Source: an uncultured Candidatus Saccharibacteria bacterium
GTDB taxonomy: Bacteria; Patescibacteriota; Minisyncoccia; UBA9983
Length of the DNA: 64,000 nt
NCBI GenBank assembly: GCA_964456855.1
Contig: CAYWCU010000001.1
Location: forward strand, 8,442-72,441
Direction: 5' to 3'
Both the position numbers and the translations under genes were made by a program. Shown here piece by piece: positions 1 through 64,000 of this stretch. The notes beneath the pieces are model-generated. The model did no database searches. It was not told the origin of the DNA and saw only the letters and a program-made list of their open reading frames with translations. Within the stretch, counting starts at the first letter, position 1; every line of letters starts with the position of its first letter.

Positions 1-102
1 GTAACTGCAAAGAGCCTCGCCGTTAAGTCAGCGGGCTCTCTTCCGGTGCCTTTATTATACACTAAATTCGTTTTTTAAGGAAAAGTGAGATGTGGAAAAG
101 GA

Positions 103-345
103 CTATTCCCCTGTCTTTATCATATATGTATCCTTGAGCCGGTAGCCGAGTTTTTTGTAATAGCCGCGAACTCCGACTCCTGAAATGACCGCCATTTTTT
201 TAAATCCCGCTTTTCGGGCGATTTTCTCCGCCTCGCCGACAAGTGATTTGCCCATCCCCATGTGCTGGCTCTGTTCTCCTTTTTGAGAGATAGACGCCAA
301 GCGACCGTAGGTGTGAAGCTCTCTTATTAAGGCGCTGTTTTTCAA
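103..345 (-). pseudogene. Elp3-like GNAT acetyltransferase C-terminal fragment (80 aa remnant, no radical-SAM part)
   Basis: Translation IRELHTYG...QHMGMGKSLVGEAEKIARKAGFKKMAVISGVGVRGYYKKLGYRL matches the conserved C-terminus of Elp3-family radical-SAM/GNAT proteins. Only 140 nt separate it from the next gene, so the ~400 aa N-terminal part cannot be present. Confidence 0.5.
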
Positions 346-485
346 AAGATTTCAAAACAAATTCTGATGGAATTTAAGGAGTACTGCCCGATTCAAAAAT
401 TATCGGAATGACGCGATTACTCGCTGTTCCGCCTAAACTAAAAAGGCTCTGGTGAATTTAATTCTCCGGAGCCTTTGTTTTGGAT

Positions 486-1199
486 TTATCCACTCTGTTT
501 CTGTTCTGTTGAATAGAACAGAATTTTTTTCATAATTTCTCCGTTTGAAGCGAACAACTCGGTAACCGTTTCCCAGTATACCGATTCTTCATCCGTGCCT
601 CGCTCTTTCACTTTTTTGTATAATTTGGAAATGCGCCGACCCAAACCGTCAACAATTTCCATGGAACTTTCCAGTCGGCAATCGACCATAATTTTGATGG
701 CTGAAAAGATATAGCCATCATCAAAATACGGACCCTGCACCAATTCTGCCATGAAATGAAAGAGTTCATCGCATGGCTTAATCGCCTGGATATTCGCCAT
801 ACAGGCATACAAGAGCTCGGGGTGTTCCCCCGCCAAAAGCTCCAACAACCCGTCCAATGCCTCAACGGCACCGATATAACCGAGCAAGTAAATCAAATCG
901 CCGGCGATTTGATTTACTTGCTCGGTGTTGGCTTCTTGGGCACATTTGCGAAGCGCGAGTCCTATCGCCTTGCGATATAACTCCTTTTCGCGTTCGCGGA
1001 CATAACGACGGTAACTGACCGCCAGCACCTCCACCGGTGACTCCATGCCGTTTGTTATCATAAAATGGTACAGTTCCCTTTGATTTTTCTTGCCGTTTGA
1101 CGGTCGCTGCCGATGTAAATCGCCAAGCGACTTCCATAACCATTCGGCAAATTGCTCCTTATTCTTTAATCCAGTTAACTCTTCAATGAATTCTGACAT
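486..1199 (-). CDS. hypothetical protein (237 aa, alpha-helical repeat-like)
   Basis: Long ORF with an ATG start; no recognisable motif. Confidence 0.45.
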   Translation of the reverse strand: MSEFIEELTGLKNKEQFAEWLWKSLGDLHRQRPSNGKKNQRELYHFMITNGMESPVEVLAVSYRRYVREREKELYRKAIGLALRKCAQEANTEQVNQIAGDLIYLLGYIGAVEALDGLLELLAGEHPELLYACMANIQAIKPCDELFHFMAELVQGPYFDDGYIFSAIKIMVDCRLESSMEIVDGLGRRISKLYKKVKERGTDEESVYWETVTELFASNGEIMKKILFYSTEQKQSG

Positions 1200-1291
1200 A
1201 ACAACCTCCCTCGCGCCTTATTTGGCGCGGTATATACATTGTAAAAGTGCCAAGTATGCTTAAAAACTAAAGGATAGCGGCGCGAAAGTCA

Positions 1292-2029
1292 ATGCGCGCT
1301 TTTGCTTTAAACATTTTTTCATATTATTATTTGAAGATGGACAAGGAACCAAACCATAAAATAATTGCTCGCGCGCAAACCGCGGATGAAGAATTTGACT
1401 ATCTTGCGCGGATTTTTGGAAGAATGGGTTTTTATAACGAGCATGGATACAAAGTTGCGATTCCGGAACATCCGTTCTTTGTAAATATTTCAAACAATCT
1501 TGATTTACTTAAATCACTGGACATGGGCGAGGCAAGAGAGATATTCAAGAGAGAAGTATATAATTTGAATTATTTTAAAAATGGATTGCGCGCCATAAAC
1601 GAAAATATTAGTTTGGCGAAAAACGCCCTAGAAAGAACGGTGGGGTGGGCAGATTGGGGTTTCAGACTTTTTCCTGATTACAAGGTCAGGTTAACTGCTT
1701 ATGGACCGGGTGGGTCATATGATTACATGAATGGCAATATCATTATGAAGACAACGCCGGGCTGTAAATTTAAACGCGCCCCCTTACACACCATGGTTCA
1801 CGAAATTATTCATATTGGGATTGAAGAATCCATTATAAAAAAGTCTAAACTAACTCATACCGAAAAGGAGGGACTTGTGGACGCAATTTGCGTAAATTGT
1901 TTTGGAGATATATTGACCGATTACCAAGTGCAAAAACGAGGAGATAAAAATGTCTTTAATCTCGCTTCCCAGAATAACATCATGAATCTCCCGCGAGTTA
2001 TCGCGGAATATAAAAAACAACAAGTTTAA
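1292..2029 (+). CDS. hypothetical protein with HExxH motif (HEIIH), possible zinc-metallopeptidase-like
   Basis: ORF contains TMVHEIIHIG; an alternative start at MDKEPNHK (1337) is possible. Confidence 0.45.
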   Translation: MRAFALNIFSYYYLKMDKEPNHKIIARAQTADEEFDYLARIFGRMGFYNEHGYKVAIPEHPFFVNISNNLDLLKSLDMGEAREIFKREVYNLNYFKNGLRAINENISLAKNALERTVGWADWGFRLFPDYKVRLTAYGPGGSYDYMNGNIIMKTTPGCKFKRAPLHTMVHEIIHIGIEESIIKKSKLTHTEKEGLVDAICVNCFGDILTDYQVQKRGDKNVFNLASQNNIMNLPRVIAEYKKQQV

Positions 2030-2045
2030 ATCACTATAGCCCTAT

Positions 2046-2522
2046 ATGAATATTAAAAACCTGAAACAGTTTCGCGAGTTGTTAATTGAAAATAAAAAAT
2101 CAATTTCCGGCTTGGAATACACAAAAAATAATTACGGCAATACTGGCAACTTGATTAAAGAAAGTTTGCCAACCATTACGACCGATTTTTGCGAAATTGG
2201 ATTATATAACGGCGAAATCTATTTTGTTTTTATAATAGATCCGAAAACATTCAACTTGGGGTTCTTTGATAAAATAAAAAACATACCTAATATGAAAATG
2301 TACGGATTCACGGATTTTAATAAAATTTTATATCCCGCGAATAATTTTGATTCTGACGCTTTTATTAAACAAATTCAAAAAGACAAGTATCTCCAAATTC
2401 AATTTGATTTCAAAAATATTGATGCGTTAGCTTTGTTTAAAGAATATTCCGGCTTGGTGAATATTTTTAAAAAAAGCAAAGTCGCGGTTGTTAACCAGTT
2501 GAAGATTGATTTAACTGGTTAA
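2046..2522 (+). CDS. hypothetical protein
   Basis: 158 aa ORF with an ATG start. Confidence 0.4.
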   Translation: MNIKNLKQFRELLIENKKSISGLEYTKNNYGNTGNLIKESLPTITTDFCEIGLYNGEIYFVFIIDPKTFNLGFFDKIKNIPNMKMYGFTDFNKILYPANNFDSDAFIKQIQKDKYLQIQFDFKNIDALALFKEYSGLVNIFKKSKVAVVNQLKIDLTG

Positions 2523-2718
2523 CAACAACCGGGTTACTGGGCCGTTTTTTTATTGCCGTAAAAACAATTACGCCTTCCTTTTTTTCAAATGGATACCCTT
2601 GCTCTAAATACTTTTTTGCATTATCCTTTAAGCAAGTCGATATTAAAAAATAATCCGTTTATTTCGCGTCCAATTGCTAATTGATTTGAACGGTTAACGC
2701 GAAAGAAATCAAAAAAAT

Positions 2719-3111
2719 ATGGAAGAAATGGGAAAATTTGAAAAAAAAGAACAACTTTCTCCTGTGGAGGAGCTGTTTAAAATAAGAAGATTTTTAATGG
2801 ATGAGGGTCCTTACCGCCTAATTAAGGAAGGTCACGAAATAAAAAATGATCTCAATTACTGCGAAGAAACACTGAAGGATTATTTGGATTCATTGGATTT
2901 GTCATGGATGACGGAAGCGGACATAAACTTGATTAGAAAGCCGGCGGATAAATGGAAAGAGATAATGGAAAAACGAGAAAAGGGAAACGGACACGGCGAA
3001 CAACCCAAAATGATGAAAAAACAAATTGATGACTTTTTGAGGGATCCTTATTACACGATAAACTTGCTTGAAAAATTAAAGCAGCTGAGAAACAGCGATT
3101 TGAGCAAATAA
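2719..3111 (+). CDS. hypothetical protein
   Basis: 130 aa ORF with an ATG start; charged and helical. Confidence 0.4.
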   Translation: MEEMGKFEKKEQLSPVEELFKIRRFLMDEGPYRLIKEGHEIKNDLNYCEETLKDYLDSLDLSWMTEADINLIRKPADKWKEIMEKREKGNGHGEQPKMMKKQIDDFLRDPYYTINLLEKLKQLRNSDLSK

Positions 3112-3537
3112 ACTTGCGCGCCCCCGAATGGCGCGCAAAGATTAAATAAGAAATTTTCACTCAGGCAAGGTCAATATAATTTACTGAATTTAACATAAAA
3201 ACATGGAAAATAATGCTGAGAAAAGGGAAGCAACAGAAGAAGAAAAAAGGAAGCCCTTGACGAACTAATGAGGGCAATGGATGATCAAGTAAATTTCTGA
3301 TTTTGGGCAAAAATGGCGGGTGAAATGCCGGAAAAGGAACGCGAGGAAAAACTTGAAGAAGCCCTTGACCGCACCGATAAAGCTACCGGTAAATGTTTAC
3401 GATTGGGCATAACAAAAAAAGATGCCGAAAAATACCGCAGTGAATGGGTGAAAAGAGAAGAAGAGGAAGAAGAAACAGAAGAATAATAAACCTCCTGCAT
3501 CATTCAGTTGGACGCAATATGCGCTTTAACCGGTATT

Positions 3538-4839
3538 TTATTGTAATTTTTTAATCAATCTTCTAAATTGGTCGCCCCGGTCAAATTCGTTTTTAAAAAG
3601 ATTAAAACTTGCCGCGCCCGGCGAAAGCAAAATAACATCTCCCCGCTTCGCCAAACTCTTCGCCTTCGCGACCGCGTCTTTCATGTCCCGCGCCATGTGC
3701 ATCACCGAGTCATGCACATTTTCTTTGAGAATTTTGTCCGTCGCGGTTCCGGGAAGCAGTATCAACGCTTTCGTAGCTTTACGCGCCTCTTTAATAAAAT
3801 TTTTGTAATCCAGTTTTTTATTAACTCCTCCGGCGATTAAAATTATTTTGCCCTTGTGCTGTCTTAATGAGTTCAAGGCGTAAACAGCCGCCTCGGGCAT
3901 CGTCGCCGCAGAATCGTTGATATATTTTACGCCGCCCTTCTCGCCGACAAGCTCCATCCGGTGCGGAACGCCTTTGAAATTTTTTAAAGTTTTTTCAATT
4001 GTCTTTTTTGAGACGCCAGCAAGTTTGGCAACCGCGACAGCGGCGGCGTATTTGCTTTCTTTCTCGGAAAACCAAGTTACCTTCGCTTTCGCCTTTTGGG
4101 CGAATTTTTTCAATCCCCTGTCATCCTTGTTAAGAATCAACGAGTCGCCTTCTTTTTGGAATCTGAAAATGTTTTTCTTGTCGCCGTAATATTCCCGCAA
4201 GTTCTTATATTTGTCCATATGCTCTGGCATCAAATTCGTAATAATGGCAATTTGCGGGCTCCTCCTTATTGTTTTGAATTCTTGCAGAAGCCAGCTGGAA
4301 AGTTCAGCGACGACTATCGTGTCTTTCTTAATCTTGTTTAAAATCGCAAGCGGGGATTTTCCGATGTTTCCGCACAACACCGCGTCTTTTCCGGCATTTT
4401 TCAAAATTTCATAAACAAGCGTGGCGGTGACGCTCTTCCCTTTCGTGCCGGTTATCCCGACGAGTAAATTGTCGGAGCGTTCCTCAAAAAAAATCGTCCA
4501 GTCGTTTATAATCGGAATTTTATTTTCGCGCGCAATTTTCAAATATGGCGAGTTTTTGGGCACGGCGGGGTTTTTGAATATGAAGTCCGCGTCTTTAAAA
4601 TCTTTTTTTCTGTGCCTGCCAAAGACATATTTAATTTGCCCCGGCGCGCGAAACTTGTCCAATCTTTTTAGCTGACCTTCAAGTTCGTTCCCCTTTCTTA
4701 GGTCGGTAATCAAAAGATTCGCGCCGTGGCGCAGAAAAAACAGAGCGGCAGAAATCCCGCTTCCATCGCTATAAGAACCAAGCCCCATAATGATGATTTT
4801 CTTGTTTTTAAAGGTTTCTGACATAAGAGCCAAACACAT
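3538..4839 (-). CDS. murD: UDP-N-acetylmuramoyl-L-alanine--D-glutamate ligase MurD
   Basis: N-terminal Rossmann motif IIIMGLGSYSDGSG and Mur-ligase P-loop GITGTKGKSVTATL; a second in-frame ATG at 4824 is an alternative start. Confidence 0.85.
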   Translation of the reverse strand: MCLALMSETFKNKKIIIMGLGSYSDGSGISAALFFLRHGANLLITDLRKGNELEGQLKRLDKFRAPGQIKYVFGRHRKKDFKDADFIFKNPAVPKNSPYLKIARENKIPIINDWTIFFEERSDNLLVGITGTKGKSVTATLVYEILKNAGKDAVLCGNIGKSPLAILNKIKKDTIVVAELSSWLLQEFKTIRRSPQIAIITNLMPEHMDKYKNLREYYGDKKNIFRFQKEGDSLILNKDDRGLKKFAQKAKAKVTWFSEKESKYAAAVAVAKLAGVSKKTIEKTLKNFKGVPHRMELVGEKGGVKYINDSAATMPEAAVYALNSLRQHKGKIILIAGGVNKKLDYKNFIKEARKATKALILLPGTATDKILKENVHDSVMHMARDMKDAVAKAKSLAKRGDVILLSPGAASFNLFKNEFDRGDQFRRLIKKLQ

Positions 4840-5683
4840 CCATCAATTTTTGGGTATTTTCGCCAACTTTGCCGTTGCTCACCTTTTTTCCGTCAATATC
4901 CACCACGGGAAGAATATCCTTATTGCTCGCGGTGATAAAAGCCTCGTCGGCGGAGCGCAATTCACTCTTCTTGATTTCTCTCTCCTGGACTTTAAAATCT
5001 TTCCGCGCCAGCTTGAGAACCAAATTTCTGGTGGTGCCGAGCAAAATATCTTTCTTCGGGGTGATTAAAGTCGCGCCCTTTCCGCCGGAGGCGGATCCGC
5101 CTCCTGCGGAGAAAATGAAAAAGTTGCTCGTTGAACATTCCAAAACGCGTCCACTGTCAGTGTAAAGAATTTCAAACGCTTTTTTCTTTCTTAGCTCTGA
5201 ATTGTAAAGCCGAACGGCGGAGATGTAATTCAATGTCTTCGCCCTCGGTATTTCCCGCCTGTGTTCAAGGGTAATAAGTTTGACCCCACCTTTATACAAT
5301 CTGGCCGGCGGTTTTTTTGACTCCTCAATTAAGATGAAAAAGGTGGGGGAAGAAGAATCAAAGCCCATGCCGTTTTTCATTTCTCCACCGGTCAAAACAA
5401 TCCGCGCGTTTGATTCATTGAAGCCATTTTTCGCAATAAGTTTGTCTATAATTTTTCTCAACTCCGTATCGCTGACGGACAATTTAAAATTGAAGAGTTT
5501 CGCAGAGTTCTTAAATCTTTCAATGTGCTCATCGTATAAAAACGGCTTTCCGTTAATCGTCCTGAAAAAATCAAAGACTCCATACCCGCGCAAAAGCCCT
5601 ATATCCCTCGGGCTGATACGCGCCCTCTCAAGAGGAATTATTTCCCCGTTAAAATAACAATATTGTTTTCGTGCTTTGTTCAT
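4808..5683 (-). CDS. class IV PLP-dependent aminotransferase (branched-chain or D-amino-acid aminotransferase)
   Basis: Typical fold-type IV sequence (RGYGVFDFFRT..., ...IVLTGGE...). The first ATG is at 5683 (cat at 5681-5683). The gene overlaps the murD start. Confidence 0.8.
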   Translation of the reverse strand: MNKARKQYCYFNGEIIPLERARISPRDIGLLRGYGVFDFFRTINGKPFLYDEHIERFKNSAKLFNFKLSVSDTELRKIIDKLIAKNGFNESNARIVLTGGEMKNGMGFDSSSPTFFILIEESKKPPARLYKGGVKLITLEHRREIPRAKTLNYISAVRLYNSELRKKKAFEILYTDSGRVLECSTSNFFIFSAGGGSASGGKGATLITPKKDILLGTTRNLVLKLARKDFKVQEREIKKSELRSADEAFITASNKDILPVVDIDGKKVSNGKVGENTQKLMDVFGSYVRNL

Positions 5684-5800
5684 TGTTCTAATTATACCAA
5701 AAAAAACCGGGGCGCGCACCCGTCGGAAGCGTGGATTGCAAAATATAACGGGACCTGATATGAATACAATAAGAGCACGGAGAAAAATCAAAAAAAGGGG

Positions 5801-6043
5801 GTGGCTATGGTCATAACCATAAACACTAAAAAAACACCGCGGGAATTTACAATAAACACCGAAACTCCCGTGCCGATTGAGGAAATTGAAAGGGAGATAA
5901 AGGGAATAGTCTTATCCATTGACGGCAAGGTGGATATACGCAAGGGAACAATGGTTCCTCCCGGAGCCACGATGACATTCTCATCAGATTATCTTGATAA
6001 TCTGATTGACGAATATTTCAAAACCTTGCCCGGATATGGGTGA
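5801..6043 (+). CDS. hypothetical small protein (80 aa)
   Basis: ORF preceded by a G-rich SD-like GGGGGTGG. Confidence 0.3.
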   Translation: MAMVITINTKKTPREFTINTETPVPIEEIEREIKGIVLSIDGKVDIRKGTMVPPGATMTFSSDYLDNLIDEYFKTLPGYG

Positions 6044-6407
6044 GGACCGAAATCTTGCCGGTCTGGCGAGGATGATAAAAAGGATTAAAAGACCAGCAAT
6101 GAAGAGTCAAGTCAAAACGCTTGACTCTTTTTTTCATCAAGTATATACTATGATAGTACTGAATTAACGACAGAACCTTAACAGGTGAATACAGCATTCA
6201 TCGCGCTCTGGCAGTCTATATTTATATTGGCTGTTAAGAGCACTTTAATTTTGATTTATGATCTGAATCAGAATATTATTTTTTCTTTTGTTCCGTTCTA
6301 GGCCGGATGTTCGTTTTAACGAGCACTGTAGGCCGAACGTAGATTTGATGGATTTTGAAACTTGCTCATTGAGCAATTTTCAAGAAACTCAATTCTTCGT
6401 TTTTTTG

Positions 6408-7957
<1,550 letters not shown>

Positions 7958-8457
7958 TAAATCCAAATCAATTTTTTCATCTTAGGATGAAAAGTGATTA
8001 GGTCGGTTCCGCCCTATGGCGGAATTAGGTATTGGTCTTGGAGCCTTAAATTAAGACCGGAAAAACTCGCTTAAATTTCGCTTTGCGAAACACTGGGCGG
8101 GAAGGACGGAACAAAAGAAAGAATAATGTTCAATGAATTTTTAACGAAATGCAAAAAACGGACAGCTTATGCTGTCCGTTTTGGGTTTTCATCTGCCCCG
8201 CCTTTTAATGCCATTCTCCGCATGAGCATGGCCCTTTGCCACCATTCACGCCGAACCGGCCCTCAAACTTATGGCACCCATTTTCTTTTTCATGCAAACA
8301 CCTTTTTTAATGCATAATCCAGACACATTAAATTCCTGTTTGCAAAATGGCGTTTTTTTGCTATGATAAAAAAAGTTTTGGAATTCAGAAAGGTTGCCTG
8401 CCGACGCGAAACACTCGCAATTCAGAGAAAACAGGCATTGATATTCAAACAATCCTT

Positions 8458-8532
8458 GCGCGTGTAGTTCAATGGTAGAACGCTATCCTGATAAGATAGA
8501 GGTCGTAGGTTCGATTCCTACCACGCGCACCA
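8458..8532 (+). tRNA. tRNA-Ile (anticodon GAT), CCA encoded
   Basis: Cloverleaf readable by eye: acceptor gcgcgtg/cacgcgc, anticodon loop ctGATaa, T-arm gtaggttcgattcctac, 3-prime ACCA. Confidence 0.85.
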
Positions 8533-9590
8533 TGAACTTTCAAGATTTATTACAATTTAAGATGTTTGGCAACACAGGCAAAGATTATCTTCTCGCTTTG
8601 GCTATTTTGATTGGCGCATTGATTCTTCTGAAAATTTTCCGCGAAATTATCTTAAGCCGACTCAAAAAAGTGGCGGAAAAAACAAAGACCGACTTGGACG
8701 ATATTTTAGTAAAAATCGTCCATGACATAACCCCTCCTTTTTACCTTATCATTTCCATATACGCCACGTTGAAGTTTTTAAAAATGCCCGGCCTGGCGGA
8801 GAGAATCGTGGACGGCATATTTGTTTTAGTGATTGTTTTTCAGGCGGTCGTGGCACTGCAAATTTTTATTGATTACTGGACGCAAAAACTGGTTGAGAAA
8901 AGAATACAAAAAGATGAAACCAAAAATAAAGCGGCGCTGAAAAGCATTGGTTCGGCGCTTAAATTTTTGCTCTGGTTATTAGCCACCCTTGTTGTGCTTT
9001 CCAGTTGGGGCATAAATATCACTTCTTTGATTGCGGGACTGGGCATTGGCGGAATAGCCGTGGCTTTCGCCTTGCAAAACATCTTGAGCGACATATTCAG
9101 CTCCTTTTCCATTTTCTTTGACAAACCTTTTCAAGTCGGGGATTTCATAATTGTCGGCTCGGACATGGGGACAGTGGAAAAAATAGGGCTTAAAAGCACC
9201 CGCTTGAGAACGCTTCAAGGGCAAGAAATGATTATTTCCAACAAAGAACTCACGGAGGCGCGTGTCAACAACTATAAGAAAATGGAGAGCCGAAGAATTG
9301 TTTTCGGTTTTGGGGTGCTTTACGAAACGCCCACGAAAAAACTGAAAAAAATTCCGGAAATGGTGACGGATATCATATCCAAAGAAGAACTGGCGAAACT
9401 GGACAGGATTCATTTCAAAGAATTTGGCGACTTCAGCCTGAATTTTGAAGTTGTTTATTATGTTTCCACGCCGGACTACAACGACTATATGAACACCCAG
9501 CAATCAATAAATTTCGCGATTAAGGAAGCATTTGAGAAGGAGGGCATAGAATTCGCCTACCCCACCCAAACGGTTTTCGTCAAAAAATAA
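8532..9590 (+). CDS. mechanosensitive ion channel, MscS family
   Basis: N-terminal TM helices, then the MscS signature ...FDKPFQVGDFIIVGSDMGTVEKIGLKSTRLRTLQGQEMIISNKEL. The ATG overlaps the tRNA CCA end. Confidence 0.8.
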   Translation: MNFQDLLQFKMFGNTGKDYLLALAILIGALILLKIFREIILSRLKKVAEKTKTDLDDILVKIVHDITPPFYLIISIYATLKFLKMPGLAERIVDGIFVLVIVFQAVVALQIFIDYWTQKLVEKRIQKDETKNKAALKSIGSALKFLLWLLATLVVLSSWGINITSLIAGLGIGGIAVAFALQNILSDIFSSFSIFFDKPFQVGDFIIVGSDMGTVEKIGLKSTRLRTLQGQEMIISNKELTEARVNNYKKMESRRIVFGFGVLYETPTKKLKKIPEMVTDIISKEELAKLDRIHFKEFGDFSLNFEVVYYVSTPDYNDYMNTQQSINFAIKEAFEKEGIEFAYPTQTVFVKK

Positions 9591-9619
9591 AGTTTCTTCT
9601 CTTTTCATAAAAACTAAAA

Positions 9620-9646
9620 AACCACCAAAGGAGGCCTTTGGTGGTT
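9620..9646. terminator. bidirectional rho-independent terminator hairpin
   Basis: aaccaccaaagg-aggc-cctttggtggtt followed by a T-run; lies between the convergent MscS and HAD genes. Confidence 0.5.
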
Positions 9647-9659
9647 TGTTCTTTATTTG

Positions 9660-10289
9660 TTACAGGAGGAAAAGTTTCCCCGGATTTTTGAACTTATAAT
9701 CCGGATTAAGCGAGAGCAGTTTCTCCCACTTATAAATCCCCCATCCAACAATCCCCGTCTTGATACCGGCATTTTTTCCGGCCATCACATCGGCGTCCGA
9801 GTCGCCAATTATGACTGCATCGGCGTAATTGGCGTCCATTTTTCTGATAATCAAATGGATGCCTTCCGGATCCGGCTTTATCCTCTTACCAATATCGTCA
9901 GAACCGAAAATCGGTCCGGAAAAATATCTCCTCAAGCCGCCAAGGGATTCATATATGGAATCATGACTGCTTGAAGATAAGAGCGCCAGCTCATGCCTTC
10001 CCGACAGCTCCTTTAAGAGCTTCGGCACCCACGGGAAAATCCGCGTGTGCTTGTCGTAGTGGGCGTGGAAAATCTCGTCCACTACACCATATTCCTCCCT
10101 GGTGAAAACCCCGATGGCCTCAAGATTTTTCATAAAATCCAGGTTATACCACTCCCTGAATTCCTTGAGGTTTTTAAAAAAATCATCCGGGCCTTTCCCT
10201 TTATAGGCGATTAGGGCCCTGTACCCCTCCAACAGGCCTTTCCACGGAATACTTCTCAGCACCCCGTCAAAATCAAGAATTATCAGCAT
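9660..10289 (-). CDS. HAD-superfamily hydrolase (phosphatase-like)
   Basis: Motif I ILDFDGVL and motif IV IGDSDADVMAGKNAGIKTGIV. Confidence 0.75.
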   Translation of the reverse strand: MLIILDFDGVLRSIPWKGLLEGYRALIAYKGKGPDDFFKNLKEFREWYNLDFMKNLEAIGVFTREEYGVVDEIFHAHYDKHTRIFPWVPKLLKELSGRHELALLSSSSHDSIYESLGGLRRYFSGPIFGSDDIGKRIKPDPEGIHLIIRKMDANYADAVIIGDSDADVMAGKNAGIKTGIVGWGIYKWEKLLSLNPDYKFKNPGKLFLL

Positions 10290-10434
10290 TCATCCCTCCT
10301 TATACTTATATATGTATTTTGTTAATTTACATCCTCTGTTTTTATACTACCCAACCCCAAAATAAAAGCAAGGCGGAAAGGCGTTTAAACCCCTTTCCGC
10401 CTTGCTAAAGTAAATCGGGTTGATTTCGCGAATA

Positions 10435-11427
10435 TCACCCGCGAATAAAGAGGCTTCCTATTCCCGCCAATATCCCCAACAATAAGACGAGCGTCAGCCA
10501 TTCGTTGGCGCCACGAACCGTATCGGAAACGGCGCTTACCACGCTTGCCGTTTGCTCCATTTCATAGCTTGAGGAGGGGTCAGTTTCAGCAATTTCTTCT
10601 TTGTCTACCGATTCGGGAACGACCGCCCCACCTGTTGAAACCTCATCATCGTATTTAACAACGGCTTCGTCTTTTTTCTCATCCACTTCCTTTTTAACAA
10701 CTTGTTTGGCTTTTGTTTCACTCTCTTTTTCCAATTCTCGCGCGACCGGTTTATTTTTCGCAAGGTCGAACTTTGTTTCAATGGGAACGGCCTTCGGCTC
10801 AGGTTCCGCCTTCGGCTTTTCCTGAATAATCGGCTTGTCAGAGACGGGCGTTTTAAGGATATCCTCATCTGTTTGATTCGGCTGTTTCAAATCTTCCGAG
10901 GCGGAATCGTTCTCTGTGACCAAAGAAAGTCCGGCGTTCAAAGCCTTCGGAGTGGGCGTCGCCGTAATCCACAAAACTCCGTTCCACTGCATTGTTTCTT
11001 TGCTTTCGTTATTTCCCGCCGGCCACCCGTTTTGGGCGTCTATTTTTTGAATTTCATTTCCCGACGCATTCTTCAATATCAATATTGACCCGGTGTTTTT
11101 CAGCCCCTTTCTCCCGAAAGACACCGCGACATCCGCGGCGACATTCGGAACGGAATCGTCATTGGTTCTTTCAATCAGATAATATCCGCCGGGAGATATC
11201 TCGCCTTTTAGGTCGATTTCCTTGCTCCCGACAATCTCCATAATCCAATCATCAAGGCTCACCGCCTGCGAAGAATTATTGTAAAGCTCCATCCATTCAT
11301 CATTGGCGTTTTGTCTCGCCGTCCCTCCGTTGTCGCTCCCCATCCAGGCGACTTCATTAATGATGACATTCGCGGAAGCGAAAAAGGGAGAAACGAGAAA
11401 AAGAAAAATTAAAAAAGCGGTTTTCAT
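10435..11427 (-). CDS. secreted lamin-tail-domain (LTD) protein with C-terminal TM anchor
   Basis: Signal peptide MKTAFLIFLFLVSPFFASA. LTD signature VIINEVAWMG...DEWMELYN. K/E/P-rich linker and a C-terminal hydrophobic helix LTLVLLLGILAGIGSLFIRG. ATG at 11427. Confidence 0.55.
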   Translation of the reverse strand: MKTAFLIFLFLVSPFFASANVIINEVAWMGSDNGGTARQNANDEWMELYNNSSQAVSLDDWIMEIVGSKEIDLKGEISPGGYYLIERTNDDSVPNVAADVAVSFGRKGLKNTGSILILKNASGNEIQKIDAQNGWPAGNNESKETMQWNGVLWITATPTPKALNAGLSLVTENDSASEDLKQPNQTDEDILKTPVSDKPIIQEKPKAEPEPKAVPIETKFDLAKNKPVARELEKESETKAKQVVKKEVDEKKDEAVVKYDDEVSTGGAVVPESVDKEEIAETDPSSSYEMEQTASVVSAVSDTVRGANEWLTLVLLLGILAGIGSLFIRG

Positions 11428-11518
11428 CTTATCTATAAGAATAACAGAATACCGCTTTATTCTCAAACAACCCGAAACAAAAAAACCGCCCCATTGATGC
11501 CGGGGCGGCGTTGGCTCT

Positions 11519-12355
11519 TTATTTCATTTTTCCCAATACTTCAACCGCCTTCATAAACTGGCGGTCCTTCGGGGTTGCGGTCAACCCCGGAAACATTTTC
11601 CGGTTGTCTCGGACATAATAGTCCGGTTCAATACCGACTTTATGCCACGCCAACCGGCCGTTGCCAGCGAAAATTTCGGAAATGGTCAGCCTTAAGCCTG
11701 ACCCATCCGACAAGGAGTGGCGCTTTTGCGACACCCCTTTGCCGTATGTTTTTTCGCCGACCACCGGGAAACCCCATTGTTGGAGAATCCCGGCGAACAA
11801 CTCGCTCGCCGAGGCTGACCATTCATTAACCAGAACGGCCAATTTCCCTGGCCGAGCCTTATTGAATATATTCTCGCCACAACCGCGAATATCACCCATT
11901 CGCGTTATTTTTTCCTCATCTTTGTATCTTTGCGTAAGGAGGATATCCTCCTTACGAATATTCTGGAAAAGGACCGCCGTTTCCAGACAGAGGTCAAGAA
12001 AGCCTCCTCCATTGTCTCTCAAGTCAAGGACAACAGAACTTTCTGAGCGAACCGCCAACTTAACGGCCGCCTTTACCTCGTTCAAGGCGAGGTAGGAGAG
12101 AAAATTTTTCAAAGAGATGTAGAAAATTCCCTCTCCAAAAGAAACTCTCACCTTTTGCTCCTCTGGCAAGGGATTAAATAAAGGGTCTTCGCCCTTAAAA
12201 AAATACATCCAGGGATCAAAGTTTCCTGAATCCCTGGTCCCCTTCTTTTTCTGGAGCATTGTTTTTAAATGCTCCCTATGTTTCTCGGGGCAGTATTCAT
12301 ACCACCCCTCATTTTTTATAATCTCTTCCACTTCCTCCAGAATTTTATCGTCCAT
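11519..12355 (-). CDS. S41-family peptidase (C-terminal processing protease-like)
   Basis: LDLRDNGGGFLDLC and SASASELFAGILQQWGFPVVGEKTYGKG motifs. Confidence 0.75.
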   Translation of the reverse strand: MDDKILEEVEEIIKNEGWYEYCPEKHREHLKTMLQKKKGTRDSGNFDPWMYFFKGEDPLFNPLPEEQKVRVSFGEGIFYISLKNFLSYLALNEVKAAVKLAVRSESSVVLDLRDNGGGFLDLCLETAVLFQNIRKEDILLTQRYKDEEKITRMGDIRGCGENIFNKARPGKLAVLVNEWSASASELFAGILQQWGFPVVGEKTYGKGVSQKRHSLSDGSGLRLTISEIFAGNGRLAWHKVGIEPDYYVRDNRKMFPGLTATPKDRQFMKAVEVLGKMK

Positions 12356-12412
12356 TTCGGACCTCCTTTATTTGTTTTAAATTTATTTAAATGTCAAAAA
12401 GCTCTGCTTTAA

Positions 12413-12440
12413 TGTGTAGCACAAAACACCGAAAAGTCAA
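12413..12440 (-). promoter_or_regulatory. conserved upstream motif (minus strand TTGACTTTT-N-TTTTGTGCYACAC), candidate promoter of the S41 peptidase gene
   Basis: 27 of 34 positions are identical to a motif at 18473-18499; both lie about 58-60 nt upstream of a minus-strand start codon. Confidence 0.3.
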
Positions 12441-14504
12441 CTAAAATTTGATTCTATCTCCCGGCTTGAGAACGCCCGACTTCAGAGGATTTTGCTCCCC
12501 ATTGGAAGTTTTGTCGGTTTTTTTTTCTTCCGTGGCACTAACGGAGTTGCTGTTTTTCATTTTTTCCTCAACGCCTTTTGCCTCCTCGTCCGAATCCGGC
12601 TTGCTTGGAAGCGGCTTCCCAAGAATGTCTTCCAAAGCGGAGCGTAAATCATTTACTCCAGGCTTCGCCTTTTTTTCATCTTGAAGGTCTTTAAGACTGA
12701 TTTTAGCGGGAGCGGAAACTGGAGACGGAACGGGTGTTTTCGCGAGGGTATCTTCGCGCGAGCGAGTTGATGGCTCCCAAACTTTCTTCTCTTCTCTTTG
12801 TCCTGCCACCCGTTCCGCGCGCTGACGAGTTGACGGCTCACGGACTTCCCCCTCTTCTCTCTGCTTCGCTGGTCGTCCCGCAGATTGCTCTACGCGTGGC
12901 GATGGTTTCCGCCACTTGCCGTCCACTCGTTCAAGGCGTCCCGAAGGTTTATTTCGTCCTCCGACAGTAAAAGAAGGTGTCTCGCGAACCGCGGGTGGCT
13001 TCTCTTGCTTTGAGATTTCAGACGCTGCGTCCCGATGGGCTTTGCAAAAAATCGGTCGCTTTTCATCCGGCTTGAACGGAACATACGTCTTTTTCTGGCA
13101 GACGGAACAAAAAGCTTCATACAGCTGCGGTTGCTGGGGTTTATCCTCGCTTTCTTCCCGAGAAGTTTGAGAAGAATTCCCTTCCTTTTTTTCCTCACCT
13201 CGAGAAGACCTCTCGGGGATAAAATCATTGCTGTGCCATTTGATAATTTCCTCTTCAATGGTCGCTTTCTCAGTGGCGTATTTTCCGCGAGAACTTGTTA
13301 TGATTTCTTCCCTGTGGGACATTTCTGAAATTTTTATCGGAGGAAGCGTGGTAGCTGAAAAAGGTCTGGACGCCACTCCATCTATCATCAATTTCAAATA
13401 AATACTGGCAAAACCCAAATTAACAATGTCCTGCACGTAAAATTGCGGAGCGAATTCTTTTTCCAAAAACTCAGCATCCGTCGCGCCGACCCTGAAACTA
13501 ACCATGGTTCCAACATTGCCGAAAACGGCGTCATTGACTCTTTCGTCCATCTGGGCGATGTATTGGTGAGCAAGTATCAGGTTGAGTCGGTATTTTCTGG
13601 CCTCAGACAAAATGTCGGCGAAAGATTCACTCGCGAAGTTTTGGAATTCATCAACATAAAGATAAAAATCCTCGCGCCGCTCTTCCGGAACATCAACGCG
13701 ACTCATTGCCGACAAGTAAATCTTGGTAATGAGCATCTGCCCAATGAGCCGCGAATTTTCTTCGCCAATTCTTCCTTTGGAAAGATTCATTATTAAAATT
13801 TTCTTCTTATCCATAACTTCGCGAATGTCAAAAGCGGATTTCGGCTGCCCGATAATGTTTCTGATAAGCGGATTGGAAACGAACTGACCAACTTTATTCT
13901 GGATGGCGGCGGTCGCCTCGGTGGCAAACTTGTCAGTGTATTTGGCGAATTCATCCGTCCAAAACGCTTTAACCACCGGGTCGGTAATTTTTGAAACCAC
14001 CTCCTTTCGGTAATTTTTGTCGGCAAACATTCGGTTAATTCCAAGAAGGGTTGAATTGGGATATTCAAGCAATGCCAAAATGGCATTGCTCAAAATATAC
14101 TCCATCCTCGCGGACCAAGCATCAACCCAAATCTTTTTGAAAACCCCAAGAAGTCCGGCGGAAACAAGATGCCGCTGGGTAGGGTCAACATTTTCCATCA
14201 CATTGAACGCGATGGGCCAATCAATATCATGCGGAGCGAAATAGACAACATCCTCAACGCGCTCTTTTGGAATAAAATCAAGCATTTTCTCAGCAAATTC
14301 GCCGTGCGGATCAATGATGGCAATTCCTTCCCCATTCTCAATATCCTGAATGGCCATATTTTCCAAGAGGGTTGTTTTTCCCATTCCAGTCTTACCGATG
14401 ATGTACATATGCTTGCTACGGTCCCTTCTTTTAATACCAAAACGCCTCCGCTCGTTGCGAAAATTAGTCTCGGCAAAATAAGTGATATTGTTCTCGTCCA
14501 TCAT
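12441..14504 (-). CDS. VirD4/TraG/TraD-like type IV secretion coupling-protein-family P-loop ATPase with C-terminal low-complexity tail and zinc ribbon
   Basis: Walker A IIGKTGMGKTT. Walker B/DE box FYLYVDEFQNF. Coupling-protein-like LILAHQYIAQM. The C-terminal 250 aa are K/E/R/P-rich with a 22-aa tandem repeat and a CSVCQK-x17-CKAH zinc ribbon. Confidence 0.6.
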   Translation of the reverse strand: MMDENNITYFAETNFRNERRRFGIKRRDRSKHMYIIGKTGMGKTTLLENMAIQDIENGEGIAIIDPHGEFAEKMLDFIPKERVEDVVYFAPHDIDWPIAFNVMENVDPTQRHLVSAGLLGVFKKIWVDAWSARMEYILSNAILALLEYPNSTLLGINRMFADKNYRKEVVSKITDPVVKAFWTDEFAKYTDKFATEATAAIQNKVGQFVSNPLIRNIIGQPKSAFDIREVMDKKKILIMNLSKGRIGEENSRLIGQMLITKIYLSAMSRVDVPEERREDFYLYVDEFQNFASESFADILSEARKYRLNLILAHQYIAQMDERVNDAVFGNVGTMVSFRVGATDAEFLEKEFAPQFYVQDIVNLGFASIYLKLMIDGVASRPFSATTLPPIKISEMSHREEIITSSRGKYATEKATIEEEIIKWHSNDFIPERSSRGEEKKEGNSSQTSREESEDKPQQPQLYEAFCSVCQKKTYVPFKPDEKRPIFCKAHRDAASEISKQEKPPAVRETPSFTVGGRNKPSGRLERVDGKWRKPSPRVEQSAGRPAKQREEGEVREPSTRQRAERVAGQREEKKVWEPSTRSREDTLAKTPVPSPVSAPAKISLKDLQDEKKAKPGVNDLRSALEDILGKPLPSKPDSDEEAKGVEEKMKNSNSVSATEEKKTDKTSNGEQNPLKSGVLKPGDRIKF

Positions 14505-14540
14505 TCTATAATACCCGACTTACCCAAAAAGAAAAAGGCT

Positions 14541-15737
14541 TTAACGGGCTTTTTCCAACGCATCCACACTGTATCTGTTGGAGGGGCTCCATAGCATCCA
14601 AGAATTCAGTCCGGCATCATAAACGGCCTTTTTCTGAGCGCGAACCATTGCCGGCGTGTATTCTACAGGGTAATTGAAATCCTGAAGCCACGGGCGCAAT
14701 TTAAGGGGACTGGAACTCGCAGCGACAAGACGTTTCACTCCCTCATCCATTGAAAACTTTACGATTTCGTAAGGATAAGCGTTGACATTTTTGTATCCGT
14801 GAAATCCTCTCGGGTAATGAGATGGGTAAACCATCGGGTCAATATAATCAAAGTAAGGAATCGCATATTCCAACAACTGCCCTATATTCAAATCGTCCTT
14901 GTTGGTCATTGACATACCGAACAGGTCGGCCGAAAGAACCACATTCGTGTCCTTGAGTCCTTTTTTAAGATAAGCGAAAAAATCCCTGAGAACTTTCGCT
15001 TTTCCAAACGCCGGATCAGCAACAAGTCTCTTGTTGCTGAAAGGAAAATAAATATTCCTCATATTTCCGTCGGAAGGAAAACGAATATAATCAAAATTCA
15101 ACTCATCAAAACCGAGGGAGTAAGAAGCCTTTGAAAGAGCAACGATGTATTTCCAGTAATCTTTCGCCCCGACATCTATAAAACTCAGCCCTTTGTAGTC
15201 CTTCCAAACTGAAATTTTATCCGCCTTCTTAACGGCAAGATCGGGACGCAACTTGGCATAATAAGGGTCCTGAAAAACGGTAATCCTTCCAATGGTGTAA
15301 ATACCCTCTTTATGTAATCGTCCTATAAAATCTCTCATACTGGAAGCGATACAGCCTTTGCCGTTCGTTCCTTTCAACGCCGGATTATCCGAAGGAAAAG
15401 AAATCGTCCCGGTATAGTCTTTGATATCAATGATGATTGAATTTATTTCTGTTTCATTGACCAGTTTAAGAAGCTTGGCTCGCAAACTGGGAGTGGCGGC
15501 CACACACGCCGTCATATAAATCGCTTTAACCTGTTTGGGGGTTTTAATATGTGTTACGACAAAAACCTTTTTTTTAGGAAGGTGAATCATTATCGCCGAT
15601 TCCGCATTGGCGGATTCCTTTGAATAATTAAAACCAGGAGAACTGAAAAACATGTTCATCCCCAAAAAAAGGAAACCGGCCACCAATACTGAAACGGCCG
15701 GCCAAAAAAACATTTTTTTAGCGAATAAGACTTTCAT
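14541..15737 (-). CDS. secreted putative glycoside-hydrolase-like TIM-barrel protein (DUF4015/GHL-like)
   Basis: N-terminal TM/signal; long conserved core (IIIDIKDYTG..., FDELNFDYIRFPSDG) reminiscent of GHL family proteins. Product assignment is tentative. Confidence 0.4.
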   Translation of the reverse strand: MKVLFAKKMFFWPAVSVLVAGFLFLGMNMFFSSPGFNYSKESANAESAIMIHLPKKKVFVVTHIKTPKQVKAIYMTACVAATPSLRAKLLKLVNETEINSIIIDIKDYTGTISFPSDNPALKGTNGKGCIASSMRDFIGRLHKEGIYTIGRITVFQDPYYAKLRPDLAVKKADKISVWKDYKGLSFIDVGAKDYWKYIVALSKASYSLGFDELNFDYIRFPSDGNMRNIYFPFSNKRLVADPAFGKAKVLRDFFAYLKKGLKDTNVVLSADLFGMSMTNKDDLNIGQLLEYAIPYFDYIDPMVYPSHYPRGFHGYKNVNAYPYEIVKFSMDEGVKRLVAASSSPLKLRPWLQDFNYPVEYTPAMVRAQKKAVYDAGLNSWMLWSPSNRYSVDALEKAR

Positions 15738-15738
15738 C

Positions 15739-16038
15739 TTAAATTATCCGCTCCCTCTCTTCAGTGGGAACAGAAAGCTTCTCTTTTTCTTTGGATACCC
15801 TTTTATCGGCCGCGCAACTCGCGCCTTTCCAAAAAGAAAGAAAAGCGATGAGAAGACCCGTGATAATCATCAATATAACCCTAGTGTTAAAAGGCAAACC
15901 CAAAAAAGCCAAGAATACTATCCAGATTCCCAATATTCCATTTATCCAATCTTTCCACATAGTCAATTGGCGCAAACTATGACTGCTCGCATTTTGAGTT
16001 GAATAAGCACAGAACGCGGATTCATCATAAACGCCCAT
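15739..16038 (-). CDS. small membrane protein (2 TM helices)
   Basis: The ORF's first codon is TTG at 16068; the first ATG is at 16038. It abuts the downstream GH-like gene by 1 nt. Confidence 0.35.
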   Translation of the reverse strand: MGVYDESAFCAYSTQNASSHSLRQLTMWKDWINGILGIWIVFLAFLGLPFNTRVILMIITGLLIAFLSFWKGASCAADKRVSKEKEKLSVPTEERERII

Positions 16039-16101
16039 TAGGTTTATAAACTTCGCAAGCTCTCGCAAAAATCATCATATTTTGTCTTGCCGAGCATATT
16101 T

Positions 16102-17028
16102 TTATTGTAGCACAATAATCTCCTCCTTCAAGTTTATACTGAATTTTTCACCAACCTTGCGTTTACAAATTTCAATCAATTCCAAAACATCGCCGGCTTT
16201 GGCGTCGCCAGTGTTGATAATAAAATTAGCGTGTTCTTCGGCTATCTTCGCCCCGCCGATTTGTTTGCCTTTTAATCCGCAGTCTTCTATTAAAAACCCG
16301 GTGGCAAGCTTTCCTCCCTTGATTTTTTCCGCCGGAATAAGCTCTAAAAAGTCTTTTTTGTTTTTTAACTCATCAATCTCAATATTTTTAAAAATACTCC
16401 CGGCGGAAGGATGTGCTGGAAGTTTTCCGCGCCGTTTTTTTAAAATATCGCTTATCGCTTCCCCGCTCTTTCGCTTCTCTCCTTTTTCAAGCGAGAACTC
16501 AACTTCCAGAATAATATCGTGATTGTCCTGATTCTTAAATTTGCTTCCACGGTAAACAAATTCGCAATCCTTGTTTGAGTATTTCTTCACCTCCCCGCTT
16601 TCGGTCAAAACTTCCACACTTTTCACAAACTCAGACATTGAATGACCATAAGCGCCGGCATTGCCCGTCACCGCCCCTCCGACGGTCCCGGGAATGCCCA
16701 CTCCCCATTCCAATCCGGACAGCCCGCAATCAATGGATCTTATTATCAACTGACCGAACAAAACACCCGCGCCCGCCAACATATTCAAGCCGTTCGCTTT
16801 AATCTTTATGTCTTTGATTTGAATAACCACTCCATTATATCCTTCGTCAGAAAATAATATATTGCTCCCTCCCCCAAGAATGAAAAATGGCAAGCCTTTT
16901 TCCTTGGCAAAATTTTTCGCTTCCAATAATTCCTCCCTTGATCCTGCAACGACAAAATACCTTGCCGCCCCGCCGATTCTAAAGGTGGAATGATTCGCCA
17001 ATATTTCATTTTCTTTTATTTCCAACAT
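16102..17028 (-). CDS. murB: UDP-N-acetylenolpyruvoylglucosamine reductase MurB
   Basis: FAD-binding N-terminus FRIGGAARYFVVAGSREELLEA...GLPFFILGGGSNILF; typical length. Confidence 0.85.
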   Translation of the reverse strand: MLEIKENEILANHSTFRIGGAARYFVVAGSREELLEAKNFAKEKGLPFFILGGGSNILFSDEGYNGVVIQIKDIKIKANGLNMLAGAGVLFGQLIIRSIDCGLSGLEWGVGIPGTVGGAVTGNAGAYGHSMSEFVKSVEVLTESGEVKKYSNKDCEFVYRGSKFKNQDNHDIILEVEFSLEKGEKRKSGEAISDILKKRRGKLPAHPSAGSIFKNIEIDELKNKKDFLELIPAEKIKGGKLATGFLIEDCGLKGKQIGGAKIAEEHANFIINTGDAKAGDVLELIEICKRKVGEKFSINLKEEIIVLQ

Positions 17029-17032
17029 CAGG

Positions 17033-17106
17033 TGGGCGTATCCCGACTCGAACGGGAGACCTCTACAATGTCAATGTAGCGCTCTAACCAACTGAGCTAT
17101 ACGCCC
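17033..17106 (-). tRNA. tRNA-Val (anticodon GAC)
   Basis: Minus-strand reading gggcgta...anticodon loop ttGACat...T-arm ggttcgagtcc...tacgccc. Confidence 0.8.
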
Positions 17107-17258
17107 TTCCTTTTTAAAAATTCAAACCCCTCCAGCCTCCGTAAATAATACCATTTTTTTTATTTTTTAGCACACCAAAGGGATATTCGGCAATCTTTTT
17201 CAATTCCCGAAATTGTGAATCGGCGGTGAGATTGTAACCTTTGCGCGAAAGTTTCATT

Positions 17259-17344
17259 TGGCGGAGGGTACAGGACTCGAACCTGTAAGGGATTGCTCCC
17301 GCCGGTTTTCGAAACCGGTGCCTTACCATTCGGCGCAACCCTCC
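17259..17344 (-). tRNA. tRNA-Ser (anticodon CGA), long variable arm, CCA encoded
   Basis: Minus-strand ggagggt...anticodon loop ttCGAaa...long variable arm...ggttcgagtcc...accctcc-g-cca. Confidence 0.8.
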
Positions 17345-17480
17345 AATTTTAGGCCCATTCGGCACAATACGCTGATTATATATCAAAAGAGCGGGTTTGA
17401 AAACCGAAAAACCCTTAACAAATGATTTTTTGGTGCTATAATGACGGCAGAAAAACAAGTCATCTTTAAGGAGGAATGAA

Positions 17481-17894
17481 ATGAAAAAAGAATTCAACGC
17501 CTGGGATTATGATGTGTACTCGGGCATTCTGGATGCGATAAAGACATTCAAGGTTTATGTGGGAATGTTGGATGCTCGCACTCAAGACGGAAAGGAAGGG
17601 TACCTTTGGATATTGAGAGAGTATGGAAAGCTCGGTCGCGCCGGAGAAATCTCCGTTTCCGAAGGAGACCACCTTGTCATTTATGGCAAGGACGGAAGCG
17701 TTATTTTCGACGAAACCATCCGCCCCGAACCGCCAATCGGCGCCGAAACTTACAGCTATATTTGCATCCACTGGACGCAGAAAGGGGTTTCCGCCGAGAA
17801 ATGGGCAGACTTCTTCATCCGCCCTGACGGAGAAACTCCCTACCGAGCGGTTCTTCTGAAAAGAAAAAAAGTAGGCGCAAAACAAGGGACGTGA
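17481..17894 (+). CDS. hypothetical protein (137 aa)
   Basis: Strong SD AAGGAGG 6 nt upstream of the ATG; TGA stop followed by a terminator. Confidence 0.5.
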   Translation: MKKEFNAWDYDVYSGILDAIKTFKVYVGMLDARTQDGKEGYLWILREYGKLGRAGEISVSEGDHLVIYGKDGSVIFDETIRPEPPIGAETYSYICIHWTQKGVSAEKWADFFIRPDGETPYRAVLLKRKKVGAKQGT

Positions 17895-17907
17895 AATTTC
17901 ACGTCCC
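17886..17907. terminator. rho-independent terminator (perfect 9-bp stem gggacgtga/tcacgtccc + T-run)
   Basis: gggacgtgaaatttcacgtccc ttttaac, between convergent genes. Confidence 0.6.
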
Positions 17908-17921
17908 TTTTAACTTCTTAC

Positions 17922-18413
17922 TTATCCTTTATCTTTGAGTTCTTGAGAGAGCTCAACGGACACAGCTATGTCCGTCTTGAGGCCTAACTCCTGCCTCAGG
18001 CCGTTCAAAACCATTATCACCTCAATAAAACGGTTTTGAATTTTCTCCCAGATGCCACCACGGGTGGCTAATCTGGCGATTATCAACTTTTCAATCGCCA
18101 GATAATCGCTCAGTCCGATTGCCCGGCGATTATAGAGGTTGGAGAGCCTCTCTGGGAAAAATCCCAAGAGAATAAGGAGGCTTCTAGCCGTTTCCTCCAA
18201 CCATTCTGGGTCTGTCTCAAAGACGGACATGACCATCAACTGATTCTCAAGCACAGTGGCCAGCTGTGCTTGATCCGAGCTCATATATAAAACCATGAGC
18301 TCGGCGAGGAATATTGCTACCCCCTCCTCATAAAATCCTATTTTTCCCATCTTCCGGGCGACCAGCCCAGAGAAAAATTTTTTCACTTCTTTTTCTTCAA
18401 TAATTTTTCCCAT
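17922..18413 (-). CDS. hypothetical protein (163 aa)
   Basis: ORF with an ATG start; alpha-helical. Confidence 0.45.
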   Translation of the reverse strand: MGKIIEEKEVKKFFSGLVARKMGKIGFYEEGVAIFLAELMVLYMSSDQAQLATVLENQLMVMSVFETDPEWLEETARSLLILLGFFPERLSNLYNRRAIGLSDYLAIEKLIIARLATRGGIWEKIQNRFIEVIMVLNGLRQELGLKTDIAVSVELSQELKDKG

Positions 18414-18472
18414 TTTGTCCTCCTTTTGGAAATTTGTTATTTAAAGATTTTTTAAATTGCGATTCTGATTTA

Positions 18473-18499
18473 AGTGTGGCACAAAAAAAGAAAAAGTCA
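18473..18499 (-). promoter_or_regulatory. second copy of the conserved TTGACTTTT...TTTTGTGCCACAC upstream motif
   Basis: Lies 60 nt upstream of the 17922-18413 gene start; see 12413-12440. Confidence 0.3.
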
Positions 18500-18568
18500 A
18501 GGTTTTTTCGCGCGGCAAACGCGCCCCCCGTGGATTTTTATAAGAAAATATGCTAAAAATAAAACATT

Positions 18569-18640
18569 GCCGGATCGTCTAATGGCAGGACACATGCCTC
18601 TGGAGCATGGTATCTAGGTTCGAGTCCTAGTCCGGCAGCA
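18569..18640 (+). tRNA. tRNA-Gln (anticodon CTG), putative
   Basis: gccggat...anticodon stem catgc / loop ctCTGga / gcatg...T-arm ctaggttcgagtcctag...tccggc-a. No CCA encoded and slightly irregular D-arm. Confidence 0.6.
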
Positions 18641-18756
18641 TTGAGCAAAGCGAGATGGTGGCGGGTTAGGACTTGAACCGTAGGCGCCTATTTTAAAAGA
18701 AGCGAAGCGATTATTAAAATAGCGCGTTTCGGAGCCCCGCCATGCGGGGAGAGAGG

Positions 18757-18776
18757 CGAGTCCTAGTCCGGCAGCA
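18757..18776 (+). repeat. exact 20-nt direct repeat of the tRNA-Gln 3-prime end (cgagtcctagtccggcagca), att-like
   Basis: Identical to 18621-18640; 136 nt separate the two copies. Confidence 0.7.
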
Positions 18777-18985
18777 AAATGGAGCGCGGTTATTGCGCAC
18801 GAGGGGCGTCAATGCCCGTGCGATTTGTTTTATCCAAAATAATATAGTCTACCGAGCGTAGCATCTAGAACAAAAAATCATCTGATTTGAGTTTTTTGAT
18901 TCTAGGTGCTAATATTGATAAACATCAAGATTAGTTAATGCTCTATGCGTGATAGTATCAAAACAATATAAGTTAAAGAAAAAAT

Positions 18986-19519
18986 ATGAGAATTACATAC
19001 ATACAAACGGGGGGCACAATTGATAAAGATTACCCCCGCGGGGAAACCAGTCATGGTTATGAATTTAAAATTACAGATCCGGCTGTAGAGGATATTATTC
19101 CAAAAATGAACGCGTTATTTGATTATGATATAATGTCGGTTCTCAAGAAAGACAGCTTGGACATTACTGATAATGATAGGGAAAAAATATACAAGGCGGT
19201 TAAAGGGGTAAATAATGATAAAATTATAATAACACACGGAACAGATACTATTTTAGAGACCGCAAAAAAATTATCTAAATTAAAAGATAAAGTGATTATT
19301 TTAACGGGAGCAATGTTACCGAACAAATTTACAACATCAGATGCTAGATTTAATATTGGCATGGCAACAGCTGCTGTGCAGATATTGGCCCCTGGAGTTT
19401 ACATCGCTCTTTATGGAAATGTGGTCCCATGGAATAAGTTTTCAAAAATACAAAAACAATTTAACGAAATGGACAAGATATCTATATTGCCAGGTTTCGG
19501 AACCGATAAGGAGGACTAA
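18986..19519 (+). CDS. L-asparaginase N-terminal-domain protein (truncated type-I asparaginase/GatD-like, 177 aa)
   Basis: Catalytic motifs TGGTI and HGTDT; lacks the C-terminal domain; sits in a conspicuously AT-rich stretch. Confidence 0.6.
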   Translation: MRITYIQTGGTIDKDYPRGETSHGYEFKITDPAVEDIIPKMNALFDYDIMSVLKKDSLDITDNDREKIYKAVKGVNNDKIIITHGTDTILETAKKLSKLKDKVIILTGAMLPNKFTTSDARFNIGMATAAVQILAPGVYIALYGNVVPWNKFSKIQKQFNEMDKISILPGFGTDKED

Positions 19520-19683
19520 AATTAAAAACGTTGCAGAACGATTGTATAATGCTATTGATTTAACGGCGCAATTTATTTTGAAAATTGACGAGAGAAGGCG
19601 CTTTTGCGCGCCTTAAATACAAGAATAGTTAAGCGGGAAAAACAACTTGCTGGCTTTGGTTCTGTATACTATAGTTAATATAT

Positions 19684-20190
19684 ATGGAGAACATTATTAT
19701 ATTAGGCATTATCCTCACTATCGCCGGATATATTATCCCATTATTTTTTAAAAAAGGCGGGAGAAGAAAAACTAAAAGAGAAAAAGAGGAATGGTTCCCG
19801 TACATGAAAAAGTCTTTTCTGCTTACCCGCGCAGAACATCAGTTTTTTAAAATTCTTGAACGAGCGGTGGGAGGTCAATATTATATTTTTCCCCAACTCG
19901 CTCCCGATAAAATAGTCCTCCTTAAAGGAAAGGGTTCTTTTAAGAGAGGGTATAGAAATAAGATTAGTAAAAAATCAGTGGATTTTGTTCTTTTTGACAA
20001 ACAAAACATCTCCCCCATTCTTGTTATTGAGCTGGATGACCCCACTCACCAAAGACCGGACAGAAAGGCGCGAGATAGCTTTTTAGATAAAGTATTGAAT
20101 CGTTGTGATATCCCAATTCTTCACACTCACTCAACCTTTAATGAGGAAGAGCTAAAAGCGCAGATTGAGGAAAAAATAAAAAATTTATAA
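19684..20190 (+). CDS. membrane-anchored DUF2726-like (restriction-endonuclease-fold) protein
   Basis: N-terminal TM helix; core EHQFFKILERA...YYIFPQ...VDFVLFD...ILVIELDD resembles DUF2726 / PD-(D/E)xK-like proteins. Tentative. Confidence 0.45.
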   Translation: MENIIILGIILTIAGYIIPLFFKKGGRRKTKREKEEWFPYMKKSFLLTRAEHQFFKILERAVGGQYYIFPQLAPDKIVLLKGKGSFKRGYRNKISKKSVDFVLFDKQNISPILVIELDDPTHQRPDRKARDSFLDKVLNRCDIPILHTHSTFNEEELKAQIEEKIKNL

Positions 20191-20432
20191 ATTTCCCAAA
20201 GTTTTTTAAATTTCAAATTTCCAGCCAACAACTCATCCAAAAAAGCGGAGTTGCCAAAACTTAATTGGTATCCAGAATGGATTAAATATAATTAAGAACC
20301 CTTACAAATAAGTAATCTTGATGGTTCTAATAAATCAAAAAAGAGTTTCCGGTCATGAGCCGAAGACCACTGTGCGGCATTTTTTCAAATTCGGCGCTAC
20401 CCAAAATCCGCTTATTAGGTTAAAATAAAGAA

Positions 20433-20963
20433 ATGAAATTTGAAGATGTAAATCAAAGGGAAATAAAAAATAAAATTGAAAATCTGCAATCGCGCGTGGA
20501 AGAAGCCACGGAGTTGGCGCCGAGCCAAGATGAATTTGAAGAAACAATGGAAAAGCAAAACGCCTTGGAAAAAAAATTCAAAAAGAAACAAATATCGTAT
20601 GAAGAACTCCAGCGAGGGTTATGTGAACTAGAAGACTCAACGGGCTCCGTCGAAACAAAGGAATTGACGGAACTGATGGATATTTTGAGAATTATCGGCC
20701 TTGATGAAAAAGAATTGAAGGAAATCGTCGCCCATGAAAACGACCATTGCGCGAAAGCGTTATCTTTCGGATTGGAAACTTTTTACAGAATACAATTCTT
20801 AAAGATAAAGAGAGATAACGGGGAGACCGATCTTGCCATCCTGCCGTCCGCTCATTTTCATTTGCCGGAAGACATGCCGGATGATGAAAAAATAAAAATT
20901 TTGGGAGAAATTGTGAGCGCCCCCGAAGAACTGAGTATCTATGACGAGAAAAAATTACAGTAA
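20433..20963 (+). CDS. hypothetical acidic coiled-coil protein with HENDH motif
   Basis: 176 aa ORF; AHENDH could be an HExxH site. Weak. Confidence 0.4.
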   Translation: MKFEDVNQREIKNKIENLQSRVEEATELAPSQDEFEETMEKQNALEKKFKKKQISYEELQRGLCELEDSTGSVETKELTELMDILRIIGLDEKELKEIVAHENDHCAKALSFGLETFYRIQFLKIKRDNGETDLAILPSAHFHLPEDMPDDEKIKILGEIVSAPEELSIYDEKKLQ

Positions 20964-21088
20964 GTTTTAAGTTCGCTCAAGTCCCCGCCTAACCGCAACC
21001 TCACCGTTCAATGAAAAATAAAAAATCGCCACCGCGCCGAAACCAACGAGCAAAAATGAATTGTTGAAATAAATAAAATGGAAAAATT

Positions 21089-21277
21089 ATGAATATATTT
21101 TCAATTTTAATGGGGCTGTTTATGGGACTAATCGGCGTATTGGTCTTCTTTCTGCTCATCAGGGAAATAGTTGTTTGGTATCTGAAAATCAATCAAATAA
21201 AAAAATTGCTGGAAAAAATAGAGGAAAATACGCGAAAAGTAAGCTTGGTGCAGGAAAAAAATAATGATAAACGGTAA
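21089..21277 (+). CDS. small single-TM protein (62 aa)
   Basis: Hydrophobic N-terminus followed by a charged tail. Confidence 0.3.
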   Translation: MNIFSILMGLFMGLIGVLVFFLLIREIVVWYLKINQIKKLLEKIEENTRKVSLVQEKNNDKR

Positions 21278-21313
21278 AAATTAAAAAAGTACCAAGAGGT
21301 ATTATTTGTATTT

Positions 21314-21508
21314 ATGGAATTTGAATCAGCCGAATTAAAAATGCATTCCGCTCTGCCAAAGGAGAAAAAAGAAATCTTTCTTCCTGAAAATGTTTGGGAG
21401 CAACTGCAAAATCTTGGCATTACGCCTAAAATGGTAAAAGGGTCTGTTCTTGATGTGGGAGCGGGAGATGCTGAATTCGCCAAGGTTTTTGCCGGCTTTA
21501 TTTTTTAG
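21314..21508 (+). pseudogene. SAM-dependent methyltransferase N-terminal fragment (64 aa)
   Basis: Ends with a motif-I-like VLDVGAGDAEFAKVFAG then a stop; no continuation downstream in any frame. Confidence 0.35.
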
Positions 21509-21698
21509 CGTTGTTTTGTCGGTTGTGAGTTATTTATTGAATGTATTGTTTAGAACGAAAAATCCTTGATTTCTTCTCCAAAAACCAAGAGAAGAAATCG
21601 GGCTAATGACCGAGGGCAAAACAACCGTAAAAAATAACTCGTGCCGGAAAAAATGGAGATAGAAATTAAAAAAACAGGGATAGTTGGGTGTTTTTATT

Positions 21699-22223
21699 AT
21701 GAAAATCTTATTTAAATTTTTGGAATTTGTGACTAAACTGCAGTATTTGGCGCAGCCGTCTTATGTCAAAGATGAGATTCGCCTGCAAAAAATGCTCCTG
21801 TGGAGCGCCAGGGTTTACTATTTTTATTCAGGACTTCTTTTTATTTTCATAAAGTCCGCTGATTATTTCAACATAAGCGTCCATTATTCGGTTTTCACCG
21901 CCCTTTTCGCGCTTCAGGCGGCGATACTATTCTACACACTGCAAACTTACAGAAGATTTTTTTTCGTTTCCGTCAGACTCAAGCGGAATTTTGCGTTGAA
22001 ATTATCCTTTTTCTTGTGGCTCCTGATTTTTTTTCTGATGAGCATTGAACAGATTATCGGCTACCCCATCTTCTCTGGAAGCATTCTGATTCTTATAGCA
22101 AGGGGAGGAGGCATCTTTTGGGGTAAATTACTGACGAACGGATTTTTTTGGGGCTTTTTCTTCGCCGTCATGGGAGTAATCGGAGAATTTTTATTGCGAA
22201 AAATCAACAATAATAAATTATGA
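21699..22223 (+). CDS. multi-pass membrane protein, hypothetical
   Basis: 4-5 hydrophobic helices; the track start is TTG at 21684; the first ATG is at 21699. Confidence 0.45.
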   Translation: MKILFKFLEFVTKLQYLAQPSYVKDEIRLQKMLLWSARVYYFYSGLLFIFIKSADYFNISVHYSVFTALFALQAAILFYTLQTYRRFFFVSVRLKRNFALKLSFFLWLLIFFLMSIEQIIGYPIFSGSILILIARGGGIFWGKLLTNGFFWGFFFAVMGVIGEFLLRKINNNKL

Positions 22224-23158
22224 AAAAACAAATTGTATTTATTCACGGGGGAGAAACTTTTGATTCGCATGAGGCCTATTTGGATTTTTTGAGGAATTGC
22301 GAATTTAACCCCGAAAAAGGGAAAGAAAAGAGATGGAAGGATTCCCTGCTGGAAAGTCTTGGAGATGATTTTGAGGTTATCGCGCCAACAATGCCGTGCA
22401 AGTTCAATGCCAAATATAAAGAATGGAAGATTTGGTTTGATAAGGTTGTCCCTTTTTTGAGAGATGGAGTGGTTTTAATCGGGCACTCTCTCGGAGGAAT
22501 TTTTCTCGCGAAATACTTGTCAGAAAACGATTTTCCCAAAAAAATCTCGGCGATATATTTGATTGCCGCCCCTTATGACGCCGAGGATTCGGAATATTCA
22601 CTGGCTGATTTCACACTTCCGAAAAGTTTGGAAAAACTGCGGAGACAGGGCGGAAAAATTTTTATTTATCATAGCGAAGACGATCCCGTGGTTCCGTTCT
22701 GGGATTCGGAAAAGTATCTCCGGGCGTTGCCGGACGCGGAAAAAACAATTTTCAAGGACAAGGGCCATTTCCTGCAAGAGGAGTTTCCGGAAATGGTTGA
22801 AAGTGTTAAGAAAATACCATCTGGATCGGCGCAAAAAACGCTAAAATTCAAAGAACATCTCGTGCCACTCATATTGTCTGGCGAAAAAACCGTCACTTGG
22901 CGGCTTTTTGACGATAAGGATTTGCGGGTCGGAGACAAGGTGAATCTGATAAATGCGGACTCAAGAGAAATATTCGGCAGCGCCAAGCTGACGGAAATCA
23001 AGGAAAAGCCTTTTGGTGAAATAACGGATGAAGATTTTGATGGGCACGAAAAATTTGAAAGCGAAAAAGAAATGTATGAAACATACAAAAAATACTACGG
23101 AGGCAAATTGAGCAAAGATACGACAGTCAAAATAATCAAGTTCAAGTTGGATGAATAA
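22220..23158 (+). CDS. alpha/beta-hydrolase (RBBP9/YdeN-like serine hydrolase) fused to C-terminal ASCH domain
   Basis: N-terminus IVFIHGG...VLIGHSLGG (GxSxG). C-terminus LVPLILSGEKTVTWRLFDD...VGDKV is typical ASCH. ATGA overlap with the upstream gene. Confidence 0.6.
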   Translation: MKKQIVFIHGGETFDSHEAYLDFLRNCEFNPEKGKEKRWKDSLLESLGDDFEVIAPTMPCKFNAKYKEWKIWFDKVVPFLRDGVVLIGHSLGGIFLAKYLSENDFPKKISAIYLIAAPYDAEDSEYSLADFTLPKSLEKLRRQGGKIFIYHSEDDPVVPFWDSEKYLRALPDAEKTIFKDKGHFLQEEFPEMVESVKKIPSGSAQKTLKFKEHLVPLILSGEKTVTWRLFDDKDLRVGDKVNLINADSREIFGSAKLTEIKEKPFGEITDEDFDGHEKFESEKEMYETYKKYYGGKLSKDTTVKIIKFKLDE

Positions 23159-23161
23159 GAT

Positions 23162-23755
23162 TTGGAAAATAACACTCATATGAAGAAAATTATTATCATC
23201 GGCACAATACATGGCGGTTCCACTCCAAAAGAAGAGTTGGAGGAGGTTTTGAATAATATAAATCCGGATCAAGTGTTGGTGGAACTTTCCTATGAAGAAT
23301 TGAATAACCGACCGAGAGAAAATTCCATCCGGGATGAAATGTTTGCCGCTTACGATTGGGCAGTTAGAAATAAAAAGAAGACGGATTGCTTTGACATTGA
23401 AAGCAACACGCTGAAAAAGGGTGTAACGGGAAAAGAACTGGAGTTTTTGAAACTTGAAATGAAAGTCAAGGAACTCCTTAAGGGTTATTCATGGAAAGAC
23501 TTGAACAAAGAGGAACCGTGGGAAATACCCGAGGTCGCTGAACTGGAAAATGAGATTATTGAAAAATACTTTAATGCCGAAAAACAAAAAGAAAGAGAAT
23601 ATAAGATACTGGAAATTGCCCGCGGAAAATTGATTGACGGCGTGAATGTAATCGTCACTGGCGCCGGGCACCTGTCCTTTTTCAAAAAAGAAATGCCGGA
23701 GGCGATATTTCCTCTCCGAGATTGGAGAGAAACGGGTAAGAGCGCAAAACAATGA
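23162..23755 (+). CDS. TraB/GumN-family-like protein
   Basis: N-terminus KIIIIGTIHGGS...PDQVLVELS resembles TraB/PrgY family starts. Tentative. Confidence 0.4.
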   Translation: MENNTHMKKIIIIGTIHGGSTPKEELEEVLNNINPDQVLVELSYEELNNRPRENSIRDEMFAAYDWAVRNKKKTDCFDIESNTLKKGVTGKELEFLKLEMKVKELLKGYSWKDLNKEEPWEIPEVAELENEIIEKYFNAEKQKEREYKILEIARGKLIDGVNVIVTGAGHLSFFKKEMPEAIFPLRDWRETGKSAKQ

Positions 23756-24144
23756 ACAATAAAGAAGATTATTTTGAAAAATTGGTTGATGAAGCCATTT
23801 TGGCGTTGCCGGAAAAAATAAAGAAAGCGATGGATAATGTGGCTTTTGTGGTTGAGGAGGAGGCGCGGTGGAAAAAGGCCGGAGAAATGGGGATTAAAAA
23901 GAATGAAGTGTTAATCGGATTATACGAGGGTATTCCGAAAATTAAGCGGGATGACGGATATTTTGGGGTGTTGCCGGACAAGATTACCATTTTTAAAAAA
24001 CCGATAGAGAAATTAAGTGGCGGAAGCGGAGAAAAATTGAAAAAACTTGTCAACGAAACTGTGTGGCATGAAGTCGGACACCACCTGGGGCTTGATGACG
24101 CGGAGATTAAAATTCTTGAAGCAAAAAGGCGGAGAAGGGGTTGA
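23752..24144 (+). CDS. minimal zincin-like metallopeptidase family protein (HEVGHHLG)
   Basis: HExxH at the C-terminus with a following D; ATGA overlap with the upstream gene. Confidence 0.55.
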   Translation: MNNKEDYFEKLVDEAILALPEKIKKAMDNVAFVVEEEARWKKAGEMGIKKNEVLIGLYEGIPKIKRDDGYFGVLPDKITIFKKPIEKLSGGSGEKLKKLVNETVWHEVGHHLGLDDAEIKILEAKRRRRG

Positions 24145-24224
24145 GGGAAATTCGTAAAAACAAAACCAATACCGAACTTTCGCGCCGGCTTTCTTTAAAA
24201 CTCCTGCGGGGGTAAAATAAACAA

Positions 24225-24551
24225 ATGAAACGAGAAATAATCACATTGTCGGGAAACACGAGATTCAGAGATCGATTTAAGGAAGTGGAAAGAAAACTGA
24301 CATTGGAAGGCAAAATCGTCCTCCCGCCGGCAATATACGGCAAAAGCGAAGGGATTGAACACTCCCCCACCACAATCAAACTTCTATACGAATTGCATCT
24401 CGCCAAAATAGACATTTCCGACGGCATTTTCGTGATTGATGTTGGCGGATACATAGGCGATTCCACCCGGAAAGAAATAAAATACGCGAAAAACAAAAGG
24501 AAATTCGTAAGATACTATTCAAGAGATTTTAAAGACACGAAAATGAACTAA
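24225..24551 (+). CDS. hypothetical protein (108 aa), possible Rossmann-like nucleoside 2-deoxyribosyltransferase-like fold
   Basis: ORF; IFVIDVGGYIGDSTRKEI is weakly suggestive only. Confidence 0.35.
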   Translation: MKREIITLSGNTRFRDRFKEVERKLTLEGKIVLPPAIYGKSEGIEHSPTTIKLLYELHLAKIDISDGIFVIDVGGYIGDSTRKEIKYAKNKRKFVRYYSRDFKDTKMN

Positions 24552-24605
24552 CACCCCTAAAACCTGTTATCGCGACAAAACAAAAATACCGAACATGCCA
24601 ATTCT

Positions 24606-24866
24606 ATGAAAAACATCTGTGTTTACATATTAAAGTGCGGTGACGGCACGCTTTACACCGGTTCAACCGTGGATTTGGCGAAACGGCTTCGGGAGCATAA
24701 TGAGCTGAAAAGCGGGGCGAAATACACAAAGGCGCGCCGCCCGGTGGCTCTCGCGTATCAAGAAAAATGCAAAACACTCGCGCTCGCCCGCGAACGCGAA
24801 GCGGAAATCAAACGAATGACCAGAAGCGAAAAACTCGCCCTCGTGAAAAAGCCCAAAAAGCCATAA
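24606..24866 (+). CDS. GIY-YIG nuclease-family protein (short standalone form, 86 aa)
   Basis: [27 protein letters not shown]...[10 protein letters not shown] matches the GIY-YIG core. Confidence 0.75.
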
Positions 24867-24935
24867 AATAAAAGGAAAAGATGGGCTTCCCTATCGGCGG
24901 AAGCCCTTGAATCACGCTGGAAAAAATCCTTTAAA
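24810..24935 (+). repeat. repeat copy R1 (3-prime end of GIY-YIG gene + downstream hairpin)
   Basis: Core aaacgaatgaccagaagcgaaaaactcgcNctcgtgaaaaa is shared with R2 and R3; the downstream segment ...gcttccctatcggcggaagcc...tgaatcNcgctgg is shared with R3. Confidence 0.7.
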
Positions 24936-24992
24936 TATGGGATAGTTAAAATATCAAAGGCAAAGACCGAAAAAGGATTTTGCAGAATAATT

Positions 24993-25703
24993 ATGGATAT
25001 TCCTCAAGACATTCTTAATAAATTTATAGTAAGAGAAGATTATTTGGAGTGGGTAAATAAAGAAACGTCCATTATCGCGTACTTGGATTTGACTAATATG
25101 TTCCACTGGCAAGATGTTTTGGGGTGGAAATTTCGCATAGAAGATTTAGCCGAGCAACTTTTTAGTTTTTCAAACATTAAGGAAATTAAAGTGTATTATG
25201 GCTTGAACGAAAGAGATATAAGGAACTCCGAGGCCTTTCATGCTCGCATAAGAAAAACAGGGGCAATTTTAAGAAAAAAGCCCATGAAATTTATTAAAAA
25301 AAACATTAATGAAGCCATGTTTTTCCAACGCCGCACAATGACATTATTTGACGGAGAGCAGTACATTAAAGAAAAAATTAATGAACTGATACAAGCGCTT
25401 AATGAGTCTGGAATAATCATTGAAGAGCCTAAATGTAATTTTGATGTTGAAATGGCAATGGATATGATTGATGATACAGAAAAAATGACAGCAGTGATGC
25501 TTTTTTCCGGAGATTCAGATTTAAAAGAACCCTTAGAGAGATTAAAGATAAAAGGAAAGAATATTGGTGTGGTGGGGGTGCGCGGAAAAGTGGCGGGAGA
25601 ATTGCACGAAATTAAGAACAAATATATTGATTTTGGTAAGTTTTATACAGGGAAAAGGGTCTATACAAAAAGCGAAAATCCCGCTTTGGGCGGGACCGCG
25701 TGA
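24993..25703 (+). CDS. NYN/LabA-like (PIN-related) nuclease-domain protein
   Basis: AYLDLTNMF...CNFDVEMAMDMIDD...AVMLFSGDSDLKEPLERLKIKGKNIGVVG, typical of NYN/LabA. Confidence 0.65.
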   Translation: MDIPQDILNKFIVREDYLEWVNKETSIIAYLDLTNMFHWQDVLGWKFRIEDLAEQLFSFSNIKEIKVYYGLNERDIRNSEAFHARIRKTGAILRKKPMKFIKKNINEAMFFQRRTMTLFDGEQYIKEKINELIQALNESGIIIEEPKCNFDVEMAMDMIDDTEKMTAVMLFSGDSDLKEPLERLKIKGKNIGVVGVRGKVAGELHEIKNKYIDFGKFYTGKRVYTKSENPALGGTA

Positions 25704-25725
25704 TTAGTAGGATTGCTCCTACGCC

Positions 25726-25835
25726 ATCAATATAGCATACCAAGTTGCTAGTATCAAGAGAATTGTGGATAAGTGAAAACGAATGACCAGAAGCGAAAAA
25801 CTCGCACTCGTGAAAAAAAACAAAAAGGCCGTTGG
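25726..25835 (+). repeat. repeat copy R2
   Basis: tcaatatagcatac...gtggataagtgaaaacgaatgaccagaagcgaaaaactcgcactcgtgaaaaaa; an in-frame TGA lies just before the shared core. Confidence 0.7.
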
Positions 25836-25866
25836 AAATTAAAGGTTTTGAGTATAACATAAGAAA

Positions 25867-26268
25867 ATGAAAAAGGATTATTTAGAATGGCATAAGAAAA
25901 AAGAGAAAATTGACTGTAAAAATAAGCATATTTTTTTTCATGAACGAGAAGTTTGGTGGTGTTCTCTTGGTGTGAATGTCGGTTATGAGCAAGACGGAAG
26001 AGGAGACAATTTTTCCCGCCCCGTGGTTATATTGAAAAAATTTAATCTTGATATTTGTTTGGTTGTTCCGCTTACGACAAGCAAGAAAACGGGAAAGTAT
26101 TATTTTTCAATTGGAGATGTTGAGGGGAAAAACGCGTCGGCTGTATTGTCTCAGATAAGACTTATTGACCAGAAAAGGTTTTTTAAGAAAGTGGAGATGA
26201 TTGATGAAGAGATTTTTGATTGCTTAATTGACGCTGTTGTTAGTGTTAATTTTAAAAAAGGGGCTTAA
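25867..26268 (+). CDS. PemK/MazF-family toxin-like protein (no adjacent antitoxin ORF seen)
   Basis: REVWWCSLGVNVGYEQDG...RPVVILKK...CLVVPLTTS...SAVLSQIRLID matches the MazF/PemK fold pattern. Confidence 0.65.
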   Translation: MKKDYLEWHKKKEKIDCKNKHIFFHEREVWWCSLGVNVGYEQDGRGDNFSRPVVILKKFNLDICLVVPLTTSKKTGKYYFSIGDVEGKNASAVLSQIRLIDQKRFFKKVEMIDEEIFDCLIDAVVSVNFKKGA

Positions 26269-26276
26269 AACAGTTT

Positions 26277-26302
26277 GCCCCCGCTCCTTGCGGAGCGGGG
26301 GC
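26277..26302 (+). terminator. GC-rich hairpin (gcccccgctcc-ttgc-ggagcgggggc)
   Basis: Perfect 11-bp stem immediately after the toxin gene stop. Confidence 0.55.
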
Positions 26303-26350
26303 GAGGCCGAGGCCGTTTGTATGTTCATATTATCAAATCCAACCCAAAAG

Positions 26351-26500
26351 TCAATAGAGCATATCAACAGGGTGTGGATAAGTGAAAACGAATGACCAGA
26401 AGCGAAAAACTCGCGTTCGTGAAAAAGGCCGTTAGGTAAGAAGGAAAGGACGAGCTTCTTTATCGGCGGAAGCCGGTGAATCGCGCTGGGAAAACCCCAT
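26351..26500 (+). repeat. repeat copy R3
   Basis: tcaatagagcatat...gtggataagtgaaaacgaatgaccagaagcgaaaaactcgcgttcgtgaaaaaggccgtt...agcttctttatcggcggaagccggtgaatcgcgctggg. Confidence 0.7.
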
Positions 26501-26622
26501 AAAATATGATATATTTAGGGAAATTATGGAAAAAGACGGGAAAACAAACCCGGCCTCGCGACAAGCGCAAAAATTAGCTAACGCTATCAGTGTATCAACC
26601 GATAAGCTTTTGAAATAGAAAT

Positions 26623-27786
26623 ATGGCAAACAAAAATCTTACAAATGCAAAACGGGCAAAGAACGATGAGTTTTATACCCAGTTCGGCGATATCCAAAAA
26701 GAGATTGAGGCGTATTTGGAATACGATCCCGATGTATTTCGGGGCAAGGTGGTGTATTGTAATTGTGATGATCCGTTTGAGAGCAACTTCTTTCGCTATT
26801 TCGTACTCAATTTCAACAAGCTTGGATTGAAACAGCTTATCACCACCAGCTATAAACCTTCACCTATAGCCAACACGCAACTGGGATTGTTTGGCGATGA
26901 CAAGACCCTTGCGAAATCAAAAGGCCGTCCTAAGGTAAATGCTAACAAATTTATTATCAACGAAGTGGGTGATATGGATGGCGACGGCGAGTTCAATTTG
27001 AAAGATGTTGCCATACAGTTAAGGGCAAATAAACACAACGAATGGGAGCCCCTAGAAAATAATGGCGATTTCCGTAGTGATGAATGTATAAATCTACTTA
27101 AACAATCCGATATCGTGGTAACCAATCCGCCGTTCAGCTTATTCCGAGAATATGTAAAACAACTTATGGAGTATAAGAAAAAATTTGTGATCATCGGAAA
27201 TATGAATGCGATCACTTATAAAGAAATATTTCCTTTAATTAAAGACAATAAAATATGGCTTGGGGCTGGTAAAAACGATGGACGAAATGTGTGGTATCAA
27301 GTTCCTAATAATTACGAAAATTTTCACAAAGAGGAAAATGGCAAGAAATACGCATTTGTTGCGGGAACAATCTGGTTTACCAATCTTGATCACGGACGAC
27401 GCCATCAACCGTTGCCACTAATGACTAAAGCAGAAGTGATTAAATTTGGTACAAAAAAACCGTTCGAAAAATATGACAACTATAATGCAATCGAGGTATC
27501 ATTCGTTAAATACATTCCAAGTGACTACAAAGGTGTGATGGGTGTGCCAATCAGTTTTCTTGGTAAATATTCCCCCGATCAATTTAAAATTGTTGGAATG
27601 TGTGAAAATGAAGATTTGTATAAATTAAAAACAAAAGTTTATACAACGGCGGAGTGTAAGCAGGCATATTTAGATAAATTTGGCAAAAACGGAACTTATG
27701 ATTTGAACGCAAGTGGGGTGGTTATTCGAAACGGTTTATTGGAAAAAGTTTACCAAAGGATACTTATTAAACATAAGAAAAAATAA
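26623..27786 (+). CDS. EcoRI-methylase-family N6-adenine DNA methyltransferase
   Basis: N-terminus [14 protein letters not shown]...VVYCNCDDP and catalytic VTNPPFSL (NPPF), the hallmark pattern of the M.EcoRI/M.RsrI family. Confidence 0.7.
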
Positions 27787-27787
27787 T

Positions 27788-28954
27788 ATGAAAACAAACT
27801 TAAAAACTACCATTACCGTTAAAGATATCTGCGAAGGGTTTGTCTATAATGAACTTGAAGGCAAGGGCCTGTTTGGCTTGTCTGGCACGCTTACTATTCA
27901 GCCGGAGTACCAACGAAACTATATCTATGCCTTAGACGGCGGTAAAAAAGAGGTCGCCGTCATTGAGTCATTGCTCAAAGGTTACCCGATAGGTTTGATT
28001 TATTTCAATAAAGTAAACGACAAGAATTTAGAGGTTTTGGACGGACAACAACGCATTACTAGCGTTGGGCGATTTGTTAATGGTAAGTTTGCAATCAAGG
28101 ATGAAAACGGAATGCAATATTTCAGTACTATGGCAGAAGACAAGAAGTCCAAGATTTTAAAAACAAAACTTCTCATTTACGAATGCGAAGGTACTGAAAG
28201 TCAGATTAAAGAATGGTTTAAGACAATCAACATTGCAGGTGTCCCACTTAAACCCCAAGAATTTCTCAACGCTATTTATTCCGGACCATTTGTAACACTC
28301 GCAAAGGAAGAGTTTAGCAATAGCCAAAACGCAAATACGCAAAAATGGAGCGCGTACATATCGGGTGTCGTTAATCGCCAAGATTTTCTGGAGCAAGCGC
28401 TTGATTGGGTAAGCAAGGGAAACATTGACGATTATATGAGCCGTCATCGCAAAGATACAAATATTAAAGAGCTAAAAAATTATTTCAACAGCGTAATTGA
28501 TTGGGTTTCTGGGGTGTTTATAGATGTTGAAAGTGAAATGCGTGGTCTTGAGTGGGGGCGAATGTATAAGGAATATCACAAAAACGCTTATGATCCAAAG
28601 AAAGTTTCAAGGGAAGTTCACAAACTTTACGCCGATTCATATATCAAAAACCGTAAAGGTGTTTTTGAGTATATTCTCGGCGGTTCAACTGATACGAAAT
28701 TACTAAATGTCAGAGTATTTGACGAGGCAACTAAAAAGTCGGTTTATGCAAAGCAGACAAAGAGCGCAAAAGCTGGTGGTAAATCAAATTGTTCGCATTG
28801 CGCAATGGGTCATGATGCTAACAAAGAAAAAATTTGGGATCTTTCTGAAATGGATGCAGACCATGTTAGTGCTTGGAGTAAAGGTGGCGCGACAGATATA
28901 AAAAATTGTGAGGTGTTGTGTAAGACGCATAATCGGGCGAAAGGAAATCGATAA
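27788..28954 (+). CDS. DUF262 (ParB/Srx-like, DGQQR) + C-terminal HNH nuclease protein, GmrSD-like architecture
   Basis: LDGQQRITS motif in the N-terminal domain. C-terminal CSHC...[12 protein letters not shown]...[15 protein letters not shown] is an HNH/His-Me finger. The ATG lies 1 nt after the methylase stop; the track ORF starts at an upstream GTG. Confidence 0.65.
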
Positions 28955-29009
28955 AAAATGTAAGATGTCATGCAAGAAGTGTAGTAGAAGGAAATTGGGG
29001 AATAAATTT

Positions 29010-30080
29010 ATGAAACAAGCAAATCAAAAATTAAAAGCAATTGATTTTTTCTGCTCAGGCGGAGGAATGAGTTTTGGTTTGCAACAAGCTGGAATAGATG
29101 TCATTGCTGGAATTGATTTTGATTCTGATTGTAAAGATACATACGAGGCAAATATAAAAGGAGCAGAATATATTCTTGCTGATGTTGAAGAATTAAATGC
29201 CGAGGATTTATCAAAAAAAATAGACATAAAAAAGAATGATGATGATCTTATTTTGGTTGGATGTAGTCCGTGCCAGTATTGGACAATTATTCGGACAAAT
29301 AAGAGTAAGTCTCAAAAATCAAAAAATTTGCTTCATGAATTTCATAGATTTGTTAAGTATTACAATCCTGGATATGTTGTTGTAGAAAATGTCCCGGGGA
29401 TTTTAAATAAACATAAAGAAAGCGGGCTAAATAAATTTGTAAAGGACTTAGAAAAGCAAGGGTATGCAGTTCGCTATGAAGTGGTGAATTTAAATGAGTA
29501 TGGAGTGCCAGAAACAAGAAAAAGATTTTCATTGATAGCTAATAGAGTAACTAAAGATGAATTATTTCCTAAAGCAAATAATTCTTGTCCAGTGGTCTCT
29601 GATTTTTTGGGCGAAAAAAACAGTTTTTATAAAATACCCGCTGGGCACAAGGATCCTACGGATTTAATGCATACAACAGCCAAATTAAGTAAAAAAAATA
29701 TAAAAAGGTTAAAATTGACACCTAAAAACGGTGGCACACGACAGGCATGGGCGGATACTGATCTACAAATTAATGCATATAAAAAGAAAAATTCCAATAT
29801 ATCATTCAGGGACACATATGGACGAATGTCTTGGGATAAACCAGCACCAACTATTACTACAAAATTTTTTAGCATATCAAACGGTAGATTTGCACATCCA
29901 AATGAAAATAGAGCAATTTCCATAAGAGAAGGAGCGACATTACAAACTTTTCCTAAAACATATAAATTTATCGGAGGTAGTATTGCTACAATCGCACGAA
30001 TGATTGGAAATGCTGTTCCTCCGCTTTTTGCTAAACAAATTGGAAAAACTATAATCAAAAATCATTATGACAAAAAATAA
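29010..30080 (+). CDS. DNA (cytosine-5)-methyltransferase
   Basis: Motif I FFCSGGGMSFG, motif IV GCSPCQYWT, motif VI ENVPGIL, motif X GNAVPP. An alternative start is at 28965. Confidence 0.85.
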   Translation: MKQANQKLKAIDFFCSGGGMSFGLQQAGIDVIAGIDFDSDCKDTYEANIKGAEYILADVEELNAEDLSKKIDIKKNDDDLILVGCSPCQYWTIIRTNKSKSQKSKNLLHEFHRFVKYYNPGYVVVENVPGILNKHKESGLNKFVKDLEKQGYAVRYEVVNLNEYGVPETRKRFSLIANRVTKDELFPKANNSCPVVSDFLGEKNSFYKIPAGHKDPTDLMHTTAKLSKKNIKRLKLTPKNGGTRQAWADTDLQINAYKKKNSNISFRDTYGRMSWDKPAPTITTKFFSISNGRFAHPNENRAISIREGATLQTFPKTYKFIGGSIATIARMIGNAVPPLFAKQIGKTIIKNHYDKK

Positions 30081-31725
30081 TAAAACAAAACTTCAGATGA
30101 CTTTTGACCCATTGGTTATAGATGACCTTGGTGCAAAACTTTATTCTACTTTACCGCCGATAATTTCTGAATTAATTGCAAATGGTTATGATGCTTGTGC
30201 AAAAAAAGTATTTATAGAGCTAACAGGGGCGGGTGAAGATAAAAAAATTATTATTACAGATGATGGTTTCGGTATGAGTTTCGATGAGATTGATGATAAA
30301 TATTTACGAATAGGTCGTAAAAGACGAGAAGTTGCCGATGAAAAAATTGAATGTGAAAGACTCCCAATTGGAAAAAAGGGGTTAGGTAAATTAGCTTTTT
30401 TTGGTATTGCAAAAAAAGCAGTTATAAAAACTGTAAACAATGGAGAAGAGATTATATTTGAAATGAATTGGGACAAAATTCAAGATACCCCAGAAGGGGA
30501 TGATTATGAGCCAGTTTTTAGCAGAAAAAAAACTACTGAAAATAATGGTACAGAGATTATTTTATCTGAGATAGACAGAAAATCTGATTTTAAAACAGAG
30601 AGTCTTAAAATTAGTATTTCAAACTATTTTATCTTTGATGAAGATTTTAAGGTTTTTATCAAAGATGATTCAATGGGAAACTTTGAGGAGATTGATAATG
30701 AAATTAGATACAAACAAGGTGACAGGGGGAAAGATTTTTCATGGTCGTTTCCAGAAGTTGTCAAAAAACTTGAATTGGAAAAAGAATTTCCGTTTGCCCT
30801 AGATATTAAGGGTAAAATTATTTTATTTAATTTACCAGTTAAAAATAAGCTAAGAGGTGTTACTTTATTTTCTAGAAAAAAATTAGTAAGTCTCCCAGAA
30901 TCATTTCCAGTTCAGGGATCGAGTCATTTCTATCAATATTTAACTGGTTGGCTAGAAATAGATTTTATAGATAATCTAAAGCCAGATGTTATTGCCACAA
31001 ATAGAAGTAGTCTTAATTGGAATGATGAAAATCTTGAACAATTACAATTATTTTTGGAAAAAATAATAAATTATATACACAGAGAATGGAGAGTTCTCAT
31101 AGAAAACAGAAAAGAGAAAAGAGTGAAAGAGAAATATGGCGTAGATATTCCAGTATGGAGAGAAACCAACAAAAATAATCCTACAATTGTTAAAAATATT
31201 GATAAACTTGCTAAAGTATTTAATGAACCAGAAAAAATTGGCGAAAGTGAGGCGATAGATGTTTTAGGAATTGTATATGGTCTTGCTCCAGAAAATGCCG
31301 ATTTTGTACTCTGGTCTGGATTACACCAAAAAATAACGGAAAATACTCTTATAAAAGAATCTTTTTTTGCTGGGAAATATTTAGCAGCATCACGTGAAGC
31401 GGTACAAATTTATAATGAAACTGTGCAAAGTGTGTCTGGTTACGATGAAGCCGATTATGCTTTAATGGAAAAATCATACGGAAAAGAAGGACATAAGAAA
31501 ATTTGGGTTACAAACAAGTCTAATGATAATGAGAAAAATATAGATGAAGGGCAAAAACTAATTTCACAAGGAATAATGGTTGGTTTTAAGAATCCTGGTG
31601 TTAGCCACACAAGTCTCACGAAAGGACTGCAAAATAATGACTTTTCTCCACGAAATTGTTTGGATATATTAAGTACAATATCTTATTTATTTGACAGACT
31701 AGAGAAACGAAAACAACCAAGATAG
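30067..31725 (+). CDS. GHKL-superfamily (MORC/MutL-like HATPase_c_3) ATPase, R-M-associated
   Basis: N-box ELIANGYDA and G1 box IIITDDGFGMS. Overlaps the Dcm stop by 14 nt. No nuclease motif recognised. Confidence 0.6.
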   Translation: MTKNNKTKLQMTFDPLVIDDLGAKLYSTLPPIISELIANGYDACAKKVFIELTGAGEDKKIIITDDGFGMSFDEIDDKYLRIGRKRREVADEKIECERLPIGKKGLGKLAFFGIAKKAVIKTVNNGEEIIFEMNWDKIQDTPEGDDYEPVFSRKKTTENNGTEIILSEIDRKSDFKTESLKISISNYFIFDEDFKVFIKDDSMGNFEEIDNEIRYKQGDRGKDFSWSFPEVVKKLELEKEFPFALDIKGKIILFNLPVKNKLRGVTLFSRKKLVSLPESFPVQGSSHFYQYLTGWLEIDFIDNLKPDVIATNRSSLNWNDENLEQLQLFLEKIINYIHREWRVLIENRKEKRVKEKYGVDIPVWRETNKNNPTIVKNIDKLAKVFNEPEKIGESEAIDVLGIVYGLAPENADFVLWSGLHQKITENTLIKESFFAGKYLAASREAVQIYNETVQSVSGYDEADYALMEKSYGKEGHKKIWVTNKSNDNEKNIDEGQKLISQGIMVGFKNPGVSHTSLTKGLQNNDFSPRNCLDILSTISYLFDRLEKRKQPR

Positions 31726-31726
31726 C

Positions 31727-32134
31727 ATGAATGATAAGCTAGTTTCAAAAATCATAGAAAGAGATCGTATTTTTGGAAAGTTGTGTTTTGAGGCACAGGA
31801 TTCTTATAAACAAGAAAATTATTTTTCTGCATTGGCTTGTTTATTTGTTTTAGCAGAGCAAATTATAAAATTTTCTGTTGATAGAGTTGATGGTAATTTT
31901 CATAAAGCAATTATAGAAGCAAGAGAAAAGAATTTAATTAATGACATAGAATTTCAATTTCTTAATTCTTTGAGAGAAGTAAGAAATAAAATATTTCATG
32001 AGAGTCATTATCCGACAGGTCTTGAAATTGAAGGCAAGTTTTGGTCATTTAGTGAGAACGAAACAAAAGAGTTAATTTATAGAGAATTTTCTCCAAAAGT
32101 ATTTAGATTAGTATTTAAGTTAGTTGCATTTTAA
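31727..32134 (+). CDS. hypothetical small helical protein translationally coupled to the GHKL ATPase
   Basis: The ATG lies 1 nt after the upstream TAG stop. Confidence 0.4.
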   Translation: MNDKLVSKIIERDRIFGKLCFEAQDSYKQENYFSALACLFVLAEQIIKFSVDRVDGNFHKAIIEAREKNLINDIEFQFLNSLREVRNKIFHESHYPTGLEIEGKFWSFSENETKELIYREFSPKVFRLVFKLVAF

Positions 32135-32194
32135 GAGAGCAACGCTTGCGTACACAAAACTTATCAATTATCAGTAAAACTTTAATAAAAATAT

Positions 32195-33478
32195 ATGAAC
32201 AAAATTATATGTCCGAATTGTAAAAAAGATTTTGAGATGGATGATGCCGGCTTTGCTGATATTTTAAAGCAAGTTAGAGATGAGGAATTTAACAAAGATC
32301 TAAAAGAACGGGAGCTGATATTCATTAAGGATAAAGAAAACGCTGTTAAGCTTGCCGAGGCTAATATCACAAAAACACTACAAGAAAATCTTGCGAAAAA
32401 AGACAAAGAATTGGCTGAACTGAAAGCTGAAAAAGAACTTGAACTTGTTGAGCTTTTGGCTAAGAAAGAATCTGAAATAGCTGATATGAAATCAAAAATG
32501 GATAGTGTAGAGATTGAGAAAAAACTCGCTGTAACTGAGGCGGTTAATTCTGTTGAAAAAGAGCGAGATGAACTGGCTGGTGAATTAAAAAGCAAAGATA
32601 CAGAGAAACAATTGCTTGAAACATCGTTAAAAGAAAAGTTTTCTGACGAACTTAAAATTAAAGACAATATCATTAAGATGAAAGACGAGGAAATTGCTCT
32701 TCGTAAAGATATGAAAATTAAACTCTCAACTAAAATGGTCGGGGAAACCTTAGAGCAGCATTGCGAAACCGAATTTAATAAACTTCGCGCCACTGGTTTC
32801 CAAGACGCGTATTTTGAAAAAGACAACGACGCAAAAACCGGTAGCAAGGGTGATTATATTTATCGCGAAACTGATAAGGTTGGAAATGAAATTATTTCTA
32901 TAATGTTTGAAATGAAAAATGAAGGCGATGAGACCGCTACCAAGAAAAAAAATGAAGACTTTTTACGCGAACTTGATAAAGACCGTAAAGAAAAGAAATG
33001 CGAGTATGCTGTCCTTGTTACGCTATTGGAAGCCGAAAATGAACTATACAATACTGGTATCGTTGATGTTTCTCATAAACATTCCAAAATGTATATAGTT
33101 CGCCCGCAATTTTTCATCCCCATAATAACTCTGTTGCGTAACGCATCAATGAACTCCCTTAAATATAAAGCCGAGCTTGCCTTGGTAAGAAATCAAAATA
33201 TTGATATTACAAACTTTGAAGATAATGTAAATAAATTTAAAGAAGGATTCGCAAAAAATTACGATTTGGCTAGTCGTAAATTCAAAAACGCCATTGAAGA
33301 AATAGACAAAACTATAAACCATCTCCAAAAAACTAAAGATGCGCTATTGTCGTCTGAAAATAACCTCCGGCTCGCTAAGAATAAAGCAGAAGATCTGACA
33401 ATTAAAAAACTAACGCGCGGGAATACTACAATGACAGCTAAATTTGAAGAAATTTCCAATCCCAATAAAACAACATAG
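32195..33478 (+). CDS. DUF2130-like protein (N-terminal zinc ribbon + long coiled coil)
   Basis: [32 protein letters not shown]... matches the characteristic DUF2130 start. Confidence 0.5.
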
Positions 33479-33482
33479 AAAA

Positions 33483-33776
33483 ATGAACTACATAATTTTA
33501 ATCATCGTTGGTATTGTTGGAATTGCGCTTGGGGCGTCTTTTGCGCGAAAACGGAAAAGTGGTTTGATTGCAAGGCAGGCAAGGAAAAAAACGGAGAGTA
33601 AGGAAAAGGTTTTGGAGTTTTTGCGGGAGAACGGGAAAATCAAAAATAACGATGTTGAGGGACTGGTTGGAGTTTCCAATGCCACGGCTGAGCGGTATTT
33701 GGACGAGCTGGAGAAAGAAGGAAAACTGACACAGTGTGGAAATATCGGACAAAATGTTTTTTATACGCTAAGGTAG
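33483..33776 (+). CDS. membrane-anchored winged-helix DNA-binding protein
   Basis: N-terminal TM helix, then VGVSNATAERYLDELEKEGKLTQCG, a wHTH of the kind found at Fic/RecG-like C-termini. Confidence 0.5.
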   Translation: MNYIILIIVGIVGIALGASFARKRKSGLIARQARKKTESKEKVLEFLRENGKIKNNDVEGLVGVSNATAERYLDELEKEGKLTQCGNIGQNVFYTLR

Positions 33777-33807
33777 CGATTAACTCAACGCCGTTGAGTT
33801 AATCGCT
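33775..33807. terminator. perfect 15-bp inverted repeat hairpin (agcgattaactcaac/gttgagttaatcgct)
   Basis: Overlaps the stop of the wHTH gene. Confidence 0.45.
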
Positions 33808-33904
33808 ATCAGATAAAAATAAATCGCAAAAGTGGCGGTATTTTGAAAAATAGAGGGCAGAAGCAACATTATGTTTTTTGTCAATTTTTTGGTATTATGT
33901 CTAT

Positions 33905-34921
33905 ATGAAATTTCCTCGCTCAAAAAAAGTCATTTTTTCAAACAATAAAGGCGGGGTTGGGAAAACTACCCTTGCTTTTAATTGCGCTGTTTCGTTTGCT
34001 CAAAAAGGATACAAAACCGTCTTGATAGACCTTGACCCGCAGTGCAATCTTAGCCGACTTGCCATGGGTGAAGATTATTACAGAAAACATCTTTTTTCTG
34101 AGAGTGAAAAAACCGTTGCCGATGTGTTGAAAGGAATTGTGCGTGGAGGGTCAGATATTGACCTGACTGCGCAGTTTTTGCCTGTCAATGCAAGCCCCAA
34201 TCTTTCTTTATTAAAAGGGGACATTAATCTTTCATTGTATGAAAGTCTTTTGATAACCGCATACGGTCAGGCCGCTTCCGGGCAACAGATAGGATATTTT
34301 CAGACAAGCGCGATAGATCGTTTTTTAAGAGAGAAAGGGTTAAGTGAAGAAATTGACATTTTTGTCATTGATACATCGCCGAGCCTCGGGCTTCTTAATC
34401 AAGTAATTTTACTCGGCGCGGATTATTTCATAGTGCCAGTTTTACCGGACGCTTTCAGTGTTCAAGGTATAGAAAATTTGGGAACAGTATATGAAAGATG
34501 GAAAATAAACTGGAAAAATAGCGCCAAGGCTCTTGCTGGAGACACAGAGACAAAATTTGTTTTACACGGAGACCCCCTTTTCGCAGGATATATAATTAAT
34601 TCATATAATGTATATGGTGAACAGCCAATATCTGATCATCGCGCTTGGATGAAAAAAATACCAAACAAAGTTAGAGAGTATCTCTCTGAAAAGCACTGCA
34701 GAAATGGACTAGTGGAGAGTAGTTGGAAAAACCCTTTGCAGATTGTGCAGGATTATGGAAGAATTCCCTCAAAATGCCAAGAATTGGGTGTCGCGATTTT
34801 TAACCTAAATCCTTCGCAAGTAGCGGATCATCACCAAGGCACTAAAGAAAATATTGAAAAATCAAAAGAAGAATTTAAAAGTCTTTCAGAAAATATTATA
34901 AATATCTTAAAGAGCTATTAG
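33905..34921 (+). CDS. ParA/MinD-family P-loop ATPase with C-terminal extension
   Basis: Deviant Walker A NNKGGVGKTT; the ATG at 33905 is within the longer track ORF. Confidence 0.75.
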   Translation: MKFPRSKKVIFSNNKGGVGKTTLAFNCAVSFAQKGYKTVLIDLDPQCNLSRLAMGEDYYRKHLFSESEKTVADVLKGIVRGGSDIDLTAQFLPVNASPNLSLLKGDINLSLYESLLITAYGQAASGQQIGYFQTSAIDRFLREKGLSEEIDIFVIDTSPSLGLLNQVILLGADYFIVPVLPDAFSVQGIENLGTVYERWKINWKNSAKALAGDTETKFVLHGDPLFAGYIINSYNVYGEQPISDHRAWMKKIPNKVREYLSEKHCRNGLVESSWKNPLQIVQDYGRIPSKCQELGVAIFNLNPSQVADHHQGTKENIEKSKEEFKSLSENIINILKSY

Positions 34922-35015
34922 AATTCAACTGTTTTTTTGGTTGCGGGGATGAAGTGTTTGTGGTATTGTTATTGCAATCAAAAGTCCTGCGGGGCTTTTT
35001 TTATGAATAAGCATT

Positions 35016-36497
35016 ATGTCAAAAGGAGAAACAATAGTTCGGTTTAATGATGTGTCTTTCGGATACAGCGCCAAGAAGCCCATTTTGGATGAGGTTAATT
35101 TTAATGTCCGCCGTGGCGCCAAAGTCGCGCTTATGGGGCAGAACGGCGCCGGGAAAAGCACTCTCTTTCACCTCATAACAAAAAGCATCCTCCCTGAGGA
35201 CGGCGCTATTCATCTTGCCCCCAACCTCTCTATCGCGATGGCGCGCCAGGTTATCCCTCGGGAAGACTTGAACCTCACCACGCGGGAATTTTTTGAAAAG
35301 TGTTTTAACGAAAAGGTGTATGACATAGATCCCAAAATAGACAAGGTTTTGGGGGCGGTAAATCTCTCCGCACCGAAAGAACGGCTTATCAAAGATTTTT
35401 CCGGAGGACAGCAGGCGCGAATCCTTTTGGCGTCCGCCTTGATACAAAATCCGGATTTGCTTCTGCTTGACGAGCCGACCAATAATCTTGACAAAGAGGG
35501 TATCGCCCACCTGACGAAGTTTTTGGTTGATTACAAAAAAACGGTTATTGTCATTTCCCATGACGCGGACTTTTTAAACGCCTTCACGCAGGGGGTGCTG
35601 TATCTGGATATTTTCACATTGAAGATGGAGCAATACACGGGAAACTACAAAGACGTGGTGAGAGAAATTTCCATCCGCGTGGAGAAAGAGATAAGAAAAA
35701 ACGCCCAATTTGAAAAACATATTCAAGAGAAAAAGGACAAGGCGAATTTTTTCGCCAACAAGGGAGGAAGAATGAGGGTCTTGGCGAAGCGGATGCGCGA
35801 AAGCGCCACGGAGGCGGAAGAGTCAAAGGTGGAGGTGCGGCGGGAAGACAAAACAATCCGGAAATTTATCATAGGCGTGAAAGAACACCATGTCGGAGAA
35901 ATCTTGCGTATTGATTCCCTCTCAATAATGAAAGGCGATAAAATCGTTGAGTGCGAGGCGCGCGTTTCATTGCTTAAAAACAGGCATCTGCTTTTAAGCG
36001 GACCGAACGGAATCGGAAAAACGACATTGCTGGAGCATTTGGCGCGTGGCGGCTCGGACGGAACGAAAATATCGGAGGGTGTGAGGGTGGGATATTATCG
36101 GCAGGACTTTTCAACGCTTGATTTCGGTAAAACGGTGTACGATACATTGGAATCGGTTATGGACAAGCCGGATGAACAGGATATGCGAAGCGTCGCGGCG
36201 GGATTTCTGATTGACGGCGACCTTATGTACGCGAAAGTGGGAAACCTGTCCGAGGGACAAAAAGGGCTTGTCGCGTTCGCCCAGCTCGCCTTGCTGCGTC
36301 CCAACCTTTTAATACTTGACGAACCCACCAACCACATAAATTTCCGCCACCTGCCCGTTATCGCGAAAGCGTTGGATCAATACGAAGGGGCGATGGTGCT
36401 TGTTTCCCATGTTCCGGAGTTTGTGAAAAAAATCCGCATTGACGACACGCTTGACCTTGATAAACTTGAACCGCTCAAAAAGGCGAAGGCGAAATAG
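35016..36497 (+). CDS. ABC-F family ATPase (tandem NBDs, no TMD)
   Basis: Two Walker A sites (GQNGAGKST, GPNGIGKTT) and two signature/Walker B pairs (LSGGQQ...LLLLDEPTNNLD, LSEGQKG...LLILDEPTNHIN). Confidence 0.8.
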   Translation: MSKGETIVRFNDVSFGYSAKKPILDEVNFNVRRGAKVALMGQNGAGKSTLFHLITKSILPEDGAIHLAPNLSIAMARQVIPREDLNLTTREFFEKCFNEKVYDIDPKIDKVLGAVNLSAPKERLIKDFSGGQQARILLASALIQNPDLLLLDEPTNNLDKEGIAHLTKFLVDYKKTVIVISHDADFLNAFTQGVLYLDIFTLKMEQYTGNYKDVVREISIRVEKEIRKNAQFEKHIQEKKDKANFFANKGGRMRVLAKRMRESATEAEESKVEVRREDKTIRKFIIGVKEHHVGEILRIDSLSIMKGDKIVECEARVSLLKNRHLLLSGPNGIGKTTLLEHLARGGSDGTKISEGVRVGYYRQDFSTLDFGKTVYDTLESVMDKPDEQDMRSVAAGFLIDGDLMYAKVGNLSEGQKGLVAFAQLALLRPNLLILDEPTNHINFRHLPVIAKALDQYEGAMVLVSHVPEFVKKIRIDDTLDLDKLEPLKKAKAK

Positions 36498-36596
36498 AAG
36501 CACGGTTGCCCAGCATGAATCCTTAATGCACGTTTCCGGCGTCGCACGTTTTATTGCATTGTAATGCGTCGTTCCTTCATATAGAATTAAGTTATC

Positions 36597-38021
36597 ATGG
36601 AAAACAGAAATTTGGGAAATTGGATCCGCTATTCGGTTACCTTTCGGATTGCTGTCGTCGGGATACTGGCGCTGCTCCTTTTGATTCCGGTCGGAATGGT
36701 AAGAAACCTTATCAATCAACGGGAGTTCACGAAGAAAACCGCGGAATCGGAAATAAGCCAAAAATGGGGCGGGCAACAGACAATCGCCGGACCCATACTT
36801 TCGGTGCCCTATAAAAAATTCATGATAAACGGCAGAGGGGAACGCGTCGCGATAACTCAATACGCTCATTTTTTGCCGGAAAAACTCTCAATCAACACCG
36901 CTATAAAACCGCAGATAAGGTCGCGGGGAATTTTTGACGCGGTTGTTTACTCCTCTGAAATAAATTTCTCCGGAAAATTCACTCGCCCGAATATTAAAGA
37001 TTTGGGAATAAAAGAAGGAGAAGCGGACTGGAGCAAGGCATTCGTTTCCGTGGGCATTTCCGATACGAGGGGTATTGAAGATAACATAAAACTTGATTGG
37101 AACGGCTCCGCCGTTGAATTCAAGCCCGGAGTTCCGACCAATGATGTGATACGCGGTGGCGTTCAAAACTATGATATGGAGCCGTATTACGGAAAAATGG
37201 AAAGACAGCAGAGATTGATTGTCCCCTCACCCACCCGAAACGCCGGGCAAAATTCCGGAATCAGCGCGCGACTGCCGTTGAATGAAAGTGTCGGAGAATA
37301 CCAATTTTCTTTCAAATTGAATCTTGCGGGAAGCCGGGACATCCAATTCGTTCCCGTCGGTAGAACAACGGAAATAACAATGAAATCGGACTGGAACGCT
37401 CCCAGTTTCAGCGGAGCGTTCCTGCCGGACAAACGGACGGTTTCGGAAAAAGGATTTGAGGCGTCTTGGAAAATTCTTGATCTGAACAGAGGGTATCCGC
37501 AGGCATGGCTCGGTGGCGCCTACAATGTGTATTCGTCCGCCTCCGGCGTGAAGCTTTTGATAACCGTTGACGATTACAAAAAGGCTCAGCGCAGTGTTAA
37601 ATACTCCCTGCTCATAATCGCCCTCACCTTTCTCATCTTCTTCTTCAGTGAGATTTTCAATAAAAAAAGAATACACCCCGTGCAATATATTTTGGTCGGG
37701 CTGGCAATAGTTTTGTTTTACGCCCTTCTTGTTTCAATTTCCGAGGTTGCTGGGTTCGGTTGGGCATATCTGGCATCAAGTGTCGCGACAATCGGCTTGA
37801 TTACGCTCTATTCAAAAAGCGTTTTGGCGAACAAAAAAATGGCGCTGTTGCAGGGAACCATTCTCTCTTTCCTTTATCTCTTTATATACATAATACTCCA
37901 GCTTGAGGACTACGCCCTGCTTATGGGGAGCATATTGCTATTTTTGATTTTAGCCGCTATTATGTATCTCTCAAGGAAAGTTGACTGGTACGCGGTCGGA
38001 GAAGACGCGCGAAACGATTGA
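36597..38021 (+). CDS. CreD-like inner-membrane (cell-envelope integrity) protein
   Basis: N-terminal TM, a large periplasmic domain, a C-terminal cluster of TM helices, and an N-terminus that resembles the CreD family. Confidence 0.6.
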   Translation: MENRNLGNWIRYSVTFRIAVVGILALLLLIPVGMVRNLINQREFTKKTAESEISQKWGGQQTIAGPILSVPYKKFMINGRGERVAITQYAHFLPEKLSINTAIKPQIRSRGIFDAVVYSSEINFSGKFTRPNIKDLGIKEGEADWSKAFVSVGISDTRGIEDNIKLDWNGSAVEFKPGVPTNDVIRGGVQNYDMEPYYGKMERQQRLIVPSPTRNAGQNSGISARLPLNESVGEYQFSFKLNLAGSRDIQFVPVGRTTEITMKSDWNAPSFSGAFLPDKRTVSEKGFEASWKILDLNRGYPQAWLGGAYNVYSSASGVKLLITVDDYKKAQRSVKYSLLIIALTFLIFFFSEIFNKKRIHPVQYILVGLAIVLFYALLVSISEVAGFGWAYLASSVATIGLITLYSKSVLANKKMALLQGTILSFLYLFIYIILQLEDYALLMGSILLFLILAAIMYLSRKVDWYAVGEDARND

Positions 38022-38070
38022 TTTTTGAATAACCCCTTTCTTTTGGGTAAAAAAAGAAAAATAATTTATC

Positions 38071-39045
38071 ATGGCATTCATTGACGAAATAACAATATTC
38101 GCGAAGGCGGGAGACGGCGGTGACGGCGTCGTCCGCTGGCTGCACGAAAAAAGAAAGGAATTCGGCGGCCCCGCCGGTGGCGACGGTGGACGTGGGGGCG
38201 ATGTTTACGCGCGCGCCACCCGCAACATCCACCTCTTGTCAAAATACAAAACAAAGAAGAAACTGGAGGCTGGGCGGGGCGATGACGGCCAGGGCAAGAC
38301 TTTCAGTGGCGCGAACGGCGAAGACCTTGAGATAGAGCTTCCCATCGGGTCTATAATAACAAACGTAAAAACGGAAGAAAAAATACGCCTCTCTGAAGAA
38401 GGGGAAAAAGTTCTTCTGCTTCGCGGAGGTTTCGGAGGAAGGGGAAACAAATCATTCAAAAGTTCAACAAACAGAAGCCCCAAGCAATTCACGAAAGGAA
38501 AACCTGGCGAGGAGGCGGAGTTTTTCGTTGAAGTTGAGTTAATCGCTGATATCGGACTAATCGGACTTCCCAACGCCGGGAAAACAACACTTCTCAACGA
38601 AATGACGAACGCTCAAGCGAAAATCGGCGACTATCCATTCACAACCCTTGAACCAAACCTGGGAGAGTTTTACGGATACATAATATCTGACATTCCGGGG
38701 CTCATTGAAGGCGCGGCGGAAGGAAAAGGGTTGGGGCATAAATTCCTCCGCCATATCAGGCGCACAAAGATTTTAGTTCATCTGATTTCGCTTGAAAATG
38801 AAGACCCGGCAAGCGCCTACGGCGCAATAAGAAAAGAACTTGGAAAGTTTGACGAGGAACTGGTAAAAAAAAAAGAAATAGTGGTCCTGACCAAAACAGA
38901 CCTCATAGACGACAAAGAAAAACTTGATAAAATAATCGCAAAGATGAAAAAAGTAACGCCCGAAGTCATTGCCATAACGATGTATGACAATACGCAAATT
39001 AAGGCGCTCCAAAACAAACTCATCGGAGAGCTTTCCGGCGAATAA
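38071..39045 (+). CDS. obg: GTPase Obg/CgtA (no C-terminal TGS extension)
   Basis: Glycine-rich Obg fold (GGDGGRGGDV), then the G domain ADIGLIGLPNAGKTTLL...DIPGLIEGA. Confidence 0.85.
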   Translation: MAFIDEITIFAKAGDGGDGVVRWLHEKRKEFGGPAGGDGGRGGDVYARATRNIHLLSKYKTKKKLEAGRGDDGQGKTFSGANGEDLEIELPIGSIITNVKTEEKIRLSEEGEKVLLLRGGFGGRGNKSFKSSTNRSPKQFTKGKPGEEAEFFVEVELIADIGLIGLPNAGKTTLLNEMTNAQAKIGDYPFTTLEPNLGEFYGYIISDIPGLIEGAAEGKGLGHKFLRHIRRTKILVHLISLENEDPASAYGAIRKELGKFDEELVKKKEIVVLTKTDLIDDKEKLDKIIAKMKKVTPEVIAITMYDNTQIKALQNKLIGELSGE

Positions 39046-39101
39046 AACGGCATGTTCCAAAGCTAGAACATACCGAATGGTAAATTATTTTCAACCCCTC
39101 T

Positions 39102-40025
39102 TTACGCTTTCAAATATCTTCTTACGGCTATGAGGCTTGAAACAACGCCGAGGCCGACCCCGACAGACAGAATAATAAAGAATATTTGCGCAAAATTTGA
39201 GATGTAATAATCATATATGTTAATTGTTCCAAAAAAACTTTCAGTCATCGGACCCAGCCACATGGTCAAAGGATAAAAAACTAGCATCGTTATCACGGTG
39301 GCGATTATGCCATACAAGAGACCTTCAACTACAAACGGACCGCTTATAAACCTGTTACTCGCCCCCACAAGGCGCATGACGCTTATTTCGTCCTTGGATG
39401 TGTAAATTGCCATACGAATGGTGTTAAAAACAACCAGAATGGAAATTATTATCAAAATAAGACTGATGGCAAAGCCGATTTTCTTTGAAGAATCCAAAAT
39501 CCTTGAAAGCCTCTCTATAATCATCTTGTTTTGCCGATAACTGATTTTATCTATTATTGAACCGACGCCCTCCATTTTGAGAGCGTCCTCAAGAAATTTG
39601 GCGATACTTGCGTATTGAGAAGTATTTTTCGCTTTAATATTAAGCGCCGCGCCGAGTGGATTGCTTCCAAGCTCTTCAAGTGATTGAGTAATCAAAGCGT
39701 TGTCTTTATGTCTTTCCTTGAAATCTTTCAGCTCCTGCTCGCGAGAAACATATTCAACATCCTTAACCTCGCTCAATTTCAGAAGGGAATTTTTCAAAAG
39801 AAAGATATCCGATTCAGCCGCGTCAGTTTTAAAATAGACGCTTATGTCAACTTTATTCTGAAGTTCGTCCAATGTTGAAAGAATTAACGCGCGCGAAAAA
39901 ATAATTGAACCGATTGTAAAGAGGGTCATTACCATTATCAAAACAGTCGCCAGGGAAACCCAGCCGTTCCTCCAAAAATTCACAAACCCCGCCTTCAACA
40001 CTCTTTTGATTTTTGTCGTTATCAT
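39102..40025 (-). CDS. ftsX: cell-division permease FtsX
   Basis: 4-TM permease topology with a large first extracellular loop, immediately downstream of ftsE. Confidence 0.75.
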   Translation of the reverse strand: MITTKIKRVLKAGFVNFWRNGWVSLATVLIMVMTLFTIGSIIFSRALILSTLDELQNKVDISVYFKTDAAESDIFLLKNSLLKLSEVKDVEYVSREQELKDFKERHKDNALITQSLEELGSNPLGAALNIKAKNTSQYASIAKFLEDALKMEGVGSIIDKISYRQNKMIIERLSRILDSSKKIGFAISLILIIISILVVFNTIRMAIYTSKDEISVMRLVGASNRFISGPFVVEGLLYGIIATVITMLVFYPLTMWLGPMTESFFGTINIYDYYISNFAQIFFIILSVGVGLGVVSSLIAVRRYLKA

Positions 40026-40048
40026 AAAATTTTCAAAAACAAATAATT

Positions 40049-40735
40049 TTAAAGCACATATCTTCCTTTTTTGTCATCGCGAATAATTTTTCCGTTCTCA
40101 AGGGTTATCACTCTCTTTCCCAAAGAATCTATAGCGGATTTATTGTGAGTCGCCATAAGAACCGTCGTCCCCAACTCGTTTATTTTTTTTAAAATCTGCA
40201 CAATTTCCCAACCGTTCAGCGGATCAAGATTACCGGTCGGTTCATCCGCTATGACGACATCGGGCTGATTGACAATGGCTCGCGCGATGGCGACTCTCTG
40301 CCTTTCCCCCCCGGAAAGCTGGCTCGGAAAATGAGTGGCTTTATCCATCAGATTAACCAATTCCAACACTTGCGGAATACTCTCGGAAATTTCTTTGTTC
40401 GTCTTCCCCGCCGCTTCCATCGCAAAAGATATGTTTTCATAGGCGGTCTTATTCGGAAGTAAACGAAAATCCTGGAAAACAACTCCTATCCTCCTTCTTA
40501 TGGCGGATAATTCATCTTGAGGAATGGAATGTATATTGACGGACCCGAAAAAAACCCTGCCCTTAGTGGGTTTGTCTTCGGCTATAAGAAGTTTCAGGAG
40601 TGTCGTTTTTCCGGCCCCGGACTGCCCGACAATAGAAATGAATTCTTGTGGCTCAACCGTAAAACTCACATCATCCAAAACCACCCCCGAGGGGTCTTTG
40701 GAATAAATTTTTGAAACTTTGTCAAAATAAATCAT
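40049..40735 (-). CDS. ftsE: cell-division ATP-binding protein FtsE
   Basis: GQSGAGKTTLL, LSGGERQRVAIARA, VVIADEPTGNLD. Confidence 0.85.
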   Translation of the reverse strand: MIYFDKVSKIYSKDPSGVVLDDVSFTVEPQEFISIVGQSGAGKTTLLKLLIAEDKPTKGRVFFGSVNIHSIPQDELSAIRRRIGVVFQDFRLLPNKTAYENISFAMEAAGKTNKEISESIPQVLELVNLMDKATHFPSQLSGGERQRVAIARAIVNQPDVVIADEPTGNLDPLNGWEIVQILKKINELGTTVLMATHNKSAIDSLGKRVITLENGKIIRDDKKGRYVL

Positions 40736-40785
40736 ATTTGTTAGCCAACAGTATCCAGTTTGTTGCCGATAGAATTAAAACTCCT

Positions 40786-41661
40786 CTATAAATTTTTCTC
40801 CGCTTCTATAAACTCATTCAATTCCCCATCCAAAATCGCATCCACATCCGATGTTTCAACTCTCGTCCGATGATCCTTCACCATTTGATATGGATGAAAA
40901 ACATAAGACCTTATCTGCCTCCCCCACTCCGCTTCGGTTGTTTTGCTCACCTTCATCGCCTCCTCTTTTTCTTTCTGAATTTCAAGATTTCGCCTGTATA
41001 ACTTCGCTTTTAAGAGTTCCATGGCGCGCTCTTTATTCTGCTGTTGAGAACGCTCCGAATCAACATGCACGGCGATATTGGTCGGCAAATGGACAACTCT
41101 CACGGCCGTTTCCCTTTTGTTGACGTTTTGTCCGCCAGGTCCGCCGGATTTGCTGAATTCAAGCCTTAGGTCCTTTTCCGGAATGTTAATTTCTTTTGAT
41201 TCCACGAAACGAGGTATAACTTCAACCATGGCAAAAGAAGTGTGGCGAAGTTTCTTGGAGGAGAATGGCGAGATTCTCACGAGCCGATGCACGCCGGATT
41301 CGTTTTTCAGAGTACCGTAAACCCTTTTTCCTTTCAGTTCAAATGTGATGTTCTTGTAGCCTCCCGATTCAGGCGCCTTGTGTTCATGCAAAATTTTTCT
41401 TTCCCATCCTTTTTTCTCAGCGAGTTTGGAATACATCTCAAAAAGGATTCTAACCCAATCCTCGGCGTCATCCCCTCCCGCTCCGGCAAATATTGTCAGC
41501 ACCGCGTCTCCTTTATCATATTTATGCTTGGCTTTCTCTTTCTCTTTCAAGACGCCAATTTCCTTTAAGACCTCCCGGGCGCGCTCTTTATTTCCCCAAA
41601 AATCAGGCTCTTGCATCTCATTTTCAAGCTCCTCCAGACTTTTTCCAATTTCATTCATCAT
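40786..41661 (-). CDS. prfB: peptide chain release factor 2 (short domain 1, no programmed frameshift site)
   Basis: SPF motif (RISPFSS) and GGQ (SGGPGGQNVN). The track ORF's first codon is TTG at 41688; the first ATG is at 41661. Only about 50 nt separate it from the tRNA genes upstream. Confidence 0.85.
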   Translation of the reverse strand: MMNEIGKSLEELENEMQEPDFWGNKERAREVLKEIGVLKEKEKAKHKYDKGDAVLTIFAGAGGDDAEDWVRILFEMYSKLAEKKGWERKILHEHKAPESGGYKNITFELKGKRVYGTLKNESGVHRLVRISPFSSKKLRHTSFAMVEVIPRFVESKEINIPEKDLRLEFSKSGGPGGQNVNKRETAVRVVHLPTNIAVHVDSERSQQQNKERAMELLKAKLYRRNLEIQKEKEEAMKVSKTTEAEWGRQIRSYVFHPYQMVKDHRTRVETSDVDAILDGELNEFIEAEKNL

Positions 41662-41737
41662 AAAGACATTATAAAGAAAAAAAGCCAATCTTGCAATTGA
41701 ACCGAAAAGTAAATATAATGTGAAAAGGTGAAAATAA

Positions 41738-41810
41738 GCCCGAGTAGCTCAGAGGCAGAGCAACTCCATGGTAAGGAGTAGGTCGGAGGTTCAACTCCTC
41801 TCTCGGGCTC
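41738..41810 (+). tRNA. tRNA-Thr (anticodon GGT)
   Basis: gcccgag...anticodon loop atGGTaa...ggttcaactcc...ctcgggc. Confidence 0.8.
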
Positions 41811-41816
41811 AAACAA

Positions 41817-41888
41817 GCCACCTTAGCTCAGTGGTAGAGCAACGCACTCGTAACGCGTAGGTCCTCGGTTCAAATCCGAGAGGTGGCT
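41817..41888 (+). tRNA. tRNA-Thr (anticodon CGT)
   Basis: gccacct...anticodon loop ctCGTaa...ggttcaaatcc...aggtggc. Confidence 0.8.
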
Positions 41889-41991
41889 CAAAATTAGAGG
41901 CGAAGGCGGACAAATTTACTTTACAGGCAAACGGATATATGCCAGTATATCAACAGTTTTTAGATAAAGAACTTTAAAAAGGAGGTAAGGG

Positions 41992-42402
41992 GTGAAGAGA
42001 AAAATACTGGGATGGATGTGGTTCGCCATTGTCGCCAGTTTTTTGTGGGCGACATGGAGCACGGACCCTGGCATACAAGTGCAGGGTATTATTGCCATTC
42101 TTATTGCCATAGAAGTGGCAATAGGGATGATTGTGTTTGCTGAAAATCTTTTTTCAAAGACCCTCGACCGGTCAGGACTGGTCTTTGAAAAAGGAAAAAG
42201 GGATTTCTTTTTATGTCAGACAATAGATGTCCGGCAAATCGGACATTTATTGTTGATTGTCCTGTCTGGGGGGGGAATAATGGCTCCTCTGACAGCGGTA
42301 ACGCTGATGGCGTTATTGTCCATAGGGGCATTAACGATGATTGTTTTTATCATCGTTAACCTAGATGATAAAATAGAGAAAGGAAAAAGAATAAGAAAAT
42401 AA
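41992..42402 (+). CDS. hypothetical membrane protein (GTG start)
   Basis: AAAGGAGG SD 8 nt upstream of the GTG; 3-4 hydrophobic helices; strong terminator follows. Confidence 0.5.
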   Translation: MKRKILGWMWFAIVASFLWATWSTDPGIQVQGIIAILIAIEVAIGMIVFAENLFSKTLDRSGLVFEKGKRDFFLCQTIDVRQIGHLLLIVLSGGGIMAPLTAVTLMALLSIGALTMIVFIIVNLDDKIEKGKRIRK

Positions 42403-42420
42403 AACGAAATAAAGAAACAG

Positions 42421-42452
42421 GGCTCTCCTCGCGAGAGCCTTTTTATTTTTTA
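42421..42452 (+). terminator. rho-independent terminator
   Basis: ggctctc-ctcgc-gagagcc + tttttatttttt. Confidence 0.6.
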
Positions 42453-42545
42453 TGCCGAAAATCATTGACAAAAAGGGATATATCTGCTAAAAAAGAATGA
42501 GAGGCAGAACCTTAACTTCATAATAAAAGATAAAAGGAGGCAGTG

Positions 42546-43793
42546 ATGAAAGAAAGGGTAAAAATGTCCACGCTCCCAAACGGGATTCGCGTGGTTACGC
42601 AGGAAAGGGTTTCAGGAAAGGTCGCGTTCGTGTTCATGGTCGGATGCGGATCCAGATACGACCCAGAAAAGGTGGTGGGTGTTTCTCACGCTCTGGAGCA
42701 CATGATGTTCAAGGGGACAAAAACAAGGAGCGCCTATGACCTCGCGAGGGGGATGAAGAACAATGGCGCTGGAACCAATGCCATGACAGGACTGGAAAGA
42801 ACAGCTTATTTCTTTGATTGCCCTGTTAGCAGGTTTGAAAAAGTTGTTGCGATTTATGCCGACTTTCTCAAAAACAGTGTCTTGGGAGAGGAGGAGTGGG
42901 AAAAAGAAAGAGGCGCTATACTGGAAGAAAGAAAAATGTGCGAAGAAAGCAACACAAACGCGGTTTTTAAACTGCTACAGGAAAAGATGTATAATCTTAA
43001 AATGGGTATTCTTGGGGATGAAGAGACCATAAGAAATATCAAAACCCATCATATGAGGGATATTATCCGCAAATATTACCTACCTAAAAACATTGTAATA
43101 TCAGTCGCCGGCGGAATCAAACACAAACGCGCTCTTGATATTATAAAACGGCTTTTCGGGAATTTTCAGGATTCATGGTCTTTCAATGAAAATCTCCCTT
43201 TTCCCCCTCCCATAGTAAGGAGTAAATGCCAATACGCCGAGAAAATATGCCAAGTTGAACAGACCGGCATGGCCATCGGCTTTCCCGGATATTCGCTTGG
43301 CGACAATCGCCGTTACGCATTGGCGGCGCTGTCCAACATTCTCGGGGGAGGGCTCTCTTCGCGGCTCTTTCAAGAGATACGCGAAAAAAGAGGTTTGGCT
43401 TATAGCATTGGTTCCACCGAGAGAAGTTTTAAGGATATAGGTATTTTATATATCTATATTTACACTACCAAACCAGTAGAGGCACTCGGAATAATGACAT
43501 CTGAGTTGAATAAAATACAAACCTTAATGGTTGCTGAAGAAGAATTGGGGCGGGCTAAATTCCAGTTAAAATCGGAATTGACTTGTCAGGAAAATTCTTC
43601 AAGTTTCGCCCTAAGCAACGCCCAATACCTACTCTTTCATGGAGGTGTAATTTCGGAAAGCGAGTACTGCGCCAAAATAGACGCGGTTACGGAGGATGAC
43701 ATAATTGAGGCGGCGAGAGATATTCTCAATCTCAATAAAGCGACAGTGGCCATAACCGGTCCAAAGTCGCTGAAAGAACGAATAGTAAAATAA
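42546..43793 (+). CDS. M16-family (pitrilysin/insulinase-like) zinc peptidase
   Basis: Inverted zincin motif HALEHMMFKGT; AAGGAGG SD 5 nt upstream of the ATG. Confidence 0.8.
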   Translation: MKERVKMSTLPNGIRVVTQERVSGKVAFVFMVGCGSRYDPEKVVGVSHALEHMMFKGTKTRSAYDLARGMKNNGAGTNAMTGLERTAYFFDCPVSRFEKVVAIYADFLKNSVLGEEEWEKERGAILEERKMCEESNTNAVFKLLQEKMYNLKMGILGDEETIRNIKTHHMRDIIRKYYLPKNIVISVAGGIKHKRALDIIKRLFGNFQDSWSFNENLPFPPPIVRSKCQYAEKICQVEQTGMAIGFPGYSLGDNRRYALAALSNILGGGLSSRLFQEIREKRGLAYSIGSTERSFKDIGILYIYIYTTKPVEALGIMTSELNKIQTLMVAEEELGRAKFQLKSELTCQENSSSFALSNAQYLLFHGGVISESEYCAKIDAVTEDDIIEAARDILNLNKATVAITGPKSLKERIVK

Positions 43794-43809
43794 GCGAACA
43801 AAAAACTCA

Positions 43810-43841
43810 AATGGGAATCCTCGCCGGATTCCCATTTTTTT
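43810..43841. terminator. bidirectional terminator hairpin (aatgggaatcc/ggattcccatt + T-run)
   Basis: Lies between the convergent M16 and MetY-like genes. Confidence 0.55.
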
Positions 43842-45018
43842 ATTTGAGAGAGTTTTCCAAATCTTCAATTATATCTTCAATATCCTCAATTCCGACCGAA
43901 ATTCTCACCATGCCGTCCGTGATGCCGGCCTTTTTTCTTTCCTCCTCCCCGAGCTGCTGATGTGTGGTTGAAGCCGGATGTATCGCCAATGTTTTCACGT
44001 CCCCGAGATTCGCCATATGTCCGATAATGTCCAGAGAGTTTATGAATTTTACGCCCGCTTCCATTCCGCCTTTCAACTCAAAAGAAAACAGCGAACTGGC
44101 GCCTCTCATCTGCTTCTTCCCTAATTCATATTGCGGATGCGACGGCAGTCCGACATAATTGACTTTCTCAACGGCGGGATGTTTTTCCAGATATTCTGCC
44201 ACCTTCAATGCGTTTTCGCTGTGCCTCTCCATCCTCATTTTCAAAGTCTTGATTCCCTGCAAAATAAACCACGCGTCAACCGCCTGCAGCGAAGGACCGA
44301 TATCACGGAAACCTTCCATGCGAATCTTGTCTATGAATTCTTTTTTCCCGAGCACCGCTCCACCGAGAGTCGTTCCCAATCCGCCAATGTATTTCGTAAG
44401 AGAATGAACAACGACATCCGCTCCGAGCTCAATGGGGTTCTGCAGAGCGGGCGTGCAGATGGTGTTGTCTATCACCAGAGGGATGCCGTGTTTCTTTGCC
44501 AATTTGGCGAGCTCGGCAATATCAACTATTTCATTCGTGGGGTTTCCAGGAGTCTCCGCGTAAAGAAATTTTGTTTTATCCGTTATCAATTCTTCCCACT
44601 TGCCTAAATCGCTCACATCATCCGCGAACTTAACTTGGATACCCAGTTTTTTGAGCGTCTCGCTGAACAGGTGGAATGTTCCGCCGTAAACCCTGTTGCC
44701 GGAAACAAACTCGTCGCCCGCCTGCGCCAGATGAATGACGGCCATAAAAATGGCGGACATTCCAGTAGAGGAACAGAGTCCCGCCTCGGCGCCTTCCAAG
44801 TCTGCCAGTTTCTTTTCCAAAACGTCAACTGTGGGATTGTTGATTCTGCTGTACACGAAACCCTCCGCCTCGCCACTGAAAATTTGGGCGGCGTTCTCGG
44901 TGTTCAGAAAATGATAAGCCGCCGTCTGAAAAATGGGCACGGCGCACGACTGCTTGTCCCCGCACGGATACCCCGAATGAATCGCCCTTGTATTGAAACC
45001 CACTTTCTTTTTTTTCAT
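43840..45018 (-). CDS. Cys/Met-metabolism PLP-dependent enzyme (O-acetylhomoserine sulfhydrylase MetY / cystathionine synthase-lyase family)
   Basis: GFNTRAIHSG..., HSLTKYIGG (PLP lysine region); ATG at 45018. Confidence 0.75.
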   Translation of the reverse strand: MKKKKVGFNTRAIHSGYPCGDKQSCAVPIFQTAAYHFLNTENAAQIFSGEAEGFVYSRINNPTVDVLEKKLADLEGAEAGLCSSTGMSAIFMAVIHLAQAGDEFVSGNRVYGGTFHLFSETLKKLGIQVKFADDVSDLGKWEELITDKTKFLYAETPGNPTNEIVDIAELAKLAKKHGIPLVIDNTICTPALQNPIELGADVVVHSLTKYIGGLGTTLGGAVLGKKEFIDKIRMEGFRDIGPSLQAVDAWFILQGIKTLKMRMERHSENALKVAEYLEKHPAVEKVNYVGLPSHPQYELGKKQMRGASSLFSFELKGGMEAGVKFINSLDIIGHMANLGDVKTLAIHPASTTHQQLGEEERKKAGITDGMVRISVGIEDIEDIIEDLENSLK

Positions 45019-45095
45019 GATTTTTATGCGTTGTTTATTATAATTTATCGCAGTTGTTATATTATAAAGAAAAACACGCCATTTATCAAAAAAGT

Positions 45096-45120
45096 GGCCC
45101 CAAACCGTCGGTTTGGGGCC
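45096..45120 (-). terminator. terminator hairpin ggccccaaacc-gtcg-gtttggggcc
   Basis: Directly downstream of the M42 peptidase stop on the minus strand, followed by a T-run on that strand. Confidence 0.55.
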
Positions 45121-45125
45121 TAATT

Positions 45126-46205
45126 TTACAAACAAGTATCTGTTATTTCTTTTATACTATTATCCTCCCTCAACCAGACACCCGCTATCAACTTGATAGC
45201 GGCCTCCACGTCCCCCTCGTGGACCATCTCCACGGGGGAATGCATATACCTGTTCGGTATAGAAATCAGCGCGGTCGGCACTCCCGCGCGGCTGACCTGC
45301 ATTTCCCGAGCGTCCGTTCCCGTCACTCCGGGAGCGGCTTCTATCTGGATTTTAATGTCCAGTTCTGCCGCCGTCCGCCTGATTTTTTCAAAAAGGCTGG
45401 GGTTGATATTCGGGCCCCGGGCGACAATCGGTCCGCCACCCATTTTCATAGATCCCAGCGCCTTAACATCCTCGCTGGAATCCGGCACGTCGGTAGCGAA
45501 ACCAACGTCCACGGCTATCCCGAAATCGGGATTGATGCCGTAGGCGGATGTTTTCGCGCCCCGGCAGCCGATTTCCTCTTGAACGGTCGCCACGGCGTAC
45601 ACCGCCGCTTTCGGCTTCATTTTGGAAATCAGGCTCAATGCCTCCAAAATGATAAAGGCGCCGATTTTGTCATCAAACCCGCGACCCGTGAGAAGTCCGT
45701 TTCTCAAACTTCTCATTCCCGGGCTGGAGATAACGGCCGAATCGCCAATGCTGACGACCGACACTGCCTCCTTATAATCTTTGAATCCGCAATCTATCCA
45801 AAGACTGCGGAATTCCGCCACCCTCTTACTCTCTTCCAGAGAGAGAAGATGAATCGGCTTCTTGCCGATTACCCCAATTACAGGGCCGGTCCCTGTCCTG
45901 ATCTCAACGCGCTGGCCGGGTAAAATCTGCCGGTCCCAGCCTCCTATTCCTCTGAAATAAAGGAACCCTTGCGGATTGATATATGTAATCATCAATCCGA
46001 TTTCATCAATGTGCCCCGCGAGCATTATGCGGGGGCTTCCTTCAGGGTTCACCACGGCGATTGAATTGCCGTGAGAATCCGTATAAACCTTGTCGGCGAA
46101 TCTCTTCGCTTTTTTCCGCCAAATGGCGGAAATCTCTTCTTCAAACCCTGATGGAGACGGTGTCTCCATCAAGAACTGTAAAAATTCATAACTGTCAGTT
46201 TTCAC
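45126..46205 (-). CDS. M42-family aminopeptidase (FrvX/YsdC-like)
   Basis: M42 core (HIDEIGLMI...); GTG start at 46205. Confidence 0.8.
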   Translation of the reverse strand: MKTDSYEFLQFLMETPSPSGFEEEISAIWRKKAKRFADKVYTDSHGNSIAVVNPEGSPRIMLAGHIDEIGLMITYINPQGFLYFRGIGGWDRQILPGQRVEIRTGTGPVIGVIGKKPIHLLSLEESKRVAEFRSLWIDCGFKDYKEAVSVVSIGDSAVISSPGMRSLRNGLLTGRGFDDKIGAFIILEALSLISKMKPKAAVYAVATVQEEIGCRGAKTSAYGINPDFGIAVDVGFATDVPDSSEDVKALGSMKMGGGPIVARGPNINPSLFEKIRRTAAELDIKIQIEAAPGVTGTDAREMQVSRAGVPTALISIPNRYMHSPVEMVHEGDVEAAIKLIAGVWLREDNSIKEITDTCL

Positions 46206-46315
46206 TTTCTTCCTCCTTGCTTAGAAAAAATTTGATTGTTAAACTGCTTAAACTGTTTCCAATACTACTGAAATAATACCGCTTTGTCAACGAAACTAAG
46301 TAAATTCAATGTGTT

Positions 46316-46352
46316 GATACTCACTTGGGTGCCTTGCACCTAAGTGAGTATC
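46316..46352. promoter_or_regulatory. 14-bp near-perfect inverted repeat (gatactcacttggg-N9-cctaagtgagtatc) upstream of the M42 peptidase gene
   Basis: 13 of 14 positions match between the arms; the spacer tgccttgca is itself palindromic. A candidate operator or 5-prime UTR hairpin. Confidence 0.3.
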
Positions 46353-46500
46353 ATTCAAGCGAGAGTTGCAAATTGTCCGATATTGTGCAAAAATAACAAC
46401 ACAAGGACATTAAAAAAGATTCAGCAACAGGAGCGAAGCGATGAAACTTGAAAAATATCTGAAGTCGCTGAAAAATAGAGAGCGTTTACTACAATGGATA

Positions 46501-46569
46501 GCGGGATGGAGGAGTAGTACCTCGGGAGGCTCATAACCTCCAGGCGCCGGTGCAATTCCGGCTCCCGCA
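46501..46569 (+). tRNA. putative tRNA with CAT anticodon (Met/fMet/Ile2), non-canonical short form
   Basis: Acceptor gcggga/tcccgc, anticodon stem ggagg/cctcc with loop ctCATaa, T-arm gccgg-tgcaatt-ccggc. Only about 69 nt, with atypical D-arm spacing. Confidence 0.45.
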
Positions 46570-46582
46570 ACAAGAAAAACAG

Positions 46583-46605
46583 AAAACCGCCATTACGGCG
46601 GTTTT
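46583..46605. terminator. bidirectional terminator (aaaaccgcc-attac-ggcggtttt)
   Basis: 9-bp stem flanked by A-run and T-run, between convergent tRNA genes. Confidence 0.5.
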
Positions 46606-46617
46606 CTGTTTTCTGTG

Positions 46618-46692
46618 CGCAGCCGACCGGATTTGAACCGGCGATCTCCTCCGTGACAGGGAGGCGTGTTAACCGGGCTACACCACGGCTGC
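46618..46692 (-). tRNA. tRNA-Asp (anticodon GTC)
   Basis: Minus strand gcagccg...anticodon stem cctcc / loop ctGTCac / ggagg...ggttcaaatcc...cggctgc. Confidence 0.8.
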
Positions 46693-46701
46693 ATTCCACT
46701 G

Positions 46702-46775
46702 TGCCGATGGGAGGATTTGAACCTCCGACCCCAGCTTTATGAGTGCTGTGCTCTAACCAACTGAGCTACACCGGC
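46702..46775 (-). tRNA. tRNA-Met or Ile2 (anticodon CAT)
   Basis: Minus strand gccggtg...anticodon loop ctCATaa...ggttcaaatcc...catcggc. Confidence 0.75.
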
Positions 46776-46851
46776 ATATGGCGCGACTGGTGTGAGGATA
46801 AGAATAAACTACGCCGGCAACTCCCCTCACCTAATAGAGTATAAATGAAAC

Positions 46852-47427
46852 TCAAAGGTATTTCAACTCCTTGAGCGCCTTTTCATATTTTTCAACCGCT
46901 CCTTGCGCCGTCGCTCTGTCAAGTTCCATTTTTCCAGGTTCGTGGACTATCCTATTTCTTATTTTGTGCGCCTCCCAAATATTTTGCAAATTTTCAAAAT
47001 CGCTTGACTCTATGGTTTTCAGCCGCTCGGCCAAAGTTTTTCCTTCATATCCGATTCTTTTCATTATATCGTCAATAAGGGAATCAGCTTCAATAATCGC
47101 CATTTTCCATTCAATGGGATTGTCGCCATCAAGATGGCGTTTGATTTCATTCCACCTCGCCACGCGTTTTTCGGGCAATTCCTCTTCAGAGAGAAAATCA
47201 AAATAAGCAATAATTTTCTTTTTGCGCAAACGAATTATTTTACAAACAACAATAATAATCGCGATAGCAAGAATAATGGAAACAACAATTGAAACGGTCT
47301 TCAGATGAAAACGCGACAACCAATTCAAAAATTCCAACAGTTTCTCCGGCAAGAGCCTTAAAAATTCAAAAAATCTGTTGAACCAATACTCAAGATTTAA
47401 ATATTCTGGTGTCGGGAGCTTATTCAT
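46852..47427 (-). CDS. hypothetical single-TM protein (191 aa)
   Basis: The first ATG after the gatA stop is at 47427. A TM helix IVVSIILAIAIIIVV precedes a conserved-looking C-terminal domain. Confidence 0.45.
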   Translation of the reverse strand: MNKLPTPEYLNLEYWFNRFFEFLRLLPEKLLEFLNWLSRFHLKTVSIVVSIILAIAIIIVVCKIIRLRKKKIIAYFDFLSEEELPEKRVARWNEIKRHLDGDNPIEWKMAIIEADSLIDDIMKRIGYEGKTLAERLKTIESSDFENLQNIWEAHKIRNRIVHEPGKMELDRATAQGAVEKYEKALKELKYL

Positions 47428-48838
47428 GTGATTCGTATTGTTTTCCCAATTTAAATAAAATGTCCTCGCGGAACCATGGAGCCATAAACTGAATCCCGGC
47501 GGGAAGGCTGTCACCGGTTTTCCCGGGAACGGATATTGCCGGAACACCTGCCAAATTCGCCGAAACGGTAAAGACATCCGAAAGATACATCTGGACGGGA
47601 TCGTCAGTTTTTTCTCCAAATTTGAATGCCACAGTCGGAGCGGTAGGCAGAATTATGGCGTCAACATCCTTAAAGAGTTTTTGAAATTGTCCTTTTATCA
47701 TGGCGCGAACCTTTCCGGCTTTTCCATAATAGGCGTCGTAATATCCGGCCGATAAAACATAAGCGCCGAGCATAACTCGCCTCCGCGCTTCTCTGCCAAA
47801 TCCAGCCGCTCTGGTTTCCATATAGTCTTCCAAAAGATTCTTTCCTTGTTTAAGAAAACCATATCTCACTCCATCAAAGCGAGCGAGGTTGGCGGAAACT
47901 TCCGCCGGCATAATTATGTAGTAACAAGGCAATGAATATTTAAGAAGTGGTAATTCCACCTCTTTAATTTCGTGTCCGAGTTTTTTCATTTTTGCAATCG
48001 CCTCTTTCATGGTTTCTGCCACTGTTTCGTCAATTCCGCTATCATCATATTTTAAGACCCCTATTCTTAAGGGTTTTTCCAAATTATCTCCCGCGACTCT
48101 CGCCGGACTTTCCACCGAGGTTGAGTCTTTCTCGTCGCGCCCTTTTATAACATTAAAAACAATCTCGGCATCCTCAACCGTCTTAGTCAAAGGTCCTATC
48201 TGATCCAAGGATGACGCCATGGCCATCAAACCGTACCGAGATACGGATCCGTAGGTGGGCTTTAACCCCACCACGCCGCAAAAACTTGCGGGTTGACGAA
48301 CGGAACCCCCTGTGTCAGAACCAATACCCACCAGAGCGCCATCCATCGCCACAGCCGCGGCAGATCCTCCAGAGGATCCCCCAGGAACCCTTTCAATATC
48401 AAGAGGATTTTTTGTAGGTCCGAAAGCGGATGTTTCCGTTGACGAACCCATGGCAAATTCATCCATATTCGTTCTGCCGAGAAAAATTGCCCCGGCGGAG
48501 CGTAATTTTTCAATGACTGAAGCGTCGTAGACGGCGGTGTAATTTTCCAAAATCTTTGATCCGGCTGAACAGGTTTTGCCTTTTATTAAAATATTGTCCT
48601 TAATCGCGAAAGGAATCCCCGACAACGCCTTAGGCTCGTCTCCCGCCAAAATTTGCTTATCAATTTCTTCGGCGCGCGCGAAAGCCTCTTCGTCAAAAGT
48701 TTCCAAATAGGCGTGAACTTCGCCGTTTTTTTTCTTGATATTTTCCTGGTAGGCAATCAAAATCTCCCGCGCCGAAATATCTCCGTCGTGTATCATGCCA
48801 ATAGCCTTCTTAATGCTGAGATTTTTTAAGTCAATCAT
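47420..48838 (-). CDS. gatA: Asp-tRNA(Asn)/Glu-tRNA(Gln) amidotransferase subunit A
   Basis: Amidase-signature family with GatA-typical sequence throughout (GGSSGGSAAAVA). Confidence 0.9.
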   Translation of the reverse strand: MIDLKNLSIKKAIGMIHDGDISAREILIAYQENIKKKNGEVHAYLETFDEEAFARAEEIDKQILAGDEPKALSGIPFAIKDNILIKGKTCSAGSKILENYTAVYDASVIEKLRSAGAIFLGRTNMDEFAMGSSTETSAFGPTKNPLDIERVPGGSSGGSAAAVAMDGALVGIGSDTGGSVRQPASFCGVVGLKPTYGSVSRYGLMAMASSLDQIGPLTKTVEDAEIVFNVIKGRDEKDSTSVESPARVAGDNLEKPLRIGVLKYDDSGIDETVAETMKEAIAKMKKLGHEIKEVELPLLKYSLPCYYIIMPAEVSANLARFDGVRYGFLKQGKNLLEDYMETRAAGFGREARRRVMLGAYVLSAGYYDAYYGKAGKVRAMIKGQFQKLFKDVDAIILPTAPTVAFKFGEKTDDPVQMYLSDVFTVSANLAGVPAISVPGKTGDSLPAGIQFMAPWFREDILFKLGKQYESHE

Positions 48839-48865
48839 TTTAATATAAAATTAAAAATCAATATT

Positions 48866-49153
48866 CTATTCAAGCGCGCGCTTTACCTTCACATATCCTC
48901 CTTCGGTAAAAGGAGCCTCTTCCAGCAAGGAATCAGAAAACTCTCCCGGTTCGTTTGTCGGTTTATCTTCACGCTCCACATTTTCCAAACCGCTCGCGCC
49001 AAAAACCCGTTTGTCATCCATTTCTTCAACATCCAGTTCCGTCAATTTGGAAATATAATTCAAAACATCCTCAAACTCGGTTTGAAGTTTCTCTTTTTCG
49101 TCTGATCCCAATTTGATTCTGGCCAATAAAGCTAATTTTTCAATATCTACCAT
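48866..49153 (-). CDS. gatC: Asp/Glu-tRNA amidotransferase subunit C
   Basis: IDIEKLALLARIKLGSDEKEKLQTEFEDVLNYISKL is the GatC pattern; ATG at 49153. Confidence 0.75.
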   Translation of the reverse strand: MVDIEKLALLARIKLGSDEKEKLQTEFEDVLNYISKLTELDVEEMDDKRVFGASGLENVEREDKPTNEPGEFSDSLLEEAPFTEGGYVKVKRALE

Positions 49154-49192
49154 TATTCTTAAATTATATACTAAATGTGCTAAAATTCCAGC

Positions 49193-50254
49193 ATGCGGGG
49201 ACATTTTAAAAGAGGCGCGAGATATGCCTTTTGGATAACAATCAGTATTTTGACTGGAGTTTTTTTAATGTCTTTATCCATAAAAGCGGTCCAATACGCT
49301 TACCGAGATTTGCCGGTCAGCCAGGCGCGCGTAAAAGAAAAACCCCGAGAAAGCGCCTTTGTTTTTAAAAATCGCGAACAAAAAAAAATAAAGCCCCGAA
49401 AAGACACTTTGCTTCTTTTTACAGGAGACATAATGCTTGACAGGGCGGTGCGAAAATCAGTGAAAAAAAATGCCAGTGGCGACTTTTCTTTTCTGTTCCA
49501 AAAAATAAAACCCGCCGTGCAGAAAGCGGACATCGCTTTCGGAAATCTTGAAGGACCTGTTTCCGATGTTGGAAGCGATATCGGAAATCTGTATTCTTTC
49601 AGGATGCCGCCGGAAGCACTGGAGGCGATAAAGGATGCCGGTTTTGACGCATTGTCGCTCGCGAACAATCACACCGGAGACTGGGGAAGGGTGGCATTTG
49701 AGGATACTCTTCTCAGACTGAACACTGCCGGCATTCTCCCCGTCGGCGGAGGATACAATGAAAACAACGCCGTCAATTCAAAGCCCATTTCCAAAAACGG
49801 ACTCCGTTTTTCATTTCTGGGGTTCAGCGACGTAGGTCCGAAATGGCTCAAGGCGTCCAAAAACAGATCCGGAATTTTAATCGCTGACGGCAGTTTCGCG
49901 AAGACAATCAAAAAGATGGCAAAAAAAACGGATGTTTTAATCATTTCAATTCATTTCGGGGAGGAGTATAAAAAATTCTCAAACAAAAGACAGCAGATGC
50001 TCGCGAAAAGTGCGATTGATAACGGAGCGAAAATAGTCATCGGACATCACCCGCATGTCACACAGGAGGTGGAAAAATATAAAGACGGAATAATCGCCTA
50101 CAGCCTGGGTAATTTTATATTTGATCAAAATTTTTCCAAAGAAACAATGCGAGGTTTGATGCTTGAAGTGGTAATTTCTCCCGACGGAAAAATAAAGTCC
50201 TTCAAAAAACGAATGGTAAAAATGAACGAGTTTTTCCAACCTGAGTTGCAATAA
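49193..50254 (+). CDS. CapA/PGA_cap-family metallophosphatase-fold protein
   Basis: N-terminal TM; FTGDIMLDR, AFGNLEGP, SLANNHTGDWG, GHHPHV. Confidence 0.7.
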   Translation: MRGHFKRGARYAFWITISILTGVFLMSLSIKAVQYAYRDLPVSQARVKEKPRESAFVFKNREQKKIKPRKDTLLLFTGDIMLDRAVRKSVKKNASGDFSFLFQKIKPAVQKADIAFGNLEGPVSDVGSDIGNLYSFRMPPEALEAIKDAGFDALSLANNHTGDWGRVAFEDTLLRLNTAGILPVGGGYNENNAVNSKPISKNGLRFSFLGFSDVGPKWLKASKNRSGILIADGSFAKTIKKMAKKTDVLIISIHFGEEYKKFSNKRQQMLAKSAIDNGAKIVIGHHPHVTQEVEKYKDGIIAYSLGNFIFDQNFSKETMRGLMLEVVISPDGKIKSFKKRMVKMNEFFQPELQ

Positions 50255-50274
50255 TCCCTCAGAGCATTAAGGCA

Positions 50275-50748
50275 TTAAGCGAGCAATTCCTTGACAATTT
50301 TGTTAACCAAAGCGCCATCCGCCTTGCCTTTTGTTTGAGGAGCCAAAATGGCCATTACTTTGCCTATTTCTTTTTGTTCAGAAACCCCAGCCTGCTCTAT
50401 CGCCCTTTTGGCCAATTCTCCAATTTCCTCCTCGGACATCTGCTCCGGGAGATAAGCGGACAAAATTTCAAGCTCTTTTTTTTCTTTTTCAGCCTGCTCC
50501 GCGCGCCCTCCTTTTTCGTAAAGTCCTATGGCATCCTTTCTTTTCTTGGCTTCTTTGAAAATGACCTGGATAATTTCTTCGTCAGAAAGCTCTTCAAACG
50601 GCTCTCCTTTTTTGGCCAATCTTGTCTTTTTTTCTATTTCCGCATTCTTGATGCCGGCCTGCAACATTTTTAAGACAAGCGTTCTGTCAGCGTCTTTGGC
50701 TTTAAAGGCCTCTATAAAATCTTTTTGTATTTTTTCCTTCAAATTCAT
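50275..50748 (-). CDS. GatB/YqeY domain protein
   Basis: ...LSAYLPEQMSEEEI...KADGALVNKIVKELL, typical YqeY. Confidence 0.75.
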   Translation of the reverse strand: MNLKEKIQKDFIEAFKAKDADRTLVLKMLQAGIKNAEIEKKTRLAKKGEPFEELSDEEIIQVIFKEAKKRKDAIGLYEKGGRAEQAEKEKKELEILSAYLPEQMSEEEIGELAKRAIEQAGVSEQKEIGKVMAILAPQTKGKADGALVNKIVKELLA

Positions 50749-50859
50749 TCTTTGATTTTAACATAAAACAAACTTCGCGCAAAATATGAAAGCTTTACTT
50801 CAAACAATCAACGCAACGGAGCGCGACTGTGATGACCTGCTGTCCTTTTTTATTTGTTT

Positions 50860-50893
50860 ATCGCCATTCTTGACGACCGTCAAGAATGGCGAT
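50860..50893. repeat. perfect palindrome A (atcgccattcttgacg-acc-cgtcaagaatggcgat)
   Basis: 16-bp arms; the same core recurs at 51525-51581. Confidence 0.7.
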
Positions 50894-50941
50894 AAAATGT
50901 TTAGCATAGGGTCATTTTTGGGTTAGCAAGGTGATAAGGAA

Positions 50942-51520
50942 ATGAAAAAAGGGAAAAGGTTGAAAATTTTAGAAGCATTGCGAACTGGCGTTGATATAGC
51001 CGGCGACCTGATTTTTATTTTTACCCTCCCTTATGGCACTACACTGCCACGATCTTTACGTCTTCTGGAAAAACGGAATCAGGAACGGGAAGTCAAAAAA
51101 TTAAACAGTCAAAAAAGAGAAGAATTAAAAAAGGAAAAGGCCAGATTTTCCGATTTAATCTACAAATTAAAAAAGGATGGCTTAGTGGAAGTCGGACAAA
51201 ATAAAATATTTTTAACCAAAAAAGGAGAGCTGTACCTAAAAAAGGAAAAGGGCAAGCCGAAAACCCGATACCCTGTCCTGGCCGGCGAAACAACAAACCT
51301 TATCGTGTTTGACATACCTGAGGAAAAAAGAAGAAAGAGACAATGGCTGAGAGAAGTGTTGAAAAATCTAGAATACAAGCAACTGCAAAAAAGCGTCTGG
51401 ATTGGAAAAAACAAATTTCCGGAAGAATTTTTACGGGAACTCTCAATATTAAACTTGCACAACTGCGTAGAGATTTTTTCCATAAGCAACAAGGGCACTT
51501 TGCGCAGAAGGAGGGTGTAA
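50942..51520 (+). CDS. PaaX-like putative transcriptional regulator (N-terminal wHTH, Cas2-like C-terminal domain)
   Basis: N-terminus KILEALRTGVDIAGDLI and C-terminus LIVFDIPEEKRRKRQWLREVLKNLEYKQLQKSVW resemble PaaX-family regulators. Tentative. Confidence 0.4.
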   Translation: MKKGKRLKILEALRTGVDIAGDLIFIFTLPYGTTLPRSLRLLEKRNQEREVKKLNSQKREELKKEKARFSDLIYKLKKDGLVEVGQNKIFLTKKGELYLKKEKGKPKTRYPVLAGETTNLIVFDIPEEKRRKRQWLREVLKNLEYKQLQKSVWIGKNKFPEEFLRELSILNLHNCVEIFSISNKGTLRRRRV

Positions 51521-51524
51521 AAAC

Positions 51525-54093
<2,569 letters not shown>

Positions 54094-54095
54094 TT

Positions 54096-54650
54096 TTATG
54101 AATCAATGGACCTTTGGGAAACCGTTGTCTGAATATTAAGCTGGGATTTGATTGTCTTTTTTTCCCCGGCATAACCGCTGATAATAATGGTAACAAGTGG
54201 CTGGAGTCCGTCCGGTCCATCCCCTCTTACCACAAAAAGAAGCTTCTCAACGACTACTTCGGAAGATGTCATTGGGAGAAAATCTCCTCCATCATAAGAA
54301 ACTTCAATTTTTTTATTGGCAAGCAAATATTCCACAACCACGCCCTCACTGTTCGTAAAGTTAAAGGATGAAGGAGAGGAGCAAGATTGAGCGCAATAAT
54401 CGCTTCCCGTTCTTATTTCCCTCGCCATTTTTTCAATGGCAAAATTCAAATTATCATTCACCGCCCTGAAGGTGGCGGTCTTTTTTTGAATATTGCTGAC
54501 ATTAAGAATAGAAGTGAGAGAAATGGTTATTATAACAATAAAAATTGAGACGGCAACCATCATTTCAATAAGGGTAAACCCTCCCTCGTTTCGCGAGCTT
54601 GATGCGGTCTTCGGTGTAAGGGTGGATTTAATTTTCAGCGATTGTTTCAT
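54096..54650 (-). CDS. type IV pilin-like / minor pilin (prepilin N-terminal methylation motif)
   Basis: GGFTLIEMMVAVSIFIVII. Confidence 0.7.
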   Translation of the reverse strand: MKQSLKIKSTLTPKTASSSRNEGGFTLIEMMVAVSIFIVIITISLTSILNVSNIQKKTATFRAVNDNLNFAIEKMAREIRTGSDYCAQSCSSPSSFNFTNSEGVVVEYLLANKKIEVSYDGGDFLPMTSSEVVVEKLLFVVRGDGPDGLQPLVTIIISGYAGEKKTIKSQLNIQTTVSQRSIDS

Positions 54651-54680
54651 TTTGCTTTTTTGTTTTTCCGAAGAAATAAA

Positions 54681-55253
54681 TTATCTCCAATTAAAAATAT
54701 CCTCCTCTAAAACGACTTTTTTCTCTCCTATATTGTCTTTCCAGGAAACGATGCTTCTCACATTCGCCTCATCCGAGTTGCCACCAACATTCGGAATTAT
54801 TTTGACAACGCGCTTGAAGATAGTCGGAACTCCTTTAATGTAATTATAATAATATCCATTCGTGGCATCGTATTTGATATCCGGACATTCTCCGGCACAA
54901 GCGACCATGCTCGCGTTGGGAACATCAATGACACACCCATCAGATCCGAAACATACATCAAGCCCGTCCAGCCAACCGTTGGGAGGATTTAAAAAATTAT
55001 TATCACGCGTATTTCTGGCATACTCAATTCCCTCCTGAGCCAGATAAAAAGCGACTATGCGGTTCTGGGATACCCTCGCCGAAGCTATCATCCGAGAGGC
55101 GAGTTGCATCGGACCCAAAGTCGCCATTGTTAAAATGGTAATGGCGACAAGGGTCTCCAAGAGTGTAAACCCTCCTCCGCTTCGCAAGACTGAGCCGGAG
55201 TTTGCTGCTCCGGAAAAACTTCTTTTTTTAAAAAATAAATGATTGTTTTTCAT
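54681..55253 (-). CDS. type IV minor pilin-like protein
   Basis: GGGFTLLETLVAITILTMA. Confidence 0.7.
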   Translation of the reverse strand: MKNNHLFFKKRSFSGAANSGSVLRSGGGFTLLETLVAITILTMATLGPMQLASRMIASARVSQNRIVAFYLAQEGIEYARNTRDNNFLNPPNGWLDGLDVCFGSDGCVIDVPNASMVACAGECPDIKYDATNGYYYNYIKGVPTIFKRVVKIIPNVGGNSDEANVRSIVSWKDNIGEKKVVLEEDIFNWR

Positions 55254-55256
55254 TTT

Positions 55257-55856
55257 TTAATCAACTTCTATTTGACCGGTCGGCCAAATTATCACCTGCT
55301 TTTCCGTTCCGTCAGGGGATCTGATTACAACCTCCAAATCATGATTTGAATAATCAACTCCTCCTCCTTTAAAAACAACTTTCGGTCCGGGACGATAATA
55401 GACAATATTAAGTTCGCTTAAACCGCAATCCGGCGTCGGAATCGTTTTCTCGCCAACACAAAGTTTGTAAATTATATCGGCCGTTTTTATCTTGATTTCT
55501 TTTTCCTTTTCAGCTCCCCCGCTGTATTCTCCATTACCGTCAAGATCAACAAACAAAATAAAAGAGTCGGGGGTGTTAACATTAAAATGAACTCCGTATC
55601 CGGGGAATTTTCCGTCAAATTCCTTGACGGAAATGGCGGAGACTTGAGCTTCTCTCACGGACAAGGCTATTTTCTGGGCGGTTCTTTTCAAAGAGACGCC
55701 TTCCCTGAATTTAGGGTAGTTGATAAAAAGGCCGATACTGATAATCGTAAAAATGCTTATGCTCACCATCAATTCCACCAAAGTGAAACCGGAACAGGAA
55801 ACCGGCAAAAAGCAGGAATGAGAATTTGATACTTTTCGTTTTAAACTTTTTTTCAT
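55257..55856 (-). CDS. type IV minor pilin-like protein
   Basis: SGFTLVELMVSISIFTIIS. Confidence 0.7.
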   Translation of the reverse strand: MKKSLKRKVSNSHSCFLPVSCSGFTLVELMVSISIFTIISIGLFINYPKFREGVSLKRTAQKIALSVREAQVSAISVKEFDGKFPGYGVHFNVNTPDSFILFVDLDGNGEYSGGAEKEKEIKIKTADIIYKLCVGEKTIPTPDCGLSELNIVYYRPGPKVVFKGGGVDYSNHDLEVVIRSPDGTEKQVIIWPTGQIEVD

Positions 55857-55922
55857 AAAAGAGAGTTGGGAAACCCCGTTTCAAACTCTCAAAACGAATT
55901 TAATCCGCATTGAGCGTTTCAA

Positions 55923-56309
55923 TTATTGGAAACGAAAAACCACTTTATCCGCCGGACCGGCGTAAACGTCATAAGGGGATATGTCCTGTTTAACGCCATT
56001 CAGATAAAAAACCCAATGTTTGCCTCCGCTCCCGTTTAAAAATTCTTTTATCTTAATTGGCGTAAAATTATTGTCGGCTTCAACTTCGGCGCCGGTCAGC
56101 AAAGCCACCTGCTGCAATAGATTCCAAACGCGTTTTTTCCCGGAAAGAGGAACCTGTAACGCCTGTTTCCCACTGTTCCCATAATCAATAATGAAAACCA
56201 ATTCATTTTTGTCCGCTTTCTTTCCTCCCCATCCTGAAATTAAAACAACGAAAATAACAGCCACCAGAAACGCCAACAAAATTATTTTTTCTTTTTTATT
56301 TTTTTTCAT
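55923..56309 (-). CDS. hypothetical membrane-anchored protein in pilus operon
   Basis: N-terminal TM helix and a small beta-rich domain. Confidence 0.4.
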   Translation of the reverse strand: MKKNKKEKIILLAFLVAVIFVVLISGWGGKKADKNELVFIIDYGNSGKQALQVPLSGKKRVWNLLQQVALLTGAEVEADNNFTPIKIKEFLNGSGGKHWVFYLNGVKQDISPYDVYAGPADKVVFRFQ

Positions 56310-56327
56310 AATTAAATTTTAAACATA

Positions 56328-57119
56328 TTAAATGTATAAGCGGATTATGGCGTTTCCGAACCAAAACGCAATCATCACTCCAAAAATTAAAAAAGGACCA
56401 AACGCCACCTTACTTTTCATATTATACCTTTTTTTCGCCAAAATTAACAAGAGAATGCCCACAATCGCTCCGGACCAAAAACCGACAAGTATGGCGATTA
56501 GCCCCTTGAGCGGACCTAACAAAAAACCGATTCCAAGCGCCAATTTGGCGTCTCCAAACCCCATTCCTTTTCCGTTTGATAAAAACCAAATGAGAGCGAA
56601 AAAGGAAAAAAAGGCGATTCCGGACAAAAGTCTGCCCGCCAGTCCGGACCATAACTGCCCATGTTCAAAAAAAATCGCCAAGAGCGACAGAAAGGCGAAT
56701 GAATAAACAAGCATATCCGGGATAATCTGATGTTTGAAATCATACAAGGCGATGACGATCAAAAGAGAAAAAATCGCCCAGTAATAAACAAGGCGTCCGA
56801 AAAACAAGTTTGAGAACTGTCCGCCGAATATCGCTCCGCTTCCTCCGAGGAAAAGAAAAACAAATAAAAAGAGCGACCCAGTTAAAGCTTCAATTATGGG
56901 ATACTGCCAAGAAATTTTGCTTCCACATTTTCCACACACCCCCCTTTGAGCGAAAAAACTGAAAATTGGAATCAATTGGCGCCAATTGAGAGGCGTTCCG
57001 CAGGTGAAACACTGAGAACGGCCACGGGCGATGGAGCGCCCGGTGTTGTAGCGCAAGGCGACCACATTCAAAAAACTGCCCACAATCGCCCCCAATGAAA
57101 AAACAAATAATTCAATCAT
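56328..57119 (-). CDS. pilD: prepilin peptidase (A24 family) PilD
   Basis: N-terminal zinc-binding CFTC...CGKCG. Catalytic region GKGMGFGDAKLALGIG. The first ATG is at 57119 (the track ORF begins at TTG 57158). Confidence 0.8.
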   Translation of the reverse strand: MIELFVFSLGAIVGSFLNVVALRYNTGRSIARGRSQCFTCGTPLNWRQLIPIFSFFAQRGVCGKCGSKISWQYPIIEALTGSLFLFVFLFLGGSGAIFGGQFSNLFFGRLVYYWAIFSLLIVIALYDFKHQIIPDMLVYSFAFLSLLAIFFEHGQLWSGLAGRLLSGIAFFSFFALIWFLSNGKGMGFGDAKLALGIGFLLGPLKGLIAILVGFWSGAIVGILLLILAKKRYNMKSKVAFGPFLIFGVMIAFWFGNAIIRLYI

Positions 57120-57144
57120 TGGTTTGATTATAGCATAAACAAGA

Positions 57145-57170
57145 AAACCCGCCGACAAGGGCGGGTTTTC
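57145..57170 (-). terminator. terminator hairpin after major pilin gene (aaaacccgcc-gacaag-ggcgggtttt)
   Basis: Perfect 10-bp stem with flanking A-run and T-run, directly downstream of the pilA stop. Confidence 0.6.
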
Positions 57171-57190
57171 AAAGAACAGGACAATCAGTC

Positions 57191-57724
57191 TTACGGAGTT
57201 ACATCATAGCATAGGTCGCCTGTAGGAGAATTAGCACCCAAATCATTTGTGGCTCCACAATCAGTGGACAACCCCGCAAAAGTACCCGAGGCACACCCGT
57301 CGCTAAGCTCGTCACTGTCCGATTGGAAGGCGGGACTATCGGGGCTTTCCATCACAGCTGCCAAATGATAGGACATTCCAGCGGTTGGGCTACAGTATTT
57401 GTAGTTCGATCCACTCGGATCCGTAGGAAGAGTGGGAAGAAATTTACTGGTCACAAGGGCTTGCAATCCGGTGTTGTTGCCAGGAAGGGCCGCTCCATCG
57501 GCTGTCGCCGGATATTTGTTACCATTGGAGTCAAAATACATCTCAAGCGCCAACTGCGCCTGTTTGATGTCTGACAAACGGCGAGCGTCCCTTGATTTCC
57601 TTCTGGCTGTGTTGAGCGATGCCAAAACAACGGAGGAAAGAATACCGATGATGGCGATAACCACCAAAAGTTCAATCAAGGTGAAACCGCGGTTACCTTC
57701 TCCTTTTTTAAATTTTTTAAACAT
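57191..57724 (-). CDS. type IVa major pilin (PilA-like)
   Basis: GNRGFTLIELLVVIAIIGILSSVVLASLNTARRKSRDARRLSDIKQAQLALEMY is the canonical class III signal peptide and alpha1 helix. Cysteines in the C-terminal domain. Confidence 0.8.
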   Translation of the reverse strand: MFKKFKKGEGNRGFTLIELLVVIAIIGILSSVVLASLNTARRKSRDARRLSDIKQAQLALEMYFDSNGNKYPATADGAALPGNNTGLQALVTSKFLPTLPTDPSGSNYKYCSPTAGMSYHLAAVMESPDSPAFQSDSDELSDGCASGTFAGLSTDCGATNDLGANSPTGDLCYDVTP

Positions 57725-57891
57725 TTTTAATTTTATCCATCGCGGTCCGGAACTCGCGGCTCAAAACAATTTCGCGCCGCAATCCGATGACCGCAATGTT
57801 ATATGATTATTTATCGACCTTAATTTATAATAACACTTCTTTTATTATACCTTATTAAAAGCAAAAGCCTAAAGCGGAATGTGGATAAAAC

Positions 57892-59100
57892 TTAAATTCC
57901 CGCCGTGATGCTGTAAATCGGACCAAGGATGGAAACGAGAAGAATCCCGACCGCCACACCCAAGGTTATAATCATAATCGGCTCAATCAAACTGACCAAA
58001 TTGCTCACAGCGGAGTCAACCTCGCGACTGTAAAACTTGGACAATGTTTTCAGAATAAAATTCAATTTTCCGGATTCTTCCCCGATTCTCATCATTCTTG
58101 ATATGAGCGGGGGGATGTCTTGATAACGAGAAAAAACTTCCGAGATGGAACTCCCTCCTCTGACAGACTCCACGGCTTCTTTTAAAATCCTCTCATAGAC
58201 TCTGTTTCCGACGACATCTGATGTTATTTCCAACGCCCTGACAACCGGTATTCCACTTGAAAGAAGCGTTTCAAGATTATCCGTTATTCTGGAAAGATAA
58301 AGCTTTTTGTAAAGCGTTCCGATATATGGAACTCTCAACTGCAAATGGGAAATAACTTCTTGCCCAGTCTCGCCACGGGTGTAACGCCACAAAAAGACTG
58401 TTCCTATGGCGATGGCGATTAAAATAAAAATTCCGTAATTGACCAAAAACTCGCTGATTCCGATGACCACTTTCGTGTAAACGGGAATGTTCTGCCCCAT
58501 CTCCTTTATAATCTCGCTCAACCGGGGAATGACGAAAACCATCATCAAAATCATCACCGCAAAAAAAGTGCCGATGACAAAAGCCGGGTAAAAAAGCGCG
58601 TTTTTCGCTTTGGAAGACAGTTCGTAATACCTTTCCAGATGATCCGCCAAATAAGAAAAAATTTCATCCAATTTTCCGGACTCTTCCCCTGAACGAATCA
58701 TACTTACATAAAACTTGGAAAAAACATTAGGGTGCTTCGCCATGGCGGCGGACATAGGCGACCCTCCCTGCATATCCTCCACCACTTCATTAAGTTTTTC
58801 CGCCAAAAGTTCGTTTTCCGTTTCCGAAGCAATCAGCTTGAAGGAATCTATGACGGGAACCTTCGCTTCAAAGAGGGTTGCAAGTTGTCGCGAAAGAATA
58901 ACTACGTCCCGCGGTTTAATTCTTTCAAAGAACTTTATCTTTATTTCCCAAAAAGCTTTTTTTTCTCCGGCGGGGTTGATGGAGACGATTATAAGATTTC
59001 TCCTCTGCAGAGAGGAGATGGCAATCTCAAGATTGGCGGCCTCTATGCTACCCGTTTTCTTCTCCCCCTCCAAAGTTGTCGCTTCATATTCGTAAAGCAT
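57892..59100 (-). CDS. pilC: type IV pilus inner-membrane platform protein PilC (GspF family)
   Basis: Two GspF repeats and three TM segments; typical about 400 aa. Confidence 0.85.
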   Translation of the reverse strand: MLYEYEATTLEGEKKTGSIEAANLEIAISSLQRRNLIIVSINPAGEKKAFWEIKIKFFERIKPRDVVILSRQLATLFEAKVPVIDSFKLIASETENELLAEKLNEVVEDMQGGSPMSAAMAKHPNVFSKFYVSMIRSGEESGKLDEIFSYLADHLERYYELSSKAKNALFYPAFVIGTFFAVMILMMVFVIPRLSEIIKEMGQNIPVYTKVVIGISEFLVNYGIFILIAIAIGTVFLWRYTRGETGQEVISHLQLRVPYIGTLYKKLYLSRITDNLETLLSSGIPVVRALEITSDVVGNRVYERILKEAVESVRGGSSISEVFSRYQDIPPLISRMMRIGEESGKLNFILKTLSKFYSREVDSAVSNLVSLIEPIMIITLGVAVGILLVSILGPIYSITAGI

Positions 59101-59101
59101 A

Positions 59102-60166
59102 TTAAATAAGTCCCTGCAATCCTCTCGGGTTTAGAGAAAATTTATAAGCGTTATCCGTTGAAATTTCTCCCGCCCGCACCAAGTCGGCGAGAGAACGGTT
59201 TAAACTGACCATTCCCAATTCCAAACTGGTGTCAATAATAAGATTTATCTCGTGAGTTCGGTTCTCGCGAATAAGGTTTCTCACCGCCGAGTTACTGATA
59301 AGAAGCTCATAAGCGGGAACAAGTCCTCCGGAAATTCTCGGAATCAGGCGTTGGGAAAAAACACCAACGAGAGCGTTTGAAAGCTGGAGGCGTATCTGAT
59401 TTTGCTGATTCGGCGGAAAACTGTCTATTATTCTGTCTATCGTTTGGGAAGCATTGTTTGTATGGAGCGAGGAAAATATCAAGTGCCCCGTTTCAGCCGC
59501 GGTAACGGCGGCGGACATCGTCTCCGTATCCCTCATTTCGCCTATCATGGCAATATTGGCATCCTGCCTGAACATTGACCTCAGCCCGCTCTTGAAATCA
59601 TTGGTATCTATTCTGACCTCTCTCTGATCAATGATTGATTTATCCTGAACAAAAAGATATTCAACTGGATCTTCAATGGTTACTATGTGCTCCGCCCGAG
59701 TGTGATTAATATGGTCAATCATTGAAGCCATAGTCGTGGATTTTCCATGTCCAATCGGTCCCACCACGAGGAAAAATCCCTGCTCTCTCCCGGTGAAATC
59801 CATTAAAACATCAGGCAAATTGAGTTCTTGAAGGGTTTTAATTTTAATGGGAATGAGCCGAAGCGCCGCTCCCAAGTAACCCTTCTGGTAAAAGACATTG
59901 ACCCTGAAACGCACCTTGTCCTCAAAAGCGTAGGAAATATCAAGTTCTTTTTCTCTGATTAAAACCTCTTCTTCATTGTCCTTGAGCATTGAAAAAATAA
60001 GTCCCTTTGTGTCTTCTGGAGAAAGCACTTCTTTTTTCAAAAGAGGAATGAGGGAACCCGCCACTCTCATAGTGGGGTGTCTGGCGACGGTCAAATGAAG
60101 ATCGGAAGCTCCCTCTTTGACGACCATCATAATCAAATCCGCCATTTCTTTTTTATAATCTTTCAT
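59102..60166 (-). CDS. pilT: type IV pilus retraction ATPase PilT
   Basis: GPIGHGKSTT Walker A, Asp/His boxes; about 354 aa, typical for PilT rather than PilB. Confidence 0.85.
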   Translation of the reverse strand: MKDYKKEMADLIMMVVKEGASDLHLTVARHPTMRVAGSLIPLLKKEVLSPEDTKGLIFSMLKDNEEEVLIREKELDISYAFEDKVRFRVNVFYQKGYLGAALRLIPIKIKTLQELNLPDVLMDFTGREQGFFLVVGPIGHGKSTTMASMIDHINHTRAEHIVTIEDPVEYLFVQDKSIIDQREVRIDTNDFKSGLRSMFRQDANIAMIGEMRDTETMSAAVTAAETGHLIFSSLHTNNASQTIDRIIDSFPPNQQNQIRLQLSNALVGVFSQRLIPRISGGLVPAYELLISNSAVRNLIRENRTHEINLIIDTSLELGMVSLNRSLADLVRAGEISTDNAYKFSLNPRGLQGLI

Positions 60167-60193
60167 AATTTATTTGATTGAAAAAACAATTTT

Positions 60194-60583
60194 TTAGGGC
60201 TTTTTCTCGTCCAGCAAAGAAGTCACTTTCGCCAAAACTTCCGACGGAGTAAAATAAGCTTTCACAATATAATCATTCGCCCCCAAAGAGAGACCTTTCT
60301 CAACATCTTCCTTTTGTCCCAAATTGGACAAAATAATCAATTTGCACTTCTCGGGCAGATTTTCTTTTTTAAGGCTTCGCAAAAACTCAAAGCCGTCCAT
60401 ATTCGGCATCACCAAATCAAACAAAACCGCATCTGGCTTGAAACCGCCGTGAATTTTTTCCAACGCCTCCTGTCCGCCAAAACACGGTTCCACATTGAAG
60501 CCCGACTGGCGAAACTTCAAAGAATACATGTCAAGCAAAAACTCATCGTCGTCAACTATTAAAATGGAATATTTATTCTCCAT
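60194..60583 (-). CDS. CheY-like single-domain response regulator embedded in pilus operon
   Basis: ILIVDDDEF...LFDLVMPNMDGFEFL...IILSN...K; standalone receiver domain. Confidence 0.8.
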   Translation of the reverse strand: MENKYSILIVDDDEFLLDMYSLKFRQSGFNVEPCFGGQEALEKIHGGFKPDAVLFDLVMPNMDGFEFLRSLKKENLPEKCKLIILSNLGQKEDVEKGLSLGANDYIVKAYFTPSEVLAKVTSLLDEKKP

Positions 60584-60590
60584 ATAATTA

Positions 60591-62294
60591 TTATAACCTA
60601 TTTATTTCCTCTAAGCCAACAATGCCTTTGAAAATTTTCATCAAGGCGTCCTCTTTCGTTGTCAGCATCCCTTGGCGACGCGCTTCCTTGAATATTTCCG
60701 GTTCAATTGCATTGGTTAAAATTATGTTTTCCAGTTCCGGTGTTTTTTTAAGCACTTCAAAAATTCCTATTCTGCCTCTCGCCCCTTGCGGACACGAGGC
60801 GGAAGGGACGCCTTGATAAACATTTTCCGGAATCTTCAAATCTTTTTTCGCTTTTTCGGGGAAACCGGCAAGCACATCGTCAATTCTCTTTTTAACCTCT
60901 CCTTTGACGGGCAACGCCTTGCGCGAATCGGGGCAAAGATCTCTGACCAAACGCTGGGCTATGGAAAGCTCAAGCGTGGAGGCGATTAGAAACGGGTCAA
61001 TGTCCATATCCACGAGTCTTGGAACGACACCAATGGCGTTGTTTGTGTGAAGGGTGGAAAAAACCAAATGCCCTGTCAATGCGGCCTGAATCGCCAATGC
61101 CGCCGTTTCTTTGTCTCTGATTTCACCCACCATTATCATATCCGGGTCCTGACGGAGAATGGATCGGAGTCCCGTGGCGAAAGTGTAGCCTATTTCCGGC
61201 ATAACCTGCGATTGGCTTACGCCGTCAATACTGTATTCCACCGGATCCTCCAAACTGATGACATTGTTTTTCTCTCTGTCCAGTTCTTGAAGCATAGCGT
61301 AAAGGGTTGTCGTTTTTCCACTCCCGGTCGGACCGGTGAGTAATATCAGCCCGTATGGCTTCCTGAGTGATTCTCGGATGGCGCTAAGGTTATATTCCGT
61401 AAAACCCAATTCATCAAGTTTTTTCACCCCTTTTTCCTTATCCAAAATACGGATAACCACTTTTTCTCCGAAATGAGTGGGGAAGGTGGAAACACGAAAA
61501 TCAATGGGTCTGTTGTCAATCACCACTCCGAATCTCCCGTCCTGAGGTTTTCTTTTTTCGTCAATCTTCATATTGGTAATAATCTTTATTCTTGAAACAA
61601 TTGCTTCATGAACACTCAAAGGCAATATCAAACTTGTGTGAAGTGCACCCTGCACGCGAAAGCGGACTTTCAATTTGTCCGACATCGGTTCTATATGGAT
61701 ATCGGAAGCGTTTCCCGCCACGGCGTGCTTCAAAATAACCCCCACCATTTTGGTAACCGGGGCTTCTTCCACAAATTTGTTCTCCGATTGGAATATCTCC
61801 TTCGGAATGCCCCCTTCGGTGTCCACTAACGCCGATTCAAGATCCCCCAGAACTTTTGAAACTTCCCCCGTCAACCCCTTGTAATTCTTGAGCCCCTCCC
61901 TGAAATCCCCATCTGAAATGGCGAAAATTTTGAACGGCATATTCAATTTGGAAACAATAAATTGCAACGCTTCTCTCGCTTCAATGTCTTGAGGATTTAC
62001 CATTCCCATTTCCAACACGCCCTCATTAACTTCCAAAGGAAGAAATTTGTAATGTCTGACAGCCTCCTCGGGAATCTGCTTTAAGATATTGAAAGCTATT
62101 TTTTTAGCTTTGATTTTTCTGAAAGGAACACCTCCGGCTTCTGATTTCGCCGCTTCAATTTGTTCTTGAGAAACTCCGCGCGCCTTCAACATACTTTCAA
62201 TGCTCACCCCTTTTTCTTCGGCAAGACTCCTCGCCTCGGAAAGAATTTCCGGGTCAATAATATTTTTTTTTACTAAAATGTCGGTAAATTGCAT
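60591..62294 (-). CDS. pilB: type IV pilus assembly ATPase PilB (GspE family)
   Basis: N-terminal GSPII-like domain; GPTGSGKTTTLYA Walker A. The first ATG is at 62294. Confidence 0.85.
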   Translation of the reverse strand: MQFTDILVKKNIIDPEILSEARSLAEEKGVSIESMLKARGVSQEQIEAAKSEAGGVPFRKIKAKKIAFNILKQIPEEAVRHYKFLPLEVNEGVLEMGMVNPQDIEAREALQFIVSKLNMPFKIFAISDGDFREGLKNYKGLTGEVSKVLGDLESALVDTEGGIPKEIFQSENKFVEEAPVTKMVGVILKHAVAGNASDIHIEPMSDKLKVRFRVQGALHTSLILPLSVHEAIVSRIKIITNMKIDEKRKPQDGRFGVVIDNRPIDFRVSTFPTHFGEKVVIRILDKEKGVKKLDELGFTEYNLSAIRESLRKPYGLILLTGPTGSGKTTTLYAMLQELDREKNNVISLEDPVEYSIDGVSQSQVMPEIGYTFATGLRSILRQDPDMIMVGEIRDKETAALAIQAALTGHLVFSTLHTNNAIGVVPRLVDMDIDPFLIASTLELSIAQRLVRDLCPDSRKALPVKGEVKKRIDDVLAGFPEKAKKDLKIPENVYQGVPSASCPQGARGRIGIFEVLKKTPELENIILTNAIEPEIFKEARRQGMLTTKEDALMKIFKGIVGLEEINRL

Positions 62295-62326
62295 ATTGAT
62301 TCCATTCGCGAACAATGTGGCGAGGT

Positions 62327-62659
62327 TTAGCTCTTGGGCAAAGTTTCTGTTTCAATTGGAGCGAAAGGATTTGATCTCCCGACTTCTTCGGGTTCCAATT
62401 GAACGGAAAAATCAATCAAACCTTGAAAGCTCTTGCTCTTGAAAAAAGAAGTGTCTATCTTTATTGATTTGAGATTTACGAGCGTTTGCAAAGATTCACC
62501 GGAAGGCGAAGATGTTCCCTGCGCCATCCCGCCGACAATTCCCCCCTGAGAAACCGTCAAATTTCCTTGCGTCTTTTCGCCCGGAGAATAAAGGCTGTAG
62601 ATAAAAATCAAAACCGCCGCAATTAGAACCCCTATTAAAAATTTTGTTTTTTTGCTCAT
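62327..62659 (-). CDS. small membrane-anchored protein, possible PilP-like pilus assembly component
   Basis: N-terminal TM KFLIGVLIAAVLIFIY; position in the operon after pilO. Weak. Confidence 0.35.
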   Translation of the reverse strand: MSKKTKFLIGVLIAAVLIFIYSLYSPGEKTQGNLTVSQGGIVGGMAQGTSSPSGESLQTLVNLKSIKIDTSFFKSKSFQGLIDFSVQLEPEEVGRSNPFAPIETETLPKS

Positions 62660-62666
62660 ATTGTTT

Positions 62667-63212
62667 TTAATTTCCCTTCCAATAAGTTGAAGCCTTGATG
62701 CTGAATTGATAAGAATCAATTTTGCCGGATTTGAAAGTAAGGTTTTCTATGTCAATAACGCTCAAACTTCTTTCCATATCGGAAAGAAACGAGACAAAAG
62801 AAGCGTAACTTCCGACGACGGATATATTCAACGGAATCTTCTCAAACGGTTTTTTCTTTTGCCCGAAAATAATTCTCTCTTTTTTTTTGTCCGGTTTTTG
62901 TATATCAACATTTTTAAGCAACAAGTTGTGCTTTTTGGTCATATTTTCCACCTCCATAACAAACTCAATGGCTTTCATTTTTGACGGAAGCAATTTGTTC
63001 AGTTTGTCCAAATCATCCTGAGATATGGAATTGTATTCGGATAATATCTGATCGCTTACGGAACGGACTTCTTTTAAATTATTTAAGGAAAGGTTGAGGT
63101 TGTTTTGCTCAACCCTGAGAGTTTTAACGGTTTTGAAGGCGGGATTGGTCCATGTGAAAAAAACCATTATTGCCGCCGCTAAAAGAAATATTGATGCGAT
63201 TATTCTTCCCAT
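62667..63212 (-). CDS. PilO-like pilus assembly protein
   Basis: Single N-terminal TM helix, then a coiled-coil/periplasmic domain. The ATG at 63212 avoids overlap with pilN. Confidence 0.55.
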   Translation of the reverse strand: MGRIIASIFLLAAAIMVFFTWTNPAFKTVKTLRVEQNNLNLSLNNLKEVRSVSDQILSEYNSISQDDLDKLNKLLPSKMKAIEFVMEVENMTKKHNLLLKNVDIQKPDKKKERIIFGQKKKPFEKIPLNISVVGSYASFVSFLSDMERSLSVIDIENLTFKSGKIDSYQFSIKASTYWKGN

Positions 63213-63216
63213 AAAA

Positions 63217-63780
63217 TCATTTTGCCTTATAACTGATAAACTCCGGATTAAAAACAAGCTCAAGATAAAAAGCAACGTTTCCATCATTCGTCAGAGAAAG
63301 CTTGGAAACTGAAATATCCTTCAAATCTTTGCTCTTTTGAAACTCTCCAATTTGAAGAGCGAGCGGTGCGTATCCTTTGGCGACACCTCTCATGGAAATA
63401 TCGGGTTCTCCTTCTTTGGAAAGCTTATAGGCAAAACTGGAAAATCTCACATTTTTCAGAGTGCTTTCCCTCAAAAAATCAAAAATCGGAGTAAGCTCCT
63501 TGTGCTCTTTCAGTAAAACCTTTGCCGCCTTCACTTTCATTGAGACGCTCGTCAATTCCTTCACAAGTTCCGGCTCAAAACCGGCGTGCGCCCTTTTTAA
63601 GGAAACCTCCAAGACGGTAATCTGCTTTTTAAGCACCTCTTTATAGAAAAAGATTCCTCCTAAAAATAATCCGGAAACAATAAATAAAATAAGGCTGGAT
63701 CCCAAAAGGAAACCGACGCCTTTCGCCTTGTAAACAGGTTTTTTAAATGATTTTTTTGGTATAAAAGATGTTCTATCCAT
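63217..63780 (-). CDS. PilN-like pilus assembly protein
   Basis: Short cytoplasmic N-terminus, TM helix GFLLGSSLILFIVSGLFLGGIFF, periplasmic coiled coil; directly downstream of pilM. Confidence 0.55.
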   Translation of the reverse strand: MDRTSFIPKKSFKKPVYKAKGVGFLLGSSLILFIVSGLFLGGIFFYKEVLKKQITVLEVSLKRAHAGFEPELVKELTSVSMKVKAAKVLLKEHKELTPIFDFLRESTLKNVRFSSFAYKLSKEGEPDISMRGVAKGYAPLALQIGEFQKSKDLKDISVSKLSLTNDGNVAFYLELVFNPEFISYKAK

Positions 63781-63789
63781 AATTGTTTT

Positions 63790-64000
63790 TTATTGCAACC
63801 CTCTTAAGGCGAGTCCCAAGGCTACGGAAAAGGCGGGACCCGCATCTTTTAAAACTTCGGCCAAAAAGGCGGGATATTCAGTCTTTGAAAAGGGTTCCGC
63901 CAATGCCGTTTCCAAACTTAACTTTTTGACCGCGAAGGCAACCATACCGTTTAACAAAGAACCTCCTCCTGTTAAAACAACTTTGCTGACGGCGCGACCC
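63790..64000 (-). CDS. pilM: PilM (actin-like ATPase) C-terminal part, truncated by window edge
   Basis: C-terminal ...KVVLTGGGSLLNGMVAFAVKKLSLETALAEPFSKT...GLALRGLQ*, typical of the PilM/FtsA-like C-terminus. Confidence 0.6.
   Translation of the reverse strand, partial: GRAVSKVVLTGGGSLLNGMVAFAVKKLSLETALAEPFSKTEYPAFLAEVLKDAGPAFSVALGLALRGLQ

Follow-up and report, generated by a model that had tools for sequence, protein, structure and literature searches.

A DUF2130 gene, a winged-helix gene with a stop-codon palindrome and an orphan ParA-like ATPase gene beside a defence island in Parcubacteria

Several described systems resemble parts of the locus presented here. RmuC combines a coiled coil with a PD-(D/E)XK nuclease. 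Controller (C) proteins of restriction-modification (R-M) systems are small Xre-type HTH proteins, encoded upstream of the nuclease gene and with a C-box operator in their own promoter. Integron attC sites have the structure R''(RYYYAAC)-L''...L'-R'(GTTRRRY), are 57–141 bp long, carry extrahelical bases and are found in arrays and/or near an IntI integrase gene. In P1, the order of the partition genes and site is parB and then parS. Soj/ParA, the ATPases of chromosomal and type Ib plasmid partition, have a deviant Walker A motif with its signature lysine, Walker A' and B motifs and a fold that are all found again in the ATPase described below. Here, we analyse three genes that follow two Type II R-M systems in a Parcubacteria genome: a DUF2130 gene, a gene for a small winged-helix (wHTH) protein and a ParA-like ATPase gene. 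New here is a palindrome at the stop codon of the wHTH gene, which is nearly invariant beside all five distinct orthologues. With moderate confidence, we explain the locus as three separate units, namely a defence-island nuclease, a membrane-anchored DNA-binding protein with its own palindrome, and a stand-alone ParA-type ATPase; this grade applies jointly to the whole explanation with all three units, whose functions we infer.

Gene order and genomic setting

The window, by which we mean the whole stretch of 64,000 nucleotides that was analysed, is part of a Parcubacteria chromosome and carries 16S rRNA and type IV pilus genes. Upstream of the three genes, profile matches identify the two Type II R-M systems (26623..32134, + strand). 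R-M1 (26623-28954, +) consists of an EcoRI-like MTase with a GmrSD_N-HNH REase, and R-M2 (29010-32134, +) of Dcm, a BbrUII/HgiDII-like REase and a DUF4145-like gene, the last of these being a weak match under Pfam's threshold. The GC3 is 0.38 for R-M1 and 0.15–0.21 for R-M2, which makes the island a mosaic. Also in the window, a repeat made up of the 3' end of a GIY-YIG gene plus a hairpin flanks NYN and MazF genes.

An earlier note on this DNA had named DUF2130, wHTH and ParA genes, and all three are real, as judged from profile matches. It had also linked the trio to the island and proposed a check of the DUF2130-wHTH-ParA order in other genomes. That order is not conserved, homologues of the three genes occur independently elsewhere, and the link to the island as a unit is not borne out. 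A close wHTH gene is found in none of the 27 other distinct ParA-like loci, and a DUF2130 gene lies near the ParA-like gene in one of them (L013). None of the 80 metagenomic DUF2130 loci has a wHTH-encoding gene, the wHTH motif is absent from all 97 DUF2130 loci (80 metagenomic and 17 from a viral collection), and a ParA-like gene is near DUF2130 in a single DUF2130 locus (L105). Neighbour clustering of 28 ParA-like and 80 DUF2130 loci brought out no partner gene. As an accessory component of the island, DUF2130 is a plausible case and wHTH a possible one, but ParA has no support in this role. The other option raised, a former plasmid backbone, found no support either, as ParB, a replication gene, an integrase (among the window ORFs scanned) and iterons are all missing. 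This does away with two tempting misreadings, in which ParA signals a plasmid or ICE remnant and the trio is taken as three accessory genes of the R-M island.

The DUF2130 protein

The DUF2130 gene (32195..33478, +; Pfam PF09903) encodes a protein of 427 aa with a CxxC knuckle, a coiled coil of ~165 aa, a predicted PD-(D/E)XK core and a helical tail. The PF09903 match covers residues 153–408 (E=3.1e-86; 289 bits against a gathering threshold of 26.7), more than 8000 homologues exist, with 80–88% identity across lineages of the Candidate Phyla Radiation (CPR, Patescibacteria), and the GC3 of 0.31 is island-like. An N-terminal zinc ribbon had been proposed, of which one invariant CxxC stands: C6, P7 and C9 of the single knuckle (C6-P-N-C9; 32210..32221, +) are invariant in 32 sequences. 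The second ligand pair of a four-ligand zinc ribbon is absent, given that no other Cys/His pair near the N-terminus is conserved in these sequences, and Zn_ribbon_4 scores below its cut-off (E=0.034; 14.5 bits vs 30.3). The proposed ~350 aa of coiled coil proved wrong; the structure model, which is of mediocre confidence (pLDDT 61, pTM 0.34), has a single helix at residues 17–181, an alpha-beta-beta-beta-alpha-beta core at 186–302 and further helices at 304–407. From the predicted topology and the invariant residues, residues 186–302 (32750..33100, +) are a predicted PD-(D/E)XK nuclease core, with the motif residues E187/E191, D220 and E239-M-K241 all invariant.

DUF2130 has been classified as PD-(D/E)XK family 109 (PMC3424549). 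Its closest analogue is RmuC, in which a PD-(D/E)XK core, predicted in the case of DUF2130, likewise comes after a long coiled coil (PMC3424549). Compared with RmuC, the DUF2130 protein has an N-terminal CxxC, no membrane anchor and a defence-island location, and within Pfam no sequence match links the two even at E up to 10. A profile search against PDB sequences found nothing for DUF2130, the PADLOC defence-system models gave no match, and Foldseek with the low-confidence model returned a best E of 0.2, which is not significant, with some restriction enzymes among the weak matches.

DUF2130 is associated with neighbourhoods of defence and R-M genes, in which it sits alone. Its neighbours vary across the 80 metagenomic loci and include ResIII, SWI2_SNF2, Eco57I, MmeI, MTES_1575, SLFN, BrxL and a Type I R-M system with OLD. 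At one locus (L045), DUF2130 lies directly 3' of an EcoRI-like MTase and a GmrSD-HNH REase, the type of R-M pair seen in the window. In the window it would be the last cargo gene of the mosaic defence island, probably a solitary nuclease built from the CxxC knuckle, the coiled coil and the predicted PD-(D/E)XK core. Such a protein would most likely dimerise through its coiled coil and cut DNA as a restriction helper or backup. As a candidate nuclease, DUF2130 is widespread in defence islands.

The winged-helix protein and its palindrome

The next gene (33483..33776, +) encodes the winged-helix protein of 97 aa, with HTH_24 (29.8 bits vs a cut-off of 21.9) and DUF977 (25.9 vs 22.1) both above their cut-offs. 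A TM helix plus wHTH had been proposed; the HTH_24 score bears out the winged helix, and the N-terminal sequence, MNYIILIIVGIVGIALGASFA with RKRK after it, looks like a membrane anchor. The 606 homologues, 65–73% identical, are all 97–98 aa long and begin with MNY, which sets the start at the ATG at 33483 and the length at 97 aa, and with this start the gene lies 4 nt past the DUF2130 stop without overlap. Elsewhere, the gene upstream of wHTH is HsdR, DUF3644, AAA_28 or a small unknown gene, and in four of five contexts wHTH is at the 3' end of a defence-type operon. It is absent from viral contigs. The closest described proteins are DUF977 and lambda Ren-like proteins and Fic proteins with their C-terminal winged helix; the winged-helix domain matches DUF977, PHROG 142 (Ren-like exclusion protein) and the SoFic C-terminus. 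The protein differs from these families in its N-terminal membrane anchor, its fixed size of 97–98 aa and its invariant 3' palindrome; to our knowledge, none of the three has been described for DUF977, Ren-like or Fic families. We rejected an R-M controller (C) protein, given that the wHTH protein combines a winged helix with a membrane anchor and is encoded last in the operon, with the palindrome on its 3' side.

The wHTH gene and the palindrome go together. The palindrome (33774..33808, no strand assigned) is perfect, its 17-nt arms separated by a single nucleotide, and begins at the wHTH stop codon, the TAG at 33774-33776 being its first three bases. A perfect 15-bp hairpin embedding the stop had been reported at 33775-33807; perfection and position hold, and the arms extend further. 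The nearly invariant palindrome is GATTAACTCAAC-N-GTTGAGTTAATC, or in degenerate form CTCAACG-N(1-3)-NTGAGTTAAT, and CTCAACG-N(1-3)-GTTGAGTTAAT is its conserved motif. This motif adjoins all five distinct wHTH orthologues on their 3' side (window, L125, L126, L174 and L175). In 1.82 Mb of fetched loci, which were searched together with the window using a pattern with a 2–3-nt spacer, matches occur beside wHTH genes and as two extra copies in wHTH-bearing loci, and nowhere else; the window copy, with a 4-nt spacer, is outside this pattern and was confirmed separately. The motif is absent from all ParA-like loci, and the palindrome had no matches in viral contigs. In the alignment, 93% of cells are paired.

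One reading gives the palindrome no role beyond terminating the DUF2130-wHTH transcript or stabilising it as an RNA hairpin, and we consider this unlikely. It does fit the position at the stop codon, the high stability of the RNA fold (-28.4 kcal/mol, z = -7.6) and the covariation of the two outer pairs. However, the hairpin lacks the U-tract of an intrinsic terminator: no T-run follows on either strand and the terminator scan did not report the palindrome, whereas the ParA-like gene has a canonical terminator. The inner 10–11 bp are invariant even though the proteins of the adjoining genes are just ~70% identical, and L126 and L174 combine a decayed left arm with an unchanged right arm. In addition, one copy is upstream of a gene and not after one (L174 1915-1938), and the palindrome is unique in the window, so it is no general terminator type.

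The extra copies bear on a second reading, in which the palindrome is a site-specific recombination site of an att-like or cassette-boundary kind and segments insert at the wHTH 3' end plus palindrome. We regard this as a tentative possibility. In L125, a second identical palindrome 2.9 kb downstream brackets two genes, and before it comes a 48-nt stretch that copies the wHTH 3' end with 90% identity. In L174, a Type ISP R-M gene, DUF3644 and wHTH lie between two copies, and a large serine recombinase gene is located 1.5 kb away. The arms are also like the core of integron attC, with ACTCAAC and GTTGAGT fitting both core consensus sequences, RYYYAAC and GTTRRRY, and the GIY-YIG repeat of the window is analogous in form. 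On the other hand, these two are the only bracketing cases seen, with single copies in the window, L126 and L175, and the window has no recombinase near the palindrome. Compared with attC, the palindrome is short (~35 bp), has neither the inner L boxes nor the extrahelical bases, forms no array and has no tyrosine recombinase in the window.

A third reading joins the palindrome to the next gene, with wHTH as site-binder, the palindrome as centromere-like site and the ParA-like ATPase forming a minimal ParB-less positioning system. A binding-protein gene followed by a site does resemble parB-parS of P1, and a wHTH paralogue with a disordered N-terminus and the same wHTH is encoded two genes 3' of the ParA-like gene in L013 and, in L126 and L175, 3' of wHTH and the motif. 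We nevertheless consider such a system very improbable, given that the ParA-like gene is in none of the four other wHTH loci, that a wHTH-family gene is missing from 26 of the 27 other ParA-like loci even by HMM search, and that all ParA-like loci lack the motif.

The explanation we prefer, of separate units, treats wHTH and palindrome as the two parts of one conserved Parcubacteria unit, found repeatedly where defence-type operons have their 3' end. The wHTH protein would most likely bind the palindrome as a dimer, and the palindrome may also end the DUF2130-wHTH transcript and mark the right edge of the island in the window. A bolder composite, which we think rather doubtful, is that wHTH and palindrome are a previously undescribed Parcubacteria element capping defence operons, with the palindrome either a recombination or cassette-boundary site or the anchor of a site-specific DNA-membrane tether, and that, independently of this, the orphan ParA-like ATPase found across the CPR marks a hotspot where defence islets insert repeatedly. 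The wHTH-palindrome pairing and the gene-bracketing repeats offer a testable handle on how CPR genomes gain defence genes.

The orphan ParA-like ATPase

The last gene (33905..34921, +) encodes an orphan ATPase of the ParA/MinD family with a family-specific C-terminal region (~residues 200–338), as indicated by profile and fold matches. It had been described as a ParA-family ATPase of 339 aa; the family is right and the length is 338 aa. Its motifs are a deviant Walker A (NNKGGVGKTT), DLDPQ and IDTSPS, and K15, K20, D42, D44 and D156 are invariant in 36 ParA-like sequences, so the signature lysine and the Walker A' and B aspartates place it in the ParA/MinD (deviant Walker A) superfamily. Profile matches are to AAA_31 (E=3e-30) and CbiA (E=5e-16). 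The structure model is of mediocre confidence (pTM 0.73, pLDDT only 63) and has the ParA/Soj fold, with Foldseek matches at E ~1e-9 to Soj, ParA, delta protein, McdA and MinD. Across Parcubacteria, Microgenomates and Saccharibacteria, members of the family share 54–93% identity, and almost every one is 338 aa long. A profile search of the C-terminal extension, as had been suggested, found no Pfam family and showed the region to be confined to the ParA-like family: among 1.84 billion, 45 cluster representatives matched, and, fragments aside, these are proteins of 303–362 aa that all have the region at the C-terminal end.

The best sequence match is DIP2308 of Corynebacterium diphtheriae (PDB 3PG5; E=1.7e-22, residues 8–203), which is also the best fold match over the full length including the C-terminal region (TM 0.59–0.74). 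DIP2308 is 361 aa compared with 338 aa, the identity is only ~22%, and it is itself an uncharacterised ParA/MinD-family protein, so the match names a subfamily and not a mechanism; a literature search returned nothing on DIP2308/3PG5 or on the CPR ParA-like protein. In contrast to Soj/ParA, the ParA-like locus is without ParB and parS, monocistronic and apparently leaderless, and the protein has ~130 additional C-terminal residues that are present in the ParA-like family only. With the partition model NF041546 ParA_partition, the protein reaches 64.9 bits where the cut-off is 180, the scores with the RepA, SopA and PrgP models are all far below the cut-offs, and PADLOC gives only weak P-loop matches.

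The ParA-like gene is independent. An extended -10 element, TGgTATTAT (33890..33898, +), ends 6 nt before its ATG, and a TGnTAtaAT-like box is found 5–8 nt before the ATG in all ten aligned ParA-like loci, with the TG missing in one. Transcription usually starts 7 nt downstream of such an element, which here is the A of the ATG; from this placement, the mRNA is apparently leaderless. After the gene there is a terminator-like hairpin with a T-run (34980..35002, +; sequence and fold). Across 28 distinct loci, the ParA-like gene has no recurrent neighbour and no gene for ParB, ParG or another such centromere-binding protein beside it, and no Pfam family among 139 neighbour proteins is common to more than four. 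The reported lack of ParB and centromere-like repeats is confirmed for the window region, where iterons, tandem repeats and a parS-type site near the gene were likewise not found, and it holds in the 27 other ParA-like loci. The surroundings differ, with a ribosomal-protein operon and polysaccharide genes in L008, a SNF2 helicase in L017, and in L015 a position after a tRNA synthetase gene and an IS66, with MreB ~7 kb upstream.

Some evidence leaves room for the ParA-like gene to be mobile or to form the right end of the island, namely the GC3, the co-occurrence with R-M1 in L004, the tree conflict and the R-M/IS enrichment. Under this alternative, the stretch from 26.6 to 34.9 kb would be one mobile defence island with the ParA-like gene as its right-end maintenance gene, which we judge rather unlikely. 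Integrative elements and filamentous prophages have comparable stand-alone ParA/Soj-like genes at their ends. Full-length relatives (27–30% identity over ~90% of the length, no adjacent ParB) are Orf317 of prophage Pf1, ~0.9 kb from att2, and an 'AAA family ATPase' on Pantoea plasmids; they are near an element end or beside defence genes, and PHROG 164 matches residues 7–335 of the ParA-like protein. R-M genes are located upstream of the ParA-like gene in the window, L004, L013, L022 and L026 and IS elements beside it in L010 and L015, and both are enriched directly beside ParA-like genes compared with genes 5.5–10 kb away. In L004 (Ryanbacteria), an orthologous R-M1 pair is upstream of the ParA-like orthologue, and the pair and the ParA-like gene are equally diverged from those of the window (72–74% DNA identity). 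The ParA-like tree disagrees in places with the names of the metagenome-assembled genomes: a Woesebacteria sequence groups on very short branches with Saccharimonadales sequences that are 95% identical mutually, and Kaiserbacteria fall in two clades. The ParA-like GC3 of 0.34 is 2.3 SD below that of the window core genes (0.475) and near that of the island.

Against one mobile element, GC3 is ambiguous as an island marker: in 19 of 23 genomes the gene is richer in AT than the genes around it, yet its GC3 tracks that of the host over a range of 0.18–0.60. The window ORFs scanned include no integrase or recombinase, the proposed element is not flanked by repeats, and window and L004 have no noncoding homology. 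L008 and L017 carry the ParA-like gene without an island, and its transcriptional autonomy is a feature of every locus. Viral contigs (IMG/VR) yielded no orthologue; compared with the mobile-element genes, the CPR family is chromosomal and far more conserved.

In the separate-unit explanation, which we prefer, the ParA-like ATPase would be a resident, stand-alone gene of a CPR-wide family with its own promoter and terminator rather than a plasmid remnant, and its flank a place where small R-M and IS islets land repeatedly. Like other ParA/MinD proteins, it should act as an ATP-dependent dimer switch, with a cargo or partner that is probably not encoded adjacent. The family matters as a compact, unusually conserved ParA/MinD group across Patescibacteria whose partner is not encoded alongside, given that cell-cycle and positioning machinery is poorly known in these tiny, host-dependent bacteria. 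Cultivable Saccharibacteria may carry an orthologue with 61–66% identity that is open to study.

A mosaic island and three genes trailing its R-M systems

The DUF2130 (32195–33478, +), wHTH (33483–33776, +) and ParA-like (33905–34921, +) genes are all real, and the anatomy given for them in an earlier note was largely right, subject to four corrections that concern a zinc ribbon, the extent of a coiled coil, the wHTH start and the arms of a palindrome. They do not form a module, however: the earlier note had suggested that they could be accessory or regulatory parts of the restriction-modification (R-M) island, but homologues of each occur in differing contexts at ParA-like, DUF2130 and wHTH loci. 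DUF2130, and perhaps the wHTH gene, do belong to the world of defence islands; it is the linked trio that is unsupported. Across 28 distinct ParA-like loci, clustering of every ORF within 5 kb gave no recurrent neighbour, no Pfam family was common to more than four of the 139 neighbouring proteins, and an HMM search placed a wHTH-family member in just one other locus (L013). Neighbours also vary across 80 metagenomic DUF2130 loci, none of which carries the wHTH gene and one of which (L105) carries the ParA-like gene. A strong palindrome and a ParA-like promoter lie between the wHTH and ParA-like genes, which are therefore probably separate transcription units. What is worth pursuing is the pairing of wHTH and palindrome, and an orphan ParA-like family found across the CPR.

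The window comes from the chromosome of a member of the Parcubacteria (CPR) and holds a 16S rRNA gene (6401–7967), nine tRNA genes, type IV pilus genes, obg, ftsEX and prfB, and the same locus was recovered on contigs of three sequencing runs. An AT-rich gene stretch runs from about 24.9 to 34.9 kb; GC3 is 0.29 ± 0.085 for eight island genes, NYN to DUF2130 (24993–33478), versus 0.475 ± 0.059 for the other genes in the window. The island is a mosaic, in which an NYN gene and a MazF-like gene accompany two Type II R-M systems lying side by side (26623–32134), followed by DUF2130, wHTH and the ParA-like gene in that order. R-M1 (26623–28954) pairs an EcoRI-like MTase with a GmrSD_N-HNH nuclease at a GC3 of 0.38, whereas R-M2 (29010–32134), comprising Dcm, a BbrUII/HgiDII-like nuclease and a weak, sub-threshold DUF4145-like gene, has a GC3 of 0.15–0.21. 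Given this very different GC3, the two systems were probably acquired separately.

The NYN and MazF-like genes lie among repeats. The 3′ end of a GIY-YIG gene (24606–24866) occurs three times (24797–24850, 25764–25817 and 26373–26426): in the gene itself, behind NYN and behind the MazF-like gene. The two later copies share 96% identity, and each shares 80% with the end within the GIY-YIG gene; a hairpin-bearing segment 3′ of that gene is repeated once (24872–24948 and 26441–26517). This arrangement has the appearance of single-gene cassettes inserted one after another at a site made of a gene 3′ end plus a hairpin, and resembles a duplication of the wHTH 3′ end and palindrome in locus L125. 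Three perfect DnaA-box 9-mers (TTATCCACA, minus strand) occur at 25764–25772, 26373–26381 and 57880–57888 (0.36 expected by chance), two of them within the repeated junction elements.

Elsewhere in the window, tRNA-Ile and then a mechanosensitive-channel gene come after the 16S rRNA gene (6401–8532), and the rRNA genes appear unlinked, given that the window holds no 23S rRNA gene. At 12441–14504 (−) lies the gene for a VirD4/TrwB-type coupling protein (687 aa) that has a treble-clef zinc finger; no further conjugation genes were recognised among the window ORFs scanned. Cumulative GC skew over the whole window is lowest near 17–19 kb and highest near 39 kb, matching switches in gene orientation from minus to plus and from plus to minus, respectively.

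DUF2130 and its restriction-modification neighbours

The DUF2130 protein has one invariant CxxC, which is all that stands of the zinc ribbon (CPNCKK) reported earlier, and it is speculation that this single CxxC holds a zinc ion shared between two chains. The coiled coil, put at about 350 aa in the earlier note, is predicted to span just residues ~17–181. In a structure model, it is followed by a predicted alpha-beta-beta-beta-alpha-beta core (residues 186–302) and then by further helices. The predicted core and the invariant D220 and E239-x-K241 within it fit the assignment of DUF2130 to the PD-(D/E)XK superfamily in the literature (PMC3424549); a fold search gave no significant match. The likeliest role would be that of a coiled-coil dimeric DNA nuclease working with or alongside restriction.

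More than 8000 homologues exist, with 80–88% identity across very different CPR lineages, and 17 are on contigs of a viral collection. Among the ±2 neighbours, defence and R-M functions are abundant, with no fixed partner. In L013, DUF2130 sits inside a Type I R-M operon, adjoining an OLD-like ATPase gene; in L045 the genes immediately 5′ of it encode the R-M1 combination, an EcoRI-like MTase with a GmrSD-HNH nuclease. This order, with the very different GC3 of R-M2, suggests that R-M2 arrived afterwards, separating R-M1 from DUF2130.

An orphan ParA-like family

The earlier assignment to the ParA family holds, at a length of 338 rather than 339 aa. The best 120 homologues are 75–92% identical and nearly all 338 aa long, and in species-representative genomes the protein occurs at 57–93% identity in Moran-, Kaiser-, Magasanik-, Collier-, Woese-, Shapiro- and Saccharibacteria, and at 54% in a genome bin labelled Caenarcaniphilales. 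The protein retains the complete set of catalytic motifs of the deviant Walker A family and, going by what is known of that family, would act as an ATP-dependent dimer switch. We confirm that there is no ParB and no centromere at the gene; with scores far under curated thresholds, this argues against a partition ParA and leaves the idea of a former plasmid or integrative element backbone without support. By both sequence and full-length fold, the best relative is the uncharacterised DIP2308 (PDB 3PG5).

The excess length over partition ParAs noted earlier proved to be family-specific in a profile search: the C-terminal 139 residues have no Pfam family and found 45 matches among 1.84 billion cluster representatives. 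Fragments aside, the matching proteins are 303–362 aa long with the region at their C-terminal end, and hence the "extension" is a family hallmark and not a borrowed domain. In 10 of 10 loci aligned, a TGnTAtaAT-like extended −10 box lies 5–8 nt before the ATG (TG absent in one), which implies, as read from the sequence, a leaderless and monocistronic mRNA; a canonical hairpin with a U-run lies 3′ of the gene.

We read the ParA-like gene as resident, with small defence islets repeatedly inserting in its flank. Identity drops roughly with taxonomic distance, GC3 (range 0.18–0.60) tracks that of the host, some loci are purely housekeeping, and viral contigs yielded no orthologue. That the gene is itself island cargo seems to us unlikely, although several observations point that way: in 19 of 23 genomes its GC3 is under that of its neighbours, and in the window it is 2.3 SD below core genes; the neighbour-joining tree is in places at odds with genome names; and proteins encoded within 3.5 kb include ResIII, Methylase_S, EcoEI_R_C, AAA_15 and IS200 transposases, whereas those 5.5–10 kb away are housekeeping. 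In a Ryanbacteria locus (L004), the ParA-like orthologue has orthologues of the R-M1 pair 5′ of it, with the same degree of divergence for each of the three genes. Distant full-length relatives occur on plasmids of Pantoea and in the Pf1 prophage, close to its att2 end.

The R-M1 orthologues in L004 are 72–80% identical, with a RhuM gene inserted between MTase and nuclease. The ParA-like gene of L032, from a bin named Woesebacteria (Microgenomates), clusters on very short branches with those of L033 and L038 (Saccharimonadales bins), which share 95% identity; this reflects either horizontal transfer or a mis-binned contig.

The wHTH gene and its palindrome

The wHTH gene starts at 33483, 4 nt after the DUF2130 stop, and encodes 97 aa; its 606 homologues are each 97–98 aa. 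The upstream gene differs: HsdR in L125, AAA_28 in L126, a Type ISP R-M gene plus DUF3644 in L174, and a HATPase_c gene plus a small gene in L175. The gap to it is 17 nt or less in all, with overlap in one case. A paralogous family (181–199 aa, starting MPPEE) joins a Pro/Glu/Ala-rich disordered N-terminal half to a C-terminal wHTH ~50% identical to that of the window. Its members directly follow wHTH and motif in L126 (5371–5916) and L175 (8357–8956), and one lies two genes after the ParA-like gene in L013 (7424–7987), a weak and statistically unconvincing hint that the wHTH and ParA families are linked.

The hairpin at the wHTH stop, described as a 15-bp structure at 33775–33807, is indeed perfect, but its arms are 17 nt and the palindrome (33774–33808) begins with the stop codon. 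It is very stable, has no U-tract after it, and its sequence is kept beside wHTH orthologues of other genomes whose proteins are just ~70% identical, 8 nt after the stop in L125 and 1 nt after it in L175. In L174 and L126, the left arm is partly decayed and the right arm unchanged. Across 1.82 Mb of fetched loci plus the window, a pattern with a 2–3-nt spacer matched solely beside wHTH genes, apart from two extra copies; the window's own copy has a 4-nt spacer and was confirmed separately. Of the cells in the alignment, 93% are paired; the inner 10–11 bp are invariant and the two outer pairs covary. A plain terminator does not account for the invariance of the sequence, the decay of one arm only, the lack of a U-tract or a copy upstream of a gene.

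We tentatively favour binding of the palindrome by a wHTH dimer, which stays a lead given that just five wHTH contexts were fetched. Ranked second, and possible at somewhat lower confidence, is a recombination or cassette-boundary site; the two are not mutually exclusive. In L125, a second identical palindrome, after a 48-nt copy of the wHTH 3′ end, encloses a 2.9-kb segment, and in L174 two copies enclose the R-M gene, DUF3644 and wHTH, with a large serine recombinase gene nearby.

L174 and L175 are two wHTH paralogues, each with a palindrome and preceded by a defence-like operon, near opposite ends and on opposite strands of JGI contig Ga0265296_1000007 (693,323 bp); they would be ~14.5 kb apart if this contig is a closed circle. 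One arm of the palindrome (GATTAACTCAAC) also has an exact 12-mer match (15 of 17 bases, minus strand) at 38532–38548 inside obg, where the sequence encodes the conserved Obg peptide VELIAD; with ~0.28 matches expected, this is probably chance.
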